A DNA stretch of 64,000 bases from Candidatus Latescibacterota bacterium (GTDB taxonomy: Bacteria; Latescibacterota; UBA2968; UBA8231): the NCBI GenBank assembly GCA_965242865.1, contig CBDETK010000008.1, positions 90,109 to 154,108 on the forward strand, written 5' to 3'. The notes below the pieces were generated by a model. That model had not been told where the DNA came from and made no database searches. It worked only from the letters and a program-made list of their open reading frames with translations. This document shows, one piece after another, positions 1 to 64,000 of this stretch; positions within the stretch are counted from its first letter, which is position 1; each line of letters begins with the position of its first letter. Made by a program: the position numbers and the translations under genes.

Positions 1-3000
1 ACGCGGTCGCCGCGTCTCCCTCGAGTGGCGTCGTCTCGGCCGGGTCCAGCACGCCGCTATCCCGGCTCGCGTCCCTGCCCCGCGTGATGAAGTCCTTGCC
101 TCTGTTGTCCGGGCCCAGCAGATGGCCTCGGATCCAGTTCTGCATCTCGTCGAAGATTCGCTGTCGCTGGTCGTTGGCGAAGCGGGTGTCGTCGGCGCTC
201 GCTTCCGCGCCGTCCAGGCTGACCACTCTCCGCAACTGGCCGAGCAGCTTGGTGAGCTCTTCCCGGACGACTTGGACATGCGTCGGCGACTTGAACTCGG
301 CCGATGCGGCGACCCGCACACGAGAATCTCTGGATTGCGGCTCGTACCCGTCCGTGAACAGCCGCTCGCGATCCAGCGTGAACTTGTAGAAATTGCGAGG
401 TTCGTTCTTGAAGTCGTAAAACTCGTAGCTGCGGTCGTCTCCGAGGTTCCCCAAGCGCAAGTAGCTCGCGACGACGAGGTTGTTGTTCTCGGTGCTGATC
501 GTAGTCCGCGACTCGGTGATCGCCACTCCCGGCTCTCCTCCCGGATATTCGATCGGCTCTAGATCCGATGCCGGGCGCAACCCGCCGTTTCCCGACCGTC
601 TCGACAGTACCACCCGTCTGGAGACGCTCGCGGCCGTCGCAAAGTCGGGTTCTGGCGGCGCGGTCGTCGACATCAACGTGCCGTCGTCGCGGGCCGCGCC
701 GAAAACAGCTGCCGCTACTTCCAAGGGATTCTGGGACGCGCTGCCTGCCGCTACCGTGCTCCGGAAGGCGGTCACGGCGGCACTCGCCGCCGCAACGGTG
801 TATCCCGCTCTCCGCAGCGCCGCTTGGAACTGGCTCACGGCCGCCTCGACCGCAGCTTCGTCCGCCGGGTCCAGCGCGGCCTGCTCGCCCAGCCCGGCCG
901 CCGACAGCGCCAGCCGGAATTGGTCCTCCTCCAAAGGCTCGCCTAGGATGCCCCGGGCCCGGGCCGTGCTGAACGCGTTCGCAGCCGTTCGCGATATGTC
1001 CTGATCCGGAGTGCCTGCCAGCACAGTCTGTCGGAAGGAAAGCGCTACCGTGCGCGCCGCGGCCGGGCCGTAACCGGCCGCCAGCAAAGCTGCTTGGAAT
1101 CGATTCACCACCGCCTCCACGGCGTCGGTGTCCGCCGGGTCCAACGCACTGCCCTCGCCCAGTCCGGCTGCCTCCAGCGCCGTACCGAACAGGGAGCGCT
1201 CGCGGGCCGCCTGCCGGTCCGACGGAATCGGGGCGCGCATCGCCCCGAAGCCGCCCGCCAGGAGCGTGGACCCGCGACTGTCCGCGATCTTCCAGGCCCC
1301 AAGCACCTGCGCGCCGACATCGACCTCGCGGCCCAGCAGTCGACCGCTGAAATCGCCCTCGACGCCCGTCTCCAGTTCCGGTGCGCCGCCCGGCAGCGAG
1401 TAGTAGGACAGCCGTACCGCGCCCTCGCGCTCCGCCCAACTGCCGTTGCGCCGCAGGTTCGCTTCCGGCAGCGTGATCGCCTCGACCGCCCCGCCGAAGC
1501 CGTACGTCCAAGCCGCGCCGGTGTCCGTCCGCGCTAGATTCAGCACCACGCCGTCCACTCGTTGCGGCCCGAATCGCACCTGCACGTCCATGTCGCCCGC
1601 GTACAAGACGCCCTTGCTGTCTGCCGCGTAGGTCCCGCCGGTGTAGTAGGCGTTGCCTTGCACTTGGACATGGTTAGCCCTTCGCACGGGCTCCACGGTC
1701 GACCACGCGAACCCTTGCGCCCGCCGTCCGCTCGACAGTTCCTTGGTCGCGTCAGCCCTCTCCACGTAGCTCGCCGCGCCGTAACGCACGTCTCCAATCA
1801 CGCTCAGGGCGGCTTCTGCTGTCCACTCTTCCGCGTCGAAGGCCTTGGCCGCGTTCGCCGCGCTGAGCGTATTGAACCCTCCGATGAAGTCGCTGCCGCC
1901 CTGCTCGGTCGCCGCCGCCAGGCTCTCCGCGCTCGAGAACGCTTCCACTACCCGGTCGAACGAGTCCAGCAGCCGATTCCGGTTGTATTCGCGCTCCAAC
2001 TCCAAGTCGTCATCGCCGAAGAACGCCCTCAGATGCCTCTCCGCGCTCGCCCAGTGACGGTCGAGCAGGCTCCTGAAGGTGGCCTGACTGTCCGCGAAGG
2101 TCCCGGCCCGCTCCGTCTCCACGAGCCGCTCCATCTGGCCGCGGATCTTGGTCAGCTCGGTCAGCGTGCTCGCTGCCAGACGCGGTCCCGCCGCGGTAGC
2201 CTGCCCGCTGCCCAGCAGGTCGCCCATGGCGAACTCCGCCTGCACAACCTCCAGCGTCACGCCCGTCTCGTCGATTGCGGTCTTGCGGTCGTCCGTGCTC
2301 AGCATCGGCAATTCGTTGGCGCCCGCAGCGTCCTCCTTCATGGCCGTGCCCTCAGCCATCGGCAGGTCGTAGCGCATGCCCGAGAACATGCCCTCGGCGT
2401 CCATTGCCACGCGATACAGCGCGCCGTACAAGGAGATGTTGCCGCTGCCGTCGGCCGGCAGCGTGACGCCGGTCGCGCCTGCTACCGAGTAGCCCCCGCT
2501 GTCCTCGTCGCGCGTCACCTGCAGATCCGTGCCCGCGACCTGCAGAGCCTCCGGCGCGTACTCGGCCGTCCAGACGCCGTCGGCCAGAGTCAGCGTGTAG
2601 GCGTTGGTGTCGCCCGCTTGGTTCTCCGCCTCGACGGTGCCGCCCGACGCCACGGTCCGCTCGCCCATCTGCCACGAGCCGTCCTCGGATCGCGACACCG
2701 TCGCCGAGCCGCCTTCGGCGCCCAGCGCCAGCGTCTGCACAGTGGCCCTGTAGGTGCCCACCCAGCCACCGCGCTCGGTGCGCTCCAGCGCGTACTCGTT
2801 GCCGTTCGCGGTGACGATCGCCCCCGCCATCACGGTCATGCCGTCCGCGTCCTGGAAGGTGTCGTCCTCTTGTCGATACAGCGTCAGCGTGCCGCCCAGC
2901 TGGCCTAGCGCTGCCGTCACGGCCTCCGGCACGTACACGGCCATGGGCACGCCATCCTCTCCCAGCTCAACGCCGTAAGTGTTGCCGTTCTCGGTGGTGT

Positions 3001-3439
3001 AACGTGTTTCGGCGGTGATGGTCGTGCCGTCGGGGAGCGCGTAGGAGCCGTCCTCTTGGCGGGTGATGATGACCAATTCGCCTCTGGTCCCCAGCGGAAC
3101 GGTCACTTCAACCGGGTTGTAGGTCGCCGCCCACGTACCGTCCTCGCTCATGCTGAGGGTGTAGCTGTTGCCGTTCGAGCTGGTCGTCATGGTCTCGCCG
3201 GATATGACCGGTGCGCCGTCCAGCGTGTAGCCGCCGGATTCGGTGGGCATCAAGGTCACCGACTCGTCGCTGGAGCCGAGTGCGACCTCCACGGCGTGTG
3301 AGTGGGACCGTGCCGGGGGACCGGTTACAGCGCCTTGCTCGTCAACCCCGAGCGCTGCCGGACAAAGTGCCAGCACGATGCATGGTGCGAGAAGGGATCG
3401 CCCCCCCCCATTTCTGTGCCCGAGTCGAAAGATCGTCAT
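1..3439 (-). CDS. Large secreted/surface repeat protein (>1146 aa, 3' end runs off the window)
   Basis: Manual translation of the minus strand from ATG 3439 (MTIFRLGHRNGGGRSLLAPCIVLALCPAALG...) stays in one frame to the window edge (...DPAETTPLEGDAATA). It has a signal-peptide-like N-terminus, about five ~60-aa beta-rich repeats and two helical repeats. Absent from the ORF track because no stop lies in the window. Confidence 0.85.
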   Translation of the reverse strand, partial: MTIFRLGHRNGGGRSLLAPCIVLALCPAALGVDEQGAVTGPPARSHSHAVEVALGSSDESVTLMPTESGGYTLDGAPVISGETMTTSSNGNSYTLSMSEDGTWAATYNPVEVTVPLGTRGELVIITRQEDGSYALPDGTTITAETRYTTENGNTYGVELGEDGVPMAVYVPEAVTAALGQLGGTLTLYRQEDDTFQDADGMTVMAGAIVTANGNEYALERTERGGWVGTYRATVQTLALGAEGGSATVSRSEDGSWQMGERTVASGGTVEAENQAGDTNAYTLTLADGVWTAEYAPEALQVAGTDLQVTRDEDSGGYSVAGATGVTLPADGSGNISLYGALYRVAMDAEGMFSGMRYDLPMAEGTAMKEDAAGANELPMLSTDDRKTAIDETGVTLEVVQAEFAMGDLLGSGQATAAGPRLAASTLTELTKIRGQMERLVETERAGTFADSQATFRSLLDRHWASAERHLRAFFGDDDLELEREYNRNRLLDSFDRVVEAFSSAESLAAATEQGGSDFIGGFNTLSAANAAKAFDAEEWTAEAALSVIGDVRYGAASYVERADATKELSSGRRAQGFAWSTVEPVRRANHVQVQGNAYYTGGTYAADSKGVLYAGDMDVQVRFGPQRVDGVVLNLARTDTGAAWTYGFGGAVEAITLPEANLRRNGSWAEREGAVRLSYYSLPGGAPELETGVEGDFSGRLLGREVDVGAQVLGAWKIADSRGSTLLAGGFGAMRAPIPSDRQAARERSLFGTALEAAGLGEGSALDPADTDAVEAVVNRFQAALLAAGYGPAAARTVALSFRQTVLAGTPDQDISRTAANAFSTARARGILGEPLEEDQFRLALSAAGLGEQAALDPADEAAVEAAVSQFQAALRRAGYTVAAASAAVTAFRSTVAAGSASQNPLEVAAAVFGAARDDGTLMSTTAPPEPDFATAASVSRRVVLSRRSGNGGLRPASDLEPIEYPGGEPGVAITESRTTISTENNNLVVASYLRLGNLGDDRSYEFYDFKNEPRNFYKFTLDRERLFTDGYEPQSRDSRVRVAASAEFKSPTHVQVVREELTKLLGQLRRVVSLDGAEASADDTRFANDQRQRIFDEMQNWIRGHLLGPDNRGKDFITRGRDASRDSGVLDPAETTPLEGDAATA
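3401..3409 (-). repeat. G9 homopolymer in the signal-peptide coding region
   Basis: C9 on the + strand; reads AAT GGG GGG GGG CGA (N-G-G-G-R) in frame on the minus strand. Confidence 0.9.
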
Positions 3440-3486
3440 TGCTGAACCTACACAAGCCCTGTTTCAGTCATCACCAGAAACTGCTC

Positions 3487-3498
3487 GGGGGGGGGGGG
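3487..3498 (+). repeat. G12 homopolymer 48-59 bp upstream of the surface-protein start
   Basis: ctgctcGGGGGGGGGGGGtg seen directly in the sequence. Confidence 0.9.
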
Positions 3499-4122
3499 TG
3501 AAGACTGACACTTTCCCCGACCTTCTCCCGATCGCGCCTGCGCTCCTCGCGAAAGCCCGACTCTTGATATTGTAGACTGATCGTGCGGAGCATTGTCAAC
3601 TCTACTGCATCCGGGCGGTACAGGGGATGGCAATCCGAATATCAAAACTTTGTAAAGAATCTGATCAAGAGTGAAATCTGCCCATCGCTCGCCAGTCCGC
3701 CGATGCGGAAAATCGAATGTCTGGACAATCGGCTTGGAGGAACCGCAGGGGCGAGACTTCGCAACTAGAAGCTAGACCTACTTCTATTCGGGACGAACGA
3801 TCCGGCGAGACAGCTTGTGGTATACGGGGTGTCTTGGCCGTAGCGCGCACCGGGGATTTGATCGCCGAGACAATGAGAAAGCCATGCACGACGCGTCAAG
3901 GCCGCAAGAAGCCTAGCCAATGACGAAGGGGACGAACCACGTTTGACCGTCGGTCCGGAGTGATTCGTCGGAGTGCGCGGGGGCGGGCAATGCCTCGTGT
4001 TTTCAATCGTCGACGCGGCGGGACTCAGACGAGTTAACCCGCAGGGCCCGGTTGGTTCGATGACGCGACGGAATATCGCAGTTGCACGAATTGCGCCGCA
4101 GAGCACGTGCCCTCCCGATGCC

Positions 4123-5613
4123 TCACAGTTCGGCGAGTTCCGGATTCTCGGCGGCCCATTCCAAGAAGTCCTCGACGGTATAGAACGTCTCGTGCCTGTA
4201 CAGCCGGCCCCGGTCCTCGACCGGCACTGTCCAGTCGTGGTCCCACGAGTCTCCCGTGCGCTCCATCCAGTCCGCAATCTTTCCTTCGAGCTCGGCTTGG
4301 ATTGCCGCCGCCTCGGGCTTGTCAACCAGGTTGTTTAGTTCGTAGGGATCCGCATCGAGGTCATAGAGAACCCAAGGAGCCTCCCTCGTGCGGGCGTACA
4401 TGTAACGCTTGGTTCGGACCCCGCGCCAACCCGCGTCGACGCCTCCCGAGATGTACGGCCCGAGGATCTGGAAGTAAGCGGATTCCGGCCCGCTCTCGGA
4501 CTCGCCGAGAATGACCGCCGACAGATCGCTGCCCTGCATCGCCGGATCGGGGTCCAAGCCGCATAGCGAAAGGAGGGTAGGGGCCATGTCGACATGCGAG
4601 AACAGCTCGTCCGTCACGCGACCGCCCGGAGCCCGCGGGTGCCGCACGATGCCCGGCACATTGATCGATTCCTCCCAAGGCTTGCGCTTCAGGCGCGCTC
4701 CCTGCGAACCGAGCATGTCTCCGTGGTCCGAGGAAACGACCACGATCGTGTTCTCCCGCAAGCCCAGAGCGTCCAGTTCGGCCATGAGCCGGCCGACTTC
4801 GACGTCAAGCGCCGTGATCATGGCGTAGTAGGCCGTGATTTCCTTGCGGCCCGGTATCCTGCGATTCGGATTCGACTCCGGATCGGGAGTCGATTCCTCG
4901 CCCTTGTAATTGGGGCGGAGCGTGATCGCTTCCGGGTCGTACATCGCCATGTAGTCCTCCGGCGCGATGTAGGGGTTGTGGGGCGGACCCATCTGAACGG
5001 TCAGGAAGAACGGACGCTTGTCTTCGCGGGTCTGCTGCAGGAACTCGATGCCCAGATCCGCCCAGACCTCGGCCTCGAACCGCTTGATCGGGATGGGCTC
5101 CGGATCGTCGCGGAAGTATTGCGTGTCGAAATGCCGGTGGCTGACTTCGTTGGCTGCCCAGAACTCGAAGCCTTGGCGGCGCGGTCCGGGCGGGATCCAG
5201 CCTGGCTGGCGCGGCCCGCCGTCCAGGTGCCACTTGCCGATAAAGCCCGTCCTGTAGCCGGCCTCAGCGAAAAGCTCGGCAACGCTCGTTTCGGACTCGC
5301 GCAAGCGGAGGTCGTTGGCGACCATGCCGTTGGCATGGGCGTACTTGCCGGTGAGGATGATCGCTCGCGCCGGGCAGCACACCGGTGTGTTGGCGAGATG
5401 ATTGCGGAACAAGAGCCCTTCGGAGGCCAGCTTGTCCAGGTGGGGTGACTTGACGTCGGGGTTGCCCATGCACCCCATCGCGTGAGCCCGCATCTGATCG
5501 GGGAACAGGAACAGGACGTTGAGCGGTGCGTCCGGTCCTTTGGAACCGGATCCGCAGGCGAGGGTTCCCAGCAGGGCTCCGCCCGAGGCCATGAAGTCAC
5601 GTCGCGTCAGCAT
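4123..5613 (-). CDS. Sulfatase (formylglycine-dependent), Tat-exported
   Basis: Twin-arginine signal MLTRRDF; PDQ metal motif; CxPxR (CCPARA..LTGKY); GYRTGFIGKWHL; SDHG. Confidence 0.95.
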   Translation of the reverse strand: MLTRRDFMASGGALLGTLACGSGSKGPDAPLNVLFLFPDQMRAHAMGCMGNPDVKSPHLDKLASEGLLFRNHLANTPVCCPARAIILTGKYAHANGMVANDLRLRESETSVAELFAEAGYRTGFIGKWHLDGGPRQPGWIPPGPRRQGFEFWAANEVSHRHFDTQYFRDDPEPIPIKRFEAEVWADLGIEFLQQTREDKRPFFLTVQMGPPHNPYIAPEDYMAMYDPEAITLRPNYKGEESTPDPESNPNRRIPGRKEITAYYAMITALDVEVGRLMAELDALGLRENTIVVVSSDHGDMLGSQGARLKRKPWEESINVPGIVRHPRAPGGRVTDELFSHVDMAPTLLSLCGLDPDPAMQGSDLSAVILGESESGPESAYFQILGPYISGGVDAGWRGVRTKRYMYARTREAPWVLYDLDADPYELNNLVDKPEAAAIQAELEGKIADWMERTGDSWDHDWTVPVEDRGRLYRHETFYTVEDFLEWAAENPELAEL

Positions 5614-5703
5614 GCGGTAAAGATTCTAGCGCGGCAAGGCGGTTGGCACACTCGCGAGCATCGCTCGCAGACCCGTCGCACGTCACACTCGCTGCATTGA
5701 TCC

Positions 5704-5916
5704 TCAACGCTTCCGGTACTTCGCAAGCAGTGCCTCCCGTCCGCGCTGCGCCTCTTCGAGACTGCGGTATTTGAAGACCCCCTTAGGGAGGGATCGCGGT
5801 GCCATCTCGCGCAGGGTCTGGTTGTGGCGGATGAAGTGCTCGAAGCAGTCCGTCCGCCGGCGGGGGACCGGCACGGCATTCATCTCCTCGAGCGACCGAA
5901 ATCGCTGCACGCCCAT
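5704..5916 (-). CDS. Small basic protein, probable partner of the adjacent nucleotidyltransferase
   Basis: Starts directly after the stop of 5917-6444 (TAG|ATG); carries an internal repeat GVQRFRSLEE / GVFKYRSLEE. Confidence 0.7.
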   Translation of the reverse strand: MGVQRFRSLEEMNAVPVPRRRTDCFEHFIRHNQTLREMAPRSLPKGVFKYRSLEEAQRGREALLAKYRKR

Positions 5917-6444
5917 CTAACTGTCCTCCTCGAGATCGAAGTGAGCCCGCAGTGCCGCAGCATCTTGGCGATCAATCGGTCTCATGGTCCCTCTCTTGAG
6001 CCGGTGTAGAGCGGCCGGAGTGGCTACTCGGATTCGAACTCCCCGATACTCCATGGTTTCCGCATCGACCGACTCGAACGTCGCCTTCTCGCTAATTCCG
6101 GCGATGAGGTCCAAGCAGAGTTTCTCGCTTGGAGGATAGTATCTGACCACGGGATAGAACCCCATCAGGTCGTCGGCTCGGATTTCTTCAATGCTCGGAT
6201 CGTCTTGATACGCCGACCGGAGGGCCGCGGCGATTCGTTGGATGTTCTCGCGACTTGCTTTGACCAGTAAGTCCACATCTTCGGTTCCCCGAATGATCCC
6301 ATGCATACCCAACGCGGCAGCTCCTACCAAGGTGTACTCGACACCAGCCTGGTCCAAGGCTCTGAAAACACGTATCAACTCTTCGCGATCCACCGTGCCA
6401 AGGGTAGCAAGGGAGGAGCTAACTGAGTCCTTGAATCGGGTCAT
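5917..6444 (-). CDS. Nucleotidyltransferase (AbiEii/DUF6036-like), putative TA component
   Basis: LVGAAALGMHG..RGTEDVDLLV matches the G-x-x-A...R-x-T-x-D-x-D NTase motif; C-terminal LK...RPIDxxD. Confidence 0.8.
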   Translation of the reverse strand: MTRFKDSVSSSLATLGTVDREELIRVFRALDQAGVEYTLVGAAALGMHGIIRGTEDVDLLVKASRENIQRIAAALRSAYQDDPSIEEIRADDLMGFYPVVRYYPPSEKLCLDLIAGISEKATFESVDAETMEYRGVRIRVATPAALHRLKRGTMRPIDRQDAAALRAHFDLEEDS

Positions 6445-6854
6445 CCGCCTGCGTCGGCCGCTCTTGGGCGAGCGAACCCGAGGTCGATGCGAATGCGGGA
6501 GCGGCGATCGTGCGTATCCGGCGATTCAGTGCCCTCGAGCGGGAAATCCGCTGCGCTCCGACCGCGAGCGCCCGAGGTGCTCAAGAAGCGCGACCCCGCA
6601 ACGCACCGCGGGCGCGACGCTGCTTGCGGCACTGAGACGAATCGCAGTAAGTGCAACAAGATAGCAGATAATTAGCGACACGCGGTGACTCCGGACGCGA
6701 CGGAGCGGCCACGCGGCCAGATCGCAAATACATGAAACAGCTTCGTGCGCTGTGCGCGCATTGTCGGCAACGCGCGCTCGCGCACCACCTAGGCCGGAGA
6801 GCTATGCATCAAGTTGAACTTGAGACGATGTTGCAGAAAGGCTACAATCGGGGC

Positions 6855-8000
6855 ATGCAGACCTTCCGCAAGGTTCTCTTTTGGCTGCACCTCATTTGCG
6901 GCGTGGCGGTCGGCTTGGTCGTCTTCGTGATGTCGGCCACGGGCGTCGTCCTGACCTACGAGAAGCAGATGGAGCGGTGGGCCGACGGTTTCGAGGTGGG
7001 CGAGGAATGTGGCGAGGGTGCCCGGCTGGGGCCGGAGGCGTTGCTCGCGGCCACGCGAGCGTCCACCGGGAGAGTGCCGACCGCGATACTCGTCCGTTCC
7101 GACCCGTCGCAGCCTGTGCGCGTCTCGTTCGGGCGCCAGTCGAACGAGGTCCATCCCTGCACCGGAGAATCGATGGGGGAGGGCGCGCCGCAAGTGCATG
7201 GCTTTTTCCATCAGATGATCCTCTGGCACCGCTGGCTGGGCCAGGAAGGCGACGGGCGCAGCGTAGGCAAAGCGATTACCGGAGCCTGCAATCTGGCATT
7301 CCTGTTCATCATCCTGTCGGGTTCGTACCTGTGGTGGCCGAAGCAATGGACGTGGAAGCAATTGCGCGGGATCGTGCTGTTCCGGGGCGGACTGAAGGGC
7401 AAGGCGCGCGACTTCAACTGGCATAACGTGTTCGGGCTTTGGTGCGCCGTGCCGCTCTTCATCGTGGCTGGCACGGCCGTGTTCTTCTCATACTCGTGGA
7501 GTTCCGATCTGCTCTATGCCGTTACCGGCGAGGAGCGGTCAGCTTCAAGCGGACGGGGCCGAGGGGGCGGGGCGGCAAGCCCCGGGCAGGAGAGTGAAGA
7601 GCCTCCCGGTTTCACGGGACTCGACGCGCTCTGGAAAACGGCAGTTGCCATCGAGCCCGATTGGAGATTGATCACGATGCGCATTCCGGAACGTCCGCAG
7701 GCCCCGGTCTCGTTCACGCTCGACCGCGGGAACGGCTTCCGACCGGATCTCCGCACCACCGTGGTGCTCGACCGCAGCACCGGCAAGGTCGTGCGCCAGG
7801 TGGAATACGCTGACAATCCAAAGGCGGCCAACGCCCGGTCTTGGATCCGCTGGCTGCACACCGGGGAAGCGGGCGGCCTCGCCGGGCAAACCTTGGCCGG
7901 GATCGTCTCGCTGGCCGCTTGCTTTCTGGTGTACACGGGCTGGATGCTGAGCTGGCGTCGCTTTCAGGCTTGGCGGACTAGGAATCGCGGATCCCCGTGA
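6855..8000 (+). CDS. PepSY-associated TM helix protein (iron-regulated membrane protein family)
   Basis: FWLHLICG, WHRWLG, YLWWP, RDFNWHN, WLHTGE motifs and 4-5 hydrophobic helices; ATG 6855 is the likely start. Confidence 0.9.
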   Translation: MQTFRKVLFWLHLICGVAVGLVVFVMSATGVVLTYEKQMERWADGFEVGEECGEGARLGPEALLAATRASTGRVPTAILVRSDPSQPVRVSFGRQSNEVHPCTGESMGEGAPQVHGFFHQMILWHRWLGQEGDGRSVGKAITGACNLAFLFIILSGSYLWWPKQWTWKQLRGIVLFRGGLKGKARDFNWHNVFGLWCAVPLFIVAGTAVFFSYSWSSDLLYAVTGEERSASSGRGRGGGAASPGQESEEPPGFTGLDALWKTAVAIEPDWRLITMRIPERPQAPVSFTLDRGNGFRPDLRTTVVLDRSTGKVVRQVEYADNPKAANARSWIRWLHTGEAGGLAGQTLAGIVSLAACFLVYTGWMLSWRRFQAWRTRNRGSP

Positions 8001-8161
8001 CCCGCTCAATCGGTTACGTATCTTGGCTCCAGTGCTAGGCGCAACGGCAGTCGAGCCGAGCCGACCACGGGAACCCCACAGATCCGCTCGATTCGCAAAC
8101 TTAGCGATCTGACTGTGTCCGGCACGTCGGATCGAGATTCGATGCGTGGGAACATGGAGCA

Positions 8162-8569
8162 ATGCATACCAGCACCGGATGGACGAACGAATCGAACGAC
8201 CTGACTTCCCCATACTTGAAACGCATCGAATGGCTCAGGAATGATGGGCTCTGCTACGACATCACGTTAAACGAGTCGTCCGTGCGGGACTTTCTTTCGT
8301 TCATCGATGCCGCGTCATACTCGCTCAGAGCATCTCTAGTGCTCCACGACAATGGCAACATCCGGGCGCTGTGGAAGCTGAGCGACGAAGATCGAATCGG
8401 CGTTCAATTCCGAGGCGACGGGAATGCCTCGTTCGTGATCTTCAAGCGTCCTGCTGCGGGAGTCGCTACTTCACGAACCTACGGGTTGGATTCGCTGGAC
8501 GGAGTTCGCGCCCGGATTCAAGCATGCGGATTCGAGCCTGAGTTGAGCGGACGGTCGACCGATCCCTAG
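8162..8569 (+). CDS. Hypothetical protein resembling the C-terminal domain of the 14687/59116 proteins
   Basis: Lower-GC 135-aa ORF with GGAG RBS; pattern RIxxL...LVLHDNGNIRALW...IGVQFRGDG. Confidence 0.65.
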   Translation: MHTSTGWTNESNDLTSPYLKRIEWLRNDGLCYDITLNESSVRDFLSFIDAASYSLRASLVLHDNGNIRALWKLSDEDRIGVQFRGDGNASFVIFKRPAAGVATSRTYGLDSLDGVRARIQACGFEPELSGRSTDP

Positions 8570-8616
8570 CGACTTGTCCCCGGCAAGCACGCGCAGTCGT
8601 AGGCTTACTATGAGGC

Positions 8617-11028
8617 GTGCATCCTAATTCACCCTATAGGCGTGATCGACGCTGCCTGTTCGCATGGCGGTTTCGTGCGCTTGCAGCGTTGCTTGCCGCG
8701 TCCTCCGGCGGTATCGCTACGGGTCAAGACACGGTCGGAACCGCATCAGTTCGCGGAGTCGTGCAACGGCATGACGGCACTCCTGGCGCGGGCTTGCGAG
8801 TTTGTATCGCGGATACGAATCAATGCGCCGTCAGCGACGGGGAGGGGCGGTTCGGCACTCTTGACGCCCGCCCGGGGACCCGTCGGCTCGAAGTCCAACT
8901 GGAGCTGGGCGTCGTCCTGGCAACTCGCGAAGTCGAGACTCGCGCCGGCCTCACCAGCGAGGTGCAACTCGTGCTGCCGGAAGTTGGAGCGGTGGAGACT
9001 TCGATCACCGTGAATGCCTCCGCGGTGACCACGCCCGACGAGGTCGTCACCTCCGGCGTGCGCATCCGAAACCGGGAAATCGCGAAGGTGGCGGACGGGA
9101 TGCAAGATGTCTCGCGGTACGTGGCGACCCTACCCGGCGTCATGACGGGCTCGGCGGACTTCCGCAACGACATCATCGTTCGCGGTGGGAGCCCGTTGGA
9201 GAACTTGTTCATTGTCGACAACATCGAGATTCCGAACATCAATAGCTTCGCGAACCTAGCCTCCGCCGGGGGCACGTTCAGCCTGTTGGACGTGCAGTTG
9301 ATCGAGGACGTGACGTTCTTGACGGGAGGGTATCCGGCACCGTACGTCAACCGGCTCTCGAGCGTCATGCAGGTCACCCAGCGCGAGGGCAGCCGGGAGA
9401 AGTTCCGGGGACGCGCCACGCTGGCGTACGCCGGGGCCGGGGGAGTGCTGGAGGGTCCATGGGGCGGAGGGAACGGTTCGTGGATCGTGTCCGGCCGCCG
9501 GAGTTTCTTGGACCTGTTCGGCAACAATCTCGGCACGGGCGGCGTGCCGGTCTATTACTCGTTCACCGGCAAGGCCGTGCGGGACTTCGGCTCTCTGGAT
9601 CGGGTTTGGATCACCAGCATCACCGGCCTGGACACCGTCCGACTCGGTCCGTCCGACGATCTAGATCCCGCCGACGAGTTGAACACCGTCGATATCCGCT
9701 ACAGCGGATTTCGCAACGCGACGGGATTCAATTGGCAGCACATCTTCGGCTCGCGGGGCGTAGGCCTGCTGGGTCTGACCCATTCTCGGGCGAGGGTCGA
9801 TTCGACAGTCAAGGACCTTGTTCGGAACGGCCCGTTCGCGCCCGGCGCGGACATCGAGCAACGGCTCGCGGCCGGAGCGGTCGCCTTCCGGCAGGACGCG
9901 ACGGAAGACGAAACGACGCTGAAGTACGACTTGACGCTGCATGGGAACCGCTTCGGCGAGTTCCGCCTCGGCGCCACGCAGAAGCGCTTCGTGAACAACT
10001 ACATCACGCTCTCGCCGCTGGGCTACGACGGTCCCTACACGCGGGTTCCTGACATCAACCCGATCAACTTGCGGGAGCGCATCACGGCCGCGCAGTCCGG
10101 GGCGTACCTGCAGGGCACGCACTCCTTGGCTCCGCGGGTCCGCCTGACTCTCGGGGGGCGCTTCGATCGCTACGCGCATTTTGGGAAAGCGCATACGCGC
10201 TTCAGTCCGCGGGCCGCCCTCCGGGTGGGTCTCGGGGGCAACCTTTCATGGAACACGAGCTGGGGCCTGTACCACCAATTGCCCTTGTATCTCTTCATGA
10301 GCGCGTTCGAGTCGAATCGGGCGCTGCGGCCGGCGCGGTCGGAACATTGGGTTACCGGAATCAGCTGGATCCCGCGGCCCAGCCTGCGAGTGACTGTCGA
10401 GGGATACGCGAAGAACTACAAGGACTACCCGGCTTCGACCCAGTTCCCGCAGCTCTCCTTCGCCAACGTGGGCGACACCTTCAATGTCCGCGACATCCTG
10501 TATCCGATGTCGAGCGTCGGCAGGGGGAGATCCCGCGGGGTCGAATTCTTCGTCGAGAAGAAATCGGAACAGAACTGGTTCGGGCAACTGAACTTCGCTT
10601 ACTCGCGGACCTATCATGCCGGGCGCGATCACGTGTTTCGTCCTGGCGCGTTCGACCGTCCCTTCGCCTTCAACGCGGTTGGCGGCCGCCGACTCGCCGC
10701 CAACTGGGAACTCGCCATGCGCACCTCTTACCTGACCGGCAGGCCGTACACGCCGTTCCACGGGGAGTTGTCGCGGGCGCAGCAACGAGGCATCTTCGAT
10801 CTAGACCGAGTGAACGCGTTACGGCTTCCGGCCTTCTTCACGCTCGACCTGCGTGTCGACCGCATCTTCCGCGTCGGCGACCAGACAGCGGTGGTTTACG
10901 CGGGCCTGCAGAACGTGACCGGCCGCCAGAATCGGACGAGCCCATCCTGGAATCGCTTGACGAACGAGGCCGGGGCGAGTGACGCTTTCGGTCGCCTTCT
11001 GATCATGGGCATGGAATGGGCCTTCTGA
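8617..11028 (+). CDS. TonB-dependent receptor
   Basis: N-terminal carboxypeptidase-regulatory-like domain; plug motifs LPGV...IIVRGGSPLEN and GGYPAPY; beta-barrel ending in an aromatic residue (MEWAF). Confidence 0.92.
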   Translation: MHPNSPYRRDRRCLFAWRFRALAALLAASSGGIATGQDTVGTASVRGVVQRHDGTPGAGLRVCIADTNQCAVSDGEGRFGTLDARPGTRRLEVQLELGVVLATREVETRAGLTSEVQLVLPEVGAVETSITVNASAVTTPDEVVTSGVRIRNREIAKVADGMQDVSRYVATLPGVMTGSADFRNDIIVRGGSPLENLFIVDNIEIPNINSFANLASAGGTFSLLDVQLIEDVTFLTGGYPAPYVNRLSSVMQVTQREGSREKFRGRATLAYAGAGGVLEGPWGGGNGSWIVSGRRSFLDLFGNNLGTGGVPVYYSFTGKAVRDFGSLDRVWITSITGLDTVRLGPSDDLDPADELNTVDIRYSGFRNATGFNWQHIFGSRGVGLLGLTHSRARVDSTVKDLVRNGPFAPGADIEQRLAAGAVAFRQDATEDETTLKYDLTLHGNRFGEFRLGATQKRFVNNYITLSPLGYDGPYTRVPDINPINLRERITAAQSGAYLQGTHSLAPRVRLTLGGRFDRYAHFGKAHTRFSPRAALRVGLGGNLSWNTSWGLYHQLPLYLFMSAFESNRALRPARSEHWVTGISWIPRPSLRVTVEGYAKNYKDYPASTQFPQLSFANVGDTFNVRDILYPMSSVGRGRSRGVEFFVEKKSEQNWFGQLNFAYSRTYHAGRDHVFRPGAFDRPFAFNAVGGRRLAANWELAMRTSYLTGRPYTPFHGELSRAQQRGIFDLDRVNALRLPAFFTLDLRVDRIFRVGDQTAVVYAGLQNVTGRQNRTSPSWNRLTNEAGASDAFGRLLIMGMEWAF

Positions 11029-11234
11029 GGGGTGCGGTCGTCGCGAGCAGGGTAGTCGTCGCCGGGAACTGGCGGATGGGTGACGCGCTGTCAATTTCGG
11101 CCCGGTCCGGCTCGAACGCATGACGCAGTTCGAGCAATGTGAATCCGGCCGGCACTTCCCGGGATTCGTAGCCGACGAGTGTTCTAACCTTGGGGTAGAT
11201 CGAAGTGTTCCGCTGGGCCGGAACGAAGAGGACG

Positions 11235-12353
11235 GTGTCGGTGCATCCGGGCCCGTTCTTGCCAGGTGCAGGAGGGCTGCCGCCCTGTTTGGCCGGAAGG
11301 GAGCGAGAGCAAACCGAGATAGATGATTTTCTTGAAGCTATTCGCTCCGGGGTGCCGCCGCCATCGATGCTGATCCTTTACGGGCCACGCGGGAAAGGCA
11401 AGACCACGCTGCTGAACTGGACCAGTCGACAGGCTCTTGATCAAGGTATTCGATCTCTCCGATTAGAGGCCTCCGAGATCCTAACGGAGGACACGCCGGC
11501 CAAGCCTCAATTGCCGGATACTTGGTTGACTAAGATTTTCCAAGGCGTTTCTCGGCGCGGCTCAGGGGTTCGCTTGCGGAGGCCAGAAGCCAGCAACGTG
11601 ACAAAGGCATTGGCTCGCCTTGCGAAGAAGAGTCCGACGGTCATTCTCATTGACGAAGCTAACACTCTGGAAACGACCTTGGGTGCGCAACTGCTGCAAG
11701 CGGCTCAGACACTGGCTGGGGACGGCAAGCCATTCCTATTGGTACTCGCAGGTACTCCCGACTTGCCGAGCCGTCTGCGGAAGATGCGCGTGACTCTCTG
11801 GGATAGAAGCGCGATCTTCCCGCTGCAAAGGCTCGATGACCGTGCCTCGTCCGATGCCATTCAGATCCCATTCGAGAGGGCCGGTTACGGTATCGCTCCT
11901 GCAGCACTGGAGAGCATAGTCAGAGACAGCCGCGGATACCCTTACTTTCTGCAACTCTGGGGAAGGGCCCTATGGAGCCAAGTGCGCCACTCCGTCGGGC
12001 CGAGCAGGATGGAAGAGGTGAATCGAGTCCGCCCGCGAGTCGAAGAAACGAGAAACCGATTCTACTTGGAGCGGTATCAAGAGTTGAAGGACAGGGGACT
12101 GGTCGCCTCGGCCGTTGCCTTAGCCCAAGCGTACGAGGGTAGCGACAGCATGGATGACTACAGGGTCGACCAGGTGCTGAAGCGCGCTCTTGAGGCGGAT
12201 GGCCAGATGACCGGGTCGTCGGAGTTGATGCAGGTCCGCCCAGAGCTGCACGACCTCGGCTACATCTGGTCCCCGGGCGGAGCGAGGAAGAGCCTCTATA
12301 TCACCGGGATTCCAAGTCTGATGTCGTTCGTCGCAGATGGCGCCCACCACTAG
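11235..12353 (+). CDS. AAA-type P-loop ATPase (AAA_16-like)
   Basis: PF.PGAGGLPP.LAGRE N-terminus; Walker A GPRGKGKT; Walker B ILIDEA; GYPYFLQLWG. Probable GTG start at 11235 after GAAGAGGA. Confidence 0.85.
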   Translation: MSVHPGPFLPGAGGLPPCLAGREREQTEIDDFLEAIRSGVPPPSMLILYGPRGKGKTTLLNWTSRQALDQGIRSLRLEASEILTEDTPAKPQLPDTWLTKIFQGVSRRGSGVRLRRPEASNVTKALARLAKKSPTVILIDEANTLETTLGAQLLQAAQTLAGDGKPFLLVLAGTPDLPSRLRKMRVTLWDRSAIFPLQRLDDRASSDAIQIPFERAGYGIAPAALESIVRDSRGYPYFLQLWGRALWSQVRHSVGPSRMEEVNRVRPRVEETRNRFYLERYQELKDRGLVASAVALAQAYEGSDSMDDYRVDQVLKRALEADGQMTGSSELMQVRPELHDLGYIWSPGGARKSLYITGIPSLMSFVADGAHH

Positions 12354-12542
12354 CCGACTGCTATCCGGAACTTGACATCGAAGGCATCGCCCTCGGGATG
12401 ACCGCAGTGCTTGAAGCACGTTTGGCCGCTGGCACGTCACACCGACGGGTGCAGCTACCGGCACGGATCGCGCGACGAATGAATCGACTCGGTGGTGGTG
12501 CGCATGACGAGCTTAGGCCCTTCAATGTTCGGACGTTCACAC

Positions 12543-13660
12543 TAGGGCAGTCTCGCGGTCGAATGGCAGGACTGGACAGAACGGATCCGTTTGTGGCATT
12601 ACTGAGGGAGTGACTGACGAACCGATCCCGTTGCGTGAGGTGCGCGTGCGCGTGGTGCGGCCCGACGAGGAGCCGCGCTTCAACGCGCTGCTGCGGGAGC
12701 ACCACTACCTCGGCTTCCGGAAGTTCTGCGGGCGCCGCTTGCGGCACGTCGCGGTGCTCGGCGAACGCTGGCTGGCACTCCTCGGCTGGCACGCCGCGGC
12801 ATTGCACTGCGCGGCGCGCGAACGCTGGATCGGCTGGCACACCTTGCAGCGCCGCCAGCGTCTGTTCCTGATCGTCAACAATTCGCGCTTCCTCTTGCTG
12901 CCGGACGCCGCGGGCACTCCGCACCTCGCCTCGCGCGTGCTCGGCCTGAGCTTGCGCCGGCTACCCGGCGACTGGCTCGCCCGGCACGGCCACGCGATTC
13001 TCCTCGCAGAGACTTTCGTGGATCCCCAGCGCTTCGCCGGAACCTGCTATCGCGCTGCAAACTGGCTGGAGATCGGGCGCACGCTCGGCTATGGCCGCAC
13101 GCGCAGCGGACCGCTCGGCTACGTCGCGCACGGCCAACCCAAGCGCGTATTCGTGTATCCCTTGCGGCGAGATGCCCGGCACCAGCTGGCCGCGCCCGTG
13201 CCCCGGCCCGAGTGGCTCCCGTGGAGGCCCCGCATCCTGCTCACCACCGCGCAAATGCTCTCGCTGCGCGACTTCGTGCGGTCCCAGCCCGACTCGCGCG
13301 GGCGCCGCGGCCTGCGCTACCCGTGGCCCGCGCTGCTGACGATCGTGCTGGCCGCCCGCGTGGCGGGCGCGACCACTCTGACGGAGATGTCGCGCTTCGG
13401 ACGCGCCTTGGAGCAGTCCGTGCTGCAGGATCTCGGAATTCCCCGGCGAACGCAGACCGGGCGCTATCACGCCCCGGGCATCAGCACCTTGCACTACGCG
13501 CTCAAGGGGATCGACGTGGAGACCCTTGAAGACCTGCTGGCCGAGTGGACCCGCATCCAGGCTCCCGACGAAGAGCCGCTGGCCATCGATGGCACGTCCC
13601 TGCGCGGCTCCGACGAACATGACCTCTAAGGAGACCGGTGCGTGCATGCCCAGTCCCCTA
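12543..13660 (+). mobile_element. Partial ISAs1-family insertion sequence
   Basis: ISAs1-like left end TAGGGCAGTCTC at 12543 upstream of the truncated transposase; the right end was not confidently found. Confidence 0.55.
12610..13629 (+). pseudogene. Truncated DUF4338 (DruA-like domain)-ISAs1-family transposase
   Basis: HHYLG, NNSRFLLLP, LASRVL, LAETFVDP..GTCYRAANW (DUF4338), then PDSRGRRG.RY (H-repeat associated) and AIDGTSLRGS (first DDE Asp), with a stop right afterwards so the rest of the DDE core is missing. Confidence 0.85.
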
Positions 13661-14473
13661 GCAGCAGCTCTCGGCGGTCTGCATCCTGTCCGGCCTAGTG
13701 ACCTGCCAGCACGGTTCAATGAGACCATGCACTGACCAGCCTGTCGGCGGCACTGGCCTCCCCGGGGTTACCTGCGTCACCGGTTACGGCTATACCCGAC
13801 AGCTGAGAATTGTGTGCATCACGTGCGCGATACGGTGCGACGGGAAGTCGCACGCGGGTTTGTGCAAGCGGTTAGTCCCGCAGGTCTTGGCGGCGTTCGC
13901 CAACCCCCCTATTTCGGTGCTGCGCCTGCTGGGCAAGCAACCCTTGGCGAGGGGCATGTACAACTCCCGTCTGCGCCCGAACTGTGTCGTGGGGGTCCGG
14001 TTCGCGGTGCGTCCGGCCGCGCAAATCCGTCGCTGTGCTTGGCCGTGCCCCGACCGGAGCGGCTCTTCCCCTCGCGATGCAAGGCGCACGGGTCTCTCAA
14101 CATGCCCAGCAGACACCGGTCGGACTCGCCCTTCAATTCGCGTAGGTGCTTGCGTAGCCAAACGATTCTTGGCTTCGTCTAAACTATCTGGGATGGATGC
14201 AGAGGCGTCGATCCGCCACTAGTAGGATCAGTCCCTGCGAGAGACCAACTGAACCCACACGTTCGGTTCTCTCCGAGCGTCACTGGCGGAGGATACTCTC
14301 ATTGAGGAGCACGATGGATCGTACGACCACCCGTAGGTTGCCGGTCTCGATGCTGCCTAGCTTGCACTGGACTCATCTCCCGAGTCATCTACTGAAGTGG
14401 GGCAGGGGTAACGCCGGAAGGACAATTTCGTGGCGGTCCGGCTCAGCAATGTCGCCCACCGATGTGAGGGGTG

Positions 14474-14482
14474 TGCTATTCT
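14474..14482 (+). promoter_or_regulatory. Putative extended -10 element (TGc TATTCT) of cassette copy 1
   Basis: TGTGCTATTCT aligns with TGTGCTACACT in copy 2 (59324-59334, minus), about 205 and 208 bp from the respective ATGs. Confidence 0.45.
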
Positions 14483-14686
14483 GCTGTGGGTGTACGAATC
14501 CAATGACCACGCTAGGCCTAGGGCCCGGCGGAGATTCGCTGTTCTTGGCTCGCGGTAGCGTAACCTCGGGCCTTGACCGGGCTCTACCGCCGAGTGCGCC
14601 AAGGGCATGCTGCACCTCGGTCACCGTCTTTGCCCTCACGTCTCAAAACGGCGTTGCAGCGCAGTTCTCTTGGAAGGAGTCCTGCC

Positions 14687-15829
14687 ATGCCTAAAGGTTC
14701 CTTCTTGCAACTTCGTTTGGCAGGAGATCGTTTCTCTGACCATTCGGTACCGTTCGACACCTTGCTTGGAATCGCTCAGTTCAAAGCCCTGGTTGTAGAA
14801 GCATCGAGGCTCGAGTATCTCTAGCATCAGAAACACCGCAAACGGATCCCCCGTGGTTTTTCACAATCCATCGAGTTGAAACTCACTTCGATAGAGGCAG
14901 GGAGTGCCCAAGTGGGAATTGGTCTGGAACTATCGGGCACTCAATCGTTGATTGCCAATCAAGAGAGCTATTTCGCTCGGGGTCGTGATAGTTTGATTAG
15001 GACGATTCAAAAGGCAGGTAATGGGGAGAAATTGGAAGGCGTGAAAGTGTCTAGAAAGATGTCCAACGGTTTCGATTCGATTGCAGAGATTCTAGAAGAT
15101 GGCGAGGAACTTCACGTAATTCGTCCAAGTGGGACCGCCAATGAACACGAAAGGGCAGTGTTCACAAAGGAAATCGCCGCTAGACTACGAAATACGAGTG
15201 CTAACGATGATGCAGTTTCAGCGGATATTGAAACTTGTGGATATATCTCGGAGTTCAATCAAGAAAACAACACGTTTCGATTGCGATTGCATGACGGCAC
15301 GAAATTCAATCCATCTATCTCTGCAGAACTTCTAGAAACTGCGCTTGATGTATTCAATGGATATCGAAGAGGTCTGCAAGCTCATTTCCGGGGTACTAGC
15401 CTAAAGAATTCAGCTGGTCGTATTGTTGATGTCAATAAGATAACGCATTTACACATCATGGACGACCCACTGAACATAAGCCATCAACTGGACGACATCC
15501 GAAAACTGAGCAACGGATGGCTTGATGGCGAAGGAGCAGCTCCTTCACGCGATGGAATCAATTGGATTGAATCGAAGTTGCACAGGTATATTCCCAGCGA
15601 TTTCCCACCAATCTATTTGTATCCAACTGAGACCGGAGGAATTCTAATTGAATGGTCAATTGAGTCGAATGAAGCCAGTATCGAAGTCGACCTAGAATCA
15701 CGCATTGGCATTTGGCATGAATTGAATGTGCAGTCAGGTGAAGATGATGAGCGAGAGTTCAATCTTGATCAAGCCGCGAATTGGCAATGGGTAATCGATC
15801 ATGTGGACGGCTTGAGGCCAGTCACATGA
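14687..15829 (+). pseudogene. Antitoxin-like multidomain protein (copy 1) with in-frame TAG at 14822-14824
   Basis: MPKGSFLQLRLAGDRF...EYL*HQKHRKRIPRGF..LKLTS continues in the same frame into ORF 14876-15829 and is collinear with the intact paralogue 57956-59116. Confidence 0.8.
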
Positions 15830-16185
15830 AACACAATTCACTCCTGCATCGTCAGATTCATCCGAACTGGATTGCCGAGTGCCAGATCTCTTCACAAGCA
15901 TTCTTGCCTACAACTCAACACCGGGGTTGCCTCTCGGTGTATGATGGTGAAGGGATCACTGCTGGCGATGCGTACAAACACTACACAAGTCATGGTTACG
16001 CCTCGGTAGGGGTGCTATCGGTGACAGTTGACGAATGTAAGCAGCTTGATCTGTTCGTTCGAAACGATCCGTTGGAGTTCTCAGGACACCACGCAGTAAT
16101 CGACTTTGAGCCGATCAAAGGATCCCGGGCAAGAAGGCGGGTTGCGAAGCAACTCAGGGACATTGCGGCGGACCGAGGCTGTTAG
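15826..16185 (+). CDS. Small RES/ADP-ribosyltransferase-like toxin candidate (copy 1), 3' end clipped by a MITE
   Basis: ATGA overlap with the upstream gene; LHRQIHP..SSQAF..LSVYDG..SVGV..HAVIDF; paralogue of 57579-57959. Confidence 0.75.
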   Translation: MKHNSLLHRQIHPNWIAECQISSQAFLPTTQHRGCLSVYDGEGITAGDAYKHYTSHGYASVGVLSVTVDECKQLDLFVRNDPLEFSGHHAVIDFEPIKGSRARRRVAKQLRDIAADRGC

Positions 16186-16641
16186 CGCAATCTTTAAACG
16201 TCCGGTTCCTGCAATCCTTAAGTGTCCGCTTTTTCGAAGTAGCGGAGTAGCATGCCGGACCCCGTGCCACAAGGGCTGGGGCCAAGCCCACCGGCTGCAA
16301 GCAGCCGGTGGGCAGCGTTACGGCGAGCGCGCCGAGGTGCCTGGCAGGGCCGGGTACGCGTTGAGCGGCCGCGACCTGCTGTTGAATGTCTGTATGTCTT
16401 GTAGAACACTGGCTGGTTCGGCCGCAGCCAGCTTGAAGGCCGCTCCTGCAGAAAGGACTACGGGGGTGCCTCTGTCCTCCGCGCCGCGAGGCTTCCCTTG
16501 GGCCTGACGCGGCCCCGATGGAAGAAGCGGCCGCAGCGGTAGGGACAGCCCGGAGCCCGCCCGGCGAACCGGACATTTAAGGTTTGCCAAAAAGCGGACA
16601 TTTAAGGATTGCTCCGCCCCGTTCCGCTGGCTGGCTTGACA
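16180..16641. mobile_element. Non-autonomous MITE with ISNCY/IS1202-like ends (462 bp)
   Basis: TGT...ACA termini. Two subterminal GCAAxCyTTAArxGTCCG repeats at the left (16187-16208, 16211-16234) and two inverted copies at the right (16566-16587, 16589-16612). No transposase ORF. Confidence 0.75.
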
Positions 16642-16672
16642 GCGCATGCTCTGCGTCCTAGACTCTGAGACC

Positions 16673-17134
16673 GTGAGCGACAGCACCGAGACGGTTGATC
16701 ACGAAAACGACGCCCCCCTCACATCCATCCAGGTGGAGCGGGAGTTCGCGGCGCAGCCCCGCGCGGTCTTCGATGCTTGGGTAGTGTCGGAAACGGCCAG
16801 CCGCTGGCTCTTCAGCACGGAGACGAGCGTCATGACCTGCGAGATGGATCCGCGCCCGGGCGGCGCTTACAGGATCGAGCGGAGGGAGGGAGACGAGTCG
16901 TACGTCGCCCTGGGCGAGTACCGGGAAGTCAATCCGCCCCACCGCCTCGTATTCACGTTCGGCATGCCGCAGTTCGCGCCGGGCTTCGCTACGGTCACCG
17001 TCGAAGTCGAGCCTGCGGGCGCGGGAACCCGCATGCGACTGTCCCAAGACAGCGTGCCTCCTGAGCACAAAGACGCTATCCGAGAGGGCTGGTCAGCCAT
17101 GTTCGACCTGCTCGAGCGCGCGCTCGCCGAGTGA
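16673..17134 (+). CDS. SRPBCC/AHSA1-family protein
   Basis: VEREFAA..AVFDAW, DPRPGGAY, GEYREVNPPHRLVFTF, EGWSAMFDLL. Confidence 0.9.
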   Translation: MSDSTETVDHENDAPLTSIQVEREFAAQPRAVFDAWVVSETASRWLFSTETSVMTCEMDPRPGGAYRIERREGDESYVALGEYREVNPPHRLVFTFGMPQFAPGFATVTVEVEPAGAGTRMRLSQDSVPPEHKDAIREGWSAMFDLLERALAE

Positions 17135-17193
17135 CCCGCGGCGAAGGCGCCCAAGGCAGCTGGGCCGGAGCTGCGCTCCCGGGTTACGAACGG

Positions 17194-17270
17194 TGGTAGG
17201 CGCGCCAAGACTCGAACTTGGAACCCTCTGCTCCGAAGGCAGATGCTCTATCCAATTGAGCTACGCGCCC
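17194..17270 (-). tRNA. tRNA-Arg (anticodon UCG)
   Basis: Reverse complement GGGCGCG TA GCTC AATTGGATA GAGC A TCTGC CTTCGGA GCAGA GGGTT CCAAG TTCGAGT CTTGG CGCGCCT A CCA folds as a canonical cloverleaf with encoded CCA. Confidence 0.97.
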
Positions 17271-17435
17271 TCCCTCGTACCGTTCTCATGATACGCCGCT
17301 CCGAGCGGGCCGCTCGCTTCGAGTCAAGCGTCCACAACGGATTTCGGCGACGAATTGGCGGATTGCAGCGCGACGAGTCTGCCGCCCCTCGAATCGACAG
17401 TGCTCTCCATCGGTTGAGAGCTTCCGGTCCAAGCC

Positions 17436-19214
17436 CTACGGCGCTGTTCCCTGGCCCTCTTCCAGCAGCACTTGCCGATTGACCTTGAACGGACCGAAGC
17501 TCTCGACCAGTCCGCTGGGCCAGCGGGCTTCCACACGGCGGATTTCTTCCGCGCTCCCCACTCCGAAATGCAGCCGCATGTCGTTGTGCGACATGTAGCT
17601 GCCGCCGCTGCGCACCTCGTCCGCTTGGCGCATATCTCCGGACTCGACCACGACCCGCGCCCCAATGCCGTTGCGGTTCGACTGCGTCCCCTGCACGGCG
17701 ATGCGGATCCAGTTCCCGCCCGCGCCTTCGTTTCGCAGCAGGTTCGGGCGGCCATCCAGATTGTTCACGACCACTTCCACGGATCCGTCATTGTCCAGGT
17801 CGCCGAATGCCGCGCCCCGCGCCGCTGTCCTTTCGACGATACCCGGGCCCGCCTGCGCGGACATATCGATGAACGCTCCGTTGCGAATGTTCCAATACAC
17901 CAATCGCGGCTGCCGGTACCGGCTGGCCGACTCCAGCGTGTCGATCGTGGGGTATACGTGACCGTTGACGATGAACACGTCCTTCCAGCCGTCGCGATCC
18001 ATGTCGATGAAGCCGACGCCCCAGCCCACGGAATTGGTGTCGACCCCGAGCCCCGCGCGGTAAGAGACCTCCGTGAAGAATCCCCGGCCCTCGTTGCGGT
18101 ATAGCGAGGGCACGTCGTCGGAGAAGTTCGTCTTGACGATATCCACGCGACCGTCATGGTTGAAATCCGCCGCTGCCACGCCCATGCCCGCCTGCTCCTT
18201 GCCGTTCTCGTTCAGCGCCGTGCCCGACAGCAAGCCCACATCCTCGAACGTCCCGTCGCGCTGGTTGTGGAAGAGCATGCTGGGCGTCGAGTCGGCCGCG
18301 ATATAGATGTCCGTCCAGCCGTCATCGTCGAAGTCCAGCGTGAGCACGCCCAAGGCGTAGCGGTCGGTAGCGTGCGCAATACCGCTAGGCACCGAGACAT
18401 CCTCGAAGCGTCCCTCTCCCGTGTTGCGCCAGAGACGGCTAGTCTCGGGCGGCAAGCCGCGGGGTCCGCACAGAACCGCGAGGCCCTTGAATCGGCAGAA
18501 GTTGCTCTCGCCGGGAGTCGGGGTCGTGTCCAGATCGAGAGCGACGTAATGCGCGACGACCATGTCCAGCCAGCCGTCGCGGTCGTAATCGAGAAACGCG
18601 CAGCCGGTTCCCCAACGCTGTCCGGCCGTCGGAAGCCCCGTCGCTTCCGTGACGTCGGCGAACCGACGTCCCTCGAGGTTGCGGTACAGCCGGTGCGGGC
18701 CGTATTGAGTGACCAGCAGGTCGTCGAAGCCATCGTTGTCGTAATCGCCGACGCAGACGCCCTGTCCCCAGCCGCTTCGGTCTAGTCCGACAGTCTCGGT
18801 GACATCCTCGAAGCGCAGGTCGCCTAAATTGCGGAACAAGCGGCTGGTGGGCACTGCCTGCGTCTCGTCCGCGTCCCAGCGCCGCCCGTTGACGAAGAAC
18901 ACGTCTGCGAGACCGTCCCGGTCGTAATCGAAGATGGCCGCGCCGCCGCCCGTCGTCTCGAGGATGTAGCGCTTCTCCATCGGATCCCCGAGCACGTGGC
19001 GAAAGTCCAAGCCGGCCTCCGCGGCGACATCCTCGAAGTGAATTCGGGGCGGAGGCAGATCCGTTTTCGCGAGCGGAGAGCCCCGTGCGGTGCGTCCGGC
19101 TACGGCTACCCCTTGGGCCGTCAGGGCGACTGGCAGCGCCAAGCTCATGGCGGCGAGCACGGCCACTTGGCTGGGGAGCGACACGCCGACCATTGCGCGT
19201 GGGCATTCTCGCAT
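17436..19214 (-). CDS. CRTAC1-family protein (FG-GAP propeller + ASPIC/UnbV)
   Basis: Repeated DYDxDGxxD blades, ETTGGG, CGPRGL, C-terminal GSYMSHND.RLHFGVG..RWPSG. Start uncertain (19148-19280). Confidence 0.92.
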   Translation of the reverse strand: MRECPRAMVGVSLPSQVAVLAAMSLALPVALTAQGVAVAGRTARGSPLAKTDLPPPRIHFEDVAAEAGLDFRHVLGDPMEKRYILETTGGGAAIFDYDRDGLADVFFVNGRRWDADETQAVPTSRLFRNLGDLRFEDVTETVGLDRSGWGQGVCVGDYDNDGFDDLLVTQYGPHRLYRNLEGRRFADVTEATGLPTAGQRWGTGCAFLDYDRDGWLDMVVAHYVALDLDTTPTPGESNFCRFKGLAVLCGPRGLPPETSRLWRNTGEGRFEDVSVPSGIAHATDRYALGVLTLDFDDDGWTDIYIAADSTPSMLFHNQRDGTFEDVGLLSGTALNENGKEQAGMGVAAADFNHDGRVDIVKTNFSDDVPSLYRNEGRGFFTEVSYRAGLGVDTNSVGWGVGFIDMDRDGWKDVFIVNGHVYPTIDTLESASRYRQPRLVYWNIRNGAFIDMSAQAGPGIVERTAARGAAFGDLDNDGSVEVVVNNLDGRPNLLRNEGAGGNWIRIAVQGTQSNRNGIGARVVVESGDMRQADEVRSGGSYMSHNDMRLHFGVGSAEEIRRVEARWPSGLVESFGPFKVNRQVLLEEGQGTAP

Positions 19215-19310
19215 AGCCGCTCCAGTTCGTACGAGGCCAGCCCGCATCGCGAGTGGCGACCTACCTTGGCGGCATTGCACTTGTGGCGGCGGGCGGATAG
19301 CCTATGGGCC

Positions 19311-20936
19311 ATGCGGGGCGGTCCATGCATTGCGCTCGCTTGGGCGATCTGCGCTGTCGCGACCATGCCAGCGCTGTCCGCCGAAGCGGACGCCTGCGGG
19401 CAGTGCCATCCGCAGGAGGTTGCCGGATACCTCGAGACTGGCATGGGCCGCTCCATCGCACGTCACGCCGAGCAACCGCCCGGCGCGTTCGAGCATGCGG
19501 TCTCGGGATCCTCCTTCGATGTCGCGCGCTCGGACGCCGGCATGATCCAGCGGATCGAGCGCGACGGTCTCACCGCCGCCTATCCGGTCGAGTACGTGAT
19601 CGGCTCCGGGAACGCAGCATTCGGGTACCTGATCCGGGTCGACCAAGCGGTTTACCAATCTCCGATCGCCTACTACGCCAAGCGGTCTCGCTGGGGCATG
19701 GCTCCCGGGTACGAGGAGCATCCGGCACCCGACTTTGATCGGCCCGTCCTGCCCGAATGCCTCTGGTGCCATGTCGATCAGCCGCAAGCCGTGCCGCTGA
19801 GCCAGAACAGCTACGCGGGAGCGGACCTCGGGCTAGAGCCGATTTCTTGTGCGCGCTGCCACGGCGACGGTGCTGCCCACCTTGCCAAGCCGTCCGCCGA
19901 AACCATTGTCAATCCCGCCAAGCTGCAGCCGGTCGAACGTGACAGCGTGTGCGAGCAGTGCCACCTCAGCGGCGAGCTCAGGGTGCTCAATACCGGCAAG
20001 ACCTTCGGTGACTTCCGGCCCGGCATGCGTCTGGAGGATGTCTTCTCGGTCTATGTCGGCGATTTCGGCGACAACTCCCCGGGGCGGTTCAAGGTTGTCA
20101 GCCACGTGGAGCAGCTGCAGCTCAGCGCCTGCTACCGCCAATCGAACGGTTCCATGTGGTGCGGGACCTGCCACAACCCTCACGAGAAACCGACGGAGCC
20201 TGTGTCTTACTACAGATCCCGATGCCTGGATTGCCACGAGGGGACGCTGCCCGCCGGACATGTCGAGCCCGCCGCCGATTGCGTCTCCTGCCATATGGCT
20301 CGCCGTGCATCGCACGACAGCGGCCATAGCGCGTTCACGGACCACCTCATCGCCGCGCGGCCGAGCGCCGGGGAGGATCCCCAGCGACCAGCGCAACGCA
20401 TCCGAGCGTGGCGGGAATCAAGAGACGCGGAACTCGCCCAGCGGAATCTCGGGATGGCCTATATCGATCTCGGTCGTCGGCGAGAGCGGACGGAACTCTT
20501 GGACGAGGGAGCTTCCCTGCTGGCCCGGCTCGCGCAAGCCGGATCCTTGGACTCCGCCGGGCTAGCGGAGCTGGGCGGGGTGCTGATCGCGAAGGAAGCG
20601 CCGCCGGAAGCGGGCTTCAAGCCGCTCGCCGTGCAATTGCTGCGCGATGCGTTGGAACTGGCACCCGCGCATCCCGCGCGCCACCGCGCACTCGCGGCGG
20701 CGCTCTGGGATACGGGTGACCGCGAGCAGTCGATTGAACTTCTCGAGCGGGCGATCCGGCTCGATCCGCAAGTCAAGGCGGCGTATCAGGTGCTCGCTCG
20801 CATCTACCGGGAGTCCGGCGAACCCGATGCCGCCGCCGCGATCTGGAACCGGTACCTCGATCTGGTTCCGCAGAGTCTCGCGGCCCGGCGCGAGCGACGG
20901 ACCCTGCAGCGGCCCCTTTCGCTCGACGGCTTGTAG
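19311..20936 (+). CDS. Multiheme c-type cytochrome (7 CxxCH) with C-terminal TPR
   Basis: CGQCH, CLWCH, CARCH, CEQCH, CGTCH, CLDCH, CVSCH; signal peptide; TPR-like tail. Confidence 0.9.
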   Translation: MRGGPCIALAWAICAVATMPALSAEADACGQCHPQEVAGYLETGMGRSIARHAEQPPGAFEHAVSGSSFDVARSDAGMIQRIERDGLTAAYPVEYVIGSGNAAFGYLIRVDQAVYQSPIAYYAKRSRWGMAPGYEEHPAPDFDRPVLPECLWCHVDQPQAVPLSQNSYAGADLGLEPISCARCHGDGAAHLAKPSAETIVNPAKLQPVERDSVCEQCHLSGELRVLNTGKTFGDFRPGMRLEDVFSVYVGDFGDNSPGRFKVVSHVEQLQLSACYRQSNGSMWCGTCHNPHEKPTEPVSYYRSRCLDCHEGTLPAGHVEPAADCVSCHMARRASHDSGHSAFTDHLIAARPSAGEDPQRPAQRIRAWRESRDAELAQRNLGMAYIDLGRRRERTELLDEGASLLARLAQAGSLDSAGLAELGGVLIAKEAPPEAGFKPLAVQLLRDALELAPAHPARHRALAAALWDTGDREQSIELLERAIRLDPQVKAAYQVLARIYRESGEPDAAAAIWNRYLDLVPQSLAARRERRTLQRPLSLDGL

Positions 20937-21086
20937 GGCGTCCGACCGCGCGTCGAGTCGCAGGTTTTGGTGCCATACCGGCGATTGCCGCCCGTATGGC
21001 GCCGAATTCGCGTCCACGGCGTACCTGCCGCTTGCGAGACGTGATACAGTACCCGTGCCATCACGGCCCATGAAGGAGGTCAGAGA

Positions 21087-24000
21087 ATGCGTCCATTCCG
21101 GAACTTGGTAACTGTCGCGACACTGGTCCTGTCGCTGGCCATCGCGCCAGCTGCATTCGGGCAGGCCGTGAGCGGCACGATCACGGGCGTGGTCACGGAC
21201 CCGACGGACGCCGCGATCGCGGGAGCGGGTGTCACGATCACCAACGTCGGCACGGGGATCGAGACGAGCCGCGAGACGGACGAGTCGGGCCGCTACATCA
21301 ACACGAACCTGCCGCCAGGCACGTACATCGTGGCCGTCGAGGCGGCGGGCTTCCAGCGCTACGTCCAAGAGAACGTGGTGCTCCGCGTCGACCAGACGGT
21401 GCGCGTGGACCCCGTGCTCGAGCTGGGCGCGGTGACGGAGCAAGTCGTCGTCAACGCCGCGCCACCGATGCTCAAGAGCGAGAAGACGGACGTCGGATCG
21501 TATATCCCCGAGAACCAGCTGCAGGCCGTGCCCACCTTCGGGAACAACCTCAGCAAGCTCTACAACACGGTTCCCGGCGTCATCCAGAACTTCTTCCAGA
21601 TCGGCATCGGCGAGAACCCTTCGGAATTCAACGGCACCTTGGTCAACGGGCAGTTCTTCGGCAACAGCGAGTACGAGGTCGACGGCATTACCAACACGGC
21701 TTACGGCTTCAGCGGCTTCCAGATCATCGTGCCCAACAAGGACTCCGTGTCGGAACTGAAGATCACGACCGCTTCGTTTGACCCCGAGTTCGGCTCCTCG
21801 GCGGGCATGGTGGCGCAGTACGTGACCAAGTCCGGTACCAACGAGTTGCACGGCTCGGCCTTCTGGTTCAACCGCAACGATTCCACGTTCGCGGCGGATC
21901 CTTTCACCGAGAAAGTCGCGGGCACCGGCCCCAATGGCACGGGGACCGGGCCGGCGCCATTCAAGTGGAACCAGTTCGGCGGCAGCGTCGGCGGTCCGAT
22001 CGCGAGGAACCGGGTCTTCTGGTTCACGGATTATCAAGGCGTGGAGGCTTCGCAGGGAGCCCAGCTGACCGCGACCGTGCCGAACGACGCGTTCCGCGAG
22101 GGCGACTTCAGCGCGTGGCCGGGTAATCCCGTCTTCGACCCCGCCAGCGGCGTGACCGGCGGCGGGACGGGGCGCAGCCAGTTCACCAACAACCGGATCC
22201 CCGCCTCGCGCGTCAATCCAGTCGCGACCAACCTCTTGGCACTCCTCCCGCGCGCGAATCTGAATCAGGACACCCAGCAGAACTTCAACGCCGGCGACAG
22301 CGTGACCAACTCGTCGAAGCAGTGGGATGTCCGCGTCGATTCGTCGGTGGGCAATTCGGGCATGGCCTTCGCCCGGTACACGCTGGCGCAGGTGTTCCTC
22401 GACAATCCGCCGCTATTCGGCGCGGCGGCTGGCGGTCCGGCGGTCGGCGGCCTGAGTCCGCAGACGGGCGACTTCCGCATGCAGCACCTGTCGACCAACT
22501 ACACCCACACGTTCTCGCCGACATTCCTGACCGAGGTGCGGGCCGGATTCTCCCGGTTCCGCCTGGACGGATACCAGTACGACGCGGGCCTGTCCACGAA
22601 TACCGATGTCGGCATCCCGAACATCAACACCGACGACAGGCTGACGCAAGGGCTGGCGGGAATCGATGTTTCCGGCCCGGTCGGAGGCTGGTCGATGGGC
22701 ATCCTCAGCGGCGTCGGCATCCCGCGCTTGGATCGCACCACGACGCCCCAGTTCGTGAGCAACTCGACCCTGATCAAGGGCAGCCATCAATTCCGGTTCG
22801 GCGCGGACATCCGATACACGTCGTTCGACTTCATCGCCGCCAACTTCAGCTCGCGCGGCAACTTCCGATTCGGGAATCGCTTGACCGGCAGCCAGGAACT
22901 CGAGGAGCAGTCGATCCCGAGCGGACTGGGCATGGCTTCGTTCCTGATGGGTCTCCCGGACAACTTCAATCGCGTCGTTTTCGAGGACTACACGAAGGAG
23001 CGCGGGTGGCGCACCTCGCTGTACTGGCAGGACACGTGGCGGATCAACGCGCGGCTGACCTTCAATTTCGGGCTGCGGTACGACTTCGTCGGACCCGTAC
23101 ACCCGGCGGATGCCGGCGGGATCGCGAACTTCGATCCGAACACCGGTGACATCCTGCTGGCCGGACTGGGGGACATCGACATGCGTGCCGGCGTCCGCCC
23201 GGACTGGAACAACATCGCGCCGCGCGGCGGACTGGCTTACAAGCTGACCGACAAGACCGTGATCCGCACGGGATTCGGGCGCAGCTACTTCGCCTCCAAC
23301 TACGGCGGGCTGTTCTACGCGATGACGAACCTGTATCCCATCACGGCCCAGCAAGAGGAGCAGGCTCGCAACAACTACGTGCCGGTCTTCCCGATCGAGC
23401 AGGGCCCGCCGCCGTCGCCGCCGCTGCAACTGCCCGACTCGGGCAGGCTCAAGGCGCCCGAGGGGGTCTTGCTCCGGTATCGTCCGGAGGACAACGCCAC
23501 CGAGTACATCGACTCGTGGAACTTCTTCCTCGAAAACCAATTCGCCCAGGACTGGAAGGTGTCGATCGGCTACGTGGGCAGCGTCGGGCGGAAACTGTGG
23601 TGGAACCACAACATGAACGCCGCTCCCGCCAGCACCGATCCGGACATCGCCTCGCGACGGCCGCTCTTCCAGTCCATCGGGTACGGCTCGCGCGTCAGCA
23701 ACGGCTGCAATTGCGCGAGCTCGCACTACTCGGCGCTGCAGTTCGTCATCGAGAAGCGCTACTCGAAGGGCTACTCGATCAACTCCTCGTTCACGTGGGC
23801 GAAGGCGCTGGACGGGCAGCTCGGCGGCTTCGGCTGGGGCGATCAGGGAGCGAACCCTCACGATCGCAAGGGCGGCTACGGCATTTCGCCGTACAACCGC
23901 GCCGTGGTCTGGGTGCTGTCGCACAACTGGGAACTGCCGTTCGGCAAGGGCCGCCGGTTCGCTAGCAGCGCGAGCACGGCGCTAGACGCCATCATCGGCG

Positions 24001-24458
24001 GCTGGCAGTTCAACGGGGTGACGACCCTCGAAACGGGTTTCGCGTTCTCGCCGACCGGCACGAACACGACCCACAACGGGGAATTCGGGAACCGGCCGGA
24101 TCGCATCGGCGACGGGAGCCTGGACAACCCGACACGGCAGCGATGGTTCGATGTGGGCGCGTTCACGAGCGGGCAGTACGGGATCTGGGGCAATGCGGGG
24201 CGAGGCATCCTGCGCGGTCCGCCCTTGGTGGGCACGGACTGGTCGTTCTGGAAGGAGTTCCGGTTCAAGGAGGACTACCGCCTGCAGGTGCGGTGGGAGA
24301 ACTTCAACATGATCAACTACACCAACCTCGGTCCGCCGGTCAGCAACATCACCGCGCCCAACGCGGGCTCGATCAACGGACTGGCAGGCTCGACCAGCGT
24401 GAACCCGGTCACCGTGCCGATGCGCCGGATGCAATTCGGGCTCCGGTTCGTGTTCTAG
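21087..24458 (+). CDS. Oar-type TonB-dependent transporter
   Basis: GGAGG RBS; GTITGVVTDP carboxypeptidase-regulatory domain; TKSGTNELHGS; NQFGG; QDTW..LTFNFGLRYD; C-terminal RRMQFGLRFVF. Confidence 0.95.
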   Translation: MRPFRNLVTVATLVLSLAIAPAAFGQAVSGTITGVVTDPTDAAIAGAGVTITNVGTGIETSRETDESGRYINTNLPPGTYIVAVEAAGFQRYVQENVVLRVDQTVRVDPVLELGAVTEQVVVNAAPPMLKSEKTDVGSYIPENQLQAVPTFGNNLSKLYNTVPGVIQNFFQIGIGENPSEFNGTLVNGQFFGNSEYEVDGITNTAYGFSGFQIIVPNKDSVSELKITTASFDPEFGSSAGMVAQYVTKSGTNELHGSAFWFNRNDSTFAADPFTEKVAGTGPNGTGTGPAPFKWNQFGGSVGGPIARNRVFWFTDYQGVEASQGAQLTATVPNDAFREGDFSAWPGNPVFDPASGVTGGGTGRSQFTNNRIPASRVNPVATNLLALLPRANLNQDTQQNFNAGDSVTNSSKQWDVRVDSSVGNSGMAFARYTLAQVFLDNPPLFGAAAGGPAVGGLSPQTGDFRMQHLSTNYTHTFSPTFLTEVRAGFSRFRLDGYQYDAGLSTNTDVGIPNINTDDRLTQGLAGIDVSGPVGGWSMGILSGVGIPRLDRTTTPQFVSNSTLIKGSHQFRFGADIRYTSFDFIAANFSSRGNFRFGNRLTGSQELEEQSIPSGLGMASFLMGLPDNFNRVVFEDYTKERGWRTSLYWQDTWRINARLTFNFGLRYDFVGPVHPADAGGIANFDPNTGDILLAGLGDIDMRAGVRPDWNNIAPRGGLAYKLTDKTVIRTGFGRSYFASNYGGLFYAMTNLYPITAQQEEQARNNYVPVFPIEQGPPPSPPLQLPDSGRLKAPEGVLLRYRPEDNATEYIDSWNFFLENQFAQDWKVSIGYVGSVGRKLWWNHNMNAAPASTDPDIASRRPLFQSIGYGSRVSNGCNCASSHYSALQFVIEKRYSKGYSINSSFTWAKALDGQLGGFGWGDQGANPHDRKGGYGISPYNRAVVWVLSHNWELPFGKGRRFASSASTALDAIIGGWQFNGVTTLETGFAFSPTGTNTTHNGEFGNRPDRIGDGSLDNPTRQRWFDVGAFTSGQYGIWGNAGRGILRGPPLVGTDWSFWKEFRFKEDYRLQVRWENFNMINYTNLGPPVSNITAPNAGSINGLAGSTSVNPVTVPMRRMQFGLRFVF

Positions 24459-24495
24459 GCGAAGCCCTTGCGGGCGCTGTCCGCAGGGGCTTCGC
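24459..24495 (+). terminator. 16-bp stem-loop directly after the TonB receptor stop
   Basis: GCGAAGCCCTTGCGGG-cgctg-TCCGCAGGGGCTTCGC. There is no U-tract, so it may instead be an mRNA-stabilising hairpin. Confidence 0.55.
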
Positions 24496-24838
24496 GGATC
24501 TTCGCCCGGGCGGCGATTGTCGCTGCCCGGCTTCTCAGTGCCCGAGGCTGGTTCCGCAAGCGAGTTGGTGCGGATTGCGGTGATAGTCGGGGATTAGCGG
24601 ATTCCTCGCCAGTGCCTCCGGCTTCCGGCTACACGCTCACCGTCGGAGCAGGTCCTGACCCCGGTGGCAGGGCGGTTACTCGCACACACCGAAAGACAGG
24701 ACCAGCGCAACGCATCTCAGCGCATCTTCAAGTCCACCTCGAAAGACTCGTTCTCGTGATGTCCACCCCTATCATCGTCTTGAGTTGACAGCTCTTGCCT
24801 GCGTGTTTTATTCTATAGCAAGAGTGGGCGAGGGAAGT

Positions 24839-25333
24839 GTGCCGGTTCCATATGACTCCAAGGCTGTGGCAAACTATTTCTTGAGTCAAGAGCACTTGAC
24901 TCAGATGAAGTTGCACAAGTTGATCTACTACGCACATGGTTGGCACCTAGCCCTTAGAGACGAGCCGCTGATGGACGAGTTCGTCGAGGCTTCGACGTAC
25001 GGCCCCTTGATACCGACAGTATTCCATGAGTTCAAGGATGTCGGAACGTCACCTATTTCTAGGCTCGCGACGGACTTTGATCCGCTCACGGGTCGCTGGG
25101 ATCGAATTCCTGCGATCGATGCGGACGATCAAGCGACAGAGAGGCTGCTGGATCGTGTGTGGGCGGTATATAGAGTCTATTCGCTTGGTCAATTGATCCG
25201 CATGACGCACGAACCGGGCACTCCTTGGTCGGAAACCCGCTCAGAGAATCGTGGCATCAAGAATGCCAACATTCCGAACGAGTTGATTCAATGCTTTTTC
25301 GTCGATAAAATGAACGGAAAGGATCAGGAATAG
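24839..25333 (+). CDS. Panacea/DUF4065 (SocA-like) antitoxin, orphan
   Basis: VANYFL..LTQMKLHKLIYYAHGW..EAxxYGP..THEPGTPW; lower GC than its neighbours. Confidence 0.88.
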   Translation: MPVPYDSKAVANYFLSQEHLTQMKLHKLIYYAHGWHLALRDEPLMDEFVEASTYGPLIPTVFHEFKDVGTSPISRLATDFDPLTGRWDRIPAIDADDQATERLLDRVWAVYRVYSLGQLIRMTHEPGTPWSETRSENRGIKNANIPNELIQCFFVDKMNGKDQE

Positions 25334-25645
25334 TCATAAGAGATCGAGCTAGGGCAAATACGCGAGCGCGAAGATGTGCGAGATGATCTGCCGGAAGAGC
25401 AGCACAGTATTCGAATGACCAGCTAGTGTGCGGCAAGTGTGGGCTCCATGCCCATTCGCGAGCCGGAGCTGACCCTTCACGAGCCCTCGACAGAGTGCTA
25501 TGCCGTGTGCGATGACGCCCCGGTGGCAGCCCCCGGGGCGATCAGCCGACGACCGAATTTCCCTAGCGACGGTCTGACCGGTCGGCCGGGTCGAATGCCC
25601 TTGCGCGATAATTGCCACGGGCCAAGACGGCTTTCGGCTGGACCG

Positions 25646-26839
25646 ATGCGGCGAACACTCAGCGCGGCGACATGCGCCTTGGCACTTTCGTCCATCCACG
25701 CCCAGTCCCCACCGGCACCTCCGTCCGATTCCGTTCAAGCGCGCTTCCAGAGCGCCCAGCAAGCACTCTCCGAGCATCGCTACGCCGAAGCCGAGACGGC
25801 TTTCGAGGAGCTGGTCGCAGCCGCCCCGAACCTTTCCGGGGCCCATGCCAATCTCGGCGTAGCCCGATACCTGCAGGGCCACTACGAAGAGGCGTCCAAC
25901 GCTTTCCGCCGGGCACTCGAAATCAGTCCGTCGATGCCTAGCGTCGAACTGTACATGGGGCTGAGCCAAGCCAGGGCGGGACGAAGGGAGGAAGCCTTCC
26001 CCGCGCTGGCCCAGGGCTTTTGGAATGCGAGCGACGACGACTGGCGCCTTCAGGCGGGAATGATCCTCGCCGAGTTGCATGCCGCTCGCCACGAAGACGA
26101 AAAGGTCCTCGATGTCGTCCGGGCCCTGAAGAAAGCCTTTCCCGGCAATCCCGATGTCCTGTACGCGGCCTATCGCCTGCACTCCGACATGGGTGCGCGG
26201 ACGCTCGCTGACTTGGTCCGCGAGGCGCCCGGATCCGCGCGTTTGCACCAAGTTACGGCGGAATTGCTGGTTAGCGAGGGAGACTACCCGCGCGCGGTGC
26301 GGCAGTACCGCGAAGCGCTCAAGGTCGCGCCGCAATTGGGCGGATTGCATCGGGCTCTCGCGGTAGCCATCATGAACAGCAATCCAGATGAGGACGGCAT
26401 CCGCGAAGCAGAGCAGGCACTCGAGCGCGAACTCGCTCTGAATCCGCGCGATGTCGAATCACTGTTCCAGTTGGGAGAGATCGCGTGGCGACGCGGCGAC
26501 GAGGAGTCGGCCTTGCGACGCTACGAAGAGGTGCTCGAAGTGCAACCCACGTTCGTGGAGGGGCTGGTCGGGCTGGCCAAGGCGCTGATCGCTCGAGGCG
26601 AGTTCGGCCGTGCCGCCGAGCGTTTGGAATCCGCCGTCGGAATCGACTCCGAGCATGAAGTCGCCCGTTACCGCCTCGCACAAGCGTACCGACAGCTCGG
26701 CCGGCCAGAGGAAGCGGCCAAGGAGCTAGAGGAATTCCGGCGTATTCGCAGCGCTTCCGAGGCATTGAGCGCGATCTACCGCCAAGTCCAGCGCAGCACG
26801 GCCCCGAGCGACGACAGCGCTGCGGCGAGTTCTCAATGA
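25646..26839 (+). CDS. Secreted TPR protein
   Basis: Signal peptide MRRTLSAATCALALSSIHA; many 34-aa TPR repeats; ends ARYRLAQAYRQLG. Confidence 0.88.
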   Translation: MRRTLSAATCALALSSIHAQSPPAPPSDSVQARFQSAQQALSEHRYAEAETAFEELVAAAPNLSGAHANLGVARYLQGHYEEASNAFRRALEISPSMPSVELYMGLSQARAGRREEAFPALAQGFWNASDDDWRLQAGMILAELHAARHEDEKVLDVVRALKKAFPGNPDVLYAAYRLHSDMGARTLADLVREAPGSARLHQVTAELLVSEGDYPRAVRQYREALKVAPQLGGLHRALAVAIMNSNPDEDGIREAEQALERELALNPRDVESLFQLGEIAWRRGDEESALRRYEEVLEVQPTFVEGLVGLAKALIARGEFGRAAERLESAVGIDSEHEVARYRLAQAYRQLGRPEEAAKELEEFRRIRSASEALSAIYRQVQRSTAPSDDSAAASSQ

Positions 26840-26889
26840 GCGCTGCCCGTCTCCGAAGGTTACCTGCACGTCCTGTCGGCAAGAAGTCA

Positions 26890-29800
26890 ATGGCAAGACA
26901 CTCGAGACGGCTCGACCGACACACGATCCGCCGGGCCGCAATCCTGTTGGTTTGCGCACTTCTCGGCTTGCTCGCTGTCGCTGAGGAGTCGCCGGATCCA
27001 TCCTTCCACCTGCCCGGCGAATGGGGCGGTCCCGCTGGAGGCGATTTGGCCCGCATGGTGGATCCGTCCAACGACTCGTACGCCACCGAAGTCTACGCCG
27101 AAGAAATCGCTGCGGAACTGCATGCTCTCGCTGATCAGCTGCTCGTAGATCCGACCGACGGCGAGGCCGTCCGTAGTTTGCTGGATCCGGTCTTTCGGGG
27201 CGCTCCGCTTGAAGGGCCTGACGAATCGAAGCGACAGGGAGGACTCGCAGTGTTCGAAAGCTCCCCGACCAAGGAGACGATTCTGAACGCGGATCAGTTC
27301 GCGGCCGCTTTCTCCGGGTTAGTTGGCCGCCACGGCCAACTCGAGAGTGCCGAGTTCCACGTCACCGGTCTGGCGGAGCGTACCGCGCGAGGGGAAACCG
27401 AAGTTGAATCGGTCGTCCATTACGCGTTGTTCGGTCCGACCGGCGATGGCAATGGATCCGTCCAGCAGACGGGCGAGTGGATCTTGACTTGGACTCGTCG
27501 CGCATCGGGTTGGAGCGTGCGGACATGGCAGACGAGCAAGCACAGCCGCGTCGAGGCTGTCCGTCCGCTCTTCACCGACGTGACCGAGCAGTCTCTGGGA
27601 TCCAACGAATCCTACTGGAAGCAGCTGACCTTGGGCGTCGATCATTGGCGGGCCGCCCTTGATGGCGCGATCGGCATCGATGTCTACGGACACCACGGCG
27701 TCAGCCTCGGGGACATTGATGGCGATGGAGATGACGACCTCTACGTAAGCCAGCCGTCCGGCCTCCCGAATCGGCTCTATCGCAACAATGGCGGATTGGT
27801 CTTCACCGACATCACCCGAGCATCGAGCGCGGGGGTGCTGGACAGCACTTCCATGGCCCTGTTCGCCGACATTGACAATGACGGCGATCAGGATCTGACG
27901 CTGATCACCGCGCGAGCCCCGATCCTCCTACGCAACGACGGCACGGGTTCGTTACAGCACGATCGGGACGCGTTCAGCTTCTCGGTCTCGCCGCGTGGTC
28001 AGCTCACGTCGGCCGCAATGGCCGACTACGACCGCGACGGCGATCTCGACTTGTACGTCTGCTCCTATCGATTCCACGCCGGGGCCGGGGATCACCGTCC
28101 GCCCCAGCCGTATCACGACGCCAACAACGGGCCCCCGAACTTCTTCCTCCGCAACCGAGGGGACGGCACATTCGAGGAGGTCACCGCGGCGAGCGGCCTC
28201 AATGCGAACAACACGCGCTTCAGCTTCGCCGCCGCTTGGGCCGACTACGACGCTGACGGCTGGCCCGACCTTTACGTCGCGAACGACTTCGGTCGCAACA
28301 ACCTCTACCGCAATCGCGGCGATGGCACGTTCTCCGATGTTGCGGAACTCGCAGGCGTGGAAGATGTCGCCGCGGGCATGAGCGTCGCGTGGCTGGACCA
28401 CGATTTGGACGGCAACCGAGACCTGTATGTCGGAAACATGTGGTCGTCAGCAGGCCTCCGCATCAGCGACAAGGCAGAATTCCGGGCGGGTTCCGCCACG
28501 GAAGCACTGGCCCTCTACCGGCGTCACGCGAAAGGGAACTCTCTGTTCCGGGGCCTTGGCGAGGGACGCTTCGACGAGATTTCCTCGACGGCTGGGGTGG
28601 AGCGCGGGCGCTGGGCTTGGAGCAGCGACGCTGTCGATCTCGACAATGACGGCTACGAGGAACTCTATGTCGCCAACGGGTACGTCACGAACGCCAGCGA
28701 CCGAGATCTTTGAAGTTTCTTCTGGCGGCAAGTTGTGTCGCGCTCGCCCGCCGACGAGCGGTCGGCATCGGACTACGAATCCGCGTGGAGATCGATTACC
28801 GCACTCATCGAAGCCGGGGAATCGTGGAGCGGGAACGAGCGGAACCTCTGCTACCTCAACAACCGTGACGGCACGTTTGCGGAAATCTCGGCGGTGGCCG
28901 GTCTCGACTTTCCTGACGATGGGCGTGCGTTCGCTGCAGGGGATCTGGACGGTGACGGCGATCTCGATTTGGTGCTGAAGTCGCGCAACGCACCCGGCAT
29001 CCGCATCGTGCGCAACGACTGGTCCGCGGGCAATTCGATTCGCATCAGGGTGCGCGGCGGACCGGAGCGGCGTTCCGCGGCAGGTGCGGTCGCTACGGTT
29101 CAAACCGACGGTCGCCGTATGGAGAAAACTCCGCGCATCGGTTCGGGGTTCCTGTCGCAGCACTCTCAGGAACTGCACTTCGGACTCGGATCGGCGGATG
29201 ACGTCGAAGAACTGCGTGTGAGTTGGCCTTCCGGGACAGAGCGAGTCTGGAGGAACTTGGCTGCGAATCGACGCTACTCGGTAGCCGAGGATTCGGATCG
29301 CATCGCTTCGATGGCATTCGAGACGACACCGCGAGATACCGGATCGAATGACGCGAACCGGCCGCTGCCGCCCGAACTGGCCTCGGGAACCTGGCTCGTC
29401 GAACCCCTCGCGGCACCGGATTGGGAACTCAAGGATCTCGATGGCCTCGCACGTAGCCTCTCGGATTTCCGGGGCGCTCCGCTCGCCGTGAATGTCTGGG
29501 CCACTTGGTGCCCGCCCTGCCGCGGCGAATTGCGGGACTTCCAGCGCAACTTGGGGGAGTTCGAGCAGGCTGGAGTGCAATTGGTCGCGGTCTCGGTTGA
29601 CGAACCGGGCACTGCCACTGAGGTGGCCGCATTCGCCCGGGAGGAGCGATTGGGATTCCCAGTGCTGCTTGCGGATCGCGATTTCGTCACTGCCTACAAC
29701 GTCCTGAAGCGCAACATGTTCAACCTCCGGTCCGATTTGCAGATTCCCACTACCTTCCTGCTGAACCGGGAAGGATTCATCGAACGCATCTATCAGGGCC

Positions 29801-30663
29801 GCATCGAACCGGAGCGCCTCTTACGCGACATGGAATTCCTGGATGAGCCTGCGGCAACCCGACTTGCCCGAGCCCTTCCGTTCGAAGGGCGCTTTCTCGG
29901 ACCCGCGCCGATTCGAAACTACACCGCATTGGGGACGGAGCTGCTAGAAGGCGGTTTGTCTGGAGCAGCCCTGCCGTACTTCGAGGCCGCGGCCGAAAGA
30001 GTTCCGAACGACGCCATCCTTCAATTCAACCTCGGCACGGCTCTGGCCGCGCGGGGTTCGCTGGCTGCGGCGCAGTTCGCTTTCGACCGGGCCGTGCGAT
30101 TGAATCCTGCCTACAGCGAGGCACGCAACAGCCTTGGAGTCGTTCTGGATCGCCTCGGGAACCAGGAAGCGGCCATCGATCAGTTTCGAGCAGCGGTCGA
30201 GGCCAGTCCATCGTACGAGAAGGCGATCGGCAACCTATCGACCGCCTATGCACGCTCCGGAAAATTGGATCTCGCCATCGCAATGCTGGAAGCGGCCATA
30301 GCCAGTGATCCGAGTGCGGTCAGATTGCTCAACCGCCTCGGTCGGCTACACGCCCGAAAAGGAGCTCTCGACGCCGCCCGGAACCGGTTCGACCAAGCGT
30401 TGAAGACGGCACCGACGGATCCCGACACGCTCAATAATCTCGCGCTCCTCGCAGCCCAACGTGGGGAATTCGGCGAAGCGATGGCTCGGCTCCACGACCT
30501 CGTCGGTGCGCGACCCGACTTCGAACCCGCCTACCTCTCGCTCGCGCAGGTGCAGGCCGCGACGAACGATCCAGAGGGGGCCCGAGCGACGCTGGAAGCG
30601 CTTCTCGCGCGGCATCCGGGAAACGTGGAAGGGCGGAAGATGTTGGACGGGCTGGAGAACTAG
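26890..30663 (+). CDS. FG-GAP/CRTAC1 + ASPIC/UnbV + TlpA-like redoxin + TPR protein with one in-frame UGA (28711-28713)
   Basis: ORFs 26836-28713 and 28735-30663 are in the same frame, joined by D-L-TGA-S-F-F-W-R-Q-V-V. FG-GAP blades lie on both sides; GFLSQHS.ELHFGLG; WATWCPPC; TPR tail. Confidence 0.8.
28724..28752 (+). promoter_or_regulatory. Candidate bacterial SECIS-like hairpin
   Basis: GGCGG(28724-28728) pairs with CCGCC(28748-28752). The imperfect upper stem has a bulged U and an apical GU, and the hairpin begins 11 nt after the UGA. Folded by eye. Confidence 0.4.
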
Positions 30664-30745
30664 TCCGAGGGCGAGCAGCGGGTGATCCTTCCATTCCGAT
30701 AGCTGTCTAGGTCAGAATGGAAACCGGGCGAAACGCCTCCCGACA

Positions 30746-32038
30746 GTGCGCGTCAAGCAGCCGCTCAAATTTTCCTCCGGCGATCCGACGGGAGTTGGCT
30801 CGAGATCGCGATTCGTCAAGCTCGTTGCCGCGTCAGTGCAGAGGCTTTGCGCTGGATGCACGGCACTTGTCGCGTGCTGGGCCTTATCCGGAGACCTCCT
30901 TGGTCAATCGGGAGCGAGCAGCCAGCTCGAATCCATCTATCGCGAAGCGGAGACCGCCTTTCGCGAGCAGCGACTGGACGTCGCAGCGGACGGTTATCGC
31001 GAGCTGGCCGAACTCAGTCCGGAAACCGCGGAAGTCCACGCGAAGCTCGGCTTGATCGAATACCTCCGCGGCCGATTCGGCGAGGCGGTACCCGCCCTCC
31101 GCGCGGCCCTGCAGCTGAAACCCGGCTTGCCGAACGTGAACACGCTGCTGTCGATCTCGCTCGCGGAACTCGGGCAGTTCGCCGAGGCCTTGCCCGGATT
31201 GGAGAAGGGCTTTGAAGATCCGGCAGACAGTGACTTGCACCGATTGATCGGACTGGAGTTGCAGCGCAGCTACTCCGCCCTCGGTCGCCAGCACGAAGCC
31301 AGCCGCACCATGGGAAAGCTGAGCGAACTGTATCCGGACGACCCTGAAATCCTTTACCACACCGGTCGCTTCTTCGCGGATCTGGCGGCGTCTTCGATGC
31401 GGCGCCTGCTAGATGTCGCACCGGATTCCGTCTGGGGTCATCAAGCGGCCGCCGAGGCTTTGGACAGCCAAGGCAATTACGACTTGGCGGTGGTCGAGTA
31501 TCGCAAGGTACTTGCGGAGCAACCGGGTCGGCCGGGAGTGCATTACAGCATCGCGCGGGCGATCCAGCGGAGCGGCGGCAAGGCTGGATCCGAGGCCGAT
31601 GCGATCGCCGAGTTCCGCGACGAGCTGCGGATCGACCCGTCCAACGCGCTGGCCGCGTACGAACTCGGAGAAATTTACCGCAAGAGCGGACGATTGGACG
31701 ACGCCCTTGATCTGTTTCGGCAGGCTGTTCGCCACCGGCCTGACTTCGGTCTCGGCCGGATCGGTCTCGGTCGGGTGCTGCGGGAACTTGAAGACCTGAG
31801 CGAGGCGCGGACACACTTGGAAGCCGCGACGCGCTTGGCACCGGACAACGAAGTCGCGCGCTATCAGCTAGCGTCGGTCTACCGCGGGCTTGGCGACCTC
31901 GACAGCGCACGGCGCGAGATGGAGGCCTTTCAACGGCTGCAGGCTCGCCAACCGGGTGACTCGGAGGCAGGTCGGCTACCGTTCCAACGCGAGGATTCCA
32001 CGCTCCAGCGCCTTGACCCAACCGAGCAGGGCCAGTAG
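30746..32038 (+). CDS. Secreted TPR protein, paralogue of 25646-26839
   Basis: TPR repeats; shared APDS/APGS and ARYQLA..YR.LG motifs; start uncertain. Confidence 0.85.
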   Translation: MRVKQPLKFSSGDPTGVGSRSRFVKLVAASVQRLCAGCTALVACWALSGDLLGQSGASSQLESIYREAETAFREQRLDVAADGYRELAELSPETAEVHAKLGLIEYLRGRFGEAVPALRAALQLKPGLPNVNTLLSISLAELGQFAEALPGLEKGFEDPADSDLHRLIGLELQRSYSALGRQHEASRTMGKLSELYPDDPEILYHTGRFFADLAASSMRRLLDVAPDSVWGHQAAAEALDSQGNYDLAVVEYRKVLAEQPGRPGVHYSIARAIQRSGGKAGSEADAIAEFRDELRIDPSNALAAYELGEIYRKSGRLDDALDLFRQAVRHRPDFGLGRIGLGRVLRELEDLSEARTHLEAATRLAPDNEVARYQLASVYRGLGDLDSARREMEAFQRLQARQPGDSEAGRLPFQREDSTLQRLDPTEQGQ

Positions 32039-32257
32039 CGGGATAGACCGCCGCCTGAAGCTGGAGTTGGCCGCAGGCGCCCCGAGGCAAGTCCCCAGGC
32101 ATTCTTGGTCACCGTGTTGGCTCCTGTATGCGGGCACTTGCCGTTGCGCGACCAATTCGTTTCGGCCACCCCAAACGCCCGACTCCGACCCGACCGCCGC
32201 GATGTCCACAAGCTGATCGTCTCGGCTGGAAGGGCTGCTCGATACGGTGGCAGGGCG

Positions 32258-32680
32258 TCAATGGGCCGTGCCGCTGCAGCTGACCATCCAGTGAATACCG
32301 AACCGGTCCCGGCACATCCCGAAGTAGTCGCCCCAGAACGCATCTTGCTGGGGCATCATGACCTCGCCGCCTACGCGGAGCTTGGCGAAGATTTCGTCGC
32401 ACTGTTCTCGGCTGTCTCCGTTGAACGAGACAGCGAAGCCTGATTTGGATTCGGCCGCTGCGGCAGTACCACTCGGCTGGTCACTGCCCATCAGGAGCGT
32501 CGAGCCCACGGGCAGCGCGATGTGCAGCACGCGCTCCATGTCGGCTTCCGCGACCTCCATGTGCTCGGAGCCCATCGAGAACGGCACGTTGGAGGAAAAC
32601 TCGCCCCCGAAGACGCCCTTGTAGAAGTCAAACGCCTCTTGGCAGTTTCCATCGAAGAATAGGTAGGTTGACAGAGACAT
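32258..32680 (-). CDS. VOC/PhnB (3-demethylubiquinone methyltransferase-like) family protein
   Basis: MSLSTYLFFDGNCQEAFDFY..VLH..LMGSD..FWGDYFGMCRDRFGIHWM; GGAGG RBS before ATG 32680. Confidence 0.9.
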   Translation of the reverse strand: MSLSTYLFFDGNCQEAFDFYKGVFGGEFSSNVPFSMGSEHMEVAEADMERVLHIALPVGSTLLMGSDQPSGTAAAAESKSGFAVSFNGDSREQCDEIFAKLRVGGEVMMPQQDAFWGDYFGMCRDRFGIHWMVSCSGTAH

Positions 32681-33054
32681 CGACTCCTCCTTGATGCGGC
32701 CCCAAGCGCGCGGCCGAACTTGCAGTATAGCCGTCTCGCGCGGGTTGACAGGCGAAGCAGCGGTCCGCGCCGTCAGCAACGTTACAGCTCTTACCCCAGA
32801 ACGCCGAGTCGGCTGGTGCTCCCGCAGTTGCCCGCCTCGAATAATCCACCGCCAACGCGGTGACGCTCCCTCAAGGCCGACCAGCTTGGTCTCGCATCTG
32901 GGTAACCCGTTCCGACCACCGCTAGCGTCAATTTCAGCGGGCGGGCAACAAGGACCGTAATCGCTGACACTGGCGGCCATTGAAGCGCATGTGGGGGTAG
33001 CTCGCCCTTCGACCGGAACTTGGTAGGTGGAAACTCGTAAGATAAGAGTTAGGC

Positions 33055-33795
33055 GTGGCGCGACAGACCGACATCAAGGCTGACCTTACGCTTGAACTGA
33101 GTGGTTCCGGAATCACGCTGTCCGCGTTCCGTAGAGGAGTCAACGCCTTCGTTGGCCTGCTAGAGGTGCTGACGGGTTCCGTGTGTGTCGCAGTTCCGTC
33201 CGTGGATTGGCAGATACAGGTCAGGGCCGGGAGCAATCTGATCGGCGCGTCGGCAGCGAAGAACTCGGATCAGTCCAAGGTTCGTAGTGTCCTTGAGCTG
33301 GCAGGAGGCTGTTTCCGTCCGTCTAGCACGGGACGTGCCGGTGAGGTGACGTTTCCCGAAGGCGCGAAGAAACACGTGCGCGAACTGGCCAAGCTGTCTA
33401 TCGAGACTGACGCAAGTGTCGGATTCTGGGTTGGCCAGGAACGTCACGAAGTCGAGCCGCGACTGGCGAAGTCGATGCAATCGGCGCCGGCTCGTGCAAC
33501 GACGCTCCCCGGTGCGGTCGAGGGCCACATTTCAGCGTTGTATAACCGCGACAGCATCTATTTCGAGCTTCGCGAGTCCGTTGGAGAGCACTCAATCAAG
33601 TGCGTCGTCAAGGACGACCTGATCGAGATCTGCAAGGATCTCTGGCGCAAGCGAGTCACGGTCCATGGAATCGTACAATACGACCGAGACGGGCTTCCTT
33701 CCAAGGTAGATGTCCGAGATATCGTACCTTTTCCCCCAGACACAGAACTTCCATCCTATTTGGATGTTCGCGGTATATTGAGGAAGTATGAATGA
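33055..33795 (+). CDS. Hypothetical protein with probable C-terminal OB-like fold (antitoxin-like)
   Basis: 246-aa ORF; N-terminal LELSG...VRAGS domain and GxVEGxI...FEL...IKC...KRVTVHG.V.Y pattern similar to the N-terminal two-thirds of the 14687/59116 proteins. Confidence 0.7.
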   Translation: MARQTDIKADLTLELSGSGITLSAFRRGVNAFVGLLEVLTGSVCVAVPSVDWQIQVRAGSNLIGASAAKNSDQSKVRSVLELAGGCFRPSSTGRAGEVTFPEGAKKHVRELAKLSIETDASVGFWVGQERHEVEPRLAKSMQSAPARATTLPGAVEGHISALYNRDSIYFELRESVGEHSIKCVVKDDLIEICKDLWRKRVTVHGIVQYDRDGLPSKVDVRDIVPFPPDTELPSYLDVRGILRKYE

Positions 33796-34084
33796 CGTCT
33801 AGCGTCTAATACTGTGCTAGTAGAATATAGTCGGATAAACTCACGCGAATGATGCTGTGTACGCGTTCAGCACTCGGGATTCGGAGGTGTCCAGCCGAAC
33901 ATTCCTGTCTTCAAAGCCATGAACTTGAGACGTCATGACTCGCTAAGTCGAGTAGCTTAGGCAGACTGATATACATCTATCACTTATGAAATTTTCTCAA
34001 GTCTTATATCTTGCCTGCAAGAGTTGCTAGACTCGATACTATTCGCCAAACTCTCGGACGAGCAAGCTCGTGAGAATCACAGCT

Positions 34085-35833
34085 CTATTCTTCATTAGAT
34101 TCCTGCTCACGTGTAGAATCGGTTCTGAGAGAATCACCAATGATTTCTCTAACTCGATTAAGGATAAGATCGGCTCTTTGCTCGCAAAACTCATGAAACT
34201 TTCCGAGCGAAAACAGTTCTGCCCATTCAGCATCACATGGATTTCCAGGTATCATACAATCCCTAGTCCTCGCCGACAAACCACCGAGGGTAGATTGTTG
34301 TCTAGCTCGATCTGCCAATCGACGAAGATAATTCGCGGGATAGTCTTCGCCAAGGCGCTGGTTTGTAGTGCCTAGGATTGGCACACGATTGCAAATGCTG
34401 TCCAACTTCTGTCGAGGTAGCCCATCATTCTTGGACGCGTTCTTTGGGAAAATATGGTGATCATGAAGGACGGATTCTGAATCAATGTTTTTTCCGGTGA
34501 TGAGATCTTGACGGATAGTCGTTGCGAAGACATTCAAGAGTGCTCTATACCTCACATCTGATGGCCTAAGTCTAAGCAAATCATCGCGATTTAACCGAAC
34601 CTCCGAAACATCCAAGGGTTCATTGTTTTCGGCATATCTTCGTAACGCACTAAAATGTTGGCCAATCCTGTAATTTGATGCCTGTGAAGCACCTGCCTGC
34701 ATAACCTTGCTGAAGTACCAACGTCTCACGAAGTCGTTATCGTCCCACAGATCTTCGGTTACATCATCTAATATTAGGCTCCGAATCGCAGCTAGTGCGA
34801 CTAGAATATTGTGGTTCGGAAGCGTCTTAGGTCGGGCGCCAAATGCCTGTACCCACTTGTACGTTGCTGCTAGGGCCTGAGTCGATTTTTCCCACTCTCG
34901 ATCTATTTCCTCGGGTGCTAGAGTCAACAGATTTCCACGCGTTGGATCCGTGTATCTCATTGATCGTGCTGCAGTTACAAGAAACAACACTTGGAGCACA
35001 CTCTCTCCATCAACCTCAAAATGCTTGAGAATTTCATGCTCGCTCAGTGCTTCTTCCCACCAAGCACGTAGATCGGGTTTCGGGAAGAATCGCGCTACCG
35101 CAAGGTCGAAAGTAGTTAATCGAGTTCCCGTACTATTGATGGTCTCAAAAACACGGCATATCGATTCAATACCGCTCTTTCGTTCGAGAGTCACAACGGG
35201 TACATGGTAGTTCCGAATGGTCTCAAATACGCCCTTGATGTACGCGGCGGATTCACGCCGTTTCTGTCTGCTATACTGTGGATCCGAAAAATCACCGGAA
35301 TCTTCAATATATGCAGTGACAAACACATCTGTTCTCTTTTGGTCGAGGATTATATCGGCACGTAACAACCTACCCTTGTCAAGGGTCTGTTCCGGCGTCG
35401 TCTTTCTATATCGCGTCTTGATCCAAGAAGTCTCTTCTCTGGCGTGAGCTTCAAGCAGATTCTTCAGGTCAAAATAATAGACTCTTCTAGGGTGTGCATT
35501 CAAGAATACACGTGCAATTGAAGTTGTTCTCTGCTGCCCATCAAGGATATAGGACTCGCCATCAACCTGCCCACCAGCGTCACCAAGCACGACGTCTTCT
35601 GGCGGAAATCCTGCCTTAATTTCGGCCTCGATACTGCGAGATCGTAGCGGCAGAGTTGGCTCGCGATCAAGCAACAGCAATGACCCGATCGGATAGTCTC
35701 GTGAGATCGAATCGATCAGCAGCGCAACTTGAGAATTGCTCCAGATGAACTTTCTCTGGAACTGTGGGATCGTCAAGGTCCCATCTTTCGCCCTTCTGAG
35801 CAAATCACCCAGTTTGTAGTTTGTTGTTTGCAT
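34085..35833 (-). CDS. DUF262 (GmrSD-like) protein with C-terminal HNH-like region
   Basis: IPQFQRKFIW, YPIGSLLL, ILDGQQRTT, VFETINSTGTRL; C-terminal HDHHIFPK..DSICN..TN; markedly low GC. Confidence 0.9.
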   Translation of the reverse strand: MQTTNYKLGDLLRRAKDGTLTIPQFQRKFIWSNSQVALLIDSISRDYPIGSLLLLDREPTLPLRSRSIEAEIKAGFPPEDVVLGDAGGQVDGESYILDGQQRTTSIARVFLNAHPRRVYYFDLKNLLEAHAREETSWIKTRYRKTTPEQTLDKGRLLRADIILDQKRTDVFVTAYIEDSGDFSDPQYSRQKRRESAAYIKGVFETIRNYHVPVVTLERKSGIESICRVFETINSTGTRLTTFDLAVARFFPKPDLRAWWEEALSEHEILKHFEVDGESVLQVLFLVTAARSMRYTDPTRGNLLTLAPEEIDREWEKSTQALAATYKWVQAFGARPKTLPNHNILVALAAIRSLILDDVTEDLWDDNDFVRRWYFSKVMQAGASQASNYRIGQHFSALRRYAENNEPLDVSEVRLNRDDLLRLRPSDVRYRALLNVFATTIRQDLITGKNIDSESVLHDHHIFPKNASKNDGLPRQKLDSICNRVPILGTTNQRLGEDYPANYLRRLADRARQQSTLGGLSARTRDCMIPGNPCDAEWAELFSLGKFHEFCEQRADLILNRVREIIGDSLRTDSTREQESNEE

Positions 35834-37203
35834 TTTTCCTGTGTGATCCAAACTGATGATTCTGTGTTAGTCGATGACAACTTGCGCGAGCTGAAGAATG
35901 ATCCCGGGCTAGCTTGCTCGAAGCACGGTCGGTCCGCTTGGCGAGTGGGAGCGAACGGTTCGTACGGCTCTGCTCCAGGACTGCCTCACCCCGGTCTTCT
36001 CTGCAATCCTACAGGCGGCCCAGAGACCACTTGCCGACCCACTCGCCGCATGCGATCGCGTGGGGCTCACAGGTGTCAGCGGAGCATCGCGGACAACGAA
36101 CCGGTCGGGCACAGTGCGATCCACTCTGAACCCAGTATAACAGGTAAGTCGACCTAGCTGCTAGTCACAGGATAGTATCCGTCAGTCAATGGTATCGCCT
36201 AGCTCGGATCCACTTCCAGTTTGCTTGGAATCTCCCCGCCGCGAGGAGATCTGCGACATGGCATCCACTCCAGCGAACGCAGCCGAAGGCCTCGGACATG
36301 CTTCTCGGCAGGGGCACCGTGGCGGTACGCGAATCGCAGAGGCCCCCTTGGTTGAGCATACCGCGCTGAACCGCCCCTGAACCGTTCCCGGGGAGAAATG
36401 AGCGTACGGGTTGGATGTTGGGCTTGATCTTGACGATTGCTTGAATGGTCTGCGGCATCAGGCAGGCCAGGCGACATGACGCCGACGGTCGATCGCGGCG
36501 GTCGCTTCGCGAAGAGACTAGGTGAAATAAGGCCTTTGGAGTGACCTGGACACTCTCCGGAGAGTCGTAGCCGGCCAGCGACCGTGATAGTGATTTCGGC
36601 CGCACAGCGGACGGACCCTAATCCAGCGAGGAGCGCAGTGGCGGACTCCCGCGCTAGTTGCGCGAGCCTTTGTCGAAGGGGCTGTTTCGTGGCGGACAGC
36701 TAGCTGGGATCACGATTTGCGTTGGCAAGACGTAGCGTTCGGCGGGAGCGCACTCGCGCACGGTCCGGATCTTGGTGCTTCCAACCCGCGCAAGCAGTCC
36801 GATCTGCTCCAACGAAACGATCCGATCGAGACTGATCAAGAGTTCCGACAGTTTCTTGCTCTCGGGCTCAAGAGCTGGAAATCCCAAACATTCTTAACTG
36901 GCCAGAGGTCATGTTGTCTGAAGCAGGGTACGCGCCGAGCGAAGGTCGACGAGCTTCGGAGACTGGCTGAATGCCGCGTGACCGGAGTGATTGAATCCTC
37001 GCTCCGCGTGCTCTCGATCTCGACCTCGCCGCCAGACTCGCCTGCCCCTATCGTAGATATTGGGATATGGGCGATACGACGCGTCCGCAGTTCGCGACTG
37101 TCGGCAGCACGGGGTTGCTCGAGAAGGGACCTCAGTGCTGTCGCGGTATGCATGCAGCACGGGTCGTTCGCCGATTCGACGAAAGGACGGAAAGGGGACA
37201 ACG

Positions 37204-38574
37204 ATGAAACCCACAATCGCCTGCCAGGCGTTAGTCGCGTTGGCTGTCGTTGCGACCGCCTCGGTCGCGCAGGCGCAGGCAGTCAACATGAGCACCGCGA
37301 TTCAAGGCGGGATACCGAGCGGTTCCCAGTCTCCAGCCGCGGGGCGCATGCTGGACCTAACGGACCTGCAGCAGCTGGCCATGGAACACAACCCCACGCT
37401 GCCGCAGGCCCGGCTCCATGTCGAAGCGGAGCGCTCCCGCGCCAAGCAGGCCGGGCTGTGGCTCAATCCCACCGTAGGAGTCATTTCCGAGCCCTTGCCC
37501 TTCGCGCTGATCGAAGGGGAATTCACCGGGTTCACACTCGAGCAGACGGTCGTCACTGGAGGCAAGCTCGGTCTGAGCAGACAGAAGTATCACACCCGCG
37601 CCGACACGGCCCAACACTTGCTGGAAATGCAGCAGATGCGGGTGCGTACGGACGTGCGCACCAAGTACTACGAACTGCTGGCCAAGGCCATGGCGCTGGA
37701 AGCCCGCAAGGCGTTGCTTCGCAATGCGGAGGACCACCGTGCGACGGTCACGGAATTGGTCAACCTCGGCCAAGCCGACCCGGGCGACCTGAGCGAGTCG
37801 ACCGCCCGTCTGGAACTCGCCAGGCTGGATTACCAAATGACCTTGAATCACTACCGGGCGACATCGGAAGAACTGGGAGCCACGATCGGCGTCGATCTGA
37901 GCGACGCCGAGATCATCGGGCAGTTGGAAGGCGAGCTTCGTGTCATCGACTTCGACGAGGCCCTCGATCGCATCATCAACGAGAGCCCCGAACTCGCCGC
38001 CGCCCGCTCCGAAATCGAGACAGACAAGATCGAAGTGCGCCGCGAAAAGCGCGAGCTGTTCCCGAACATCTCAGTAGCTGTCGGCATCGGCCGCTCGCAT
38101 GTCGAAGGCCGTTGGTCTCAGGCCCCGACCGCTTACCGCCTCCACGCGTCTACCGAGATACCTGTGTTTGACCGCAACCACGGCACCGTCGACCAAGCGA
38201 AGCAAGAACTCTTGCGCCAGCAGAACGAGGTGCGGCGATTGGAACTCCAGCTCAGGAGAGACCTAGCCCACCACTACAAGGAGTACCTGTCTCAACTGCA
38301 GCACGTGCGCGACTACAAGGCAGTGGTGCTCCCTGAACTCAAGTCCGCCTACGAAGAGCGATTGCGCGGCTACGAGGAGGGTCGGGAAGACTGGATGCAA
38401 GTCTTGGAGACCCAGCGCGAGTACTACCACGAGCGCCTCGACTACGCCGAGCACTTGGAGCATTGGCGAGAGGCGGAAGCCGTGATCGAGGGCCTGCTGC
38501 TCCATGACGGCCTCGAGATCCCGGAGGGCGCTACGCCCGCCGGCCATATCGACGCGACGGCGAAGCCGCGCTAG
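37204..38574 (+). CDS. TolC-family outer membrane efflux protein
   Basis: Signal peptide; AMEHNPTL, QAGLWLNPT, EQTVVTGGK, IPVFDRNHG; helical repeats. Confidence 0.88.
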   Translation: MKPTIACQALVALAVVATASVAQAQAVNMSTAIQGGIPSGSQSPAAGRMLDLTDLQQLAMEHNPTLPQARLHVEAERSRAKQAGLWLNPTVGVISEPLPFALIEGEFTGFTLEQTVVTGGKLGLSRQKYHTRADTAQHLLEMQQMRVRTDVRTKYYELLAKAMALEARKALLRNAEDHRATVTELVNLGQADPGDLSESTARLELARLDYQMTLNHYRATSEELGATIGVDLSDAEIIGQLEGELRVIDFDEALDRIINESPELAAARSEIETDKIEVRREKRELFPNISVAVGIGRSHVEGRWSQAPTAYRLHASTEIPVFDRNHGTVDQAKQELLRQQNEVRRLELQLRRDLAHHYKEYLSQLQHVRDYKAVVLPELKSAYEERLRGYEEGREDWMQVLETQREYYHERLDYAEHLEHWREAEAVIEGLLLHDGLEIPEGATPAGHIDATAKPR

Positions 38575-38587
38575 GGAGGGATCGTTC

Positions 38588-40060
38588 ATGCCAGCCAAGA
38601 AGACATTTGACTCGCGAATCACAGGATCGAGCGCGGGCACCCGCCGGGAGTACCTGATGCAAGGCACGGTCGGTGCCGCCGCTGCCCTCGTTACGGCGTC
38701 CGCCGCCGCCCAGCAAGAGGCCGGCTCAGCCGAAGCGCAGACTGGCGACAGCCCCCCCGCTCCGCCGCCCTTCGATCGCTACAAGCCAGGGTCGGGAGGG
38801 CCCCCGGGCAGCGACGACTACCTAGGCAAGCTGGTACCTGGCCTGCGCGCCCCTGCCTTGGCCCCGGTGGCGATGACCGGCCCCGACCTCGTCATCAAGC
38901 CACCCCGGATCGTTGACGGAGTCAAGGAGTGGGATCTCACCGCCGAGCCCGTCAAGCAGGAATTCCTCCCGAACCGGTTCATGCAACCGTGGGGCTTCGA
39001 CGGCCGCATGCCCGGTCCGCTGCTCGAGGCCACGCAGGGCGACCGCGTCCGCTTCATCGTCAAGAACAACCTGCCCGAGGAGACCTCGTTGCACCTTCAC
39101 GGCATCGAAATGCCGGTGGCGCATGATGGCGTCCCCTACGTCCAGCAGAACCCGATTCAGCCGGGCGGGACGCATGTCTACGAGTTCGACCTCCATCAGG
39201 TCGGGACGTTCTTCTACCACCCGCATTACGCGATGCAGGAAACCATGGGCATGGTCGGATTCTTCATCGTGCATCCCAAGATCGCGTACGAGCCGACCGT
39301 CGACCGGGACTTCGCGCTTTGCTTCCAGAACTTCTTCATCCCGCCCAATTCCACGATTCCCGACACCCTGCGCATGGATTGGAACTGGCACACGATCAAC
39401 GGTCGATCCGGACCCTACACTACGCCGCTAGTGTGCAAGCACGGGGAGCGCGTGCGCATCCGGCTGCTGGGCTTCAGTCCGATGCAGCACCACCCGATCC
39501 ACCTGCACGGCCACACGTTCTGGGTGACGGGCACGGAGGGCGGCCGCATCCCGGAGTCGGCATGGATTCCGGAGAACGTCACGCTGACGGGCGTGGCGAT
39601 GGCGAAAGAGATCGAGTTCGTCGCCAACAACATCGGTGACTGGCCGTTCCATTGCCATATGACGCATCACATGATGAACCACATGGTCTCCCAGGTGGGT
39701 CCGAAGATGCGGCCCAACGAGGACGTGGACGACTACACCCGCGCCCTTGACGACCCGCCCGAGGTCCGACCGGTGCGGAACGAGCCGCCCTTCAACGTTC
39801 CGGGTTATCCGCAGGACTTGATGCACATGTACAGCGACGCGGACTTCATGGCGAAGGTCCTCGCTCGCCGGGAAGTGCGCGGCATGCGCCAGGGCTGGAA
39901 CATGGGCGTCATGGGGTTGATGACCACGTTGCGCGTGCTGCCCGAGAATGTCTACGAACTCGTCATGAACAGCGACGCGCCCGTGGACGCCGGCATCAGC
40001 GTGCCCGGGGCTCCGCCTGTGCAGATGGACATGTCCATGCCCATGAATCGTCGCGGATAG
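38588..40060 (+). CDS. Two-domain multicopper oxidase
   Basis: Tat-like TRREYL; Cu motifs HLHG, YHPH, HHPIHLHGH, HCHMTHHMMNHM; Met-rich tail. Confidence 0.92.
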   Translation: MPAKKTFDSRITGSSAGTRREYLMQGTVGAAAALVTASAAAQQEAGSAEAQTGDSPPAPPPFDRYKPGSGGPPGSDDYLGKLVPGLRAPALAPVAMTGPDLVIKPPRIVDGVKEWDLTAEPVKQEFLPNRFMQPWGFDGRMPGPLLEATQGDRVRFIVKNNLPEETSLHLHGIEMPVAHDGVPYVQQNPIQPGGTHVYEFDLHQVGTFFYHPHYAMQETMGMVGFFIVHPKIAYEPTVDRDFALCFQNFFIPPNSTIPDTLRMDWNWHTINGRSGPYTTPLVCKHGERVRIRLLGFSPMQHHPIHLHGHTFWVTGTEGGRIPESAWIPENVTLTGVAMAKEIEFVANNIGDWPFHCHMTHHMMNHMVSQVGPKMRPNEDVDDYTRALDDPPEVRPVRNEPPFNVPGYPQDLMHMYSDADFMAKVLARREVRGMRQGWNMGVMGLMTTLRVLPENVYELVMNSDAPVDAGISVPGAPPVQMDMSMPMNRRG

Positions 40061-40270
40061 CTGGTGCGGACGCGGAGAGCGGTGACGTCAGCATTGGACA
40101 GCGCCGCGCAACCGCCACAGTTGGCGGGGATGTCTCAGGGTGGTCTGATCGCTCTGCATGAACGGCCCGTTTCGAGTTTCCGGGTGACGCGAACACTGGG
40201 GGTTGGCCGAGCGGCACATACCCTCGCGAGTCCGCTCCGGCCGGCTCCGGCCCACTAGAATTCACAGAGC

Positions 40271-41599
40271 ATGACCCGCCGCACCCTCGCCGCGGCCGCG
40301 GTGTCCGCGGTCTCGTACAACCGCATCTTGGGAGCCAGCGACCGCGTCCGCCTCGGCTTCGTCGGTGTCGGGAATCGCGGCACCTCGCTGTTGCGCGCCA
40401 CCCGCGAATACGGCGATCAGGAAATCGTTGCCGTGTGCGACGTTCGTCGTGACTACATGGAGAACGCCGTGCAAGCTGCCGGCACCGCGCCCGCGATGGT
40501 CGGAGACTACCGGAACCTTCTCGGCCGGTCGGATATCGACGCTGTAGTGATCGCCACCCCTGACCACTGGCACGCCTTGATGACTGTCGACGCCTGCCTT
40601 GCCGGCAAGGACGTGTATGTCGAGAAGCCGCTCTCGCTGACCGTTCGCGAGGGTCGCCGCATGGTCGAGGTCGCCAAGCAGGCCGAGCGTGTCGTGCAGG
40701 TCGGAATCCATCGCCGCTCCGCCCCGTACTGCAGGGACGTAGCAGAGTTCGTCCGTTCCGGGGGCATCGGGCAGGTCACGGTCGCCCGTGCCGCGCGACT
40801 GGCCAACGAGTATCCGCATGGCATCGGCAATCCTCCTGACGCAGATCCGCCGCCGGACGTCGATTGGGATCTATACCTTGGACCAGCTCCGGCCGCCGCG
40901 TTCAATCCGAACCGCCTCAGCTACAACTTCCGGTGGTTCTACGACTATTCCGGCGGGCAGCTCACCGATAACGGCGTCCACTTCCTGGACATGATCCAGT
41001 GGGGGCTCGGCCGCGACGCCCCGCTGTCGGTCACCGCCTTGGGCGGAAAGTTCGCCGTTCAGGATAACCGCCAGACCGTCGACACGATGGAGGCCGTTTG
41101 GGAGTTTCCCGAGCGCACGCTTGTCACGTTTTCTGACTTCGGCTGCAACGCGGCCCCTGTCAGTGCCACGAGGCGATTCCTAGCTGAGTGGCGTGGAACC
41201 GATGGCACGGCCTACGCCTACTTCGACGGGTGGGGGGTCATTCCCGAGCACCAGTCTCCGATGCCCGACCCGGGTGGCAGCCCGCTGCCGGAGAACGAGC
41301 GACGACGGGCGGCATTTCGGGAGTCATTCCAGCCCGCCACCGACGCCAGGCGCGCGGAAGGACGGGCCGACACCCGTCGCCACGTACGCAATTTCCTCGA
41401 CTGCGTGAAGAGCCGCGCCACGCCGAACTGCGACATCGAATCGGCCCACCGCGCCACCACGACAGCGATCATCGCCAACATCGCGTTCAAGACGCGCCAG
41501 CATCTGACCTGGGACCGCGAAAACGAGCGCTTCACCAACAGCCCGGGGGCGAACGGCTTCCTGCATTACGAGTACCGCAAGCCTTGGAAGCTCGGCTGA
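40271..41599 (+). CDS. Gfo/Idh/MocA oxidoreductase, Tat-exported
   Basis: MTRRTL; GVGNRG; ATPDHWH; EKP; WFYDYSGG..DNGVH. Confidence 0.93.
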   Translation: MTRRTLAAAAVSAVSYNRILGASDRVRLGFVGVGNRGTSLLRATREYGDQEIVAVCDVRRDYMENAVQAAGTAPAMVGDYRNLLGRSDIDAVVIATPDHWHALMTVDACLAGKDVYVEKPLSLTVREGRRMVEVAKQAERVVQVGIHRRSAPYCRDVAEFVRSGGIGQVTVARAARLANEYPHGIGNPPDADPPPDVDWDLYLGPAPAAAFNPNRLSYNFRWFYDYSGGQLTDNGVHFLDMIQWGLGRDAPLSVTALGGKFAVQDNRQTVDTMEAVWEFPERTLVTFSDFGCNAAPVSATRRFLAEWRGTDGTAYAYFDGWGVIPEHQSPMPDPGGSPLPENERRRAAFRESFQPATDARRAEGRADTRRHVRNFLDCVKSRATPNCDIESAHRATTTAIIANIAFKTRQHLTWDRENERFTNSPGANGFLHYEYRKPWKLG

Positions 41600-41682
41600 G
41601 GGCCGAGGAGGGCGCAGTCGCTGCCATCGCCTGTCCAGATCGCCTTACGACAAGCAGGAATCTGGCTTAGAATCGGAGCCGT

Positions 41683-43629
41683 ATGCTCCGACGCAACTTG
41701 CTCTTGGTCCTGTTCTCAGTCCTTGCGGCCCACGCTCAGGACGCCACGCAGGCGGAGCAGTTCACGGTGGAGCATCCCACGCTCCGCAATCTCGGATTCG
41801 AGTGGTCGATTTCCGGGGACGCGAATCGCAACGCCTCGGTCAAGGTGGAATTCCGCTCGGTCGGAACCTCGGCGTGGCGCGAAGCGCTGCCCTTGGTGCG
41901 GATCGGCGGCGAGCGCGTTTTCCGGAAGCGCGAGCATTTGGAGTACACCGTCCCGGATGGCTTCGCCGGCAGCATCCTCAACGTCGAGCCGGATACGGAG
42001 TACGAGTGCAGGTTCGTTCTCAGCGACCCCGATGGCGTGACCGGCGAAGCCGAGCGCTTGGTCAAGGTGCACACGCGAGCCGAACCGCAGCCCTACGCGG
42101 GTGGCGAGATTCGACACGTCTACGCGCCGGACTACGAGGGCGAGAAGCTGGAGCCTCACTTCACCAGCCTGCTGCAGGCGTATTACGGTGCCGGGCTCGG
42201 GGACTGGAACGTCGTCTGGGAGCGTCCGGTGCAGCCCGGCGACACGATCATCGTCCATGCCGGTCTCTACCGCAACGACCGTTTGAACTACGTCGACCCG
42301 ATGATGACGCCGTTCGACGGGACGAACTGGCTAACGATCAAGGCCACGCCGGACAAGCCGATCACGATCCGAGCGGCGGGCGACGGGGAGGTGGTCTTCG
42401 ACGGCGCGGGCAACCATCGGTTGTTCGATGTGAGCGCCTCGGCACATCACATCTTCGACGGGATCACCTTCCGGAACACCGACATCGCCATCTTCGCGGG
42501 ATTCAAGGGCGTGACCGGAGCGGCGGGCCTCGCCGTCAAGAACTGTCGCTTTGAGGACATCGGGTTTGGCGTGTGGACCGAGTACGCCGGATCGAGCGAC
42601 TTCTACATCGCGGACAACGTCTTCCTCGGCCGATTCGAGCAACGCAATCTGCTCGTAGGCTGGACCGGCCCGTTGTGGCGGAGCGCCGGGCCCTACGGTT
42701 CTCACGAAGTCCGCAGCTACTACGCCGTCAAGGTCTACGGTCCCGGCCACGTCATCGCGCACAACGCCGTCGCGTACTTCCACGACGGCATCGGCATCTC
42801 GACCTACGGCACACCGGAGTCCGACCCGCACCGGCGGGCTTCGTCCATCGACATCTACAACAACGACATCCACATGTCCGGTGACGATTTCATCGAGACC
42901 GATGGCGGCGTCCACAACATCCGCGTCTTCAATAATCGCGGGGTCAACGCGGCGCACGGCGGCTACAGTTCACAGCCGGTGTTCGGCGGCCCGGCCTACT
43001 TCATACGGAACCTGCTCTACCACGTGCCTAGCGGCGTGGCATTCAAGTTCTCGGCGAAGGCCGCGGGCGTGTTCGCGTTCCACAATACGATCATCGGCGA
43101 GCAGGTCGCGGGAGACCCGACCTCGAACATGCACTACCGCAACAACCTGTTCATGGGCCGGGACACCCCGGACAGGGGCGTCATGAGATGGTCGAACGGA
43201 ACCTCGGCATACAGCTCGGACTACAACGGATACCGGCCCAACAAGGGCGTTACGGAGCAGTACCGGTGGCTCGCCCCGCAGGCTGGAGAAACGAATTACG
43301 AGCCAACGCCGGACGATTGGCGGACCTTCGACACGCTCGACACGTTCCGGGCCGCTACCGGGCAGGAACAGCACGGCGTGGAGGTCGACTTCGATGTCTT
43401 CGTGAAGATGGTGCCGCCCGACCCGTCGAAGCGCCATGCTGTGTATCACGCGGAGGACCTGGACTTCAGCCTCGCCCCGGAAGGCGCGGCTGTTGACGCT
43501 GGCGTTGTCATTCCCACGGTGAACGACGACTTCGCCGGGGACGCGCCGGATCTCGGTGCCCTTGAAGTCGGGGGTCCGCAGCCGCACTACGGCCCGCGCT
43601 GGCTGAATGGCGGGGCATTCTACCAGTAG
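41683..43629 (+). CDS. Secreted right-handed beta-helix protein (lyase/glycanase-like)
   Basis: Signal peptide; Fn3-like N-terminus; PGDTIIVHAG.Y; repeated xxxNxF strands; DDFIETDG; DLGALE. Confidence 0.8.
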   Translation: MLRRNLLLVLFSVLAAHAQDATQAEQFTVEHPTLRNLGFEWSISGDANRNASVKVEFRSVGTSAWREALPLVRIGGERVFRKREHLEYTVPDGFAGSILNVEPDTEYECRFVLSDPDGVTGEAERLVKVHTRAEPQPYAGGEIRHVYAPDYEGEKLEPHFTSLLQAYYGAGLGDWNVVWERPVQPGDTIIVHAGLYRNDRLNYVDPMMTPFDGTNWLTIKATPDKPITIRAAGDGEVVFDGAGNHRLFDVSASAHHIFDGITFRNTDIAIFAGFKGVTGAAGLAVKNCRFEDIGFGVWTEYAGSSDFYIADNVFLGRFEQRNLLVGWTGPLWRSAGPYGSHEVRSYYAVKVYGPGHVIAHNAVAYFHDGIGISTYGTPESDPHRRASSIDIYNNDIHMSGDDFIETDGGVHNIRVFNNRGVNAAHGGYSSQPVFGGPAYFIRNLLYHVPSGVAFKFSAKAAGVFAFHNTIIGEQVAGDPTSNMHYRNNLFMGRDTPDRGVMRWSNGTSAYSSDYNGYRPNKGVTEQYRWLAPQAGETNYEPTPDDWRTFDTLDTFRAATGQEQHGVEVDFDVFVKMVPPDPSKRHAVYHAEDLDFSLAPEGAAVDAGVVIPTVNDDFAGDAPDLGALEVGGPQPHYGPRWLNGGAFYQ

Positions 43630-43709
43630 GCCTTCGGCCGGACTCGGCGCACCCTCCCGTCGCAGCGCGAACGGATCTCGCGTCTCGGAACCACGTATCG
43701 TGAAGAGAC

Positions 43710-45278
43710 ATGGCTACTGCTTGGAAGTTCTACGGTCGAGAGGAGGAACTCGGTGCGCTTCTCAAGCGACTGCGGAGCCACCGATGGTTCTTCGGCTCCA
43801 TCAGCGGTCGACGGAGCATCGGCAAGACATTCCTTTTGGCACAGGCTCTTCAACTCTTGAAGCAGGAATTCCCGCCCGGTCGCCGAGCGCTCCTATTCCA
43901 ACTGCCCGATAGTACGCCCGCGGACGCTGCGAGAGTGTTCAAGCATGCAGTCGCGTTCAGCGACCTGGAGAGTGCCATCACCCAACCTGGTAGGCTCTCG
44001 AACCTGCCGGAAGTAGCGGCAGCAATCGGCGATTTGATCCAGGAAGGCGTCATTGTAGTCATCGACGAGTTTCAAGTCTGCCATCGCGGTCCGTTGCGCG
44101 GCCTGCCCTCCGTGCTGCAGTACCAGGTGGACCGGCTCCAAGACTCGGCAAACGGAGGCCTCATCGTCATGGGGTCAGCCCAGTCGAAAATGGAAGCCTT
44201 GCTGGCGGATCGGAAAGCACCGCTGTTCGGTAGGCTGACGTTCAGCCTCAATCTCGGTCCGTGGGATCTTCGCACGGTGTTCAAGGTCTGCGACCAGCAT
44301 GCCGAGGGCGACTTGGAGCGGTGCCTGACCCTCTGGACGCTCTTCGGTGGAGTGCCCAGGTACTGGGGGTTGTATTCCGGGATCGATGAGCTTCGATCAA
44401 CATCTGATCGGGTTGAGTGGGTGGAGACACTTTGCAAGACTCTTTTCTTGCAGCACGATACGCGATTGCGCGACGAGGGGGAGCTCTTGCTCCGGCAAGG
44501 ATTGAGCCGAGGGAATCTAGCAGTGCTTCGAGCCATCGCCAATGCCGATGCATGCACGCGGGCTGCGCTCAAGGAAGCGTTGCCGAGCCAAAGCGACTTG
44601 AGTCGAATCCTAGCCTGCTTGGAACGCGATCTGCGGCTCGTCACCCGTCAGGTCCCGGTGTCTGAGGTACCGGGTTCGACTAGGGCGCGCTACAGCGTTT
44701 CTGACCAATTCCTCTCAGCTTGGCTTTCGGCCGTCCTGCCCGCGTTATCGCAGGCGCGTCTCGGCGCCATGAAGGCTGCGGTTAGGAGATGCATGCTTCC
44801 GCGCCTCCAGACACTGGAGGGATTCGCATTCAAGCGGATGGTGCGCGAGGCGATCGAAGAGATGTCGCGAGCGGGTGTAGACGACTTTCCCCTAACCAAA
44901 TATGTAGGGAGCTATTGGAGCTGGACCCGAGCGGGCTCATCGCCGCTAGAGGTTGACGTGGTCGCTTGGAACGACGAGCGCAACCGTGTTCGATTCGGAT
45001 CTTGCGAGCGTCAAGCCCTGAAGCACACATCAGGCTCGCTCTTCGCTTTTCGAGCGAAAGTAAAGTACTTTCTCGAGACTTGGGAAGGGCGTCGGTTTCG
45101 AGATTGGAATCACGAATACGCAGTCTACGCTCCCCGCTTCCCGGACGAGATGCGCCAACGCTTGCATGCCGAGGGATGGATCTGCCAGGACTTGGGCGAC
45201 TTTCGTAGGTTGCTGGATCGACCGGAGCGGGGCCAGAACGGCGAGGCAGAGGGAAGTCCCAGCAATCACTCCGCCTAG
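43710..45278 (+). CDS. Archaeal-type ATPase with C-terminal PD-(D/E)XK-like (DUF234-like) domain
   Basis: FYGREEEL; GRRSIGKT; IDEFQ; PLFGR; GGVPRY; EVDVVA...FGSC. Confidence 0.85.
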   Translation: MATAWKFYGREEELGALLKRLRSHRWFFGSISGRRSIGKTFLLAQALQLLKQEFPPGRRALLFQLPDSTPADAARVFKHAVAFSDLESAITQPGRLSNLPEVAAAIGDLIQEGVIVVIDEFQVCHRGPLRGLPSVLQYQVDRLQDSANGGLIVMGSAQSKMEALLADRKAPLFGRLTFSLNLGPWDLRTVFKVCDQHAEGDLERCLTLWTLFGGVPRYWGLYSGIDELRSTSDRVEWVETLCKTLFLQHDTRLRDEGELLLRQGLSRGNLAVLRAIANADACTRAALKEALPSQSDLSRILACLERDLRLVTRQVPVSEVPGSTRARYSVSDQFLSAWLSAVLPALSQARLGAMKAAVRRCMLPRLQTLEGFAFKRMVREAIEEMSRAGVDDFPLTKYVGSYWSWTRAGSSPLEVDVVAWNDERNRVRFGSCERQALKHTSGSLFAFRAKVKYFLETWEGRRFRDWNHEYAVYAPRFPDEMRQRLHAEGWICQDLGDFRRLLDRPERGQNGEAEGSPSNHSA

Positions 45279-45361
45279 CGAATGTGGACGCAGCAAGAAT
45301 GTCCGAGGGTTCGTGGGGCCACACGTCCAGCACGAAAAAATCAACGCAAGGGGGATTTGAC

Positions 45362-45726
45362 ATGCCCGAGTTCCGGCCTATCCGCACCGAACAAGATTAT
45401 GAGAAGGCGCTGGCCCGCGTGGAGGCTCTCATGGGTGCTTCCCCGAAAGCGCGGAGGACCGCGAATTGGATGTGCTGGTCGACCTTGTGGAGGCCTACGA
45501 AGACAAGCACATTCCGATGGAGTGTCCCAGTCCAGAAGCAGCGATCAAGTTCTGCATGGACCAACGAGGCTTGGGGCCAAGGGATCTGGTGCCGTTCATC
45601 GGCAGCCCCTCCAAGGTCTCGCAGGTATTGTCCGGTAAGCGGCAGCTCACCATGTCGATGGCCTGCGCCCTCCACGAGAATCTCGGTATCGCAACGGAGT
45701 CACTGCTAGGCAGGCCAAGCGGGTAA
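45362..45726 (+). pseudogene. higA: HigA-like HTH antitoxin, frameshifted
   Basis: MPEFRPIRTEQDYEKALARVEALMGASP in one frame continues as AEDRELDVLVDLVEAYE..P.AAIKF.MDQRGL..DL..IGS.SKVSQVLSGKR.LT in another; a net 1-bp loss near 45443-45450. Confidence 0.8.
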
Positions 45727-45833
45727 TTCGGAACTCCGTCGAGCGGGGTCGACGGAGGCGGTTTCCGCTCGCGACGATGGCTAGATTTGGACAGACTCCC
45801 AGCGTATCGAATCCCAAGGAACGAGCCGAAGAA

Positions 45834-46334
45834 CTAGTCAGCGGTCTGCCAACCCTCGCGGAGCCGCTGCACGTAGCGGTCGGCTTCCTCGCCCCGCCAA
45901 AGTTCCTTGCCCAGTCCGCGCAGGCCGAGAATCGGATCCTGCGTACCTGACGGTTCCGCGCGATTGCACAGATCGTCGTACCAGTCGAGCAACGGGTGGT
46001 ACGCCTCCGGAATCTCCTGCCGTCGGGGGACGGATTTGCCAATCCGCCGACCCGGGTGGCATCGATCCATCGGCAGAAAGAGGCGCCTTCGTCCCCGACT
46101 GGTCTCAACGAGCATTCGATAGCGATGCGGACTCGGGGGCTTGGCGGCCACGCAGTGCAGCACCACGTGAGCCCGCACACCCGGGCGCAGGGACGTGCCG
46201 CCGTTGAGATTCTCGTCTGCAGCCCGTGCGACGATCTCGGCTATCGCGAAGTCTCCCCGGTCCGGGTGCTCTCGTTGCAGCAGGGCCGTGGCGATCCACA
46301 CTTCGTCGGCGATGCGAACTGTGCGATCAGGCAT
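45834..46334 (-). CDS. Conserved hypothetical protein with antitoxin-like tail
   Basis: GGAGG RBS; IADEVWIATALL..HCVA..RYRML; tail LRGLGKELW..DRYV..LREGW. Confidence 0.75.
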   Translation of the reverse strand: MPDRTVRIADEVWIATALLQREHPDRGDFAIAEIVARAADENLNGGTSLRPGVRAHVVLHCVAAKPPSPHRYRMLVETSRGRRRLFLPMDRCHPGRRIGKSVPRRQEIPEAYHPLLDWYDDLCNRAEPSGTQDPILGLRGLGKELWRGEEADRYVQRLREGWQTAD

Positions 46335-46627
46335 GAACGCTCACCTCCACGAAAGTACCCAGTTTGATGCTACACGGTAGTGCTGTTTTCTTGGAGTCAA
46401 GCTGAAATGTACGGCTCCACGGCCAGTCGGGACAGCACCGACGACATTCGCAGGTTGTGGCGGGCTCCGGTTGCGGAGCGACATAGGGCGATACCGAGTG
46501 CGTTGCCGAGGCGGACGAGCGGCTCCGCCGAGTGGCGACTCTAGCCACTTGACTCAGTTCTCCCGACGGCACGGGATTGCAGCATGGAACCATCCATGTA
46601 CGCGGATCTACGCTCCGTCTCGCTAGC

Positions 46628-46662
46628 AAAACAGCAGGGGCCGCTCTGACGAGCGGCCCCTG
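46628..46662 (-). terminator. Probable intrinsic terminator on the minus strand
   Basis: Perfect 12-bp stem CAGGGGCCGCTC-tgac-GAGCGGCCCCTG, followed on the minus strand by CTGTTTT. Confidence 0.6.
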
Positions 46663-47159
46663 ATCCGACAGCATGCTGTCGGCCGGTAACTGTCACTTAG
46701 GCTACAACATGTCCGGCGGGAATGCAAACGGGCCTCAGATTTCTTGAAGTCGTATCCGCTCACGGCATTGAACTTGCCCGAGGTCGATTCCCCTGAGACT
46801 TGATTGCACTGTCTGGTGTACCCCACGGTCCGGCGCGGTCGGAGAGTGGTTTCCGTGCTTGACCTAGCACCTCGAGTGGTCCCGACAGCCCAGCGTCGCC
46901 AATTCCCGTGCCGAGTGCGTCCCGAATGCATGCGTCGGCCGGCCGAGGCTGGTGAGATCGACTCCGCAGACAACTGTCCAGCAGGCCTGGACCCGCCCCC
47001 AGGGCCTCGATTCTGGAGTGCTACGATGGTGCCGCTCCAGCGCGAATCGACCACCCCATTCGAGAGCTTGCAGATCAAGATTGCAATTGCGCGACCAGCG
47101 TCTGCGCGGACAATAGAATACTTGCCATCCCGTCATGTCCGGTCTCGGCGGAGGGCCGC

Positions 47160-50100
47160 ATGAAGGTCACTCCGTTCCATTGCGGCCCGTTCGCAAACGT
47201 CAGCGAGCGCCAAGCGGTCGAGTACCTCAAACACCGCTTGATCTCTACCCCGGGCGATGGCGAGTGGATCCTGCTCAGCAATCTCTCCTTTGCGGCCAGT
47301 CACCGGAAGCAGGCCGCCGAAATCGATATCGTCGCCATCGGTCCACCCGGCGTCCGGGTGATCGAAGTCAAGCACTGGTCGACCCGCTGGATCAACCGGA
47401 ACCAAGACTCGGTCGAACACGAAGCCGACAAGGTCACGGACAAGGCCCGCAAGATCGGCACGACCCTACGCGAGAGGGTCCGCTCCGGCCTTGGCCGCGT
47501 GGACGGAGTTTTTCTCGTTACCCAAGCACGGTCCAAGGTCAAGGGACTCGCCAATCGGAGCGTCAAGGGCGTACCGATGCACACCCTCGATCAGTGGCGC
47601 GAGGCCTTGGACCCGGATGGCCGGGAAGTCCTTTCCGGAGCCGAAGTGCGGAAGCTCGCAGAGGCGCTGGATCCCAAGGCCAGCGTCGCGTTGGATGGAT
47701 CGTTGCGGAGGCTCGCCGACTATGTCGACCTGTCTTTGCAGTCGCCTGTCGCGGAGCGATTCCACCGAACGTATAGAGCCACGCACGCGAGTCGCCGGGA
47801 ACGTGTCGTCCTCCACCTCTACGACCTCTCGGCGGTAGACGAGGGTGCCGAGACGAAGGCCCGTCGCGAATTTGAAGCCCTGCGGCGCGTGCAGCGCCAC
47901 AAGTGGGCTCCCCGCATCCGAGACTCCTACCAAGATGCTCCGGGCTACGCCGGCGAGATGGCGTTCTTCGCCATTGATGACCCCGCGGCTCCGTCTCTAT
48001 CCCAACGCAAGGCGGACGTATCGTGGGGCATCGAGGAGCGGCTGGACTTCGCGCTTCAGGCCCTCCGGGCACTAGTCGAGCTGCACACCGACACCTCCGG
48101 CGGCGAGCCGCTCGTCCATCGCAGCATCAGCCCGGAGACGGTCTTGGTTCGGCACGACAACCGTCCGATCCTCACAGGATTCGACCGGGCCAAGATTCCC
48201 GAGCACTCGACAGTGGCTGCCGGCGGGGCTACCCAGATCGCCGACACGAGATTCGTCGCGCCGGAAGTTCTCGAGCAGGGCTTGACTGCAGCGGACCATC
48301 GGTCAGACATCTACCAGCTATGCGCCACGCTCGCAGAACTCTTCGCTGATCGAACCGAAGAGACTAGCCGGCGCGCATTGGAGGTGCTCGGCGGCGGAAT
48401 CGCGGCTGTGCCTCGAGACCGCGCGGATCTGCGCTCGCTGGTGCGCGGACTAAAGGAGTTGCGCGGCGAACAGGTGTCGCGTCCCGCCCCGCCGCCCGCC
48501 GAATTCTGGACCGCCGATCAGATCGTCAGCTTTGGCAGTAACGACTACAAGATTGTGGAAAAGCTCGGTCAGGGCGGCATCGGTATCGCCTACAAGGTCG
48601 CCAAAGTCGATCCGCAGTCCGAAGAGCCTCTCGGTCATTACGTCGCCAAGGTCGTTCTCGAGGCTCACACCGGTCCCGTAGTGCTCGAATCCTACCGTAG
48701 AGTCCACGCTCACCTGCGTCACTCCGCGCTTTCGACGATTTTCGAGGTCGCGCCCGAATGGCAAGAGAACAGCATCCTGGCATTGCTGACTTGGATCGAG
48801 GGCGAGCCGCTCAAAGACCACCTTGGGTCACTCGGCTTGGTCGCCGAGGAGCGCACCGAAGGCGCACCCGAATCCGCTGTATTGAATTGGCTGCGCGAAC
48901 TCTGCAGGGCCTTGGATGTGCTGCACCGCAACGGCTTGGTCCACGGGGATGTGAGTCCGGGCAATTTGATTCTCACGGACAGCGAGATCGTCCTGACCGA
49001 CTACGACTTGGTCACTCGCATCGGGCGTATCGCCTCGTCTCCTGGCACGCATTTGTACTGCTCGCCTTCGCGAGCCGAGCGTCGCCCCGCAGGCCCCTCC
49101 GATGACTTCTACGCGCTCGCGGCCTCGTTCTTTCACGCGCTCTTCGGGAGCAAGCCCTTCCAGTACGGAGGCAACCGGTCGAAAGATCGAGGATTGAACT
49201 GGGATGGTATCGACACCGCCACGTTCCCGGTCGTCCGGAACTTCTTGGATCGGGCTACGGACCCAACGGCCGGGGGACGCTACACCTCGGCGGACAAGGC
49301 ACTGGCAGACTTGGGTGTCCGCGCTGGCGGAGATCCGCGTCCCACGAAGAAGCATACCCCGGCACATCCTCCGCCGCGCCGCCCCAAGGCTCCGGTGCAA
49401 GCTCCGCGGCCGACTGCGGCAGGGGGTATCGATTACGTGTCGCATCGCCAGCGGCTAGTCGATTGGTTGCGCCGCCAAATGGTCGGGCCAGCCAGTCGCG
49501 ATAGCGACGAGTTGGTGGGGATCGCCCCGTGGGAACGGTACCCGACCGGCATGCTGTACCCCGTCGAACAGGGCGTTTCGGGATTGGATCCCGCTGAGAC
49601 TAGCGTCGGCGTCAGCGTCGAAGCTGGTCAACGAAAAGAGGATCCGGAAGTCGAGATCGTAGCAACGGATGGCACCGAGGGCCGGTCCATCGCCCAGACA
49701 GCGCGGCGGAGGCGCTACGTGCCGCCTTCGTCGGTAGGCTTTTCCTGCTTCGTCCGCGGCTCCGCGCGCCTCGTCATCAGCGTTAGCGCGGCCACCTACA
49801 GTCGCATCCGGGAACGCGACACGCGCGGCCAGTTTCAGAGGCTGCGCTACGAACGCACTCCCGTCGAGCCGGTGACGGTCGTATGGGAGAACGGCCGCTT
49901 CCTCGACCTTGTGCGAGACGAGCGCTTCGGTGTCGACGTGCGTCCCCGCGAGTTCTCGGACGGCTCGGTTCTCACGGTCACCTTTTTCAACCGTCAGGAG
50001 ATGAATCCTGAAGATTTCGGTTCGCGTCAAAGCCAGGCGTTATCCGAGAAGTCTCTTTTCGAGGCCCGGCTCGAGTGCGAGATCGCGGCTGGAACGCTGT

Positions 50101-52649
50101 CCGAATATCCCCGGGTGGACCCGAGTTTGCTTACCGAAGAGGAGCAGGAACTCGAGCTGCAATATCGCGACCGCAAGATCTACGCGGTGGGCCACGGGAG
50201 TGGAGTGGATTGGCAGACCGCTGACGGTCCCGCCCGGATCTGGACGGAATACCTGCCCTCCACCGAGGTGCCCTTGGTCACCACGACCCTTGAGGATGCC
50301 GAGGATCGCGCGCTGGGATTCCACCTGCTGTCGACGGCCGGGCGCGAGACTGTCGTACCGCTCCTCGAGACTTTCATCGAGGGGTACGCCGATTGGATAG
50401 CGAACCAACCCTTGGACGGCTTGGATGAAGCCGAGCAAGCCGCAGCGGCCCGCTTGCTGGAGCGCATGGACGACGCCGTGCGACGCATGCGCGGCGGCGT
50501 CGCGCTGCTCGAATCGGACGCCAACGTGTACGCGGCATTCCAGTTGGCGAACCGATCCATGCTGGACCAAATGCGCCAGTCCAGCCGAATCCGCAACCAA
50601 GATGACGAGCCGACCGCATTCAAGTGGCGACCTTTCCAGCTCGCGTTCCTGCTCACCGTGCTCGAGTCAACCGTGCGGGAGGACGATCCCTTCCGCGATG
50701 TGCTGGATCTGATTTGGTTCCCCACCGGCGGCGGCAAGACGGAAGCCTACTTGGGCCTGACGGCGTTCGTGGTCGTGTGGCGACGGCTCGTGCATGGCGA
50801 CTCCGGCGCAGGCACCAGCGTCCTGATGCGCTATACGTTGCGGTTACTCACCCGGCAGCAATTCGAACGCTCCATGCGCGTCATCTTCGCCTTGGAGTTG
50901 TTGCGGCGCAACGACCCCGAGACGCTGGGTCGCTCGCCGATCAGCGCGGGCATCTGGATCGGGAGGGCGACCAGCCCCAACACGTTCAGGCAGGCCAAGC
51001 AGGCCTCGGACGAGATCCAGCAGGGCGCTGCGGTTCCGAACGGGCTCGTTGTCGACGCTTGCCCGTGGTGCGGCGCCGACTTCGCCGGACGCAACTATCG
51101 CGCCACCGAGAGCGAGTTCCGGTTGCATTGCGTAAACGGGGCCTGCGACTTCGGCCGCACGACCGACCTGCCGCTACCTTGCAACGTGGTGGACGATGCG
51201 CTCTACGCGGATCCGCCGTCGCTGCTCATCGGCACCATTGACAAATTCGCGCGACTCCCGTGGACGGAGCGGGCCGGAGCGTTCTTCGGTGACGGATCCC
51301 GGCGTCCGCCGGAGCTCGTGATCCAAGACGAGCTGCACCTCATCACCGGCCCGCTGGGTTCGGTAGCGGGTCTCTACGAAGCAGGCCTCGAGACCCTGCT
51401 GCAGCTCCGTGGCGTGCGTCCCAAGTACGTGGCTTCGACCGCGACGATTCGCATGGCGAAGGATCAGGTGCGACGGCTCTACGGCCGGGATCTCGCGGTG
51501 TTCCCCCCGGCGGGCGTGTCGTGCGACGACTGCTACTTCGCACGCACGCAGCACGACCGGCCGGGAAGGCTGTACGTGGGCTACTTGGCAAGAATGCTGG
51601 ACCAGCGCCATTGCCTCGCGCCATTGGCGGCGGCTCTGCTGGCGGCGCCGCTCGAATTGTTTCGCGACCAAGCCGACAAGGAAGCCTTGCTAGAAGCATG
51701 GTGGACTCAGGTCGTCTACCACTCCAGCCTGCGCGCGGTGACTGACAGCAGCAACGCCTACGCTGTCGGCGTACGGGAATGGATCCGCAGGCTGGCCGGC
51801 GAGAGCAACGCCAGCGCGCAGCAAGCGACGAGCGAGCCCGGTGCCTCCGCCAAGAGCGATTCCTCCGGGAATGCGGCGCGGGAACGGGTCGACAACCTCA
51901 GCCCCGCCCAGTTGACCAGCCTCGCGACCGCGAAGGATATCGCCCGCACGTTTTCCCGGCTAGAGAGGAGCCGCGAGGCTCCCGATCACTTGGATGTCGT
52001 GCTCTCAACGAACATGGTCTCGGTCGGCTTGGACGTGTCGCGCCTCGCCTTGATGGTCGTCTGCGGCCAGCCGCTGACGACCGCCGAATACATCCAAGCG
52101 AGCAGTCGGGTCGGCCGGGCGGAGGTGCCGGGACTGGTCTTCGCGAACCATTTCCGCCACCAAGCGCGCAGCCTCGCGCACTACGAGAATTTCCGCTCGT
52201 ACCATGAATCGTTCTATCGCTTCGTGGAGCCCAGCAGCGTGACTCCGTACACTCACCAAGTCCGCCAGCGCGCGCTGCACGCGGCGCTCGTGGCGGCCTT
52301 GCGGCATGGCTGCGACCACCTGCGGGAGAACGACCGCGCCGGACACCTCGACTTGACTGACCCCCGAGTCCGTCAAGCGGTCGAGACGCTCAAGCTTCGC
52401 TGTCGCGCCGCGGGTCCCGCGGAAAAGGCTGACGAGGTGGATCGCCACATCGACCGTTTGCTCGAGCAGTGGTGCCAGGAAATCGAGCGCCTCCGGTGCC
52501 ACCGGCGAATGCTTTGCTTCGAAGCCCGCGACGGTAGCGCCGACGGCCTGCTCAAGGGCCACGACGACGCTGGGTCTGGACTCTGGGAGACGCTGTTCTC
52601 GATGCGCAACGTCGAAGACACGGCCGCCTTGGTGGCGAGATGGCAATGA
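47160..52649 (+). CDS. drmA: NERD nuclease-pseudokinase-Ser/Thr kinase-DrmA-like SF2 helicase fusion (1829 aa)
   Basis: NERD EIDIVAIG..VIEVKHW; kinase-like HRSISPETVL; kinase LGQGGIG..HGDVSPGN..LTDYD; Pro-rich linker; helicase WRPFQLAF, FPTGGGKTEAY, QDELH, STATI, TNMVSVGLDV, YIQASSRVGR. Confidence 0.88.
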   Translation: MKVTPFHCGPFANVSERQAVEYLKHRLISTPGDGEWILLSNLSFAASHRKQAAEIDIVAIGPPGVRVIEVKHWSTRWINRNQDSVEHEADKVTDKARKIGTTLRERVRSGLGRVDGVFLVTQARSKVKGLANRSVKGVPMHTLDQWREALDPDGREVLSGAEVRKLAEALDPKASVALDGSLRRLADYVDLSLQSPVAERFHRTYRATHASRRERVVLHLYDLSAVDEGAETKARREFEALRRVQRHKWAPRIRDSYQDAPGYAGEMAFFAIDDPAAPSLSQRKADVSWGIEERLDFALQALRALVELHTDTSGGEPLVHRSISPETVLVRHDNRPILTGFDRAKIPEHSTVAAGGATQIADTRFVAPEVLEQGLTAADHRSDIYQLCATLAELFADRTEETSRRALEVLGGGIAAVPRDRADLRSLVRGLKELRGEQVSRPAPPPAEFWTADQIVSFGSNDYKIVEKLGQGGIGIAYKVAKVDPQSEEPLGHYVAKVVLEAHTGPVVLESYRRVHAHLRHSALSTIFEVAPEWQENSILALLTWIEGEPLKDHLGSLGLVAEERTEGAPESAVLNWLRELCRALDVLHRNGLVHGDVSPGNLILTDSEIVLTDYDLVTRIGRIASSPGTHLYCSPSRAERRPAGPSDDFYALAASFFHALFGSKPFQYGGNRSKDRGLNWDGIDTATFPVVRNFLDRATDPTAGGRYTSADKALADLGVRAGGDPRPTKKHTPAHPPPRRPKAPVQAPRPTAAGGIDYVSHRQRLVDWLRRQMVGPASRDSDELVGIAPWERYPTGMLYPVEQGVSGLDPAETSVGVSVEAGQRKEDPEVEIVATDGTEGRSIAQTARRRRYVPPSSVGFSCFVRGSARLVISVSAATYSRIRERDTRGQFQRLRYERTPVEPVTVVWENGRFLDLVRDERFGVDVRPREFSDGSVLTVTFFNRQEMNPEDFGSRQSQALSEKSLFEARLECEIAAGTLSEYPRVDPSLLTEEEQELELQYRDRKIYAVGHGSGVDWQTADGPARIWTEYLPSTEVPLVTTTLEDAEDRALGFHLLSTAGRETVVPLLETFIEGYADWIANQPLDGLDEAEQAAAARLLERMDDAVRRMRGGVALLESDANVYAAFQLANRSMLDQMRQSSRIRNQDDEPTAFKWRPFQLAFLLTVLESTVREDDPFRDVLDLIWFPTGGGKTEAYLGLTAFVVVWRRLVHGDSGAGTSVLMRYTLRLLTRQQFERSMRVIFALELLRRNDPETLGRSPISAGIWIGRATSPNTFRQAKQASDEIQQGAAVPNGLVVDACPWCGADFAGRNYRATESEFRLHCVNGACDFGRTTDLPLPCNVVDDALYADPPSLLIGTIDKFARLPWTERAGAFFGDGSRRPPELVIQDELHLITGPLGSVAGLYEAGLETLLQLRGVRPKYVASTATIRMAKDQVRRLYGRDLAVFPPAGVSCDDCYFARTQHDRPGRLYVGYLARMLDQRHCLAPLAAALLAAPLELFRDQADKEALLEAWWTQVVYHSSLRAVTDSSNAYAVGVREWIRRLAGESNASAQQATSEPGASAKSDSSGNAARERVDNLSPAQLTSLATAKDIARTFSRLERSREAPDHLDVVLSTNMVSVGLDVSRLALMVVCGQPLTTAEYIQASSRVGRAEVPGLVFANHFRHQARSLAHYENFRSYHESFYRFVEPSSVTPYTHQVRQRALHAALVAALRHGCDHLRENDRAGHLDLTDPRVRQAVETLKLRCRAAGPAEKADEVDRHIDRLLEQWCQEIERLRCHRRMLCFEARDGSADGLLKGHDDAGSGLWETLFSMRNVEDTAALVARWQ

Positions 52650-54457
52650 ACGAAGAAGCTCTGGAAGTGCGCCTGTCGCACGTTCTGCGGGATTGCTCGG
52701 TCGGAGCGATCGTGCAGGGCGAGAGACTCATGGTGGCGGTGCAGGACATCAGCCGCTGGTACGCGGGCGGACCGCCTCCCGAGCGAGAGATTCGATACGT
52801 GGCGCAGGTACGCGCCGCGTTGGGCATCGAGCAGCGGCTCTGCGAGCCGCCCACGGGCAGCGTCAACGAGCAAGGCACCGTGGAAGGGACATCGATCCCG
52901 GCGACCCGATTCCCCCAATGGATGCGATGTCCGGACGGGAACTGCGGCCTGTTGCACAACAAGCCTTGGAGAGACCGGAAAGCAGGCACTCGACTGACCT
53001 GCGAGAGCAACGGTTGCACGAAAGAATTGGAGCAGGTTCCTTGGGTGGTGGCCCACGAAGCCGGATATCTGACAGACGTTCCTTGGCACGATATCGCCCA
53101 TAAACGCGGTGGTGACGGTTCCGATTCCGGATCCTGCAAGCCCGACTGGTCTGAGCCCTATCTCCGCTTGGAGGAGGGAGGCGGGAAACTCGGCGTTCGC
53201 TGCACGCGCTGCAATGCCTCGGATAAATTGCCCCGGGTGCTGAATTTCCCTAGATGGGCGGACATGCAGCCTTGGGTGAACGCGCCGCCACCACCCCTCC
53301 CCGAGCCGCAGGCTTGGCTGCTGGAGGTCAATGACGTCCGCGTGCATGCCTCTTGGACGAACTCGGCCTTGGTGATCCCGCCCGAATCGCGCATCCGCAA
53401 GGGCACCGTGGTAGACCGCCTTTACGGGAACACGCACTTCTTGGAGAAGCTCGCCACGCGGGGCCTGCGACGCAGGTCCGCACTCTTGGAGGTCGCCCGC
53501 AAGCTGGGCTGCGCTAAATCGGAGGTTGAGGATGCTGAGCGACAGATTGCAGCGGGCTACCCGGCAATCGAAGCGATCGACACCAGCGCGGGCTTGGACC
53601 GCATGGAATTCGAAGCGCTTGTCAAGGCGATCGAGGACTTCAACGAAGACGAGGACTTCGTCACACAGCACCGCACTAGCGACTGGAAGCAACTGGGCCG
53701 GTCGTTGAACGGCGAGGCGCGGCTCGTCGTGGACGCGGTCGATCGCCTCATCGAAGTTCGGCGACTCAAGGAAATTACGATCCTGCGAGGGTTTCGGCGG
53801 TTGGGAGGCGAGGTGGCTATCCCCCCGGATCTGACCGGCGAGGCCGACTGGCTGCCCGCGCTCGCGTTACGCGGGGAAGGACTCTTTTTCACCCTCGACG
53901 AGGCGACGCTTGGTGCGTGGGAAGAGCAGCCCGCCCTCTGGAGTCGGGTTGACGGGCTGCGCCAGCGCTACGAAAGCTATCGCCACAGCTCTGTCCAAGA
54001 GGTAGCCATTTCGCCGCGGTTTCTCCTGCTGCATACGCTCGCGCACTGTCTGATCCGCCAACTGGAAGCCGAAGGCGGGTACCCGGCCGCGTCGCTACGG
54101 GAACGAATCTATTGCAGCGGCGGTCCGAGCCCCATGGCCGGCATCCTCGTCTACGTGGCCGTACCTGACGTGATCGGCTCGCTCGGCGGCCTCGTGGAAC
54201 TGGCCGAGCCCAGGCGCTTTCTGCGCCACTTGGTCAGGGCGTTTGAGGTCGCCAAGTGGTGCTCGTTGGATCCAGTCTGCGCAGGCCATCCCGGCCAAGG
54301 CCCGGGGATGCTCAATCGTGCCGCATGCCAAGCCTGCGCCTTGGTCCCCGAACCGAGTTGCCAGTACGGGAACATCCTGCTCGACCGGACCTTCATCAAG
54401 GGCGATTCGGCGCGAAGCGTCTCGGGTCTATTGGATAATGTGCAGTCGCGCCGGTAA
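52646..54457 (+). CDS. drmB: DrmB-like DUF1998 protein
   Basis: ATGA overlap with drmA; RFP.W..C; L.DVPW; GFRRL; GEGLF; LLHTLAH.LI; SLRERIY; GSLGGL; CSLDPVC..AACxAC..PE.SC...LDR. Confidence 0.9.
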   Translation: MNEEALEVRLSHVLRDCSVGAIVQGERLMVAVQDISRWYAGGPPPEREIRYVAQVRAALGIEQRLCEPPTGSVNEQGTVEGTSIPATRFPQWMRCPDGNCGLLHNKPWRDRKAGTRLTCESNGCTKELEQVPWVVAHEAGYLTDVPWHDIAHKRGGDGSDSGSCKPDWSEPYLRLEEGGGKLGVRCTRCNASDKLPRVLNFPRWADMQPWVNAPPPPLPEPQAWLLEVNDVRVHASWTNSALVIPPESRIRKGTVVDRLYGNTHFLEKLATRGLRRRSALLEVARKLGCAKSEVEDAERQIAAGYPAIEAIDTSAGLDRMEFEALVKAIEDFNEDEDFVTQHRTSDWKQLGRSLNGEARLVVDAVDRLIEVRRLKEITILRGFRRLGGEVAIPPDLTGEADWLPALALRGEGLFFTLDEATLGAWEEQPALWSRVDGLRQRYESYRHSSVQEVAISPRFLLLHTLAHCLIRQLEAEGGYPAASLRERIYCSGGPSPMAGILVYVAVPDVIGSLGGLVELAEPRRFLRHLVRAFEVAKWCSLDPVCAGHPGQGPGMLNRAACQACALVPEPSCQYGNILLDRTFIKGDSARSVSGLLDNVQSRR

Positions 54458-55632
54458 TGGCAGAACGTACTTTCAAGCTGCCTGGGATCCAAGACCTCTC
54501 CAAGGAGCAGGAGCAAGCCCGGGCCCTGCCGCTGACCGGCCAGCATCTGATCATCGGCGGACCGGGGACCGGCAAATCGGTGTTGACCCTGCTGCGCGCC
54601 AGGCGACTGGCAGCCGAGAAGAAGGGCTACCAATTCTTGGTGTTCAATCGCCTCTTGAATAAATCGAACGTTCAGTTGTTCGGGAGGCGCTTGGACAGCA
54701 AGACATGGCGCAGATGGTTCAGCAGGACGTTCCGGTCCCTCACGGGTCATCCGGTCCCCGTCTTCGCGGCGCAGCATGTGAACGACCTTCCGCCCTACGA
54801 CTGGAAGCGCATCCGAGAGATAGCGGATGCCTGCGATCCCGCGGAGGTCTCCAATCCACTGCTGCTCGTCATCGACGAGGGGCAGGACATGCCGCCCGAA
54901 TTCTACGAGACCCTCGTGATACTGGGTTTCGAGCACTTCTTCGTCGCGGCAGATCAGAACCAGCAGATCACCGCTAGCTGCAGCAGCCGTCAGGAGATCG
55001 AGGGCGCGCTCGGTCTCGAAACCGATGAAGTCGTCGAACTGAGGCAGAACTACCGCAACACCCTTCCGGTCTGGAAGCTAGCGATGGAGTTCTACACGGG
55101 AGATCCCGCGAGCCCCCGGTCGGATACCCCGAATCGGCGCACCGACAGCGTGGCCGGATTGATCACCTACGCTCCGAAGCGATTCGCCGACGTGGCCCAA
55201 AGGATCGTCCAACGTGTCCTCAATCAACCGAATCGCCTCATCGGCGTGATTGCGCCAAACAACAATGTGCGCGAGCGCTACTTGAAGGCACTTCAAGCGG
55301 CTAAGGATGCTGTCGGCCAAGAGGGGGAAGATTTCCAGTTGGAGACGTTTCACACCGATCACCGCCCCGATGTCCGTTTCGACCGCGGCGGCATCCTGGT
55401 CATCAACGTGCAAGCGTGCAAGGGACTGGAGTTCGACGAGGTGTTCTGCGCCGACATCGAGGAGCACCTCGTCAATCCAGAAGACCTCACTCCGACGAAG
55501 AAGCGGTTCTACGTCATGGTGGCGCGAGCGCGGGAAGTCGTGTTCTTGCTCATGCGACAGGGCGGTAGCCAGGCAATCAGACAGATCCTGCCTGAGGACG
55601 AGTCGGTGCTGAAGAGATGGGATTTGAACTAG
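54457..55632 (+). CDS. Minimal UvrD-like superfamily 1 helicase/ATPase
   Basis: TAATG overlap; GGPGTGKS; IDEGQD; ADQNQQI; NYRNT; KGLEFD; YVMVARAR. Confidence 0.88.
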   Translation: MAERTFKLPGIQDLSKEQEQARALPLTGQHLIIGGPGTGKSVLTLLRARRLAAEKKGYQFLVFNRLLNKSNVQLFGRRLDSKTWRRWFSRTFRSLTGHPVPVFAAQHVNDLPPYDWKRIREIADACDPAEVSNPLLLVIDEGQDMPPEFYETLVILGFEHFFVAADQNQQITASCSSRQEIEGALGLETDEVVELRQNYRNTLPVWKLAMEFYTGDPASPRSDTPNRRTDSVAGLITYAPKRFADVAQRIVQRVLNQPNRLIGVIAPNNNVRERYLKALQAAKDAVGQEGEDFQLETFHTDHRPDVRFDRGGILVINVQACKGLEFDEVFCADIEEHLVNPEDLTPTKKRFYVMVARAREVVFLLMRQGGSQAIRQILPEDESVLKRWDLN

Positions 55633-55642
55633 GGGTTACTCG

Positions 55643-57271
55643 ATGGCAACAAAAAGGAAGATGTCAGCCCAAGCTTCGACCCAGCAGCTAGCTCTGACGG
55701 CCGGGACGGACGCCTCCTCCCGAGCCGATGCGCCGACGGCGGGCCTGCTCGCGACGAACCATCTGAACCTGCTGTTCATGCTGTCCATCGGCATGGTGCC
55801 GGCCCCCAGTGGCTTCGGCCAAAAGTACTACCAAGACGCCTTGGGAACGTATCCGGGGTGGGTGCCGCTGTTCACGCGCAAGGTATTTGGTCCGGCCGTT
55901 GAGCTGGCCAAGGAGGAAGCTGCCCACCTGCGCCCGTGCCTGGCGCGGGTTCGCCTGACCGATCTTGCCGGGCCCGTGATGGCGTTGCGAGACGGGAAAG
56001 CGATTCGGATCAACTTCCCCGACGAGGCGAACGGGCGCGAAGAGGTCATCTTCGTTCCAGTCCCGCTGCCCACCCATTGGATCGAGGAGATTCAATTCCC
56101 CACCAAGGAGGAAAAGGTCGCTTGCGAAGCGGACGCACGGGACTATAGCAACGTACCCTTGCAGGAATTCAAGCTAATCGCACGCAAGCGCGAGTTCACA
56201 AGCGTCAGTCGATCATCTTGGCCGCCGCAGGTCGACATTGCGGAAAGGCACGCCGACTTGGCCGTACCGCTAGCCGCCGGAGGGGTCATGGGCATGCTCT
56301 TCCAAGTCGGCAACAGGGGCGACCTTGCCGTCAGCGCCTGCGCGGCTGCATTCGACCCGGATTCCGCCAGCGAAACGGTCTCTAGCGACCCGCTCCTCTC
56401 CCGTCTTCCCGAGTGGCGGGGGACCGGGCGCGTCTTGGCGGACGAAGGCGCGGACCGAGCGGCGACGGCCGAGGTGCGGACATGGCAACGGCAGCTTTTC
56501 TGGAGCATCGTAGCGCGTCTCGCCCAAGCCCACTCCGGGCAGGAGTCGATAGGCTCGAAGGATGCCGTGCTGGAACAGCTCGCGGAGGGTTCGACAGGCC
56601 TGAACGATAAGGTCAAGCAAAAGGTGCTTGAGTTCAAGGGCGCCTTGGAGGGGTTGGCCAGCTTCGGATCGCTTGGCCCGAGAGAGATGTTCGAGAGGTA
56701 TCCCACTCCGTTCTCGCGATCCTTGGCTCTCATGTTCCTCCGGGAGGAGTGCGACGACTTGCTGGACTTCGAGGACGACACGCTCACTGAAGGGGATTGG
56801 CTGGCGGCTGCAATCTTGTTCGGAGCCCGGTCCGGCTGGCAGGGCCTTCCTGTCACGCTCCGGGATGTACCGGGACTGGCTCCAGCGGTGTCGCATCGCA
56901 TGGCAGCTCTGGCGCACCGGATAGCGGGATCGGGGATCTCGCTGGGACCTGGCGTCGCGAGGTGCCGGCCCCTGCGAGAGATGTTTCAAGCGGAGGCGGA
57001 ATGGTCGGCGAAGTATCGCGAAGCAGCCGCGGAGCTGTCGCGGGAGTGCGACTGGGACTGCGTGCGGACCGAGATCGTGCTGCCTGTGGGTGAGTATGAA
57101 TTGGCCGTGGAGCGGAAGGGTCTCAGGATTGTCTTGCGCGGGCCGGATCCACCCGTCGCTACGAGGGTGGACCGCGAGGGCTTCCTCAAGCACTTGGCGC
57201 GGGCGCGGATGTCGACCGAACAGGAGTCTACGGCGCGTATGCGGCTCGGCAGCGGAACTAGGAATTCGTGA
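55643..57271 (+). CDS. Hypothetical protein, possible DarT-like ADP-ribosyltransferase-fold N-terminus
   Basis: Starts 10 bp after the helicase stop; TNHLNLLFMLSIGMV and EEVIFVPVPLPTHWIEEIQF motifs. Confidence 0.75.
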   Translation: MATKRKMSAQASTQQLALTAGTDASSRADAPTAGLLATNHLNLLFMLSIGMVPAPSGFGQKYYQDALGTYPGWVPLFTRKVFGPAVELAKEEAAHLRPCLARVRLTDLAGPVMALRDGKAIRINFPDEANGREEVIFVPVPLPTHWIEEIQFPTKEEKVACEADARDYSNVPLQEFKLIARKREFTSVSRSSWPPQVDIAERHADLAVPLAAGGVMGMLFQVGNRGDLAVSACAAAFDPDSASETVSSDPLLSRLPEWRGTGRVLADEGADRAATAEVRTWQRQLFWSIVARLAQAHSGQESIGSKDAVLEQLAEGSTGLNDKVKQKVLEFKGALEGLASFGSLGPREMFERYPTPFSRSLALMFLREECDDLLDFEDDTLTEGDWLAAAILFGARSGWQGLPVTLRDVPGLAPAVSHRMAALAHRIAGSGISLGPGVARCRPLREMFQAEAEWSAKYREAAAELSRECDWDCVRTEIVLPVGEYELAVERKGLRIVLRGPDPPVATRVDREGFLKHLARARMSTEQESTARMRLGSGTRNS

Positions 57272-57578
57272 CGATCCCGCATGAGGATGTCGAGAGACGC
57301 AGGCTCTACCGGTGGCAGTGGAAGGAACCGACTTTGCCGTTCGATGCAGCGGGACTGACGGCCCAAGGCTCAGTGTCGGCCGCTACGCGACACATTTGAA
57401 TCAACTTTGAATGCGGCCGGAAGTCGCCCTCCCGTTGGTGTCCGGAAAGCGCGGTCAAGGCACTCGCGGAGGGGGGCAGCGATACAGCGGCTCTAGCGTC
57501 CAGGCTTCACACTCGCTTCGCCGCCCTAGGCTTGTCGAACCGGGACAAATCCGCGCATGTGTTTGGCTGAGTCGCGAT

Positions 57579-57959
57579 CTAACCTGTATCGACCCGATAC
57601 TGCCAAGCGCGACTCATGGCGTAGTCCGCAAGTTGCTTTGCGGCATCCTTCCTCGAGCTAGATGTAGTGAGTGCAGTGAAATCCACTACAGCATGTTCGG
57701 GAAAATCATCGGGTTCGCTCCGGACGGACAAGCCAAGTGCTTTACACTCGTCGACCGTCACTGCGACCACACCCACTGACCTACGACCTAGGACTGTGGT
57801 GAAGTGAATACACGAATCGCGAGGACTTATGAGTTCACCATCATACACCGACAGCAGATACGCGTGGTTACGTGTTGGGTTAAACGCCTGCGAAGTGATC
57901 TTGCCATTACGAATCCAACTCGGATGAATCTGGCGGAGTAACAACAAGTCATGTTTCAT
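57579..57959 (-). CDS. Small RES/ADP-ribosyltransferase-like toxin candidate (copy 2, intact)
   Basis: MKHDLLLLRQIHPSW..TSQAF..LSVYDG..SVGV..VTVDEC..HAVVDF; ATGA overlap with the upstream gene. Confidence 0.78.
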   Translation of the reverse strand: MKHDLLLLRQIHPSWIRNGKITSQAFNPTRNHAYLLSVYDGELISPRDSCIHFTTVLGRRSVGVVAVTVDECKALGLSVRSEPDDFPEHAVVDFTALTTSSSRKDAAKQLADYAMSRAWQYRVDTG

Positions 57960-59116
57960 TGTATCCGCCTCATGCCGTTGATCTGACGAATTATCCATTC
58001 CCAAGCACTCGATTGATCAAGGTTTAATTCTCGCTCTCTCTCGTCAGATGACTGCAGGTTCAGTTGGGGTTGGAGGTTCAATTGATGCCAAACCCCCAAG
58101 TGTGATTCTAGACTGACCTCGATGCTGACTTCGTTCGAGTCAATTGACCACTCCAGTTGAACACCTCCAGCTTCTGTGGGATACAAATAAGGTCGTGGAA
58201 AATCAATAGGAATATACCTGTGCAGTCTCGATTCGATCCAATCGATCCCAGAAAGTGAGGGGGCTATTCCGTCGCCATCAAGCCAGCCGTCTTCTAATGT
58301 ACGTAAGTCGTCTAGTTGAATGCTTATGTCCGACGGATTGTCAATGATACTCAATTGAGACAAGCTATTGAATTCAAGAACTCTTCCCGCAAAATCACAT
58401 CGACCATGCCCGCGAAAACGTGCCTGCAACCCATGTCGAAATCCGTTAAAGACTTTCAGCGCAGAATCTAAGTGTTCCGAGCCAATAGGTGCTTTGATCT
58501 TGTCGCCACTGGCTGGTAATATTTGAAGTGTCATGCTTGCTTGATTAAGCTCTTGAATAGAGCCTTGAATCTCAATATCTCGCGTAACTCCGGAATCCAT
58601 AGAGGCTGCATTCTTTAGCCGCCCGGCAACATGTCTTGAGAATTTAGCCCTCATGCTGCCGTTCCTATTTCTGGTTGGACTGATTAGGTGGATTTCTTCT
58701 CCGTCCATCATGGCCCTTGAAATCTTTTCGAAATGCGGTAGCATTTCCTTTGGAAAAGAAAGGCACTCGAACGCCTCGCCTTGTTCTGCGCCTTGAATCG
58801 TCGCAAGTAAGCTATCACGCGCTCGCAGAAAGTAGCTCTCTTGATTCGGATTCAGAGGTAGGTTGTCGGGATCATCGATGCCAAGATCAAGCTGCGCACT
58901 GCCGCGCGTGAGCGAGGTGAGCTTCAATCCTATCGAATGTTCAAAGCCGTTCGGTACGCGGCTCCGACTCAGATTCTTCCTGAGATACTCGACCTTTGCT
59001 GCCTCTACAACTAGGGCTTGGAATGGAACTAGTATGGCCAAGACATCGAGTGGTATCGAATGGTCCTCGAATCGATTGCCCACTAGTCGAAGTTGCAAGA
59101 ACAAGTTGCTCGGCAT
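57956..59116 (-). CDS. Antitoxin-like multidomain protein (copy 2, intact)
   Basis: MPSNLFLQLRLVGNRF..; central OB-like region; C-terminal GWLDGDG.APS..YLYPTE.GG..EWS; GGAAGGA RBS; low GC. Confidence 0.82.
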   Translation of the reverse strand: MPSNLFLQLRLVGNRFEDHSIPLDVLAILVPFQALVVEAAKVEYLRKNLSRSRVPNGFEHSIGLKLTSLTRGSAQLDLGIDDPDNLPLNPNQESYFLRARDSLLATIQGAEQGEAFECLSFPKEMLPHFEKISRAMMDGEEIHLISPTRNRNGSMRAKFSRHVAGRLKNAASMDSGVTRDIEIQGSIQELNQASMTLQILPASGDKIKAPIGSEHLDSALKVFNGFRHGLQARFRGHGRCDFAGRVLEFNSLSQLSIIDNPSDISIQLDDLRTLEDGWLDGDGIAPSLSGIDWIESRLHRYIPIDFPRPYLYPTEAGGVQLEWSIDSNEVSIEVSLESHLGVWHQLNLQPQLNLQSSDERERELNLDQSSAWEWIIRQINGMRRIQ

Positions 59117-60135
59117 GGCATCATCCTTCCCAAGAGAGTTGTACAGAAAGAGAGATCGAACGCATGTCGACAAGGCCGTTGAGTGTGGATGGGCACAGTT
59201 CAACTGCCCACAACCGGGGCTGTCGATCAATCGCATCGGAGACTGAACTGAGGCGAGTCACGGGTAGCACCGATTGGCCTGAATCCAGAGTCAAGCTGGC
59301 CATGCGAATCAAACCACAGTCTGAGTGTAGCACAGGGATCACCTTGAACGAAGCATCCCGCCAAGCAGTGGTTGCTCGGAGCAGTCCATCTGACCTTGCG
59401 TTCGACCTGCGTTGAGGTATTCCGATCGTCGATCCGAGACTTCGCGTCGACTTTCTGGATTCGTGCAGGTCACGCTCGACCCTAGGACCCCTCGCGCTCC
59501 TCAATCGGTACATCTGATGTTCGCCCCTGCGCGTCTGCTGAAGGGATGGATGCGGGCGGTCCCTTGCAACGACTGATGGCCCCGGACTTGGGCAACAGCG
59601 TTGCACGCCCCTCAATCATGTTAGACGCAAGCTGACACGATTTGTCTACACAGCTCCGCGCATGTGTGTACTGGGTGAGTTGGCGTACCACGTACAGGTC
59701 GCCGTCTCGCCGCCAATGCCGATGCCGACGGCCAAGCCGCGCATGGATCAGTGCTTGCAGTCCGGGTGAGCCTACGCCGCATGATGCGACCACGCGCTCC
59801 ACGATTACGGGCCACAGGTGCGGATTGCGCCTGCGCCTGCCTTGGGCAGCGAGTCCGACGAGGCCTTCTCCGTGGAGACGCTCTGACGCCTTCGTCACGA
59901 ATCAGGACGATATGAGTGCCCGGATCGACGCTTCGGCGGTAGTTTCGGCCTAGACGCACTCGCGCAAGGTCGGTACTTCGTCCGCGGCGAGTTCTGGAGT
60001 TGAGATTGGACACGCCGCGTCATTGCCAGCCACGGACGGCCCCCGATCGTACGAACCTCCCCCTACCGCCCCTCCGAAGCAACCGCGCAAGCCGGAAGCA
60101 GCGCTCAACGGTGGCAGAACCGTCATCATAGAGGC

Positions 60136-61716
60136 ATGCGGACGTTCAACACCGTAGGGCCTGTCGCGGCCACTGACCACTATTGCATTCCACCCCTGAG
60201 TCGCTCCGGCTTGGACTCCGCGCTGAAACTCATCCTGGAGAAGAAGTACTTCATCCTGCACGGGCCCCACCAATCCGGGAAGACCTCGGCACTGCTCGCT
60301 TTGGCGGACTCGCTCAATAGCGGTGCCCACGGCGCGTACCGCTGCGTGTACGCCAATGTCGCGGCCGTCCGAGAGGCTCGCGACGAGGTCTCGTTGGTCG
60401 TCCCGGCAGTCGTTGGCGAGTTGGAGAAGGCGGGTCTCCGCTACCTGAAGGACGAGTCCCTCAAGGAACTCTGCTCCGAAGTTCTCGCTCGGGGGCGTCC
60501 CGACACCGCGATCGAGCGCTTGCTGTCTGCTTGGGCGGGGAGTGACCCGCGTCCCCTGGTGTTGCTGATCGACGGGATCGATTCCCTGCAGGGAGACGGC
60601 TTTATTACGGTGCTGCGCCAGTCGCGCGCCGGCTACGACCGCCGACCGAGCGAGTTTCCCCAGAGCATCGTGCTATGCGGTCTAACGGATGTCCGCCAGT
60701 GGCGCATCCGCTCCGCTTCCACGGGTTACGTCGTCGCCGGCGACAGCGCGTTCAACATCGCCGCCGATTCCGTGCGGCTCGGTAACTTCTCCCGGTCCGA
60801 GGTGGAACTGTTGCTGGCGCAGCACACGGCCGAATCCGGCCAAGAATTCGAGCCCGCCGCGGTCAATCGAGTCTGGGTGCAGACACGCGGGCAGCCAGGG
60901 CTGGTGAACGCGCTCTGCAGGCGGGTTTGCTCCCCGCCGGATGCGGAACCTCCCTCAGCGCACCCGATCACGGAAAACCACTTTTGGGAGGCCCAAGAGT
61001 ATTTGCTTCAAGAGCGCGGAGAGCTTCTCGGGCGGCTGGCGGTGGAGTTGGAAGATGGACGCGTCCGACAGGTCGTCGAAACGCTTCTGCTGTGTACGCC
61101 CGTTCGCCATAATGCCGCGGAGAATGTTGGGTACGCCCGCGACGTGGGCCTGATCGCACTTGACGACGACCCCCAGCGCATCGCCAACCCGATATACCGC
61201 GAGGCGGTGCCTCGCTATCTCACGAGTGCGGTGCAGGACGATTTGCCGATTCAACCGGACCGGTTCGTTGATGCTGCGGGCGGCTTGGACCTGCACGGGC
61301 TGCTGGAGGATTTCCGCGACTTCTTCGTCCAGTGCCCCGAGCGTTGGAGCCAGCAGGTCCTAGGATACGAAGTCGGGCCGCAACTAATGCTGCAGGCTTA
61401 CCTGCAGAAGGTTGTCAGCGGTCGGGGCTGGATGCTGCGGGATTACGGTCTAGGCCGCGGTCGTACCGATCTACTGGTGGTGTGGCGACAGGGCGGCAAG
61501 AAACGGCGATTCGTCGTCGAATCCATGGAGTGCCGGGGAGGTGTGGAACGGCTGATGCGCATCGGAGCAGTGAACACCGGGAGCTACATGAAGCGCTGCG
61601 GCGCCGAGGCCGGGCACTTTGTCCTTTTCGACCCCACGCAAGCAGCTTGGAAGGATGAGCTGTTCTGGAGGCGCGCCAGAATCGGCCAGACCAGGGTCGA
61701 GGTCTGGGGAATCTGA
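60136..61716 (+). CDS. AAA-like ATPase with C-terminal PD-(D/E)XK-like region
   Basis: MRTFNTVGPV..HYCIPPLSR; HGPHQSGKTS; LLIDGID; FPQSIVLCG; AFNI; GQPGLVNA; GRGRTDL. Confidence 0.85.
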   Translation: MRTFNTVGPVAATDHYCIPPLSRSGLDSALKLILEKKYFILHGPHQSGKTSALLALADSLNSGAHGAYRCVYANVAAVREARDEVSLVVPAVVGELEKAGLRYLKDESLKELCSEVLARGRPDTAIERLLSAWAGSDPRPLVLLIDGIDSLQGDGFITVLRQSRAGYDRRPSEFPQSIVLCGLTDVRQWRIRSASTGYVVAGDSAFNIAADSVRLGNFSRSEVELLLAQHTAESGQEFEPAAVNRVWVQTRGQPGLVNALCRRVCSPPDAEPPSAHPITENHFWEAQEYLLQERGELLGRLAVELEDGRVRQVVETLLLCTPVRHNAAENVGYARDVGLIALDDDPQRIANPIYREAVPRYLTSAVQDDLPIQPDRFVDAAGGLDLHGLLEDFRDFFVQCPERWSQQVLGYEVGPQLMLQAYLQKVVSGRGWMLRDYGLGRGRTDLLVVWRQGGKKRRFVVESMECRGGVERLMRIGAVNTGSYMKRCGAEAGHFVLFDPTQAAWKDELFWRRARIGQTRVEVWGI

Positions 61717-61821
61717 AGCGGTCTCGCTCGCGGCGAAGCGACGCTCGGCTCCGAGGCGACTCCCATGGCCCAAGTACCAATGTCACGTCGTGCCGGGCAC
61801 TGACAGAAACGCGACCTGAGC

Positions 61822-63990
61822 ATGTGGCGATCCCGTGCATCCGCGTCTCCCATCGCTCGGAGGGCCGTGCGATATACCGGACTGGTCCGGACATTCGCAA
61901 TGCTCGTTGCGCTGCTTTGCGGGAACGCATGGCCGCAGGAAGTCGACACGGTCCTGTTCCGGGGCCAGTCATCGCCGCACACTGTCTTGGACGAGATCCA
62001 AGATCCGGTCGAAAGGCAGGCACTGCAGGCCTTGGTCGGGGACGTTGAGCCGCAGGTGAGGAAAGAACTTGCCGAGGCGTTCTTGAAACGGTTCCCAGCT
62101 TCGGATTCGCGCGCGACCGTGCTGGATATCGCGGCGAAAGCCGCGATCGATACCGGAGACTTCGAAGCGGGTATCGGGCACGCGAAGGCCTCGCTCCGGA
62201 TGCTGCCCGAGAATCCCTTGCTGCTGGTCGCGCTGGCCGACGCTCAGGCCTCTCAGGAGCAGCACGGCGAAGCGCTTGCCCGCGCCGATCAGGCGTTGTA
62301 CTACCTCGACCGCTTCGAGAAGCCCTCACGCTTCAACGCAGCCGAATGGAGGGTGCGCGAAGCGGAGTTGAGAGCGTCGTGTCACGCGATTCGCGGCCGA
62401 GCGGCCTTGGTCCGATCGTTCCAAGCATCGGATGCCCAGCGAGACGCCGACTTGCGCATCGCGGTGACGGAACTGCAGGAGGCCCGGTCGTACAACCCTT
62501 CCCGCGCCCCAGCCGCATACCTGCTCGGCGTCGCACACGCCTTGTCCAACGACAGAGCGGCCGCCAAGAGCAACTTGGCCGATGCTTACGAATTAGGCGG
62601 GCCCATGCAGGCGCGAGCCGCTCGCGAGTTGCGCCGGATCTTGCGCTCCGACGGCATCTCCGAGGAAGAGCCGTTGGAGCGCTTGGTGGCGTCAATTGAT
62701 CGCTTGCCGATACCGTCCCCGCAACGCTCCCGGCCACCTCCTCGAGCGGCGGCCAATTACGCCGGATCCGCCGCGTGCCGAGATTGCCATCAATCCGCCT
62801 ACGACTCGTGGAAGCAGACTGGCATGGCGCAGATGTTTCGGCCCTACGAGGCGGCGAACGTGCTCGGCGACTTCAGCGGGCGGATCGAGTTCAGGGGCGA
62901 GAACGGGCGAGGCGCTCTGCGCCTTGGCCTCGACGAATCTCGTCACTACATGGATGTCGCGGACACCAGCGGAGCTTGGAGCAGGTTCGACATCCACTAC
63001 ACGATCGGATCCAAGTGGCAGCAAGCGTACGCTACCCGCCTGCCCGACGGCCGGATCCAAGTCTTTCCGATTCAATTCAGTCTGGTGGCGCGAAAGTGGC
63101 TCAACTTCTGGCAAGTGATCGATCCGCCGGGTACCGAGCGCGCCCGCATCGGCGGCTTTCACCGCATGAGCCGGGCGACCAACTACCAAGTCAACTGCGC
63201 GAGCTGCCACACAAGCCAGCTCCGCACCGCCGATTCGTCGCGGCCGGCCGCCTTCGAGCCGCTGGAGCACGGGATCAACTGCGAAATGTGCCACGGCCCG
63301 TCCGGCGACCACGTGGCGGCCATGCGCCGGGCGCGGCCCGGCGCGCAGCCGTCAGGTCGCCTGCCGATCCGGTTTCAGGAAGTGTCGGCGGAGGCGTACT
63401 TGAATATTTGCGGGCGCTGCCACATGCAGTCGAACCTGTTCGACATCGGCCGCGGGGGCGCGGTGAACCACACCGGGAATTCCGAGGCGTTTTACGCGCC
63501 GTACAAGGGCCGGCCGATCCACGAGTTCTCCAAGAAGGCGTTTCACGGCGACGGTCGCTTTCGCGAGACGACCTTCATCGGCGAGTCGTTCGCCCGCTCG
63601 CAGTGCTTCCGGGAGGGCGGCGCGACCTGCGGACACTGCCACGATCCGCACCCGGCGGATCCCGTCGGCAATCCCAAGTCGCTGAAGTTCCCGGACGATC
63701 CCGATCGCATGTGCCTGCAGTGCCATGCGACTCAATCCAGCGCCGAGCGGCACACGAAGCACGCTGCCGAGTCAGCGGCTAGCCGCTGCGTCTCCTGCCA
63801 CATGCCGAAGATCATGCACGCGTTGATGTTCGACGCGTCGACCCATCGCATCGACGACATCCCGGACGCCGATGCGACAGCGCGGTTCGGTCAGGAGCGC
63901 AGCCCCAATGCCTGCCTGATCTGCCATCGGGAGCGCGATGTCGGCTGGCTCCGGCGGAACCTCGAGAGCTGGCCGGCGTGGAAGCCGTAG
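61822..63990 (+). CDS. TPR + multiheme c-type cytochrome (8 CxxCH)
   Basis: N-terminal TPR-like helices; YAGSAACRDCH, CASCH, CEMCH, CGRCH, CGHCH, CLQCH, CVSCH, CLICH. Confidence 0.9.
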   Translation: MWRSRASASPIARRAVRYTGLVRTFAMLVALLCGNAWPQEVDTVLFRGQSSPHTVLDEIQDPVERQALQALVGDVEPQVRKELAEAFLKRFPASDSRATVLDIAAKAAIDTGDFEAGIGHAKASLRMLPENPLLLVALADAQASQEQHGEALARADQALYYLDRFEKPSRFNAAEWRVREAELRASCHAIRGRAALVRSFQASDAQRDADLRIAVTELQEARSYNPSRAPAAYLLGVAHALSNDRAAAKSNLADAYELGGPMQARAARELRRILRSDGISEEEPLERLVASIDRLPIPSPQRSRPPPRAAANYAGSAACRDCHQSAYDSWKQTGMAQMFRPYEAANVLGDFSGRIEFRGENGRGALRLGLDESRHYMDVADTSGAWSRFDIHYTIGSKWQQAYATRLPDGRIQVFPIQFSLVARKWLNFWQVIDPPGTERARIGGFHRMSRATNYQVNCASCHTSQLRTADSSRPAAFEPLEHGINCEMCHGPSGDHVAAMRRARPGAQPSGRLPIRFQEVSAEAYLNICGRCHMQSNLFDIGRGGAVNHTGNSEAFYAPYKGRPIHEFSKKAFHGDGRFRETTFIGESFARSQCFREGGATCGHCHDPHPADPVGNPKSLKFPDDPDRMCLQCHATQSSAERHTKHAAESAASRCVSCHMPKIMHALMFDASTHRIDDIPDADATARFGQERSPNACLICHRERDVGWLRRNLESWPAWKP

Positions 63991-64000
63991 CCGCACCGCG

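Follow-up and report, generated by a model that had tools for sequence, protein, structure and literature searches.

Bacterial genes decoded through SelB and a bSECIS element, of which E. coli fdhF is the archetype, carry an in-frame UGA followed directly, on the 3' side and within the coding region, by a hairpin with a small apical loop. As given in a figure legend, the bSECIS model allows a loop of 3-9 nt, a stem of 4-16 bp, and 16-37 nt between UGA and loop (PMC13188914, Fig. 2 legend); it also calls for a G within the first two loop positions and an MFE of <= -7.5 kcal/mol (PMC13188914). A gene in the window, the 64,000-nucleotide stretch of DNA analyzed here, likewise has an in-frame UGA and an adjacent hairpin, which falls within these limits as that legend sets them out (5-nt loop, 6-bp stem, 17 nt from UGA to loop, and -8.1 kcal/mol) and shares G and then U in the first loop positions. 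Whereas typical hosts of bSECIS elements are small thiol oxidoreductases or molybdoenzymes, the predicted product of this gene is a large, apparently exported, multidomain propeller protein. The features concerned are as follows.

25439..26839, plus strand, upstream TPR-protein ORF, whose TGA stop overlaps the ATG of the propeller gene (ATGA)
26836..30663, plus strand, proposed propeller selenoprotein gene, 1275 codons and then a TAG stop; alternative start M19 at 26890
27688..29070, plus strand, FG-GAP beta-propeller, about residues 285-745, with a two-helix insertion beginning at the proposed selenocysteine (Sec) (Pfam, model)
28711..28713, plus strand, in-frame TGA, proposed Sec codon, residue 626 (conservation of the homologous column)
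28725..28741, plus strand, SECIS-like hairpin: 5' arm GCGGCA (28725-28730), loop AGUUG (28731-28735), 3' arm UGUCGC (28736-28741)
29077..29277, plus strand, UnbV_ASPIC domain, residues 748-814 (Pfam, 65.3 bits against a cut-off of 23.4)
29410..29805, plus strand, TlpA/ResA-like redoxin domain, residues 859-990 (Pfam AhpC-TSA/Redoxin, structure match)
29509-29520, plus strand, CPPC of the redoxin domain, residues 892-895 (sequence)
29920..30645, plus strand, C-terminal TPR region, about residues 1029-1270 (Pfam)
30746..32038, plus strand, downstream TPR-protein ORF (ORF list)

The best PDB match of the protein is murine CRTAC1 (9etn_A; E 5.1e-29, TM 0.68 on target, 589 aligned columns). CRTAC1 shares the FG-GAP propeller followed by the UnbV/ASPIC domain at an identity of just 20%; to our knowledge, neither a redox role nor selenium is on record for it. 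The structural match and the scores of both Pfam domains (FG-GAP_3, 156.5 bits; UnbV_ASPIC, 65.3 bits; both above the Pfam cut-offs) place the protein in the CRTAC1-like family. Beyond CRTAC1, it has the helical insertion carrying the proposed Sec, the CPPC redoxin domain and the TPR repeats. The redoxin domain matches ResA (2f9s_A; TM 0.89 on target, 32% identity) as well as TlpA structures, with which it shares the thioredoxin fold and a CxxC at a helix N-terminus. Its scores lie below the NCBIfam equivalog cut-offs (ResA, 73.6 vs 170 bits; TlpA, 55.4 vs 230), which makes it a family-level relative and not an orthologue, and NCBIfam holds no propeller-specific or selenoprotein model for the window protein. 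A fused redoxin domain is also found in PilB-type Trx-MsrA-MsrB proteins, fusion enzymes that are recycled in cis by a domain of the TlpA/ResA type; in the window protein, the partner is a propeller with a proposed Sec, a putative catalytic module, rather than an Msr domain.

The gene comprises two ORFs (26836..28713 and 28735..30663) that share a frame and are joined by a single TGA, as the first-pass annotation of this DNA had described, and the read-through product agrees with the sequence given there (...ANGYVTNASDRDL-X-SFFWRQVVSRSP...ERNLCYLNN). That annotation had started the protein at 26890, which is M19, the second Met of a frame that opens at 26836. Its domain content of FG-GAP, UnbV-ASPIC, redoxin with CPPC, and TPR was recovered with Pfam, and uninterrupted relatives, about 1270 aa at full length, have the same architecture. 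The N-terminus, an Arg-rich stretch followed by a hydrophobic signal-like segment, looks like an export signal of the 1275-residue protein. TGA is an ordinary stop on this contig (C8), where it closes 64 of 126 long frames. No purine-rich Shine-Dalgarno-like run occurs in the 21 nt that separate the gene's internal TGA from the GTG at 28735, in keeping with the earlier remark that the downstream part lacks a clear ribosome-binding site. The two ORFs are almost certainly one gene, rather than two fragments. Because the stop of the upstream TPR ORF overlaps the start of the propeller gene, these two genes probably form one operon, as judged from the sequence. The homologous loci L045 and L048 have, on the downstream side of their propeller gene, a TPR gene 63-65% identical to the upstream TPR ORF. 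In some loci, the neighbors of the propeller gene again include a TPR gene and one for an outer-membrane barrel; no electron-shuttle gene was found among the neighbors in the loci compared.

The TGA occupies the identical column in all 36 homologous loci fetched from the phylum of the bin, whose identity to the window protein is only 36-45%. Of 49 loci with a D-x-x-S-F-F-W-R motif in named genomes of Acidobacteriota, Planctomycetota, and Verrucomicrobiota, 43 have it there as well. Together, the TGA-bearing loci of these two sets span 36-69% identity to the window protein and several phyla. A single TGA is also held by the best match in 24/24 genomes of the same genus and, phylum-wide, by 52 of the 70 matches listed, spread over 49 of 168 genomes. 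The 40 closest predicted proteins (63-95% identical, on contigs of up to 6.2 Mb) all stop exactly at ...DL, and 51 of 117 predicted proteins examined terminate exactly at the TGA column. Contigs from four runs in four studies keep the TGA, including a variant with 31 differences per 798 bases; the TGA is not private to this assembly, which agrees with the first-pass annotation. From the TGA up to the following start codon, the codons for Ser-Phe/Leu-Phe-Trp-Arg vary synonymously (AGC/AGT, TTC/TTT, CTG/TTG/CTC) while the residues are kept, which implies that the stretch downstream of the TGA is translated. Such retention of a UGA at one column across homologues, with an open frame before and after it, is expected of a bacterial selenoprotein gene.

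The GC stem begins 11 nt past the TGA and has GU in its apical loop, just as first described. By itself, the window hairpin is no better than chance (86-nt fold, z = 0.98; 171 of 200 shuffles fold as well), so the case that it is real rests on the comparison of homologues. In each of the 43 TGA forms, a stem of 6-7 bp closes a 5-nt loop, with folding energies of -7.9 to -11.6 kcal/mol, whereas the six sense forms reach merely -3.0 to -7.7 kcal/mol; in L045, a 20-nt stretch letter-identical to that of the window folds at -8.1 kcal/mol. Across 60 sequences, pairing holds in 98.1% of cells, compared to 17.8-66.1% in slid controls. One stem pair takes five types among these 60 sequences (GU 29, CG 16, GC 8, AU 4, UA 1), and the covariation score of 0.240, compared to 0.114 +/- 0.013 in shuffles, was reached by 0/500 of them, in a test that is inflated by the relatedness of the sequences and in which both sides change at that one pair only. 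Some stem changes, from Ser to Pro and from Ala to Thr, alter the protein while the pair persists, and fixation reaches at least 90% at the third-codon positions G39 and G42. The stem is also partly fixed by conserved Trp-Arg codons. The expectation that the hairpin would be conserved wherever the TGA is conserved was therefore borne out, with compensatory changes. When 28600-28900 was compared with Rfam, allowing E values of up to 10, four matches at chance level and no SECIS family came up.

Taken together, these comparisons of sequence, along with the Sec genes of carrier genomes and the CxxC link described below, make it very probable that selenocysteine is encoded by the TGA at 28711 and that one 1275-residue protein is made by means of a SelB-type factor and the hairpin. 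A SelB-type factor carrying Sec-tRNA(Sec) would bind the hairpin 11 nt downstream of the TGA, and the ribosome would read through at 28711 to give the single protein. A broken gene or an assembly error, in which a recent nonsense mutation or a wrongly called base produced the TGA and the ORFs are the halves of a pseudogene, could account for the full-length relatives with sense codons, since Ser TCA and Gly GGA are one base away from TGA, and for the TAA found in one homologue, in genome G151. We regard it as vanishingly unlikely, given that both halves are intact and conserved, that loci of 36-69% identity from several phyla have the same TGA (36/36 and 43/49), and that contigs from the four runs, the divergent variant among them, keep it.

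It is also very unlikely that the TGA truly terminates translation, so that a propeller fragment ends after 625 residues and a UnbV-redoxin-TPR protein of 642 residues starts at GTG 28735, with the hairpin serving coupling or mRNA stability. Gene callers do split the locus in just this way in at least 100 clusters, and the GTG lies only 7 codons past the TGA; yet termination would cut inside the propeller, at an insertion between the blades of a confidently modeled single fold, and the 7 codons in question are conserved as protein with synonymous variation. Moreover, the GTG lacks a preceding Shine-Dalgarno-like run, and at the position of the Val start of the window the type A and type B forms have Leu or none, while the frame is always kept. 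Read-through without selenium, in which a suppressor or a near-cognate tRNA for Trp, Cys, or Arg decodes the UGA at some level and the hairpin merely slows termination, would fit the many residues tolerated at this column in relatives. However, if any residue sufficed, a sense codon would be favored over a costly stop, and retention of the TGA argues against this explanation, as do its covariation with a redox CxxC, the occurrence of SelA in 41/41 outside carrier genomes, and a hairpin whose geometry and loop G-U are those of a SelB-type SECIS and resemble those in an fdhA-like gene of the bin. We hold selenium-free read-through to be highly improbable as well.

The bin holds SelA, SelB, tRNA-Sec, a Sec-type selD, and this Sec-type fdhA-like gene, in which a hairpin with a GGUC loop follows the gene's own TGA at the same spacing. 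The sel genes anticipated by the first-pass annotation were thus found in the assembly, but selA, selB, selC, and selD are all on contig C13, while contig C8, which bears the window, looks foreign. C8 is probably mis-binned and derived from another organism, so the sel genes of the bin may belong to an organism other than the one that carries the propeller gene. A search for SelA found it in 41/41 outside genomes with the TGA form (5/5 + 36/36) and in 48 of 49 TGA-form genomes of the bin's phylum. SelA is widespread in these clades anyway (131 of 168 genomes of the phylum; 4 of 5 sense-form genomes), and its co-occurrence with the TGA therefore discriminates weakly.

In relatives with a sense codon, the Sec column is rarely occupied by Cys. 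Among 120 close full-length relatives, the residues are S65, A28, G16, N10, and E1, with Cys in 0/120, which agrees with the Ser or Asn that the first-pass annotation had put forward for some acidobacterial homologues; among 141 cluster representatives, they include E29, D23, S22, N14, A13, G8, M7, Q6, and C3. One of the three Cys-bearing representatives, P0364, also has a CxxC. Because Cys is so rare at this column (3/141), the description of the protein as an unusual selenoprotein was fair. The rarity of Cys at the column also counts against the Sec reading.

The CxxC of the redoxin domain is linked to the TGA. Of the C-terminal fragments of TGA forms, 104 of 106 have it intact, compared to 0/13 full-length sense forms; so do 19/19 TGA forms that have a redoxin domain, and its first Cys occurs in just 4 of 120 sense forms. 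The link is not absolute at greater distance, where at least five sense-form representatives retain CxxC; P0457, considered as a sixth, proved to be a spurious motif match. Type B forms are without any redoxin domain. In the structure model (pLDDT 92.3, pTM 0.92), the proposed Sec is predicted to be the first residue of helix 377-387 and the CPPC to open helix 644-655 (both in model numbering). The UGA had been placed in a loop within one blade; the model puts it inside the propeller, as proposed, but there it opens a helix that belongs to a two-helix insertion lying between blades. The residues of TGA forms include kept calcium-loop aspartates (D347, D349, D351, D501, and D711) as well as F599 and G661. 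Glutathione peroxidase-type sites have Gln, Trp, or Asn as catalytic partners, and no obvious partner of this kind occurs among the residues specific to TGA forms. A complex prediction that combined the propeller (235-855) and redoxin domain (880-1040) of the Cys form P0364 gave a score of 0.01, which is uninformative either way.

These features suggest a redox relay, to which we give about an even chance. A selenol at a helix N-terminus on a CRTAC1-like, calcium-binding propeller would act as a redox-active nucleophile and react with some oxidized extracytoplasmic substrate; the fused TlpA/ResA-like CPPC domain would recycle the oxidized selenol in cis and would in turn be reduced again by a CcdA/DsbD-type electron shuttle in the membrane, while the propeller and TPR region might hold the substrate or a partner. 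Slightly below an even chance, we place the broader proposal that Sec was recruited at a site that holds ordinary non-Cys residues in relatives, giving a CRTAC1-like, calcium-binding propeller a new active center based on a selenol, and that these proteins are a new class of exported selenoenzymes, serviced in cis by a TlpA-like CxxC domain; such a class would be common in Acidobacteriota, Planctomycetota, Verrucomicrobiota, and the phylum of the bin.

The TGA marks a widespread bacterial family, almost certainly one that contains Sec, that we did not find in selenoprotein lists. FG-GAP, VCBS, and "repeat" have no occurrence in the main text of the BSepDB paper, which covers 111 families (PMC13326102), nor do FG-GAP and UnbV in the main text of Kim et al. 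2016 (PMC4807772), and the family is not described in the main text of any paper listed for selenoproteins together with FG-GAP, VCBS, ASPIC, UnbV, CRTAC1, propellers, Acidobacteriota, or planctomycetes. If the Sec reading is true, several hundred entries that are now split into a "VCBS repeat protein" and a "TPR/redoxin protein" would be the halves of one selenoprotein, and a selenoproteome dominated by small cytoplasmic redox proteins would gain a large, exported, multidomain member. The usual searches for selenoproteins depend on Cys/Sec pairs (PMC12013277); a family of this kind would expose a blind spot, in that such searches miss it by design. The pairing of a Sec codon with an intact CxxC would also provide a testable handle on the biochemistry of bacterial CRTAC1-like propellers.

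The first-pass annotation had described two ORFs in one frame interrupted by a UGA, and this arrangement is confirmed: the sole stop between them is the TGA at 28711-28713. Read through, the frame encodes 1275 residues and ends at a TAG codon, and its ATG is overlapped by the stop of an upstream TPR ORF. TGA is not reassigned in the window's organism, because it acts as a normal terminator on the 154-kb contig that carries the window (C8), where 64 of 126 long open frames terminate with it. We consider it very likely that TGA 28711-28713 is a selenocysteine (Sec) codon.

Features of the window and of the read-through protein
17436-19280, - strand: shorter FG-GAP/UnbV_ASPIC paralogue, 614 aa, without TGA
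18996-20936, + strand: ORF with cytochrome c7/c3-like (multihaem) and TPR matches, overlapping the FG-GAP/UnbV_ASPIC paralogue
21087-24458, + strand: CarboxypepD_reg plus 838-position outer-membrane beta-barrel gene
24785-25333, + strand: SocA/Panacea antitoxin-like ORF, defence-type
26836-28713, + strand: ORF 1, ATG start, same frame as ORF 2
28735-30663, + strand: ORF 2, GTG start, same frame as ORF 1
34085-35851, - strand: GmrSD-type restriction endonuclease ORF, defence-type
Read-through protein: several FG-GAP repeats
Read-through protein, residues 748-814: UnbV_ASPIC
Read-through protein, residues 859-990: AhpC-TSA/Redoxin domain, CPPC at 892-895
Read-through protein, C-terminal region up to the protein end: TPR repeats

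A search with the 301 residues flanking the TGA found exactly one TGA in the best match of all 24 same-genus genomes. Within the bin's phylum, 51 of the 168 genomes searched had a match at E <= 1e-25; among the 70 matches listed, 52 (49 genomes) had one TGA, 1 had a TAA, and 17 were stop-free, the last being a separate paralogue that is ~32% identical. The TGA lies at the identical column, preceding S-[LF]-F-W-R, in 36/36 fetched loci of the phylum, and the column is inferred for the 16 of 52 TGA matches that were not fetched. The fetched TGA forms, which carry TGA at the column of residue 626, are only 36-45% identical to the window protein and fall into two further architectures, type A (~945 residues, with a redoxin domain) and type B (~853 residues, without one). 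A type B copy on the bin's main chromosome (G000 C13:5412029-5412907, + strand) also has its TGA in that column, together with a hairpin whose loop is GGUC. The phylum homologue with an in-frame TAA in place of the TGA (G151:C9:37996-38871, - strand) is probably a real pseudogene.

In the window subfamily, every one of the 40 predicted proteins nearest to the window protein (63-95% identity, from contigs of up to 6.2 Mb) terminates at ...DL, as do 11 further predicted proteins (51 of 117 examined). Named species genomes contained the motif in 49 of 80 loci, and 43 of these 49 had TGA, including one (L049) from a genome flagged unpublished, on which no result hinges; the other six had sense codons (S2, M2, G1, N1). 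By label, the carriers belong to Bryobacterales, Marinacidobacterales, Acidobacteriota, Planctomycetota/Pirellulales and Verrucomicrobiales. Contigs of four sequencing runs from four studies (one run may be the assembly's own source) cover the site with invariant letters at 28711-28713, and one covering contig is a variant that retains the TGA despite 31 differences in 798 bases. Two divergent metagenome variants had 0 differences from the window in 28705-28763 and differences on either side, a pattern that fits constraint on the TGA and hairpin.

The hairpin that the first-pass annotation had placed 3' of the UGA exists (GCGGCA / AGUUG / UGUCGC, 28725-28741). By itself, this region folded no more stably than its shuffles (z = 0.98), and the case for the hairpin therefore rests on comparison of homologues. 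When the 20 nt beginning at the Trp codon were folded, each of the 43 named-genome TGA forms gave a stem of 6-7 bp and a loop of 5 nt at -7.9 to -11.6 kcal/mol; the same 20 nt of the six sense forms gave -3.0 to -7.7 kcal/mol. The stem occurs in three versions (window, GCGGCA...UGUCGC; type A, GGCGCCA...UGGCGUC; type B, GGCGCAC-GGUC-GUGCGYC), and in all three the apical loop contains G22-U23 (the U of UGA being position 1). Across 60 sequences, 98.1% of cells were paired, compared to 17.8-66.1% in slid controls, and one stem pair occurred as GU 29, CG 16, GC 8, AU 4 and UA 1, the 2 leftover cells being register-shifted hairpins. The covariation score was 0.240 versus 0.114 +/- 0.013 for shuffles, with 0/500 shuffles as high, in a test that relatedness inflates. 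Inside single subfamilies the covariation signal is thin: type B alone had no two-sided stem change, and the type A plus window set had two. Pairing is also kept where a Ser to Pro replacement turns a stem G-U into G-C and where Ala to Thr in one locus (L037) turns C-G into U-A, and fixation reaches at least 90% at the synonymous third positions G39 and G42. According to PMC13188914, the bacterial SECIS consensus has a loop of 3-9 nt, a stem of 4-16 bp, a spacing of 16-37 nt, a G within the first two loop positions and an MFE <= -7.5 kcal/mol; the hairpin after TGA 28711 falls within the constraints as stated there. The bin's fdhA-like gene has a GGUC-loop hairpin at an equal distance from its own TGA. 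Rfam had no matching family for the hairpin region.

The assembly encodes SelA (E 5e-140), a SelB winged-helix domain, tRNA-SeC(tca) and selD, a gene with an in-frame TGA of its own, all on the 5.6-Mb main contig (C13) and not on the contig of the window. Two genes of C13 are ordinary known selenoproteins.

Ordinary selenoprotein genes on the main contig
G000 C13:4179924-4180847, - strand: selD (..ACGG-U-ASKL..), in-frame TGA
G000 C13:5380933-5382201, - strand: fdhA-like molybdopterin gene (CSRA-U-HAPTVAGL), in-frame TGA

Contig C8 is probably a mis-binned acidobacterial contig, because its tetranucleotide correlation with C13 is 0.888 (C13's own 150-kb pieces, >= 0.977), TAA terminates 7/126 of its long frames versus 168/667 on C13, 20 kb of the window had no syntenic match in 30 same-genus genomes, and the neighbouring outer-membrane barrel gene shares 86-90% protein identity with the genes beside the propeller gene in Bryobacterales MAGs. 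Correlation is likewise poor (0.83-0.88) for most of the other small contigs (C1-C5, C10, C11). Since C8 is probably foreign to C13, SelA was looked for directly in carrier genomes. SelA was found in 41/41 genomes with a TGA form (5/5 complete and 36/36 further) and in 48/49 phylum carriers, the sole carrier without SelA found being 80% complete in 820 contigs (G081). SelA is frequent in these clades regardless (131/168 phylum genomes; 4/5 genomes with sense forms), and co-occurrence is therefore consistency, not proof.

The residues that replace Sec would be an unusual spectrum for a Sec site. At the TGA column, 120 close sense-codon relatives had S65, A28, G16, N10 and E1, and 141 placed cluster representatives (50% identity), some of whose rows are FG-GAP repeat matches and not the true column, had E29, D23, S22, N14, A13, G8, M7, Q6 and only C3. 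The TGA does co-vary with the redoxin active site, more loosely at greater distance. CxxC was present in 104/106 C-terminal fragments left by TGA forms and in 0/13 full-length sense forms from the same search; in a joint alignment, both redoxin Cys occurred in 19/19 domain-bearing TGA forms, and sense forms had the first in 4/120 and the second in 67/120. At least five distant sense-form representatives retain CxxC, and a Cys form (P0364) has it. The sense-codon relatives (P0002-P0121) have seven conserved propeller Cys, at the columns of residues 279, 305, 340, 358, 409, 466 and 518, that are absent from TGA forms, and their DxDxD calcium loop (347-351), kept in TGA forms, is degenerate or lost; they are a distinct sister family, possibly disulfide-stabilised. 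The column of residue 722 has Cys in 17/17 type B proteins and His in type A.

An AlphaFold2 model of residues 250-1010 from an 87-row alignment (mean pLDDT 92.3, pTM 0.92) places Sec as the first residue of helix 377-387, within a two-helix insertion between blades, and CPPC at the start of helix 644-655 (both in model numbering). The best solved match of the propeller and UnbV part is murine CRTAC1 (9etn_A, E 5.1e-29), and those of the redoxin part are ResA and TlpA. We give an even chance to a redox relay between Sec and the fused CxxC domain, in which the Sec selenol would act as nucleophile and the TlpA-like domain would recycle it in cis. The barrel gene at 21087-24458 may be a functional partner: its homologues adjoin the propeller gene in four loci (L045-L047, L103; 86-90% identical), and more distant ones lie near it in two others (L052, L091).

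Literature searches of main texts found no description of an FG-GAP, UnbV or CRTAC1-like selenoprotein, and the accessible parts of three selenoproteome papers (PMC13188914, PMC12013277, PMC13326102) mention no FG-GAP/UnbV/CRTAC1-like one. As described in those parts, standard selenoprotein search methods depend on Cys homologues, and a propeller selenoprotein family would therefore escape them. The known part of this system would be ordinary bacterial Sec decoding, and its host, as predicted from sequence, an apparently uncatalogued, unusually large, exported protein.
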